The notes: generated from the letters alone by a model not told the origin. Shown: positions 1 through 24,000, counted from the stretch's first letter. The stretch: 24,000 bases of DNA from an uncultured Thiocystis sp. (GCF_903866365.1 NZ_CAIPNF010000070.1:1-24000); one strand, 5' to 3'. Program-made: numbers and translations.

Positions 1-792
1 GGCGCGGCGGATGCTCTCGGCGAGGTCCGTCATCTCCACGCCGAAGCGCGCGAGCATGGCGCTTAATGCCTCGCGGTTGGCGAGGCAGATGTCGCGCCAC
101 ATGACCGGGTTGCTGGAGGCGATGCGGGTGAAGTCGCGGAAACCACCGGCGGCATAACGGAAAATTTCGTCGTTCTCGCGCATGCGCGCCAGCGCGTCGA
201 CCAGCCCGAAGGCGAGCATGTGGGGAAGATGGCTGGTCGCGGCGAGCACTTCGTCATGGTGCGCCACTGACATGAGGGTCACCTCGGCGCCGCAGGTTTC
301 CCACATGGCCTGTACGCGCGCGAGCGCGTCGGGATCCGTATCGGGCAAGGGGGTCAGAATGACGCGGCGATTCCGATACAGTTCGGCGAAGGATGCCTCG
401 ACCCCGCTATGCTCGGTTCCGGCGATGGGATGGCCCGGTACCAGACGCGGCGGCAGTGCGCCGAAGGCCGCGCTGGCGTCCAGGACCACGCTGCCTTTGA
501 CGCTACCCCCATCGGTGATCACGGTTTCCGGCTGGAGATGCGCGCGAATCGCGTCGAAGACGCCACGCATGGCCCCGAGCGGGACGGCGACAAAGATCAG
601 GTCGGCATCCGCGACCGCCTCGGCGGGAGCCTGGGTGAATCGGTCGATGACGCCGAGCGCTTGCGCCTTCTCAAGATTCGGCAGGGCACGACCGCAACCG
701 ACCACCTCGCGCACCGCGCCGGCGGCGCGCAGGGCGCGGGCCAGCGAACCGCCGATCAGCCCGACCCCGATGATCGCGAGCCGCTCGATCAT
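1..792 (-). CDS. tyrA: Prephenate/arogenate dehydrogenase (TyrA family); first 264 codons, 3' end runs off the left edge of the window
   Basis: Absent from the ORF track because it is open at the window edge. My translation from ATG 792..790 gives MIERLAIIGVGLIGGSLARALRAAGAVREVVGCGRALPNLEKAQALGVIDR..., with the N-terminal GxGxxG Rossmann motif typical of TyrA. The start overlaps the hisC stop as ATGA (789..792). Its position after hisC matches the conserved serC-pheA-hisC-tyrA cluster. Confidence 0.8.
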   Translation of the reverse strand, partial: MIERLAIIGVGLIGGSLARALRAAGAVREVVGCGRALPNLEKAQALGVIDRFTQAPAEAVADADLIFVAVPLGAMRGVFDAIRAHLQPETVITDGGSVKGSVVLDASAAFGALPPRLVPGHPIAGTEHSGVEASFAELYRNRRVILTPLPDTDPDALARVQAMWETCGAEVTLMSVAHHDEVLAATSHLPHMLAFGLVDALARMRENDEIFRYAAGGFRDFTRIASSNPVMWRDICLANREALSAMLARFGVEMTDLAESIRRA

Positions 793-1901
793 GCCGCGAG
801 CACGTCTTCCAGGGCGTCGATGAAGCGCGCGTTTTCTTGCACCAGACCCACGCTGATACGCAGATGATTCGGCAGACCGTAGTTGCCGACGGGACGCACG
901 ATGACGCCGCGATGGAGCAGGGCATCGTTGACCGGGCCGGCCGGGCGTCCGAGGTTGAGGGTGACGAAGTTGCCGACCGAGGGGATATAGTCGAGCCCCA
1001 GCCGGACGAACGCCTCGGTCAACTGTCGCATGCCGGCGCGGTTCAGCTCCACCGAGGCGCGCACATGTTCGCGGTCGGTGATGGCGGCGGCGGCGGCGGC
1101 CTGGGCCATGGCGTTGACGTTGAAGGGTTGACGGACCCGATTCAGCAGATCCGCCACGCGCGGATCGCTGATGCCATAACCGACCCGCAGCGCGGCCAGA
1201 CCGTGGGCCTTGGCGAAGGTGCGGGTGACGATCAGGTTCGGACAGCTTTCGATCCAGTGGGTGGTGTCCGGGAAATCCGGCTCGGACACATATTCGGTGT
1301 AGGCTTCGTCGATCACCGCCACACAGGTTTTCGGCAGTGCGCCGAGAAAGGACTTGAGCGCCTGCGCGGACAGCCAGGTTCCGGTCGGATTGTTGGGGTT
1401 GGCGATCCAGACGACGCGGGTCTGGTCGGTGACCAGCGCGGCCATGGCGTTAAGGTCATGACCATAATCGCGCGCAGTGGCGATCCGCGCGGTGGCGCCG
1501 ACGGCCTGAGTCGCGATCGGATAGACGGCAAAGGCGTACTCGGAAAACAGCGATTCGACACCGGGTTGCAGAAAGGTGCGTGCCACCAGATCCAGCACGT
1601 CGTTGGAGCCGTTGCCGAGCGTGATGGACGCCGGCGAAACGTTGTGGAAGTCTGCCAACACGCGGCGCAGATCGAAACCGCCGCCATCGGGATAGCGGCC
1701 GATTTCGTCCAGCATCGCCACGATGGCGGCCCGCGCCTTGGGTCCGGGTCCGAGCGGGTTTTCGTTCGAGGCCAGTTTCACCGAGTCGCGGATCCCGAGT
1801 TCGCGTTCCAGTTCCGAGATCGGCTTGCCCGGCACATAGGGCGTGAGTCCGGCGATCCAGGGGGCCGCAAAGGCCAGAAAGGGGTTGTCAGCTTGGCTCA
1901 T
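789..1901 (-). CDS. hisC: Histidinol-phosphate / aromatic aminotransferase (class II PLP aminotransferase)
   Basis: 370-aa ORF starting MSQADNPFLAFAAPWIAGLTPYVPGKPISELERELGI..VKLASNENPLGP, with later ..NPNNPTG.. and ..RTFAKAHGLAALRVGYG.. The SNENP, NPNNPTG and PLP-lysine context are HisC hallmarks. Sits between pheA and tyrA. Confidence 0.93.
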   Translation of the reverse strand: MSQADNPFLAFAAPWIAGLTPYVPGKPISELERELGIRDSVKLASNENPLGPGPKARAAIVAMLDEIGRYPDGGGFDLRRVLADFHNVSPASITLGNGSNDVLDLVARTFLQPGVESLFSEYAFAVYPIATQAVGATARIATARDYGHDLNAMAALVTDQTRVVWIANPNNPTGTWLSAQALKSFLGALPKTCVAVIDEAYTEYVSEPDFPDTTHWIESCPNLIVTRTFAKAHGLAALRVGYGISDPRVADLLNRVRQPFNVNAMAQAAAAAAITDREHVRASVELNRAGMRQLTEAFVRLGLDYIPSVGNFVTLNLGRPAGPVNDALLHRGVIVRPVGNYGLPNHLRISVGLVQENARFIDALEDVLAA

Positions 1902-1916
1902 AAGGCATCGAAAGGG

Positions 1917-2396
1917 TTATTGAAATGGAATGTCGTCTGGCACGTTGGGGAATAATCGGGAATGCTCGATTGAGTCGCGGCAAGTGAAACACCGCAGACG
2001 ACCATCCTCATCGCAAACCCAAACCTCCCGCGCCCCTTTGGACAGATATAAATTGACCTTTTCCTCGATTTCCAGCGTCGAGTTGGACGGAGAAACGATC
2101 TCGACACACAGCTCCGGGGCTTCCCGGTAAGGCGTTTCCAGTCCATTCCTCGCGAAGAAATCCTGCGACCCCCACGCGACATCCGCCACCTTGACGCCTT
2201 TGGCGGTGCTGATCGAACATTCCGTGATGATCTTGCCGTGGCCCCGGTGATCCCGCAGAAACCCAGCCAATTCCGCTTGCAGCAGTCCGTGTTTGTTGGA
2301 GGCGGGACTCAAAACCACCTTCCCCCATTCATTGAGTTCGATTTTATAGGGAAGGTTTTGCAGAACCGGATCCGCGAGAACCTGCGACCATCTCAT
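1917..2396 (-). CDS. Uma2-family (DUF820) PD-(D/E)XK putative endonuclease
   Basis: Contains ..KVADVAWGS.. and ..APELCVEIVSPSNSTLEIEEKVNLYLSKGAREVWVCDEDG.., matching the Uma2 signature (D...E-V/I-x-SPS...K...Y...G..E.W). Visibly lower GC than its neighbours. Start is uncertain: ATG 2396 (MRWSQVL) is preferred, and the ORF is open up to 2432. Confidence 0.75.
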   Translation of the reverse strand: MRWSQVLADPVLQNLPYKIELNEWGKVVLSPASNKHGLLQAELAGFLRDHRGHGKIITECSISTAKGVKVADVAWGSQDFFARNGLETPYREAPELCVEIVSPSNSTLEIEEKVNLYLSKGAREVWVCDEDGRLRCFTCRDSIEHSRLFPNVPDDIPFQ

Positions 2397-2447
2397 GTAG
2401 AGAGCCCCCATCGAATGTCGGCGGCAAGGCACCGTGAAGGCTCGGGA

Positions 2448-3542
2448 TTACAACACGGCCACCGGATAGGATCCAAGGATCTTGAACAGCGGCGCGTCCT
2501 TCTCCAGATGCTCCAGGGCGGCGGTGACCGCCAGATCCTGGCGATGACCGAGGATATCGATAAAAAAGACATAATCCCAGATGCCCCGGCGCGAGGGGCG
2601 CGATTCGATCCGGGTCATGCTGATCCCGTGCGCGGCCAGCGGCATCAGCAAGGCGTGCAGACCGCCTGCCTGGTTGCGGCAGGAAAGCAGCAGACTGGTC
2701 TTGTCCTGACCGCTCGGCGGCGAATCCGCTTTGCCGATGACCAGAAAGCGGGTGGTGTTGCCGGGATCGTCCTCGATCCGTTCGGCGAGCACCGTCAGGC
2801 CGTAGATCTCGGCCGCCTGCAAACCGGCAACCGCCGCCGCCCCTGGCTCGGTCGCCGCCGTGCGCGCGGCGTCGGCGTTGCTTCCGACGGCAATCCGCTC
2901 GGCGTGGGGCAGGTGGCGGTCGAGCCAGCCGCGGCACTGGGCCAGCGATTGCTGATGGGAGTAAAGCACGCGAATCGCGCTCGGATTGGCATCATGACTC
3001 ATCAGATGATGATGAATCCGCAGCGTCACCTCGCCGGTGATTCGCAGCGGCGAACTCATGAAGAGATCCAGGGTATGACTGACCACGCCCTCGGTTGAGT
3101 TCTCCACCGGTACCACGCCGAAATCGCAGGCCCCGGATTCGACCTCGCGAAAGATCTCGTCGATGGTCGCCATGGCGCGGGTCACGACCGAATGGCCAAA
3201 GTGCTTGATCGCCGCGGCTTGGGTAAAGGTGCCTGCCGGCCCCAGAAAGGCCGTGTTGAGCGGGCGCTCCAGCGCCAGGCAGGCGGACATGATCTCGCGG
3301 AACAGGCGGGCGACCTCCTCGCTGTCCAGCGGCCCCGGATTGGCGTCCTTGATGCGGCGCAGTACCGCGACCTCGCGCTCCGGTCGATAGAACTGGACCT
3401 GGTCGCCATTGGATTCGGTTTTGAGATGCGCGACCCGCTGGGCGCAGCGGGCGCGTTCGCTGATCAGCCGCAATAACTCCTGATCGATGGCATCGATCCG
3501 GCTGCGTACCTGATCGAGCCCGTCGCTGCTGACTGTCGCCAT
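2448..3542 (-). CDS. pheA: Bifunctional chorismate mutase / prephenate dehydratase (P-protein) with C-terminal ACT domain
   Basis: MATVSSDGLDQVRSRIDAIDQELLRLISERARCAQRVAHLK (CM_2 domain), then FLGPAGTFTQAAAIKHFG (PDT domain), then SLLLSCRNQAGGLHALLMPLAAHGISMTRIESRP (ACT). I chose the start at ATG 3542 because GGAG lies about 10 nt upstream. The track extension to 3623 overlaps the serA 3' end. Confidence 0.92.
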   Translation of the reverse strand: MATVSSDGLDQVRSRIDAIDQELLRLISERARCAQRVAHLKTESNGDQVQFYRPEREVAVLRRIKDANPGPLDSEEVARLFREIMSACLALERPLNTAFLGPAGTFTQAAAIKHFGHSVVTRAMATIDEIFREVESGACDFGVVPVENSTEGVVSHTLDLFMSSPLRITGEVTLRIHHHLMSHDANPSAIRVLYSHQQSLAQCRGWLDRHLPHAERIAVGSNADAARTAATEPGAAAVAGLQAAEIYGLTVLAERIEDDPGNTTRFLVIGKADSPPSGQDKTSLLLSCRNQAGGLHALLMPLAAHGISMTRIESRPSRRGIWDYVFFIDILGHRQDLAVTAALEHLEKDAPLFKILGSYPVAVL

Positions 3543-3558
3543 GACGCGGGAACTCCGT

Positions 3559-4728
3559 TCAGCCGCCGAGCCGGCGGACCGAGAGCACGCCCGCGATGGA
3601 TTGAAGCTGGGCCAGCGTGTCATCGGGACAAGGCTTGTCGATATCGATGAGCGTCACCGCCACGTCGCCGCGCGAGCGGTTGAGCATGTCGAGGATATTG
3701 AGCCCGGCAGTGGCGAGATCGGTGGAAATCTGACCGACCATGTTCGGTACATTGCTGTTGACGATGGCCAGCCGCAGACCGCCATTGAGCGGCAGACAGA
3801 TCTCCGGGAAGTTGACCGCATTGGTGACGTTGCCGTTTTCCAGGTACTCGCGGATCTGATCGGCGACCATGATCGCGCAATTGTCCTCGGCCTCGCGGGT
3901 GGAGGCGCCCAGATGCGGCAGGGTCACGACGCGCGGATGGTTTTTCAGCAGGTTACTCGGAAAATCGCAGCAATAGGCGTAGAGATGGCCTTGATCCAAC
4001 GCGGCAACCACGGCGGCATCGTCGAGAATGCCCTCGCGGGAGAAGTTCAGCAGCACGGCGCCCTTGGGCAGGGTGCGGATGCGCTCGGCGTTGATCATGT
4101 GCCGGGTCTCGTCGGTGAGCGGCACATGGAAGGTAACGAAGTCCGAGCGCGAGAGCAGATCGTCGATGCTCAGGGCCGGCTGGACATCGCTGGCGAGCTG
4201 CCAGGCGCGGTGGACGGTGATGGTCGGATCGTAGCCGACGACCTTCATCCCCAGGGCGCGCGCGGCGTTGGCGACCTTGACGCCAATGGCGCCGAGTCCG
4301 ACCACGCCGAGAGTGCGACCGGGAAGCTCGAAGCCGCCGAATTGTTTCTTGCCGGATTCGACCGCCTGATTGATGGCGGTGTCGTCGCCTTCGAGCCCGC
4401 GTGCGAACTGCCACGCTTGCGCGATGTTGCGGGCGGCGATCAGCATGCCCGCGATCACCAGTTCCTTGACGGCGTTGGCGTTGGCGCCAGGGGCGTTGAA
4501 GACCGCCACGCCGCGTGCGGTCATAGCCGCGACCGGCACATTGTTGGTGCCGGCGCCGGCGCGTCCGATGGCCTTGACCGTGGCGGGGATCTCCATGTCG
4601 TGCATCTTGGCGGAGCGCACCAGGATGGCGTCCGGATGGGCGATCTCGGAGGCGACCTCGTAGCGGTCGCGCGGCAGGCGCTCCAACCCGGCCACGGAGA
4701 TATTATTCAGCGTTTGGATTTTGAACAT
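3559..4728 (-). CDS. serA: D-3-phosphoglycerate dehydrogenase (D-isomer 2-hydroxyacid dehydrogenase with C-terminal ACT-like domain)
   Basis: 389 aa. Contains the NAD-binding motif GVVGLGAIGVKVANAARALGMKVVGYDP, then ..FVTFHVPLTDETRHMIN.. and PHLGASTREA (catalytic His region). The C-terminal part, LAIVNSNVPNMVGQISTDLATAGLNILDMLN, is ACT-like. Lies next to serC. Confidence 0.85.
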   Translation of the reverse strand: MFKIQTLNNISVAGLERLPRDRYEVASEIAHPDAILVRSAKMHDMEIPATVKAIGRAGAGTNNVPVAAMTARGVAVFNAPGANANAVKELVIAGMLIAARNIAQAWQFARGLEGDDTAINQAVESGKKQFGGFELPGRTLGVVGLGAIGVKVANAARALGMKVVGYDPTITVHRAWQLASDVQPALSIDDLLSRSDFVTFHVPLTDETRHMINAERIRTLPKGAVLLNFSREGILDDAAVVAALDQGHLYAYCCDFPSNLLKNHPRVVTLPHLGASTREAEDNCAIMVADQIREYLENGNVTNAVNFPEICLPLNGGLRLAIVNSNVPNMVGQISTDLATAGLNILDMLNRSRGDVAVTLIDIDKPCPDDTLAQLQSIAGVLSVRRLGG

Positions 4729-4740
4729 AAGATCAAAGGT

Positions 4741-4815
4741 GTCAGTTTTTAGTTGTTAGTTGTCAGGTGTCAGTGATCAGTTGTCAGTGAAGAGGTCGTT
4801 GCCAGCTGACAACTT
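4741..4815. repeat. Cluster of degenerate (T)TGTCAG motifs plus a 9-bp-stem hairpin in the serC-serA spacer
   Basis: The stretch tcagtttttagttgttagttgtcaggtgtcagtgatcagttgtcagtg has GTCAG four times in about 45 nt. agttgtcag (4779-4787) is the reverse complement of ctgacaact (4806-4814). Confidence 0.6.
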
Positions 4816-4819
4816 GCGT

Positions 4820-5902
4820 TTAACCTTGTCTGCGCTCGAACTCCCGCATGAAAGCCACCAGCGCCTCGACGCCCGCCTCGGGCATGGCATTGTAGATGCT
4901 CGCGCGCATGCCGCCGACCGAGCGATGCCCTTTCAGCGTGGTCAGATTTGCCGCCTTGGCCTCCTTGAGGAAGGTTTCGTCCAGCTCGGGATTGGCCAGC
5001 GTGAAGGGTACGTTCATCCAGGAGCGCGCATCCGGCTGGACCGGGTTGGCGTAGAAATCGGACGCATCGATGGTGTCATAGAGCAGCTTGGCCTTGCGCG
5101 CGTTGATCGCAGCCATCGCGTCCAGTCCGCCTAGATCCTTCAGCCACTTGAACACCAGCCCGGCGAGATACCAGGCATAGGTGGCCGGGGTGTTGTACAT
5201 GGAATCGTTATCGGCGTGAATCTTGTAATCGAACATGGTCGGCGTGCCCGCGATCGGCTGACCGAGCAGATCCTCGCGCACGATGACGATGGTCAGTCCG
5301 GCCGGGCCGATGTTCTTCTGTGCGCCCGCGTAGATCAAGCCGAAGCGCGCGACATCGATCGGGCGCGACAGCAGGGTCGAGGACATATCGGCGACCAGCG
5401 GGATGCCCGCCGTGTCGGGCACATAAGGGAACTCGACGCCCTCGATGGTCTCGTTCGGGGTGTAGTGGACATAGGCCGCGCCATCGGCGAGCTTGAGTTC
5501 GTCCTGGGACGGCGCGCGGGTGAATTTGCTGTCCTCGGTCGTTGCCGCGACGTTCACGGCGCAGTAACGACGGGCCTCGGAGATGGCCTTCTTGGACCAG
5601 GAGCCGGTATTCAGATAATCGGCCGCGCCGCCGCCGCGCAGCAGGTTCATCGGCACCGCCGCGAACTGGCTGGACGCGCCGCCCTGCAGGAACAACACCT
5701 TATAGTTGACCGGAACCTTCAACAGCTCACGCAGATCCGACTCGGCCTGCGCGGCGATGGACAGGTACTCCTTGCCGCGGTGACTCATCTCGGCCACGCA
5801 CATGCCGCTGCCCTGCCAGTCGAGTATTTCATCCTGGGCCTGGCGCAGCACCGACTCAGGCAGCATCGCCGGACCGGCGCTGAAATTAAAGACGCGAGCC
5901 AT
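4820..5902 (-). CDS. serC: Phosphoserine aminotransferase
   Basis: [45 protein letters not shown].. is classic SerC. Start taken at ATG 5902, with AGGA 8 nt upstream, rather than the track start at 5917. Confidence 0.93.
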
Positions 5903-6069
5903 ATTGACTTTCCTCATGCGGATTGCAGTTGTTCATTGTATTTTCGACCCTTCGGCTCCGCTCAGGAGTCAGGACGAACGGAAAATCAGTCAAGTTTTTA
6001 CCTGAAATGACCTGGGGCGCGCCATCAATTGTATTCGTGTGGGACGATCGTCGCTCCGCCACGCTCACC

Positions 6070-6095
6070 GTAGGGGCGAATTCATTCGCCCCTAC
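6070..6095. repeat. GTAG-headed REP-like perfect palindrome
   Basis: GTAGGGGCGAAT-tc-ATTCGCCCCTAC: a 12-bp perfect inverted repeat with GTAG/CTAC termini, in the gyrA-serC intergenic region. Confidence 0.7.
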
Positions 6096-6164
6096 ATCCT
6101 CAACGATCAGTCAGGAGTTAAATCCTTTGGCGCAAACCGCCTAATGCAGCTGTGCGAAAGTCCC

Positions 6165-6260
6165 AAGACCGTCTCAGGTCGTTGTCGTAATCGTAATCGA
6201 ATATTCGCCATGTCGAGACCGCGATTACAACGACAACGACAACGAGGATGCCCGGTCTCG
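6165..6260. repeat. Interleaved inverted repeats and short hexamer tandems just downstream of the gyrA stop (possible terminator or attenuator-like structure)
   Basis: Arm A gtcgttgtcgtaatcg (6179-6194) pairs with cgattacaacgacaacgac (6222-6240). Arm B cgagaccg (6214-6221) pairs with cggtctcg (6253-6260). The order is A-B-A'-B', so the two helices exclude each other or form a pseudoknot. No U-tract follows. Confidence 0.45.
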
Positions 6261-6279
6261 GAACTTGAGCAGCGAAGCA

Positions 6280-9200
6280 CTAATCTTCCGCGTCGGTTTC
6301 CGAATCGCCGTCGTCTTCCGGATCCGGTTCGCCGTTTTCAATGGGATCGTCTTCCGGTGCGCGATGCTGCAGCGGATCTTCGGTCTCGCCGTTCTCTCCG
6401 TCGCTCTCCAGGGCCACGATCCGCTCGACATAGACCAGACGCTCGTTTTCGCTCAGGTTGATGAGTTTAACGCCCTGCGCGCTCCGACCGACGACCGGAA
6501 TCTGGTCCACACTGGTACGGATCAGGGTGCCGCCCTCGGTGATCAGCATGATCTCGTCGCCGGGACGCACCAGCACCGCGCCGACCTGGGCGCCGTTGCG
6601 CTCGGAGGTGCTGATGCCGATCACGCCCTGAGTGCCGCGCCCCTTGGTCGGGAAGTCCTCGACCCGGGTGCGTTTGCCATAACCGTTTTCGGTCACGCTG
6701 AGCACGGTTCCGGGCTCCGGTACCAGCAGCGAGATGACCCGCTGACCTTCCTGGAGACGCAGGCCGCGCACGCCATGCGCGGTGCGCCCCATGACGCGCA
6801 CATGGTCTTCGGAAAACCGCACCGCCTTGCCAGCGGAGGTAAAGAGCATCAGATCCCGATTGCCATCCGTGATCGCAACCCCGATCAGCACCTCGTCCTC
6901 GCGCAGATCGATGGCGATGATGCCGCGCGACAGTGGCCGCGAGAAATCCTTGAGCGGGGTCTTTTTCACCGTTCCGGCGCTGGTCGCCATGAACACGAAC
7001 AGCCCTTCCTCATACTCGCGGATCGGCAGCAGCGCATTGATGCGCTCGCCCGGCTCCAGCGGCAGCAGGTTGACCATGGGCCGCCCGCGCGCGCCCCGCC
7101 CGGAATGGGGCAGTTCGTAGACCTTGAGCCAGTAGACCCGGCCGCGACTGGAAAAACAGAGCACGGTATCGAGCGAGTTGGCGACGAAGATGCGGTCGAT
7201 GAAATCCTCTTCCCGGAACGAGGTCGCGCTCTTGCCCTTGCCGCCGCGCCGCTGGGCCTGATAATCGCTGATCGGCTGGGCCTTGACATAGCCCTGATGC
7301 GAGAGCGTCACCACCACATCCTCGGGATTGATCAAGTCCTCCAGGGTCAGATCCGTATGATCGACCTGGATCTCGGTGCGCCGGGCGTCGCCGAACTGCT
7401 CGCGAATGGCGACGAGTTCCTCGCGAATCACCTCCATCAGACGATCCGGATTCGACAGGATCAGCAACAATTCGGCGATTCGGTCCAGAATCTCCTCGAA
7501 TTCCTTGAGGATCTTCTCCTGCTCCAGACCGGTGAGCCGATGCAGTTGCAGATCCAGGATCGCCTTGGCCTGACGCTCGCTTAACCGATAGCCCGATTCG
7601 GTCAGACCGAACTCAGGTTCGAGATCCTCTGGACGCGTCTGATCCGCACCAGCGCGCGCCATCATCCCGGTCACGGCTCCAGGCGACCAGGCTCTCGCCA
7701 TCAGACGTTCACGCGCTTCGCCCGGATTCGCCGACGCCTTGATGGTGGCGATCACCTCGTCGATGTTCGCCAGCGCGATCGCGTAGCCTTCCAACACATG
7801 CGCCCGATTGCGGGCCTTGCGCAGCTCGAACAGCGTCCGGCGCGTCACCACCTCACGGCGATGACGCAGGAAATACTCCATGATCTGTTTGAGGCCGAGC
7901 GTGAGCGGTTGGCCATCCACCAGCGCCACCATGTTGATACCGAACACCTGCTGCATCTGGGTGTGCTGATACAGATTGTTCAGCAGCACCTCGGCATGGG
8001 CGTCGCGCTTGAGCTCGATGACGATCCGCATCCCGTCCTTGTCGGATTCGTCGCGCATCCCGTCCTGCGCGATGCCATCGATCTTTTTTTCCTTGACCAA
8101 CTCGGCGATACGTTCCAGCAGGCGCGCCTTGTTGACCTGATAGGGAATCTCAGTGACGACGATCGCCTCGCGTCCGCTGCGCTTCTGCACTTCGGTGATG
8201 GTGCGCGCGCGCATCACGCAGCGACCGCGTCCGGTGCGATAGGCTTCGCGGATGCCACGTACCCCATTGATCAGCGCCGCCGTCGGGAAATCCGGTCCCG
8301 GCACGATCTCCATGATCTCCTCGATGGTGATCAGCGGGTTCTCGATGATCGCTAGACAGGCATCGATGACCTCGCGCAGGTTATGCGGCGGGATATTGGT
8401 CGCCATGCCGACCGCGATCCCGGACGACCCATTGACCAGCAGATTGGGAAAGCGGGCGGGCAACACCGTGGGCTCATGCTCGGTATTGTCATAGTTCGGA
8501 ATGAAATCGACGGTTTCCTTGTCCAGATCGTCCAGCAGCGCATCGGCGAGGCGCATCATGCGCACCTCGGTGTAACGCATGGCCGCGGGCGGATCGCCGT
8601 CGACGGAGTTATGGACGAACACGCCAGCGGCTAACAGGAAATTGTGGTGCTCATCGACCGTGATGTCGTAGGTGTCCGCCGTTTCATCGAGCATGCGCAT
8701 TGCCACGACACGGTGATTATGATTTTTTCCTGCCTCAAGCAATGCCGAAAAATCGCCGAAGTATTCGACGGCCTTGGTCATGCGAGGAATCCAGTTCTGG
8801 CGACGCTGGTCTTCGTATAATTCGGGAGTCATCTCCTGGTCTGGAAACGCTTTGATCAAGTTATAGACATAACCGGAAATTTTACGGCGCATCACCTGCT
8901 GGCGATACTCCGCTGTCCGCCAATTCATCCGTAAGGACTCGACCGCCTTGCCATTGATATCCCGCATCATGTCGGGATGATCCGCAAGACGTCGGGCATT
9001 GGCGGCGCGCACTCCTTGCCTTTGCGCTTCGCGGAATTCCTCGCTCTCCCGTTGCCGCGCGATTTTCTCGCCATGCAGAACGCGGCTTTCCGGTTTTGCC
9101 CACAGGAGATGCGCCATCCGTACAAAATGATCGTCGGAAAATTTGGCGCGATACTCTGGATTACGCCAGTTGCGTTTCGCGGCATGGCTGATTTTCGAGC

Positions 9201-10494
9201 GAATCTCTTCCGATGCCAGCGCGCGACAGATCGCCGCGACGATCTGTCCCCGCTTCTCGTCGTCACGCCACATGAGTTTGCTTTTTTCGGAAACGATCCG
9301 CGCAATCCTGGCTTGATCGTCGTCCGACAGCGGACGTTTTTCGAGACCAGACAGGGCATTGGACATCTGTTCACGATAGTCCGCATCCTGCCAGAGCTCC
9401 CGCATCCGCTCCGTAATCGCCGTGCGCGCATCGGGATGATTGGTGTAATAACGGCGCAATCCGATCGAGGTACGCCCGGCGTTCTGCGTTTTGAAGGATG
9501 CATCCTGATTCTGTGCGATGAAACGCTGCCTTCGCTCATCCACAACATCGGGATGTTCCGCGTAATACCGCTGCACTGACTGTCTCTGCGCACTCCGGAA
9601 ATCCGGGTCATTCCAAAGCTCTTTAATCTGCCCGGCATGCAGATGCAGGTGATCCAAAAAGGTCATTCGTTGAATATTGGACGGGCTATTGTCCCAACGG
9701 TTGAAATTTTTATGATGCCTGACAAAAGACCCTGACGAATCTGTCAGGCCACGTTCCGCATTAAATTCGTCGGCCAAATGATGAACGAACTGATATTGGC
9801 CGAGATTGGGCTGGAAGACACGCAGATAGTCATTCATGCCCTGCTTGACTGGCGCCGTGTCGAAAACCCCCGGCATCAGGCTGTCGTCGGGCGTCAGCGC
9901 CTGGGCTTCCTTATAGGTTCCGTCGCGCAGCATGAACCGATGGTCGGGTGTGCAGCGGATGGCGACACCATGATCGAGCGTCAGCTCCATGAGCGCGGTC
10001 TCGGGACGGGTCACGCGCGAATAACGACCCTCGGCGATGACGATCTTGCCGGTCTTGTCGACCGCATAGACATGGAACCTCTCGTCCGGTGGCAGCTTCG
10101 CCAGTTCCGCGAAAGTTTTTTCGGTGCCGTCGGCAAGTTTGATGGCGGTATCGCCAGTAAAACACCCGAAGTTACCTTGCCCATCCACCAGCAGATAACG
10201 CAGCGAAAAACGCTGGGCCATGCGGACCATGGTGTCGTAGATGGCCGAATCGCCATGCGGGTGATACTTACCCATGACATCGCCGACCACGCGGGCGGAC
10301 TTGCGATAGGCGCGGTTCCAGACATTGCCCTGCTCGCTCATGGAGAACAGAACCCGTCGATGCACGGGCTTGAGACCGTCGCGGACATCCGGCAGCGCCC
10401 GCCCCACGATCACGCTCATGGCGTAATCGAGATAGGACTTGCGCATCTCGTCCTCAAGATTGATGGGGATGACTTCTCTGGCGAAATCTGGCAT
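6280..10494 (-). CDS. gyrA: DNA gyrase subunit A, interrupted by an in-frame 519-aa intein (885-aa extein)
   Basis: N-terminus [54 protein letters not shown] is ..[20 protein letters not shown] (Ser83/Asp87 wild type). The active-site region is split as LVDGQGNFG|intein|[17 protein letters not shown]. Six GyrA C-terminal beta-pinwheel repeats and an acidic tail (..[12 protein letters not shown]) follow. Confidence 0.97.
8608..10164 (-). mobile_element. Class-1 intein with an HNH homing-endonuclease domain, inserted in GyrA between Gly110 and Ser111
   Basis: Begins with Cys (TGT, 10164..10162) as [13 protein letters not shown] (block A). Block B is CTPDHRF (TxxH). The HNH core, FVHH...[29 protein letters not shown], is at about 9637-9792. 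Blocks F/G are [22 protein letters not shown], followed by +1 Ser (8605-8607). GC is about 50-55% versus about 63-65% in the flanking extein. Confidence 0.9.
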
Positions 10495-10524
10495 GGGCGT
10501 GATAAACCGGCTGTGATCTAACTG

Positions 10525-10548
10525 CGCGATCCTGAAGCATGGATCGCG
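10525..10548 (-). promoter_or_regulatory. 8-bp-stem hairpin in the presumed gyrA 5' leader
   Basis: cgcgatcc (10525-10532) pairs perfectly with ggatcgcg (10541-10548) across an 8-nt loop, 31 nt upstream of the gyrA ATG. Confidence 0.4.
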
Positions 10549-10573
10549 TTATGCTTAATCTCAAAAACAATCA

Positions 10574-10582
10574 ATTCTATCA
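10574..10582 (-). promoter_or_regulatory. Candidate extended -10 promoter element for gyrA (TGaTAGAAT)
   Basis: The minus strand reads ..gcaTGaTAGAATtgattg.. about 80 nt upstream of the gyrA ATG. The -35 is weak. This is a sequence-pattern call only. Confidence 0.25.
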
Positions 10583-10689
10583 TGCTGGCAGGTTCCTCGC
10601 TCCCACCCTGTTACCCGTCTTGCGCGAAAAGCCCCGTCGTTCAGGGCGGGGATGGATAGCGCCGGACGGCAGCGCCGGCCTCTCTTGGC

Positions 10690-11103
10690 TCAAGTGGGCG
10701 TCTGCTGCTGTTCGATGTACTGACGCACGATCGAAATCGGTGCGCCGCCGCAGGACGCGGCGAAGTAGGAGGGCGACCAAAGCACGCCTTTCCAGTAGCG
10801 CCGCTCGATGTCCTGCCGCTCCTGACGGAGCAACCGGCTGGACACGCCCTTGAGGCTATTCACCAGGGCGGACACCGCGACCTTGGGCGGGTACTCGACC
10901 AGCAGGTGAACATGATCGTCCTCGCCATCCATCTCGACCAAGGTGGCCTCGAAGTCGGCACAGACCTTGGCGAAGATCGCGCGCAGGCTGGCGATGGCCT
11001 CGCCGTCGAAGACCTTGCGGCGGTATTTGGTCACAAAGACCAAATGGACGTGCATCGCAAAAATGCAGTGCCTACCTCGCCGAATATCGTTGTCATTGTT
11101 CAT
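10690..11103 (-). CDS. tnpA: IS200/IS605-family Y1 (HUH) transposase TnpA
   Basis: 137 aa. Contains MHVHLVFVTKYRRKVF, the HUH motif DHVHLLVEYPP, ..WSPSYFAASCGGAPISIVRQYIEQQ (catalytic Tyr region). Confidence 0.95.
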   Translation of the reverse strand: MNNDNDIRRGRHCIFAMHVHLVFVTKYRRKVFDGEAIASLRAIFAKVCADFEATLVEMDGEDDHVHLLVEYPPKVAVSALVNSLKGVSSRLLRQERQDIERRYWKGVLWSPSYFAASCGGAPISIVRQYIEQQQTPT

Positions 11104-11124
11104 AGACCAAAGTATACTCTAGCG

Positions 11125-12363
11125 ATGCAACGTCTCCAAGCCTTCAAGTTTGAGTTGATGCCGAACGGCGAGCAAGCGCGCGACCTGCGCCGCTTCGCGG
11201 GATCGTGCCGCTTCGTCTTCAACCGGGCGCTGGCATTGCAGCAGGAGCGCCATGCGACCGGCGAGAAGAAACTCGGATATGCCGATCTTTGCAGTGCGCT
11301 GACCGAGTGGAAGGCCGACCCATCAACAGCCTGGCTCTGCGACACGCCCTCTCAAGCCTTGCAGCAGTCCCTTAAGGATCTGGACCGGGCCTACACCAAT
11401 TTCTTCGCCAAACGCGCCGACGCGCCCCGCTTCAAGAAGAAAGGCCAGTCGCGCGACAGCCTGCGCTATCCCCAGGGCGTCAAGCTCGACCAAGCCAACG
11501 GTCGCCTGTTCCTGCCCAAGCTCGGTTGGCTACGCTACCGCAACAGCCGCGAGGTGCTCGGGGCGGTAAAGAATGTCACCGTCAGCCAGTCAGTCGGCAA
11601 GTGGTTCGTCGCGATCCAGACCGAACGTGCGGTCGAAATCCCGGTGCATCAGGGGACGGCGGTCGGGGTCGATGTGGGCGTTGTCCGCTTCGCCACCTTG
11701 AGCGACGGGACGGTCTACGCCCCGTTCAACAGCTTCAAACGCCTCGAACAGGCGCTCGCCAAGGCCCAGCAGGCGATGAGCCGCAAGACCAAGTTCAGCA
11801 ACAACTGGAAGAAAGCGAAAGCCCAGGTCCAGCGCATCCATGCCAAAATCGCCAACGCCCGCCACGACTATCTGCATAAGACCTCGGCCACGATCAGCAA
11901 AAACCACGCGCTCGTGTTCGTCGAAGATTTGCAGGTCAAAAATATGTCCGCGTCGGCAGCCGGGACGATGGACGCGCCGGGCACCAATGTTCGAGCCAAG
12001 TCCGGCCTGAACAAGGCGATTCTCGATCAGGGATGGGGTGAGTTTCGCCGGCAACTGGACGACAAGACGGTGTGGACGGGCGGACACTTGATCGCGGTGC
12101 CGCCGCACTACACCAGCCAGACCTGCCCGTGCTGCGGGCATACCGCCAAGGAGAACCGGCAGACGCAAGCCCGGTTCGCGTGCGTCGCATGCGGCTTCGA
12201 GGAAAACGCCGATTTGGTCGGCGCGATCAATATTCTAAGGGCAGGACATGCCCGGTTAGCCTGTGAAGTGAGCCCCGCTGGGGGCCAGCAGCAGGAACCC
12301 GCCGAAGCGATTCGCTCAGGCTCGACGCCTCAGCGAGTCGCCGTAGGAATCCCCGTCCTTTAG
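11125..12363 (+). CDS. tnpB: TnpB (IS605 OrfB) RNA-guided RuvC-type endonuclease
   Basis: Starts MQRLQAFKFELMPNGEQARDLRRFAGSCRFVFNRAL. RuvC-I is AVGVDVGVVRFATLSDG, RuvC-II is ALVFVEDLQVKNM, the zinc finger is CPCCGH..(13)..CVACGF, and RuvC-III is ENADLVGAINIL, so the D/E/D triad is intact. The track start at 10906 is an antisense extension over tnpA. ATG 11125 is the first start outside tnpA. Confidence 0.93.
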   Translation: MQRLQAFKFELMPNGEQARDLRRFAGSCRFVFNRALALQQERHATGEKKLGYADLCSALTEWKADPSTAWLCDTPSQALQQSLKDLDRAYTNFFAKRADAPRFKKKGQSRDSLRYPQGVKLDQANGRLFLPKLGWLRYRNSREVLGAVKNVTVSQSVGKWFVAIQTERAVEIPVHQGTAVGVDVGVVRFATLSDGTVYAPFNSFKRLEQALAKAQQAMSRKTKFSNNWKKAKAQVQRIHAKIANARHDYLHKTSATISKNHALVFVEDLQVKNMSASAAGTMDAPGTNVRAKSGLNKAILDQGWGEFRRQLDDKTVWTGGHLIAVPPHYTSQTCPCCGHTAKENRQTQARFACVACGFEENADLVGAINILRAGHARLACEVSPAGGQQQEPAEAIRSGSTPQRVAVGIPVL

Positions 12364-12400
12364 GTCGGGGAGGACGTCAACTTGCGATTGCTAGCATGAG
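12230..12400 (+). ncRNA. Predicted TnpB omega-RNA (reRNA): scaffold over the tnpB 3' end and RE, with the guide read from flanking DNA
   Basis: Inferred from the known TnpB architecture. The conserved-looking 3' scaffold ..GUAGGAAUCCCCGUCCUUUAGGUCGGGGAGGACGUCAA ends at the RE boundary (12380). The guide would then be cttgcgattgctagcatgag (12381-12400). The 5' limit is a guess. Confidence 0.45.
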
Positions 12401-12598
12401 ACTGGTCGAATTCAACCAGCGTCATTATCCCCGGCGAGAACGTGGCAGTGGATGCGGGCGACTGGCGCTAGGAAGTATGCAGGTTCAGTGGATACCCTGA
12501 CCCTGATCAAGCGACGCTCTTCCCGGCTTGGGTTTCCGGATTAACCTTATGGTAATGTTTCGCCCGTTTCCATCTCCAGAGAAGAGTAGGGCGCGACG

Positions 12599-13561
12599 AT
12601 GCGATATTTCGGCTTGAAAGCGTTGACGGTGACAGGTGGACTGGTCGTGGCACCGCTGGTGTCCGCGTATGACCTGCCGGCCGTGAATCTTGGTTTCACC
12701 AGCTTTCTGGACGGCGCGCCGCCGGCGGGTCCAGGCTGGTATGCCCAGCAGTATGTCCAGTTCTACCGGAGCGGCCGACTCAAGGACTCGGACGGCGACG
12801 ACCTGCGTCTGCCGACCCTGCGCGGTCTGGAAAAGGCCGAGGTGGATGTCAATATCGGCATCACTCAACTGACGTTCCAGTCCGATCAGGCGCTGGCGTT
12901 CGGCGGCAAATGGGGGATGAACCTGATGCTGCCCTATGCCGCCTTCGATCTGGATCCCGAGGACAACTTCGCGCTCTCCGCCAACAGCGCCAATCTCGGC
13001 GATCTGCTGATCGGTCCTTTTCTCCAGTGGGATCCCATCATGGGGCCAAACGGGCCGAGGTTCGTGCAGCGGGTCGAGTTGCAGATGCTCCTGCCGACCG
13101 GCGCTTATGACGAAGACCATGCGCTGAATCCGGGCAGCAACTTCTTTTCGTTCAATCCTTACTGGGCCGCGACCGCCTTTCTGATGCCGAAATGGACGAT
13201 CTCCTGGCGTTTGCATTATCTGTGGAATGCCGAGAACGAGGATCCCTACCGACCGCTGGGCGCCGACGATGCGCAGGCTGGTCAGGCCGTCCATCTCAAC
13301 TTCGCGAGCGAATATGAGGTGATGCCGAATCGGCTACGGGTTGGAATCAACGGCTACTATCTCAAGCAGTTCACCGACAGCAAACTCGACGGCCATGACG
13401 TTGCGGATAGCAAGGAGCAGGTGTTCGGGATCGGCCCTGGAGTCGTCTACCACTTCTCGCAACACGACCATGTGTTTCTCAATGCCTATTGGGAGACCGG
13501 CGCGGAGAATCGTCCGGAGGGATCACGGATGAATCTGCGGTACGTGCATCACTTCCATTGA
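12599..13561 (+). CDS. Outer-membrane beta-barrel channel of the MetA-pathway phenol-degradation-like (Phenol_MetA_deg / 'transporter') family
   Basis: Signal peptide MRYFGLKALTVTGGLVVAPLVSA|YD. Alternating amphipathic strands and aromatic girdle residues are present, with ..NPYWAATAF..WRLHYLWN..VGINGYYLKQ..VFLNAYWE..NLRYVHHFH at the C-terminus. The family assignment is from memory of this sequence pattern. Confidence 0.7.
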   Translation: MRYFGLKALTVTGGLVVAPLVSAYDLPAVNLGFTSFLDGAPPAGPGWYAQQYVQFYRSGRLKDSDGDDLRLPTLRGLEKAEVDVNIGITQLTFQSDQALAFGGKWGMNLMLPYAAFDLDPEDNFALSANSANLGDLLIGPFLQWDPIMGPNGPRFVQRVELQMLLPTGAYDEDHALNPGSNFFSFNPYWAATAFLMPKWTISWRLHYLWNAENEDPYRPLGADDAQAGQAVHLNFASEYEVMPNRLRVGINGYYLKQFTDSKLDGHDVADSKEQVFGIGPGVVYHFSQHDHVFLNAYWETGAENRPEGSRMNLRYVHHFH

Positions 13562-13562
13562 G

Positions 13563-14657
13563 TCAAACGCCCTCATGGAGCAAGGGCACCCGGCGACCGA
13601 TGCCGGTAAAGAGCTGATAGGCGATGGTGTCGCTGGCCTGGGCGACCTCATTGGCTGGGATGGTCGCGCCCCAGAGTTCCACCGGAGCGCCGATGCGGGC
13701 ATCCGCCATCCCGGTCAGGTCGAGCGTGATCATGTCCATCGAGACGCGGCCGATGATCCGGGTACGTTGTCCATTGACCGCGACCGGGGTGCCGTCGCGC
13801 GCATGCCGTGGGTAGCCGTCCGCATAGCCGACGGCGGCCACGCCAATCCGGGTCGGCCGCTCGCAGACGAAACGCCCGCCATAACCGACCGGTTCGCCCG
13901 GCGCCAGATCCCGGACCGAGATCAGTGCGGATTCCAGCGTCATCGTGGGGCGGAGCGCCGTTGCCTGTGGATGCTCGCCCGGCAGTGGCGAGACGCCATA
14001 GAGCATGATGCCGGGCCGCGTCCATTCTCCATGCGATTGAGGCCAGGCCAGGATGGCGGCCGAGTTGGCAAGACTGCGGGGGATCCGGAGGCCACCAAGC
14101 GCCTGACCGAAGATCGCGATCTGCCGCTCGGTATAGGGATGCTCCGGCTCGTCGGCCCGCGCGAAATGGCTCATCGCGACCAGTTCGCCGAGATGGGGCG
14201 AGGCGGTTAGCGCGGCATGGGCGGCCGCGAAATCGTTCGGCGCCAGTCCGACCCGGTGCATGCCCGAATCCAGCTTGATCCAGCAATCCAGGCGGCGCGC
14301 CGGACGCGCGGCCAGGATCCACTCCAGTTGTTCGCGGCTATGGATCACTGCGGTCAGTCCGGCGCGGTCAACCAGCGCGATTTCGTGCGGCGCGAAGACG
14401 CCTTCGAGCAACAGGATCGGATGGCGGATGCCCGATTCGCGCAACTCCATCGCCTCGTCGATACAGGCCACCGCGAAACCGTCGGCCTCGTCCGCCAGCG
14501 CGCGCGCCACGGCAACCGCCCCATGACCGTAGCCGTTGGCCTTGACCACGGCGAGCGCGCGTGCTCTGGGCGCCAGACACTTGGCATGACGATAGTTGTG
14601 GAGTAGCGCATCGAGATGGATGCGCGCGCGGAGTGGGCGGGCTGGTGCGTTCATCAT
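13563..14657 (-). CDS. alr: Alanine racemase
   Basis: Contains ..ALAVVKANGYGHG (PLP lysine motif), ..IKLDSGMHRVG.. and ..GYADGYPR..GRVSMDMITLD.. Start taken at MMNAPARPLRARIHLDALLHNY (ATG 14657 or 14654); the track start at 14690 is less likely. Confidence 0.92.
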   Translation of the reverse strand: MMNAPARPLRARIHLDALLHNYRHAKCLAPRARALAVVKANGYGHGAVAVARALADEADGFAVACIDEAMELRESGIRHPILLLEGVFAPHEIALVDRAGLTAVIHSREQLEWILAARPARRLDCWIKLDSGMHRVGLAPNDFAAAHAALTASPHLGELVAMSHFARADEPEHPYTERQIAIFGQALGGLRIPRSLANSAAILAWPQSHGEWTRPGIMLYGVSPLPGEHPQATALRPTMTLESALISVRDLAPGEPVGYGGRFVCERPTRIGVAAVGYADGYPRHARDGTPVAVNGQRTRIIGRVSMDMITLDLTGMADARIGAPVELWGATIPANEVAQASDTIAYQLFTGIGRRVPLLHEGV

Positions 14658-14772
14658 GCGACTGTGCCATGAAGGAGCGGACGACGGCAATTCAAGAGAG
14701 AGGCGTGCGCGTCACTCGGTTGCAGACAGGGCTCCTGATTCGCCGCTCAAACCGGCTTTCCAGCTCGGACGT

Positions 14773-16422
14773 TCAGCCCGGATTTAACTCCGGCAGGGCC
14801 GCCCAGCGGACCTTGCCGCTTTCCCGCGGTCGTTTCCGGAACCCGCGTCCGATCTGACGCATGAACTCGCGCTTCCAGCGGGGGAAGTCGAGCGTCTGCT
14901 GGCCATAGAGCGCGGCGTTCAACTCCGCGATCAGGTGCGCGAGGGTCTCGCGATCCGCGCCAGGGCGCAGCGCGAGGATGCCTTGAGTCAACGCGGATGG
15001 CGTAAGTTCGCCCTGGAAAGACGGTCGGATTCGCGCCTCCCGCTCGAAGCGTTCGCGCCATTCGCCGGGGGTTGTGGCGCGATTCGCCTGGTGTAGACAG
15101 GCGCGGAAATGATGGCTCGGCGGCAGTCTGCGCGACCAGCTCACGCGCGCCCTGGCCAGGATGGGTTGGGGATTCAGTCGGGTCAGCGTGCGTTGGAATT
15201 GCGCCCAGACGCTCGACAGCGCGGTGCGCAGTCGGCGGCCTAGGGCGCTCTTCAACGCGAGTCCGGGTTGCCGGACACGTTCGCGATAATAGACCCCGCC
15301 CCAATAACCGCCGAGCAGCAGCAGAAGACCGGCGAGGGGCAGCCAGAAAACGCCCAGTCCCGGTCCGGACAGCGCGGATGCCGAGAGTCCCAGCGGACCG
15401 CCGCCGCGCACGTTCAGCGTCTTGATAGGCAGGCGGGCGACTTCGCGCACCTCCCGATCGACATTCCACCAGGCGATGCTCATCTCGGGCAGGTTGAGCC
15501 GGCCGCCGGTTTGCGGAACCAGGGTGTAATACTCGGTGCGCCGGGCGAATAGGTCGCGACCCTCCGGCGACAGGCCGCTCTCCGTCAGCGTCTGCTCGCG
15601 GTAGAGGCGGAAGCCCGGCCCGGTCAATTGGCCTTCGAGGCTTGGTAGCTGGGCCTCGGTCGCGCCAATCGCGGCGATTTCCAGCACCAGGGTGACGGGC
15701 TGGCCCGGCTCCAGCGTGCCTTCGCGGTCGATGCTGGATTTCAGGGTCAATGACTTCAACGGCAGCCAGGGTTGCACCGAATTCAGTGGAGGGCGCACGC
15801 GCAGAGCGATGGGGCGCGCGGTGGCGGACTCGAAGCGCTGCGCCATGCCTCCGCCGGCTTGGGTACCGGTGATTTTGATCGGCGGCAGGTCCAGAGTTCC
15901 CGAGCGCAAGGGGATGACGCTGAGCACGAAAGCGTTGACGATCTCTCTCTGACCGCCCGTGGTGCGGGCGCTGGTGGTGGGTTCGCCCACTTGTTTGATC
16001 AGAACATCGTTGCTGGCGGGCAACTCCAGGTTTGCCGTGCTGAGGTTGCCGCGGCTGATCAAATCCAGCCGCAAAATGACGGGCTGCTGCTGATAGGGCT
16101 GGGGCTCGTCGAGCGACCATTCGAGTCGCGGCGGCGCGGTTTGCGCGGCTGGCATGTAACCTTGTGGATAGCCCGGCGGCCAAGGGGGTTGATAGCCTGG
16201 CATCGGGTAGGGTCTCTGGCCTGGATTGGGCGCGAACTGGTCGCTCGGCGGAACGCCCTGGGCATTCGTGGGCGGGACGGGCCGGAATCCCCATTGGGTC
16301 GCCTGCGGAGGAGTCTGGCCGTATTGAGCTTGGGGTTGACCATAATAAGGTTGAGCCCAGACGCCACCAATGCAGAGCCAGAACAGGGCGGTCGCCAAGC
16401 GGGCGGCTTTCCAGATCACCAT
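14773..16422 (-). CDS. batD: BatD-like (oxygen-tolerance family) membrane protein with a Pro/Gln/Tyr-rich N-terminal region
   Basis: Last gene of the moxR/DUF58/VWA/VWA/TPR operon. Has signal peptide MVIWKAARLATALFWLCIGGVWAQ, BatD-type Ig-like repeats (..PLRSGTLDLPPIKITG.., ..GGRLNLPEMSIAWWN..) and a late TM helix (VFWLPLAGLLLLLGGYWGGVYY). ATG 16422 overlaps the batC stop as ATGGTGA. Confidence 0.75.
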   Translation of the reverse strand: MVIWKAARLATALFWLCIGGVWAQPYYGQPQAQYGQTPPQATQWGFRPVPPTNAQGVPPSDQFAPNPGQRPYPMPGYQPPWPPGYPQGYMPAAQTAPPRLEWSLDEPQPYQQQPVILRLDLISRGNLSTANLELPASNDVLIKQVGEPTTSARTTGGQREIVNAFVLSVIPLRSGTLDLPPIKITGTQAGGGMAQRFESATARPIALRVRPPLNSVQPWLPLKSLTLKSSIDREGTLEPGQPVTLVLEIAAIGATEAQLPSLEGQLTGPGFRLYREQTLTESGLSPEGRDLFARRTEYYTLVPQTGGRLNLPEMSIAWWNVDREVREVARLPIKTLNVRGGGPLGLSASALSGPGLGVFWLPLAGLLLLLGGYWGGVYYRERVRQPGLALKSALGRRLRTALSSVWAQFQRTLTRLNPQPILARARVSWSRRLPPSHHFRACLHQANRATTPGEWRERFEREARIRPSFQGELTPSALTQGILALRPGADRETLAHLIAELNAALYGQQTLDFPRWKREFMRQIGRGFRKRPRESGKVRWAALPELNPG

Positions 16423-18086
16423 GGCCGGTTCTCCCGCCAAGGGCCGGTCAAGCCCTGCATCTGGCGCATCTCTTCGAGCCGAAATTGATTGCGGATAAGC
16501 AGGGTCGGATCGCCCTCGACCTGTTGCAGCCGCTGTTCCATCACGGCCATGCCCGCCCCGCCCATTGCGGTCGGACCATCCAGCGCGGGTATCTGACCTT
16601 CCTTCGTCTCGGACTCCCGGTCCGCGCCGGGCTGACGACCGAGCTGGTCGAAGTCTTCGACCGCCTCGGCCTGACTGTCTCTTAGCGCCGCATCGGGAGG
16701 CGGGACCTCCGCCCGACCTCGCCCGGCCGCGCGACCGCTCCGCTCGGGCGGGGTGTCTGTTTCCCGATCCCGCTCGTCATCGCTGGCGTCGGTCTCCTGT
16801 CGGTCTCCGCCGGTCCCCGCGTCGGAGCGGTCGCGGTCCTGACGATCTCCAGCACCCTTGTCGGCATCGTCCCGAGCGCCACTGGTCGGCTTGTCGCGTG
16901 TTTGTTCTCCGCCGCCGGCCAAGGTGTCCGCGTCTTGTTCTTTCGACTCCCGTTCGCCGGACTTTTCGCCCTGGTCGCCGGATGTCGGCTGGTCGGGCTG
17001 CTCGGAAGACGTCTCGCGGGATTTGCCGCCTTCGATCTCCGGGCGTGATTTCTCGCCCTCTTCGCCCTGGTCGCGCGTCTCCTGCGACGATCCGCTCTCC
17101 TCGGATGGTTTTCGGTCGCGCGATGCTCGCGTACCCTCTTGGTCCTCGGACGACGGCTCGTCATCGCCCTTGCCCGGATCGGATTGCTCCCCGGTTTTGC
17201 CGCCCGAACCGGATTCCTTGCGATCCTTTGAATCCTGGCCAGCGTTCTCGTCCTTGCCTTGCTTGGCACCCTGGGCGCTGTCCTGCTCGGTGCCCTTGCC
17301 CTCGGATGCCTGATCTGATTGGCTCTTGCCAGTCTGCTCGTCCTGCTCGCTTGAATCGTCGCCCTTGCCGGTCTGTGCCGAATCCTTGCCGCCCGTCTGA
17401 TCCTTGGATTCGGACCCTTCGGAAGACGATTCCTGGGGGTCGCCTTCGCCGGATTCCTGTTGTTCGCTCTCCTGTTGCTGACCGGATTGCTTCTGTTCGC
17501 TGGATTGCTGCTGTTGATCCGACTCTTTCTGCTCGCTGGATTTCTGCTGTTCCGACGGCTGTTCGCTGGACTTTTGCTGCTGAGCCGACGGCTTCTGTTT
17601 GCTGGATGATTCCTGCTTGTCTTTGCTCTTTTCCTTTTCTTTTTCCTTTTTCGTGTCTTTTTTCTGTTCGGACTGGTCGCGGAATTGTTCCTGCTCCAGG
17701 CGCGCCAGCCTGGCGCGGGTGAGCGCCAGATTCTGGGCCGCATCCTCATGCGCGGGGTCGGCGCTCAGGACTTCTTCATAGGCTTGGGCCGCGCCGGTGT
17801 AATCGCCAAGCTGAAAGCGGGCGTTCCCCTGATTGTAACGGGCGGATTCGGCCTGACTGCCGCTCGCGGCCTCGCCGAAGGCTTGCGTGGCTTCCCGATA
17901 CTGACCGGCCCGATAGAGCGCGACGCCCTGACGGTACGGATCTTCGAAGGATTTGGCGGCGGTGTCATAGTCGCCGGCGCGATAGGTGTCGTAGGCCGCC
18001 TGTTCTTTGTTCTTGAACCAGTCGGCGCTCACCGGAGCGGCGGGGAACAGGATCAGGCAGACAATCGCCTTGCTGAATTTGCTCAT
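16416..18086 (-). CDS. batC: BatC-like TPR protein with a roughly 365-aa polyanionic low-complexity insert
   Basis: Signal/anchor MSKFSKAIVCLILFPAAPVSA, then TPR-like repeats (YRAGDYDTAAKSF, LYRAGQYREATQAF, QLGDYTGAAQAYEEVL), then a long E/D/S/Q/K/G-rich tract, then a conserved-looking C-terminus ..MEQRLQQVEGDPTLLIRNQFRLEEMR. ATG 18086 overlaps the batB stop as ATGA. Confidence 0.75.
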   Translation of the reverse strand: MSKFSKAIVCLILFPAAPVSADWFKNKEQAAYDTYRAGDYDTAAKSFEDPYRQGVALYRAGQYREATQAFGEAASGSQAESARYNQGNARFQLGDYTGAAQAYEEVLSADPAHEDAAQNLALTRARLARLEQEQFRDQSEQKKDTKKEKEKEKSKDKQESSSKQKPSAQQQKSSEQPSEQQKSSEQKESDQQQQSSEQKQSGQQQESEQQESGEGDPQESSSEGSESKDQTGGKDSAQTGKGDDSSEQDEQTGKSQSDQASEGKGTEQDSAQGAKQGKDENAGQDSKDRKESGSGGKTGEQSDPGKGDDEPSSEDQEGTRASRDRKPSEESGSSQETRDQGEEGEKSRPEIEGGKSRETSSEQPDQPTSGDQGEKSGERESKEQDADTLAGGGEQTRDKPTSGARDDADKGAGDRQDRDRSDAGTGGDRQETDASDDERDRETDTPPERSGRAAGRGRAEVPPPDAALRDSQAEAVEDFDQLGRQPGADRESETKEGQIPALDGPTAMGGAGMAVMEQRLQQVEGDPTLLIRNQFRLEEMRQMQGLTGPWRENRPW

Positions 18087-19159
18087 GCGGAAGCCCCTCC
18101 GCGAGTCTGGCTGCGCGCGCCTTGCCAACGCGGCAGCCGACGGAACCGAGGCAACAACAGCCCGACCAGCAGCAGCACCGGCAGCCAATACCGCTCGTTC
18201 CAGATCCGGGTGCGTGTGTCGCTGGCCTCCGGGGGCAGACGGCTGACGGCGGCGGCCTTCAGAATGGCGTCGGTGTCCGCGTCGCGATAATCGGCGCGAC
18301 GATAGAGCCCGCCGCCAGCCTGGACCAGGGCTTCGAGTTGCGCTTCGTTCAGACGCGAGCGCACCGGCTGACGGCCCGGATCGGCGGGATCGACGATCAC
18401 GCCACCCTGCGGCGCTGGCACGCTCGCCCCGTCCGTTGTCCCCATCCCGAGCGCATGCAGTCGGACGCCCTGCTCGGCCAGTCGCGCGACCCGCTCCGTC
18501 AGGCCGGGCTCATCGAAATCGCCATCCGAGATCAGCAGAATGGCCCGCGCGCTGTCCTCGGGCAGACCGGCGAGCAGGCTTTCGGCGCGGTCCAGCGCGC
18601 GCGTCAGGCTACTGCCTTGCAGGTTGGAGCTGGCGAGATCCGCGGACAGCGCGGGCAGGGTATTGAGCAGGCTGCCGATGTCCTCGGTGATTGGCGCGAG
18701 CACATGCGGCGTCGAGGCGAAGACGATCAGCCCCAGTCGCACCTGTTGGTCCCTGGCGATCAGATCCTGCAACTCCTGGCGGGCGCGTCCGAGTCGGCTC
18801 GGGCTCACGTCCTGGGCCAGCATGGAGCGCGAAATGTCCAGCAGAACCAGTAGATTGTTGCCGGGATGGAAGAGTCGCACATCGGTCGAATCCCAGCGCG
18901 GGCCGGCCATGGCCGCGAGCAGCAGGGTCCAGAGCAGCGCCCAGCGCAGAAAACGCCCCCAGCGCTCGGTGGTCCTGAGATCGCGCGTCCCGCTGAGGTG
19001 CGGGAGCAGATGCGGGTCCGCGTACCGATGGATGGGACCGCGCGCGGCGCGGGCGGCGCTACGCATCAGCCAGAGCGCCACCGGCAGGATGACGAGCAGA
19101 CCCAGAAACCAGAGCGGCTGCTCGAAGTGGAAGACTTGATCGACGATGGGGTTAGTCAC
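18083..19159 (-). CDS. batB: BatB-like membrane-anchored von Willebrand factor A (VWA) domain protein
   Basis: N-terminal TM helices, a MIDAS motif LLVLLDISRSM (DxSxS), ..ILLISDGDFDE.., and a C-terminal TM helix WLPVLLLVGLLL. The GTG start at 19159 overlaps the batA end. Confidence 0.85.
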   Translation of the reverse strand: MTNPIVDQVFHFEQPLWFLGLLVILPVALWLMRSAARAARGPIHRYADPHLLPHLSGTRDLRTTERWGRFLRWALLWTLLLAAMAGPRWDSTDVRLFHPGNNLLVLLDISRSMLAQDVSPSRLGRARQELQDLIARDQQVRLGLIVFASTPHVLAPITEDIGSLLNTLPALSADLASSNLQGSSLTRALDRAESLLAGLPEDSARAILLISDGDFDEPGLTERVARLAEQGVRLHALGMGTTDGASVPAPQGGVIVDPADPGRQPVRSRLNEAQLEALVQAGGGLYRRADYRDADTDAILKAAAVSRLPPEASDTRTRIWNERYWLPVLLLVGLLLPRFRRLPRWQGARSQTRGGASA

Positions 19160-20192
19160 TGGCGAGCCTGCGCACGAAGCGTTTGCGTCCTTCCGGGAAG
19201 AGTCCCAGCCACAGCAGGGCCAGCAGGGCGACCCCCAGTGGCCAGCGATAGAGCGGGCGGGGCAAATAGGCGGTGCGCGCCTCGGCCTCGGTCTTTTCCA
19301 ACTGACCGACGCGCGCGGAAATCTCCTCCAGCGCGCGGGTGTTGGTGGCGCGGAAATAGCCGCCGCCGGTCAGGTCGGCGATCTGCTGGAGCGTGGTCTC
19401 GTCCATGGTGAGGTCGTCGCGAAACCGCATCGCGCCATCCTCCAGGATCGGGATGTTGGTCTGCTGGCTGCCGACCCCGATGACATAGATCCGCACCCCC
19501 GCGAGACGGGCAAGCTGAGCCGCTTCCTTCGGGGCGAAACCGCCGGCATTGTTGTCGCCGTCGGCAATGACGATCATCACTCGGGAGCCCTCGGGGCGGT
19601 CGCGCAGCTTCTTAACACCGAGCGCGATGGCGTCGCCCAGCGCGGTGGCCGGACCGGCGATACCGGGAATCACGCCGTCGAGCAGCAGACGCACGGCATG
19701 CCGGTCGAGACTCAGGGGCGCGAGGACGAACGCCTGACTGCCGAACAGGACGAGTCCGACGCGGTCGCCCTCGCGGGTGTCGATGAAGCGGCCCATCACC
19801 CCCTTGACCACCGACATGCGGTTGACCTGGCGGCCCTCGACGGTGAAATCGAGCGCCTCCATCGAGTGCGAGGCGTCCACGGCGATCATGAGGTCATAGC
19901 CGGGTGTGCTGATCTCGGTGTAGGGCGTCAGCCATTGCGGGCGCATCAGGGCGAGGATCAGGCCGATCCAGAGCAAATAGAGCAGCGCCCAATAGAGCCA
20001 GCCGCCGAGTTGCAGTCGCGGCTTGCGGAGACTGAAGGCCGCTTTCAGATCGTCCAGATGCGGATGCAGCAGGGTCTGACGCTGGCCTTGCAGCGTTTCC
20101 TCGATCTGACTCCTCTGCTCGGGCCAGAGATAGGGCAGGAGCAGTGGCAGCGAAAGCAGGAGAGCGGCCCAGGGCCAGTGGAATTCAAACAC
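19152..20192 (-). CDS. batA: BatA-like membrane-anchored VWA domain protein
   Basis: TM helices, MIDAS motif LMIAVDASHSM, ..VMIVIADGDNNAG.., and a C-terminal TM helix. GTG start at 20192, with GAGGA 9 nt upstream. Confidence 0.87.
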   Translation of the reverse strand: MFEFHWPWAALLLSLPLLLPYLWPEQRSQIEETLQGQRQTLLHPHLDDLKAAFSLRKPRLQLGGWLYWALLYLLWIGLILALMRPQWLTPYTEISTPGYDLMIAVDASHSMEALDFTVEGRQVNRMSVVKGVMGRFIDTREGDRVGLVLFGSQAFVLAPLSLDRHAVRLLLDGVIPGIAGPATALGDAIALGVKKLRDRPEGSRVMIVIADGDNNAGGFAPKEAAQLARLAGVRIYVIGVGSQQTNIPILEDGAMRFRDDLTMDETTLQQIADLTGGGYFRATNTRALEEISARVGQLEKTEAEARTAYLPRPLYRWPLGVALLALLWLGLFPEGRKRFVRRLASD

Positions 20193-20254
20193 CGGATGAT
20201 GTCCTCATTTGCAGGGATCTTTGGTTGACTGAAGCGTTGCGGTCACCGTCGCTC

Positions 20255-20296
20255 GGTCCGCACAGCGGACCCGACGTAGGGTCCGCTGTGCGGACC
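20255..20296. repeat. REP doublet (REPIN-like): two head-to-head GT(A/C)G-GGTCCGC-TGT-GCGGACC units
   Basis: ggtccgcacagcggaccc (20255-20272) is the perfect reverse complement of gggtccgctgtgcggacc (20279-20296), with loop gacgta. Each arm is itself a 7-bp hairpin (GGTCCGC/GCGGACC). Lies in the DUF4381-batA spacer. Confidence 0.75.
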
Positions 20297-20327
20297 ATCC
20301 GCCGATCGGTTCTGCCCGGAACGACGA

Positions 20328-20888
20328 TCAAGTCCAACGAAAAGTTCGGGAGAGTGTTGTCCGGAAACCGCCTGTAGGCGTCGTCTCGCGGGTCGTCACC
20401 CAGCCCTCGACCGCTTCGATCAGGGCCAGTATTTGAGGGTCCTCACCATGGCCCGCCGGAGCATAGGGCGCGTCCAGTAGAACCCGGCCGCGTTCGCGCC
20501 ACCGAAAGCCCTTGGGATCGTGCGTCTCCAGCCAGTCGAGCCAGTCGTTTCCCGTCAAGCCGGCGCAGGCGGGGCGTCCGAGCCGCGCCATGGCGATGCG
20601 GCGCAGCAATTCGGACAGCTCGCCAGCAGTTCGCTTGGCATCCTGCCCAGCGCGCGCGCGCCGTCGCAGATCGCGCAGCGCGCCCGCCGCGTCCCAGCGC
20701 CAGCTTCCGAGCGTGAGTCCAGGGATTGGAATCCGCAGGCTGAGGACCGCGCGCCAGCGCCAGACGGCAAAGGTCAGCAGCAGCATGGCGAGCGCCAGCA
20801 GCCACCAGCCGGGCGCGAGCGGCCACCAGGGGATCGCTGAAATATCATGGATATCCCGAAGCTGTTGCATGGGTGTCATCGGTTCCAT
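20328..20888 (-). CDS. DUF4381-like small membrane protein of MoxR/Bat operons
   Basis: MEPMTPMQQLRDIHDISAIPWWPLAPGWWLLALAMLLLTFAVWRWR.. fits the DUF4381 pattern (L.DI....v.wWP.apGWw + TM helix). ATG 20888 shares one nucleotide with the DUF58 stop (TGATG). The track ORF up to 21131 is an overlap artefact. Confidence 0.7.
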   Translation of the reverse strand: MEPMTPMQQLRDIHDISAIPWWPLAPGWWLLALAMLLLTFAVWRWRAVLSLRIPIPGLTLGSWRWDAAGALRDLRRRARAGQDAKRTAGELSELLRRIAMARLGRPACAGLTGNDWLDWLETHDPKGFRWRERGRVLLDAPYAPAGHGEDPQILALIEAVEGWVTTRETTPTGGFRTTLSRTFRWT

Positions 20889-21805
20889 CAGACCGCCCGC
20901 GAGCGCGCGCGCTGTTCGAGATCGCGGATCAGGGTCAGGTGGATTTCCGTATCCGTGCGCACCGGCAACAGCACGATCCGCAGACGATGAGCCATGGCCT
21001 GAAGCCGGTCGCGTCGATCCTCCCAGCGCTGGCGGTAGAGTCGTCTTGCGTGCGGATCGTCGGTATCGATCTCGATCAGTGCGCCATCGGTGCCGGTGAA
21101 GGTGGTCACGCCCATGGATGGAATCTCCCAATCGGCCGGATCGTCCACTGGAATCAGTGCGACGGTGTTGCGTTGGCTGAGATCGCCGAGCACCTGCTCC
21201 AGCCCCAGCGTATCGCGGTTCAGATCCGCGATCACGAACACCAGCGATCCGGTTGGCAGACCCGAGCAGGCCCGCCGCAAGGCGCCGCCCAGACAGTCGA
21301 TGGACGGGTCCATGTCGGCGCCGGGTTCGGTCAGCGTGCGCAACAATTGCCAGAGCGCCCGCCGTCCGCGCGAGGGCCGGAAATGCTGGAGTCCGGTCTG
21401 CGGATCGCCGAACACCAGGCCGCCCACGCGGTCGTTCAGACGGCTGGCGGCCCAGCCGATCAGCGCCGCCGCCCGCGCCGTCTGCACCGACTTGAAGGTG
21501 CCGCGCGTGCCGAAACTCATGTGCGGCCCCTTGTCGACACAGAGCACCACCGAACGCTCGCGCTCCTCGCGGAAGATTTTCAGGTGCGGTCGGTTGGTGC
21601 GGGCCGTCACCTTCCAGTCCATATAGCGGATATCGTCGCCCTCGCGGTACTCGCGCACCTCCTCGAAGTTGACGCCCGCGCCACGGAACACCGAGGCATA
21701 GAGTCCGGCGAAGGTGGAATTCACCAGATGGTGCGACGGCAGGCCCAGCGTATGGGCCTGATGGCGCAGCTCCAGCAGATCATCGAGTCGGGGGTAGAGG
21801 CTCAT
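20888..21805 (-). CDS. DUF58-family protein (VWA-like, MoxR partner)
   Basis: ..ASVFRGAGVNFEEVREYREGDDIRYMDWKVTARTNRPHLKIFREERERSVVLCVD.. is the DUF58 signature. Confidence 0.88.
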   Translation of the reverse strand: MSLYPRLDDLLELRHQAHTLGLPSHHLVNSTFAGLYASVFRGAGVNFEEVREYREGDDIRYMDWKVTARTNRPHLKIFREERERSVVLCVDKGPHMSFGTRGTFKSVQTARAAALIGWAASRLNDRVGGLVFGDPQTGLQHFRPSRGRRALWQLLRTLTEPGADMDPSIDCLGGALRRACSGLPTGSLVFVIADLNRDTLGLEQVLGDLSQRNTVALIPVDDPADWEIPSMGVTTFTGTDGALIEIDTDDPHARRLYRQRWEDRRDRLQAMAHRLRIVLLPVRTDTEIHLTLIRDLEQRARSRAV

Positions 21806-21849
21806 TCTTGAATCAAGTTGTCAGTTGCTAAAGTGGCTCTTGATCGATT

Positions 21850-22011
21850 TCATCTGCTTCGATCAGATCGCCAACCACTGAAACAAGCGAAATAGAGGGG
21901 GGCGGCATCGTCCCGAACAAGATCGAGCAGGCTGTTGAGAAAATCCGTGGTCTGCTCATCGTCGCTTTCTGACTCGATATGCGACACTGGGTGCGTTGTT
22001 AGCATTTTCAT
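21850..22011 (-). CDS. Hypothetical small acidic protein (53 aa), translationally coupled to the SEC-C protein
   Basis: [56 protein letters not shown] 22011 overlaps the upstream stop as ATGA. No domain recognised, and coding status is unproven. Confidence 0.4.
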
Positions 22012-22283
22012 GCGACGAATGTACTTGACGTACCACAGCATTTCTTAAATTTCTTGCCGCTCCCACAAGGGCATGGATCATTTCTCGCTACCTTGTTTGA
22101 GGCAGCCGGTTTTACCGGGTTTAACATTTTTTCTAAATCTGAAATATCCTCTGGTTTGTCAGGTTCAAAACCAATAATGAAATGCCAACCATGTTCATTA
22201 CATTTTTCCGCGACGTATCCTGCCTTTTCATCTGTATGTACACGAACAATAATCGGTCTTTTTTCTGTTCCTAGTTTTGCCAT
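22008..22283 (-). CDS. Small SEC-C / SWIM metal-binding-motif protein (91 aa)
   Basis: [54 protein letters not shown]...[18 protein letters not shown]. The C-terminal [13 protein letters not shown] is the SecA-C-terminal-type zinc motif. Codon usage is AT-rich (about 40% GC) and foreign to this genome. The track N-terminal extension to 22451 crosses a GC-rich non-coding stretch. Confidence 0.75.
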
Positions 22284-22446
22284 GGCTATTTCTATTAAGT
22301 TTGTTATGTTTGGTGCATCGCGGTAGCGGCCAGTTGCCCGACCGACCCCGCACAGATCCCCGCATGCGGAACTACCGCACGGGGCCACGCGGGGGCTGAA
22401 GTGAAAGTCAAGCGGCCACGCTGGGACGGCGTTGCAGATTGAGTAC

Positions 22447-22478
22447 CGCACCGTCTGCGGGGTCCGCTCTTTAACCGC
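22447..22478. repeat. 32-nt direct repeat, copy 1 (REP-head-related)
   Basis: cgcaccgtctgcggggtccgctctttaaccgc matches 23095-23126 at 30 of 32 positions. It shares G(T/C)(A/G)GGGTCCGCT with the REP head at 20276. Confidence 0.8.
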
Positions 22479-22513
22479 GTGTAGGTTAAAGCCTGATACC
22501 TTTCCCCCTGTGG

Positions 22514-22975
22514 TTACTCGGCGACGATGTGCCCTCGCGTTCCGGCATCGGAATCGGACCAGACGTCCTCATTCTTCAAGCGCCGATCACCCTGGATGGT
22601 GTAGGTCATCGTGCCATCCTTGAAGACAAGAGCGCCGTCACTGCGCTTGGCGTTCACTTTCTTTCCGCTGACCCAGACATGTTCTTTGCTATCGATCCGG
22701 ATGGTGGCGACCGTTGCTCCTGACTTGGCTTTAGCCACCCATTGTCCGGCATAAGGGGTGTGGTGCGTGGCGCTCCCTGTGTCGGCGGTGGCTTCCGAAA
22801 CAAAACCGGCCTTGGCATTCTCTTCCTTGGTTTTGGTGATGTCGCAGCCCTGTGACTCGGAGACTTGCGTGCAGCCGGAGCGCTCGAGTTGTTGCCTGTA
22901 TTTTGCGTCGATTGCATGGGCGGAAGTGTGTGCCAACAGAGCAACACTGGCGGCGATGATTAATTTCTTCTTCAT
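22514..22975 (-). CDS. Hypothetical secreted protein (153-aa precursor)
   Basis: Signal peptide [21 protein letters not shown]|IDAKY. GAGG lies 9 nt upstream of ATG 22975. Two Cys residues early in the mature part, with a beta-rich C-terminal half. No family recognised. Confidence 0.65.
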
Positions 22976-23094
22976 CGATTCTGACCTCGTTCGGATTGAT
23001 TGGATGAATTGCACGGAGTTAATTTGAATTAGAAGTGCAACGCCTGAAAGGGCAGGTTAGCGGTCTTGCTGGCATGACGTCTCAGAATAAGCGC

Positions 23095-23126
23095 CGCGCC
23101 GTCTGTGGGGTCCGCTCTTTAACCGC
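23095..23126. repeat. 32-nt direct repeat, copy 2
   Basis: cgcgccgtctgtggggtccgctctttaaccgc. See copy 1; the two copies bracket the secreted-protein gene. Confidence 0.8.
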
Positions 23127-23257
23127 TTGCATAATAGCGGTAACCACTTTGTTTTCTAGCCGTTTTTGGAAATCTGATCATTAACCATGCATCCAGGAAA
23201 TTAGAAAGCTTCGGCAATGAAGGCGTGATCTCGGCGCTGCAATAGAGAATGACTGCA

Positions 23258-23473
23258 TTAAGCCGCTTCTGATGTTAATGCCCGAGTTTCCTGATCGATT
23301 TTCTGCAAAGCCCTTTGAATATGGTCAACTTCATTTTCTTCGAAAAGCGCTTCTCCGCATTGAGTGCATACCCAGGCGGGAATTGATTCCCATGTAATAT
23401 GATAACCGTTTCGGTCCACACTAAATGGTGCAGTTTCTCTAATCATTTTCCCTTTGCAATGAAGGCATTCCAT
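23258..23473 (-). CDS. YgiT-type zinc-finger protein (MqsA-N-terminal-like putative antitoxin)
   Basis: MECLHCKGKMIRETAPFSVDRNGYHITWESIPAWVCTQCGEALFEENEV.. has the CxxC...CxxC YgiT finger. It overlaps the upstream DUF4258 gene by 35 nt. Confidence 0.8.
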   Translation of the reverse strand: MECLHCKGKMIRETAPFSVDRNGYHITWESIPAWVCTQCGEALFEENEVDHIQRALQKIDQETRALTSEAA

Positions 23474-23777
23474 CCTGCTTCCTCACTTTAAAGTCTGGCG
23501 ACCACAGATCAGGTGATGGCAAATATGCGGTAATCACCGCCAAGTATTCGATTTTTGGCGCACAGACGACATGGATCGTGCGACATCGTGTTGAATGTGT
23601 GATCAGGCAGCTTTCTCCTCGTTGATCATCTGGATATTCTTCGATGATTTCGCCGGAGAATACCGTTTCTCGCACTTCATCGGTGCCGATCATTCTGTCA
23701 GGACGAGACATTTGTTTGATCGCATGAGGCAGGAAAAGTATTTTTCTGCTTGCGGCTGCGATAACTTTTTGCTTCAT
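23439..23777 (-). CDS. DUF4258-domain protein (putative RNase-type toxin)
   Basis: ..ILFLPHAIKQMSRPDRMIGTDEVRETVFSGEIIEEYPDDQRGESCLITH..RTIHVVCAPKIEYLAVITAYLPSPDLW.. matches the DUF4258 pattern (HA..rM.eR.I...ev..v...g.iiE.Yp.D.rg.s.Li...lHvV.a......vITvY.P). The toxin-first order resembles mqsRA. Confidence 0.75.
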   Translation of the reverse strand: MKQKVIAAASRKILFLPHAIKQMSRPDRMIGTDEVRETVFSGEIIEEYPDDQRGESCLITHSTRCRTIHVVCAPKIEYLAVITAYLPSPDLWSPDFKVRKQDGMPSLQREND

Positions 23778-23800
23778 GTCTTACGAATGATTCACCATCT

Positions 23801-23826
23801 ACATCAGGGAATCACATCAGGGAATC
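23801..23826. repeat. Perfect 13-bp tandem duplication spanning the moxR stop codon
   Basis: acatcagggaatc (23801-23813) is followed directly by acatcagggaatc (23814-23826). The second copy holds the last moxR codons and its stop (tca, 23817-23819). Confidence 0.9.
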
Positions 23827-24000
23827 GCCACCAACGTCAACAACCGATTCACAAAGGCATCCGTGGTCACGCCCTCGGCCTCGGCCTCGAAGGTCAGCAA
23901 AATCCGATGCCGCAGGATCTCGGGCGCGACGGACTGGATATGCTGGGGCGTGACGAAGGTGTCGCCGTCCAGCCAGGCGCGGGCGCGGGCGCAGCGGGCG
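23817..24000 (-). CDS. moxR: MoxR-family AAA+ ATPase, C-terminal 60 codons (5' part lies beyond the right edge)
   Basis: My translation is ..ARARAWLDGDTFVTPQHIQSVAPEILRHRILLTFEAEAEGVTTDAFVNRLLTLVAIP*, which matches the MoxR C-terminal lid region (V.P.di..la..vL.HRi.l..eA...g). The operon context also fits. Confidence 0.8.
   Translation of the reverse strand, partial: ARCARARAWLDGDTFVTPQHIQSVAPEILRHRILLTFEAEAEGVTTDAFVNRLLTLVAIP

Follow-up and report, generated by a model that had tools for sequence, protein, structure and literature searches.

A probable integron-type cassette array without an integrase lies between moxR and the DUF58 gene of an uncultured Thiocystis

Introduction

Why are moxR and the DUF58 gene, neighbours in the Bat/aerotolerance-type operon MoxR-DUF58-DUF4381-BatA-BatB-TPR-BatD, separated by about 2 kb of AT-rich DNA in an uncultured Thiocystis, and how could this DNA have come there? 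The locus lies in a stretch of 24,000 nucleotides (hereafter the window), in which the gene order and the tight coupling downstream of DUF58 are those of relatives, whereas the gap between moxR and DUF58 measures exactly 2011 bp (21806–23816; operon genes on the - strand) instead of the median of 75 bp found in the Bat-type operon of relatives. A preliminary description, made from the sequence alone, had interpreted the gap as a foreign cassette cluster and had left its movement unexplained. The analysis presented here leads us to regard the island, with a probability of about 0.8, as a short integron-type cassette array with no integrase alongside (CALIN-type), in which case the expression "cassette cluster" was literally right.

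Results

Delimitation of the insert

Inspection of the operon frame bears out the description given previously. Among the junctions inspected in detail, the DUF58 gene runs 1 nt into DUF4381 and batA 8 nt into batB, the exception to this tight coupling being the spacing of 135 nt between DUF4381 and batA; the distance between the moxR end and the DUF58 start (Table 1) is likewise as described. A palindromic insert is also present at the DUF4381/batA junction. The moxR DNA of the window is 82–86% identical to that of three relatives (L013, L014 and L015), and the DUF58 protein shares 98% amino-acid identity with its counterpart in Thiocystis minor (P0001). Beyond the island on the moxR side the window shows 184 nt, all of which belong to moxR; the gene beyond moxR in relatives is typA/bipA.

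Homology with relatives extends into the gap from both ends, to position 21828 on the DUF58 side (blastn alignments begin at 21828 or 21827) and to approximately 23784 on the moxR side (comparison by eye). The foreign segment is therefore placed at about 21829–23783: the insert is real, but its foreign part is narrower than the 21806–23816 originally proposed, the limit on the moxR side being read by eye. The 13-nt tandem duplication over the moxR stop codon sits inside a 19-nt stretch that is absent from Thiocystis violacea; it was ruled out as a target-site duplication, both copies being located on one side of the island.

Table 1. Features of the moxR-DUF58 region, in window coordinates, ordered from moxR towards DUF58
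Feature	Coordinates	Strand	GC	GC3	Evidence or remark
moxR 3' end, AAA_lid_2 domain	23817..24000	-			Pfam PF17863, 1.8e-15; TGA stop 23819-23817
13-nt tandem duplication, GATTCCCTGATGT twice, over moxR stop codon	23801..23826	-			Repeat search; comparison with L013
Native moxR 3' flank, TGGTGAATCATTC	23785..23797	-			Junction listing, by eye; in T. violacea TGGTGAGTGACATTGG right after stop codon
GTAAGAC, island left edge, directly before cassette 1 ATG	23778..23784	-			6/7 match to GTTAGAC, L007 attC closing box
Cassette 1 gene a, DUF4258 protein, putative toxin	23439..23777	-	0.46	0.45	PF14076, 2e-17
Cassette 1 gene b, YgiT-type zinc finger, MqsA N-terminal-like, putative antitoxin	23258..23473	-	0.43	0.33	TIGR03831, 38.7 bits (cut-off 20.2)
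attC-A (attC-family repeat), 3' of cassette 1	23041..23135	-			Model R1, 53.8 bits, E 5e-14, full length, non-standard pairs
Cassette 2, 153-aa protein, signal-peptide-like N-terminus	22514..22975	-	0.565	0.68	ORF call
attC-B (attC-family repeat), 3' of cassette 2	22394..22487	-			Model R1, 71.9 bits, E 8e-20
Shared 86-nt repeat copies	22396-22481 and 23044-23129				Repeat search
Unit 3 GC-rich leader	22310..22393	-			Partial copy of attC-B right half plus GC hairpin
Unit 3, 91-aa SWIM/SEC-C metal-binding-motif protein, PBPRA1643 family	22008..22283	-	0.406	0.30	TIGR04102, 79.4 bits (cut-off 68); PF02810
Frameshifted pseudogene of small unannotated protein	21828..22011	-			Frame 1 22011-21850; then +1 frame to stop 21830-21828
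Native DUF58 leader, CAACTGACAACTTGATTCAAGA	21806..21827	-			Common to T. minor and T. violacea
DUF58 gene, first gene of the operon's downstream part	20888..21805	-			PF01882, 2e-40; ATG at 21805
DUF58, batA, batB			0.66-0.69	0.81-0.84

Base composition

The GC content of the island is 0.495 versus 0.631 in window positions 1–21805; outside the island, no 2011-nt window falls below 0.557 (mean 0.628, sd 0.029). The compositional deviation claimed for the island is thus present in the windowed profile, including the value of about 40% proposed for the SEC-C gene. GC and GC3 of the individual genes are listed in Table 1.

The same junction in relatives

Comparison of 71 distinct related junctions gives a median gap of 75 bp, with 46 of the 71 gaps not exceeding 100 bp. 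DUF58 directly after moxR is indeed the usual arrangement, as had been stated in the preliminary description. Three close relatives (L022, L017 and Thioflavicoccus mobilis L016) have GC-rich gaps of 75–89 bp, and the DUF58 identity of L022 amounts to 90%. The same island genes are found at this position in no relative compared, and together with the empty-site gaps this corroborates the proposal of a foreign insert at the moxR/DUF58 junction. The disturbance of the junction is not unique to the window; several Chromatiaceae hold other, unrelated inserts there. The T. drewsii (Thiorhodococcus drewsii) gap measures 2677 bp and contains an intact 85-nt attC (-32 kcal/mol) together with a pair of genes that includes HicA. 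A near-identical relative (L014, flanks 96–97% identical) differs completely in what the gap contains. Other inserts in this gap among Chromatiaceae are MITE-like palindromes, a group II intron and a REP-associated transposase-like gene, the last assigned by eye only and flanked by palindromic repeats.

Genes of the island

The island is built from three units of 741, 648 and 566 bp, all in the orientation of the operon and differing in GC content from unit to unit. The two ORFs of cassette 1, which encode the DUF4258 protein and the YgiT-type zinc finger, overlap by 35 nt. The latter also matches PF15731 (4.5e-6, below the family cut-off), and the helix-turn-helix half of MqsA is missing from it. 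Adjacency, overlap and the two domain families point to a type II toxin-antitoxin pair, the activity of which is predicted. The protein of cassette 2 has 924 homologues, mostly 153 aa in length, unannotated and from diverse sources; it has no match in Pfam, NCBIfam or PADLOC. Concerning unit 3, the SEC-C motif is the only part of the island that matches in PADLOC, to E2-like models, and no defence system is called there by this program. The SEC-C gene occurs as a cassette elsewhere: the homologue P0155 (in L106) is directly followed on its 3' side by a canonical 94-nt attC at 4285–4378, and the homologue P0122 lies in a row of small ORFs that all point the same way. The leader of unit 3 contains CCCCGCGTGGCCCCGTG, to be compared with CCCAGCGTGGCCGCTTG in the right half of attC-B (repeat search), and may be an attC remnant.

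The last ORF of the island, 53 aa in length (21850–22011), has only one strong match among 1.8 billion representatives, which is the ORF itself. Two proteins (P0366 and P0367) match its residues 5–41, and their C-termini match the +1-frame ORF 21828–21959; the frameshift is also found in two other assemblies (L105 and L111). The preliminary description had counted five small ORFs, of which the DUF4258, YgiT, secreted and SEC-C proteins stand, whereas the acidic mini-ORF turns out to be a frameshifted pseudogene by its homology with P0366 and P0367. The idea that it represents the N-terminal domain of a HigA-type antitoxin was abandoned, as no match was obtained in Pfam, NCBIfam or the PDB sequences.

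The two repeats and the attC family

In an attC site, outer R''/R' and inner L''/L' boxes make up an imperfect inverted repeat that forms one hairpin with unpaired bases; the integron integrase recombines the site as a folded bottom strand. Its end boxes read RYYYAAC ... GTTRRRY, the conserved AAC/GTT being the place at which the integrase cuts, and the closing box, with the consensus GTTRRRY, is the R' box. The two long spacers of the island, reported earlier to share repeats, measure 243 nt and 230 nt and indeed have in common an 86-nt repeat at 74% identity with a 35-nt near-identical core; an 18-nt core occurs twice in the window versus 0.01 times expected by chance. This 18-nt core is matched twice in Thiocystis minor and also in Thiorhodococcus drewsii, Chromatium okenii and a Desulforhabdus metagenome-assembled genome. 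The T. minor repeat (L003) is framed by GGCTAAC...GTTAACT and the Desulforhabdus one (L007) by ACCTAAC...GTTAGAC; both copies form a single imperfect hairpin of 94–96 nt with unpaired bases, which is the attC architecture, and the R''-AAC and R'-GTT end boxes are present in L003, L007, L015 and L106. In the Desulforhabdus locus two such hairpins bracket a single ORF. In T. drewsii (L006) an integron integrase ORF (TIGR02249, 265.7 bits versus a cut-off of 265) precedes the copy by about 1.9 kb, with low-GC small ORFs in between. The repeats of the window are homologous to sites found in integron contexts. As far as can be judged from the sequences, the link of this repeat family to integrons comes from other genera, the source genome being represented by the 24-kb window and two short sister contigs.

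A covariance model (R1), built from three outside copies only (L003, L006 and L007), yields exactly two full-length matches in the window, both directly 3' of island genes on the sense strand. On this basis the two repeats can be assigned to the attC family of Chromatiaceae integrons. Both copies have decayed to some extent. attC-A keeps its left inner half intact, while degeneration has affected its outer R boxes and a part of its inner stem; its end box reads ATTATGC, and GTT is absent at the expected distance. attC-B keeps the inner stem, and its outer R boxes are AACCTAC and TTCAGCC, not ...AAC and GTT.... Inner boxes and central stem are accordingly kept in attC-B and partly in attC-A, the outer stem being unpaired in both. 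No AAC...GTT hairpin of the island passed the thresholds of a generic scan, which at first also missed the T. drewsii attC; the scan recovers the true attC sites but is unspecific (11 matches in a 43 kb GC-rich control) and was used only alongside sequence context. IntegronFinder might miss both copies, the AAC/GTT boxes and the outer-stem pairing of a working attC being absent. Neither repeat matches the pattern of the terminator scan.

Gene cassettes are expected to be co-oriented units of about 0.5–1 kb, each made up of a short leader, one or two ORFs and an attC pointing the same way. The 741- and 648-bp units each end in an attC-family repeat, on one strand, and the 566-bp third unit carries no recognisable attC by sequence or hairpin scan. 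The GCTAAC found right after the SEC-C stop codon was considered as the start of a third attC and rejected, since it is not followed by a hairpin and falls within the pseudogene's coding sequence. The GTAAGAC at the left edge (Table 1) is suggestive of a possible recombination junction; inspection of the right-hand edge found no G|TT junction. With the AAC/GTT boxes lost in both copies and the last unit devoid of attC, the array is probably not excisable.

Search for mobility functions and promoters

A tRNA scan found no tRNA in the window, no integrase domain was found among the ORFs of window positions 1–21805 scanned against Pfam, and neither integrase nor transposase was detected in the island with Pfam and NCBIfam. 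An IS605-type TnpB is located 9.4 kb from the island. The features of a tRNA- or integrase-linked island or of a transposon are not seen, the only direct repeat at an edge being the one-sided tandem 13-mer. A complete integron is not present either: there is no intI in the window, and there are no attI-like repeats at the left edge of the island. Rfam gave nothing at gathering score in the whole window, two sub-threshold matches in the island being noise. Plasmid and phage collections contain no block-level similarity to the island, which does not seem to have been lifted whole from a known plasmid or phage.

The preliminary description had correctly reported that integrase, transposase and tRNA are lacking. 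The movement, for which it had no explanation, becomes explicable if the shared repeats are attC sites, since a mechanism of mobility would then be available, with an integrase acting from elsewhere. The suggestion of a new promoter in the island that would serve DUF58-batABCD is not upheld: there is no sigma-70-like site upstream of DUF58 on the gene strand. Three sigma-70-like sites are found versus 1.6 expected, and promoter and terminator counts are not above those of shuffled sequence.

Discussion

Origin and expression of the array

Two routes into the operon can be envisaged. An integrase encoded elsewhere in the genome could have recombined the cassettes into a secondary site, the moxR/DUF58 spacer; alternatively, the array could have been acquired by homologous exchange with a relative already carrying one there. 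The moxR promoter would take the role of the integron cassette promoter. As the cassettes are co-oriented with the operon, read-through from this promoter is the most likely source of their transcripts, a prediction made from gene orientation, and expression of DUF58-batABCD would depend on read-through across 2 kb. The array is probably frozen, a fossil, possibly retained by its toxin-antitoxin pair.

Alternative explanations

A more dynamic interpretation takes the junction for a live satellite integron platform, with an attI-like dock past moxR, the moxR promoter and an integrase elsewhere exchanging cassettes, so that what is seen in the window would be a present state of an array still active, not a fossil. 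It draws on two relatives (L014 and L015) whose flanks are 96–97% identical and whose cargo is entirely different, homology ending exactly after ...CAACTGTTAG. In both, about 90 nt after moxR contain repeated GTCTAG, ATCTAG and GTCTAA followed by CTAA-N7-TTAG, and similar TCTARAT repeats, then GTTAGGT, are found downstream of the T. drewsii integrase gene. The intact attC in the T. drewsii gap fits as well, as does L111, the same locus from another sample, which differs from the window only over roughly its first 38 nt, inside attC-A. However, the window itself has degenerate attC end boxes, a last unit without attC and a left flank free of TCTAG motifs; the resemblance to attI was judged by eye, partly against attI1; the 90-nt region shows no similarity to any other locus compared; and the transposase-like gene, MITE-like palindromes and group II intron in the gap of relatives fit a merely permissive spacer. 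We therefore consider a live platform unlikely, and it is equally doubtful that the spacer in Thiocystis and Thiorhodococcus is a conserved integron docking site far from the integrase, whose swapped cassettes would be expressed by the operon promoter. The moxR-DUF58 spacer is either unusually permissive or a preferred docking site.

That the repeats have nothing to do with integrons, being REP- or MITE-like palindromes or terminators in DNA that arrived, for example, by flank recombination after gene transfer, is quite improbable in our opinion. The window copies do lack attC end boxes, the island has no attC at its right-hand edge, palindromes, REP-like hairpins among them, occur in the gap of relatives, and there is the palindromic insert at the DUF4381/batA junction; but copies of the family outside the window show the attC fold with canonical end boxes, bracket single ORFs and in one case lie next to an integron integrase gene, and the window holds only two copies in 24 kb, both exactly 3' of island genes and neither fitting the terminator pattern. 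An assembly chimera, in which metagenome contigs were joined through the repeated attC sequence, would be conceivable for a metagenome-derived contig, particularly as attC repeats break other assemblies (L005 and L009 end at the repeat) and L111 departs from the window in its first 13 nt, inside attC-A. Yet two independent assemblies, L105 (JGI) and L111 (ENA), reproduce the stretch from attC-A or the secreted-protein gene through DUF58 at 99.5% identity, and the junction between moxR and cassette 1 is repeat-free with the native moxR 3' flank kept, which makes a chimera very improbable. Least credible is an ancestral presence of these genes in the operon followed by loss in other lineages. 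The gap is also occupied in several relatives of the genera Thiocystis and Thiorhodococcus, but the cargo is unrelated between genomes, GC and GC3 of the island genes are far under host values and differ by unit, and most relatives, including L022 with its closely similar DUF58, have GC-rich gaps of at most 100 bp.

Significance

If the island is an array of orphan cassettes, an island without a mobility gene becomes explicable by its own spacers, these being integron recombination sites, and the enzyme acting on them would be supplied from another part of the genome. It would provide an example of cassettes wedged between normally adjacent operon genes in a direction expressible from the host promoter and later decayed in place. 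The pattern most worth following is the occupation of this gap in related purple sulfur bacteria with varied cargo. Were the docking site true, cassette turnover would be tied to a Bat-type operon, each change altering DUF58-batABCD expression, and a housekeeping operon would serve at the same time as a second platform for the expression of cassettes. Integron arrays in Chromatiaceae genomes could be searched for with the attC family defined here.

Comparison with known systems

CALINs (Cury et al. 2016, PMC4889954) are attC-site clusters that have no integron integrase. The window shares with them two attC-family sites at a distance of 648 bp, each of which follows a small co-oriented gene apparently without its own promoter, and the lack of an integrase within the 21.8 kb seen on one side. 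Like most CALINs the array is small, and its genes are mostly of unknown function with one toxin-antitoxin unit. Whereas the definition of a CALIN demands at least two attC within 4 kb by the IntegronFinder covariance model, the window copies were called with the family-specific model R1. The array further differs in the degenerate end boxes of both attC copies, in its last unit without attC and in its location within a conserved operon, where it parts two translationally tight genes.

Insertion of cassettes at secondary genomic sites (attG) has been described (bioRxiv 10.1101/2022.09.11.507474). Here the likeness concerns cassettes outside attI that occupy a chromosomal spacer, with a resident promoter upstream and an orientation that allows expression, as well as the left edge G|TAAGAC, close to the G|TTRRRY junction. 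In contrast to the reported cases, which are mostly single cassettes, the window contains a multi-unit array; its right-hand junction is without the attC-G plus WT signature, and the same gap is occupied in several genera, above the prediction for random GWT sites. With the sedentary chromosomal integron of T. drewsii (L006) the window shares the attC sequence family and low-GC small ORF cassettes, and sedentary arrays contain toxin-antitoxin cassettes (PMC13108822), as does the array of the window. A sedentary integron comprises intI, attI, a promoter and the array, whereas the window is without intI, a recognisable attI and a dedicated cassette promoter, the upstream gene being moxR in the same orientation. 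The kind of element proposed here is already described, both among CALINs and among cassettes at secondary sites.

Composition and layout of the island

The insertion between moxR and the DUF58 gene that the preliminary description had proposed is AT-rich as claimed: the 2011 bp separating the two genes have a GC content of 49.5%, compared with 63.1% elsewhere in the window, and the lowest value among 2011-nt windows outside the island is 55.7%. Each island unit has its own GC level, with GC (and GC3) of 0.43–0.46 (0.33–0.45) for the toxin-antitoxin pair, 0.565 (0.68) for the secreted protein gene and 0.406 (0.30) for the SEC-C gene, unlike the 0.66–0.69 (0.81–0.84) of DUF58, batA and batB. 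The earlier domain calls (DUF4258, YgiT-finger antitoxin, SEC-C, secreted protein) are borne out. Positions are collected in the following table.

Positions of the features discussed, in the window and in related loci
Feature	Sequence	Position	Strand
moxR stop codon (TGA), after the AAA_lid_2 C-terminus	window	23819–23817	−
DUF58 gene start	window	21805	−
13-nt tandem duplication	window	23801–23826	
DUF4258/antitoxin ORF overlap	window	23439–23473	
attC-A	window	23041–23135	
attC-B	window	22394–22487	
+1-frame ORF	window	21828–21959	
DUF4381/batA junction	window	20205–20378	
IS605-family OrfB/TnpB	window	10906–12363	+
GyrA with intein	window	6280–10494	−
Left end of the locus in another sample (aligned to window 23135–23098)	L111	1–38	
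Repeats downstream of the T. drewsii integrase ORF	L006	1590–1760	−
178-aa gene in the gap, with its flanking hairpins	L014	3300–3960	
Solo REP-like hairpin, T. drewsii AZ1	L015	3395–3445	
Palindrome, T. violacea	L013	3776–3856	
Group II intron 3' end	L025	27–98	
DUF58 upstream region, T. minor NHSQ01000051	L011	1–6000	

Read along the minus strand, the moxR stop is followed by a 19-nt stretch absent from Thiocystis violacea and including a 13-nt tandem duplication, by the native moxR flank TGGTGAATCATTC, and by GTAAGAC, which directly precedes the DUF4258 ATG and matches the closing box of a Desulforhabdus attC (L007) at 6/7 positions. The duplication (GATTCCCTGATGT twice) runs across the moxR stop codon; it was ruled out as a target-site duplication because both copies lie on one side of the island. 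Three units then follow, oriented with the operon. Unit 1 (about 741 bp) consists of the DUF4258 toxin and YgiT-finger/MqsA-like antitoxin pair and attC-A, and unit 2 (648 bp) of a secreted protein (153 residues, signal-peptide-like N-terminus, no known domain) and attC-B. Unit 3 (566 bp) comprises a GC-rich leader holding a partial copy of the attC-B right half, the SEC-C gene (TIGR04102) and a small ORF overlapping the SEC-C stop codon. The toxin and antitoxin ORFs share 35 nt in different frames, an unusually long overlap, and the toxin may have been extended at its C-terminus when its original stop codon was lost.

The small ORF of unit 3 belongs to no family, its sole strong match among 1.8 billion representatives being the ORF itself. 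Two weak matches (P0366 and P0367) cover its residues 5–41, and since their C-termini (...SLVSLVGDLIEAYESDREPL) match an ORF in the +1 frame of the window, it is a pseudogene, disrupted by a frameshift, of a small protein without annotation. Two independent assemblies covering the locus (L105 and L111) show the identical frameshift. Homology to T. minor and T. violacea restarts at 21828, 22 nt ahead of the DUF58 ATG. L111, from another sample, is 99.5% identical to the window over 1701 nt; at its left end the first 13 nt are unrelated and three mismatches fall in the attC-A left half, which points either to another cassette upstream in that population or to an artefact at the end of the contig.

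The spacer repeats are attC-family elements by homology

The two long spacers noted previously, of 243 and 230 nt, indeed have a repeat of 86 nt in common, of which about 35 nt form a near-identical core. An 18-nt core sequence occurs twice in the window vs. 0.01 occurrences expected by chance. Scanned against one genome per species, it returned 10 loci, of which four are from Chromatiaceae (two in T. minor, the others in Thiorhodococcus drewsii and Chromatium okenii) and one from Desulforhabdus; the surrounding sequence is unrelated in the remaining five. The core is flanked by GGCTAAC...GTTAACT in T. minor (L003) and by ACCTAAC...GTTAGAC in Desulforhabdus, and both elements fold into single imperfect hairpins of 94–96 nt with inner stem GGTTAA/TTAACC and GCGG(A)CCCC/GGGGCCGC and unpaired bases in the stem, the architecture of integron attC sites. 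One ORF lies between two such hairpins in Desulforhabdus. The T. drewsii copy (L006) is located approximately 1.9 kb downstream of an integron-integrase ORF (TIGR02249, 265.7 bits vs. a cut-off of 265) disrupted in its middle part, with low-GC small ORFs in between. Downstream of this ORF, TCTAAAT/TCTAGAT repeats are followed by GTTAGGT and then by low-GC cassettes; this cluster may represent an attI site, in which case the integron would have an integrase gene co-directional with its cassettes.

A covariance model trained only on the three outside copies (L003, L006, L007) yielded full-length matches to attC-B (71.9 bits) and attC-A (53.8 bits), each following one of the island genes on its sense strand, and no further match in the 24-kb window. 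A canonical 94-nt attC lies directly 3' of a SEC-C homologue in an unrelated metagenome contig (L106). Another SEC-C homologue is one of a series of small ORFs that all point the same way.

The left inner attC half is intact in both window copies and the central stem is also retained in attC-B. The outer boxes have lost their AAC and GTT triplets (left, ATTATGC in attC-A and AACCTAC in attC-B; right, ...TTCAGG and TTCAGCC, respectively), the outer stems are unable to pair, and a scan of the island for AAC...GTT hairpins gave no candidate above its thresholds. Integron integrases cut attC within the outer AAC/GTT boxes; as these are lost, the array, judged by its sites, would no longer be excisable. 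No attC is present in unit 3, and no recombination signature at the right-hand edge of the island; a deletion or another kind of recombination probably produced the end next to DUF58.

The moxR-DUF58 junction in related genomes

T. minor, the closest sequenced relative, has a DUF58 protein with 98% identity to the one encoded in the window. Among 71 distinct moxR-DUF58 junctions gathered from genomes and metagenomes (median gap 75 bp), the gap is at most 100 bp in 46 and exceeds 700 bp in five, including the window. The short gaps of near relatives (81 bp in L022, 75 bp in L017, 89 bp in Thioflavicoccus mobilis) define the empty site as a GC-rich, poorly conserved spacer. Most relatives lack the insert, and none of their larger gaps has sequence in common with the island, which supports foreign insertion. 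The gap of T. drewsii AZ1 (L015; 2677 bp, GC 0.44) contains an intact 85-nt attC (−32 kcal/mol) together with a gene pair containing HicA; that of L014 (1479 bp) has entirely different content within flanks 96–97% identical to those of L015, homology ending right after ...CAACTGTTAG and restarting 32 nt before DUF58. Other genes fill the 2005-bp gap of L091, whereas the 713-bp gap of T. violacea holds a DUF7220 gene on the opposite strand as well as an 81-nt palindrome. Upstream of DUF58 in L025 (DUF58 identity 90%), at a distance of 415 nt, is the 3' end of a group II intron (domain V/VI; RF00029, 46 bits vs. a gathering score of 40), within which the contig begins. T. minor has no moxR upstream of DUF58 in the region inspected; a response-regulator-like gene and genes for a short-chain dehydrogenase, a HAD hydrolase, a methyltransferase and SHMT are found there, suggesting that a rearrangement had its breakpoint here too. 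Mobile DNA has landed at the junction recurrently in this bacterial group, and the chief interest of the finding is that one site has been filled repeatedly and variably across related genomes.

The 178-aa gene of L014, by eye resembling REP-associated tyrosine transposases, lies between inverted REP-like hairpins (gcgtaggatgtggtgaggaacgaaccgcatc...); a solo copy of the hairpin occurs in T. drewsii, inside what may be a second attC. The near-perfect T. violacea palindrome (GATTAACAGGATTCC...GGAATCCTGTTAATC) is made of AATCCTGT repeats, and a related motif is found immediately upstream of DUF58 in L014.

Other features of the window

At the junction of DUF4381 and batA, genes that overlap by 8 nt in T. 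minor, the window carries roughly 150 additional nt that include a perfect 17-bp palindrome (GGTCCGCACAGCGGACC ... GGTCCGCTGTGCGGACC), apparently another small insertion into this operon. GyrA (1404 aa) carries an intein (Intein_splicing match at residues 119–629) between the topoisomerase-domain halves, in a region of lower GC (0.56–0.58). An OrfB/TnpB gene (OrfB_IS605, Cas12f1-like TNB and HTH domains) is 9.4 kb away from the island; no TnpA was seen.

Identity and origin of the island

Taken together, the attC-family repeats, the unit layout and the SEC-C homologue with an attC elsewhere identify the island as a decayed integron-type cassette array, with no integrase alongside, inside the moxR-bat operon; the foreign-cassette interpretation put forward earlier is thereby upheld in part and made more precise. 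The alternative that the repeats are palindromes unrelated to integrons is contradicted by the covariance-model matches and by the integrase ORF near the T. drewsii copy. Nor do the results agree with an ancestral gene set, given relatives' gaps devoid of island sequence and the deviating GC and GC3, or with an assembly chimera, the locus recurring in independent assemblies. That the junction is a live docking site served by a distant integrase seems unlikely: the L014/L015 polymorphism at a GTTAG and the TCTAG-type repeats preceding it resemble, by eye, what lies downstream of the integrase gene in T. drewsii, but the window's own sites look dead.

An integron integrase with its gene elsewhere may have delivered the cassettes of the decayed array; alternatively, they may stem from homologous exchange with a relative already carrying an array. 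Transcription from the moxR promoter would read through into the cassettes, and expression of DUF58-batABCD would rely on the same read-through across the island; the earlier suggestion that the island supplies a new promoter for these genes found no support in a consensus scan of the island, which indicated neither an internal promoter nor a terminator. Integrase-less arrays of this kind have been described as CALINs (PMC4889954), for which cassette insertion at secondary genomic sites has been proposed as one origin (bioRxiv 10.1101/2022.09.11.507474). By analogy with chromosomal integrons, which toxin-antitoxin pairs are reported to stabilise (PMC13108822), the pair of unit 1 may stabilise the inserted segment.
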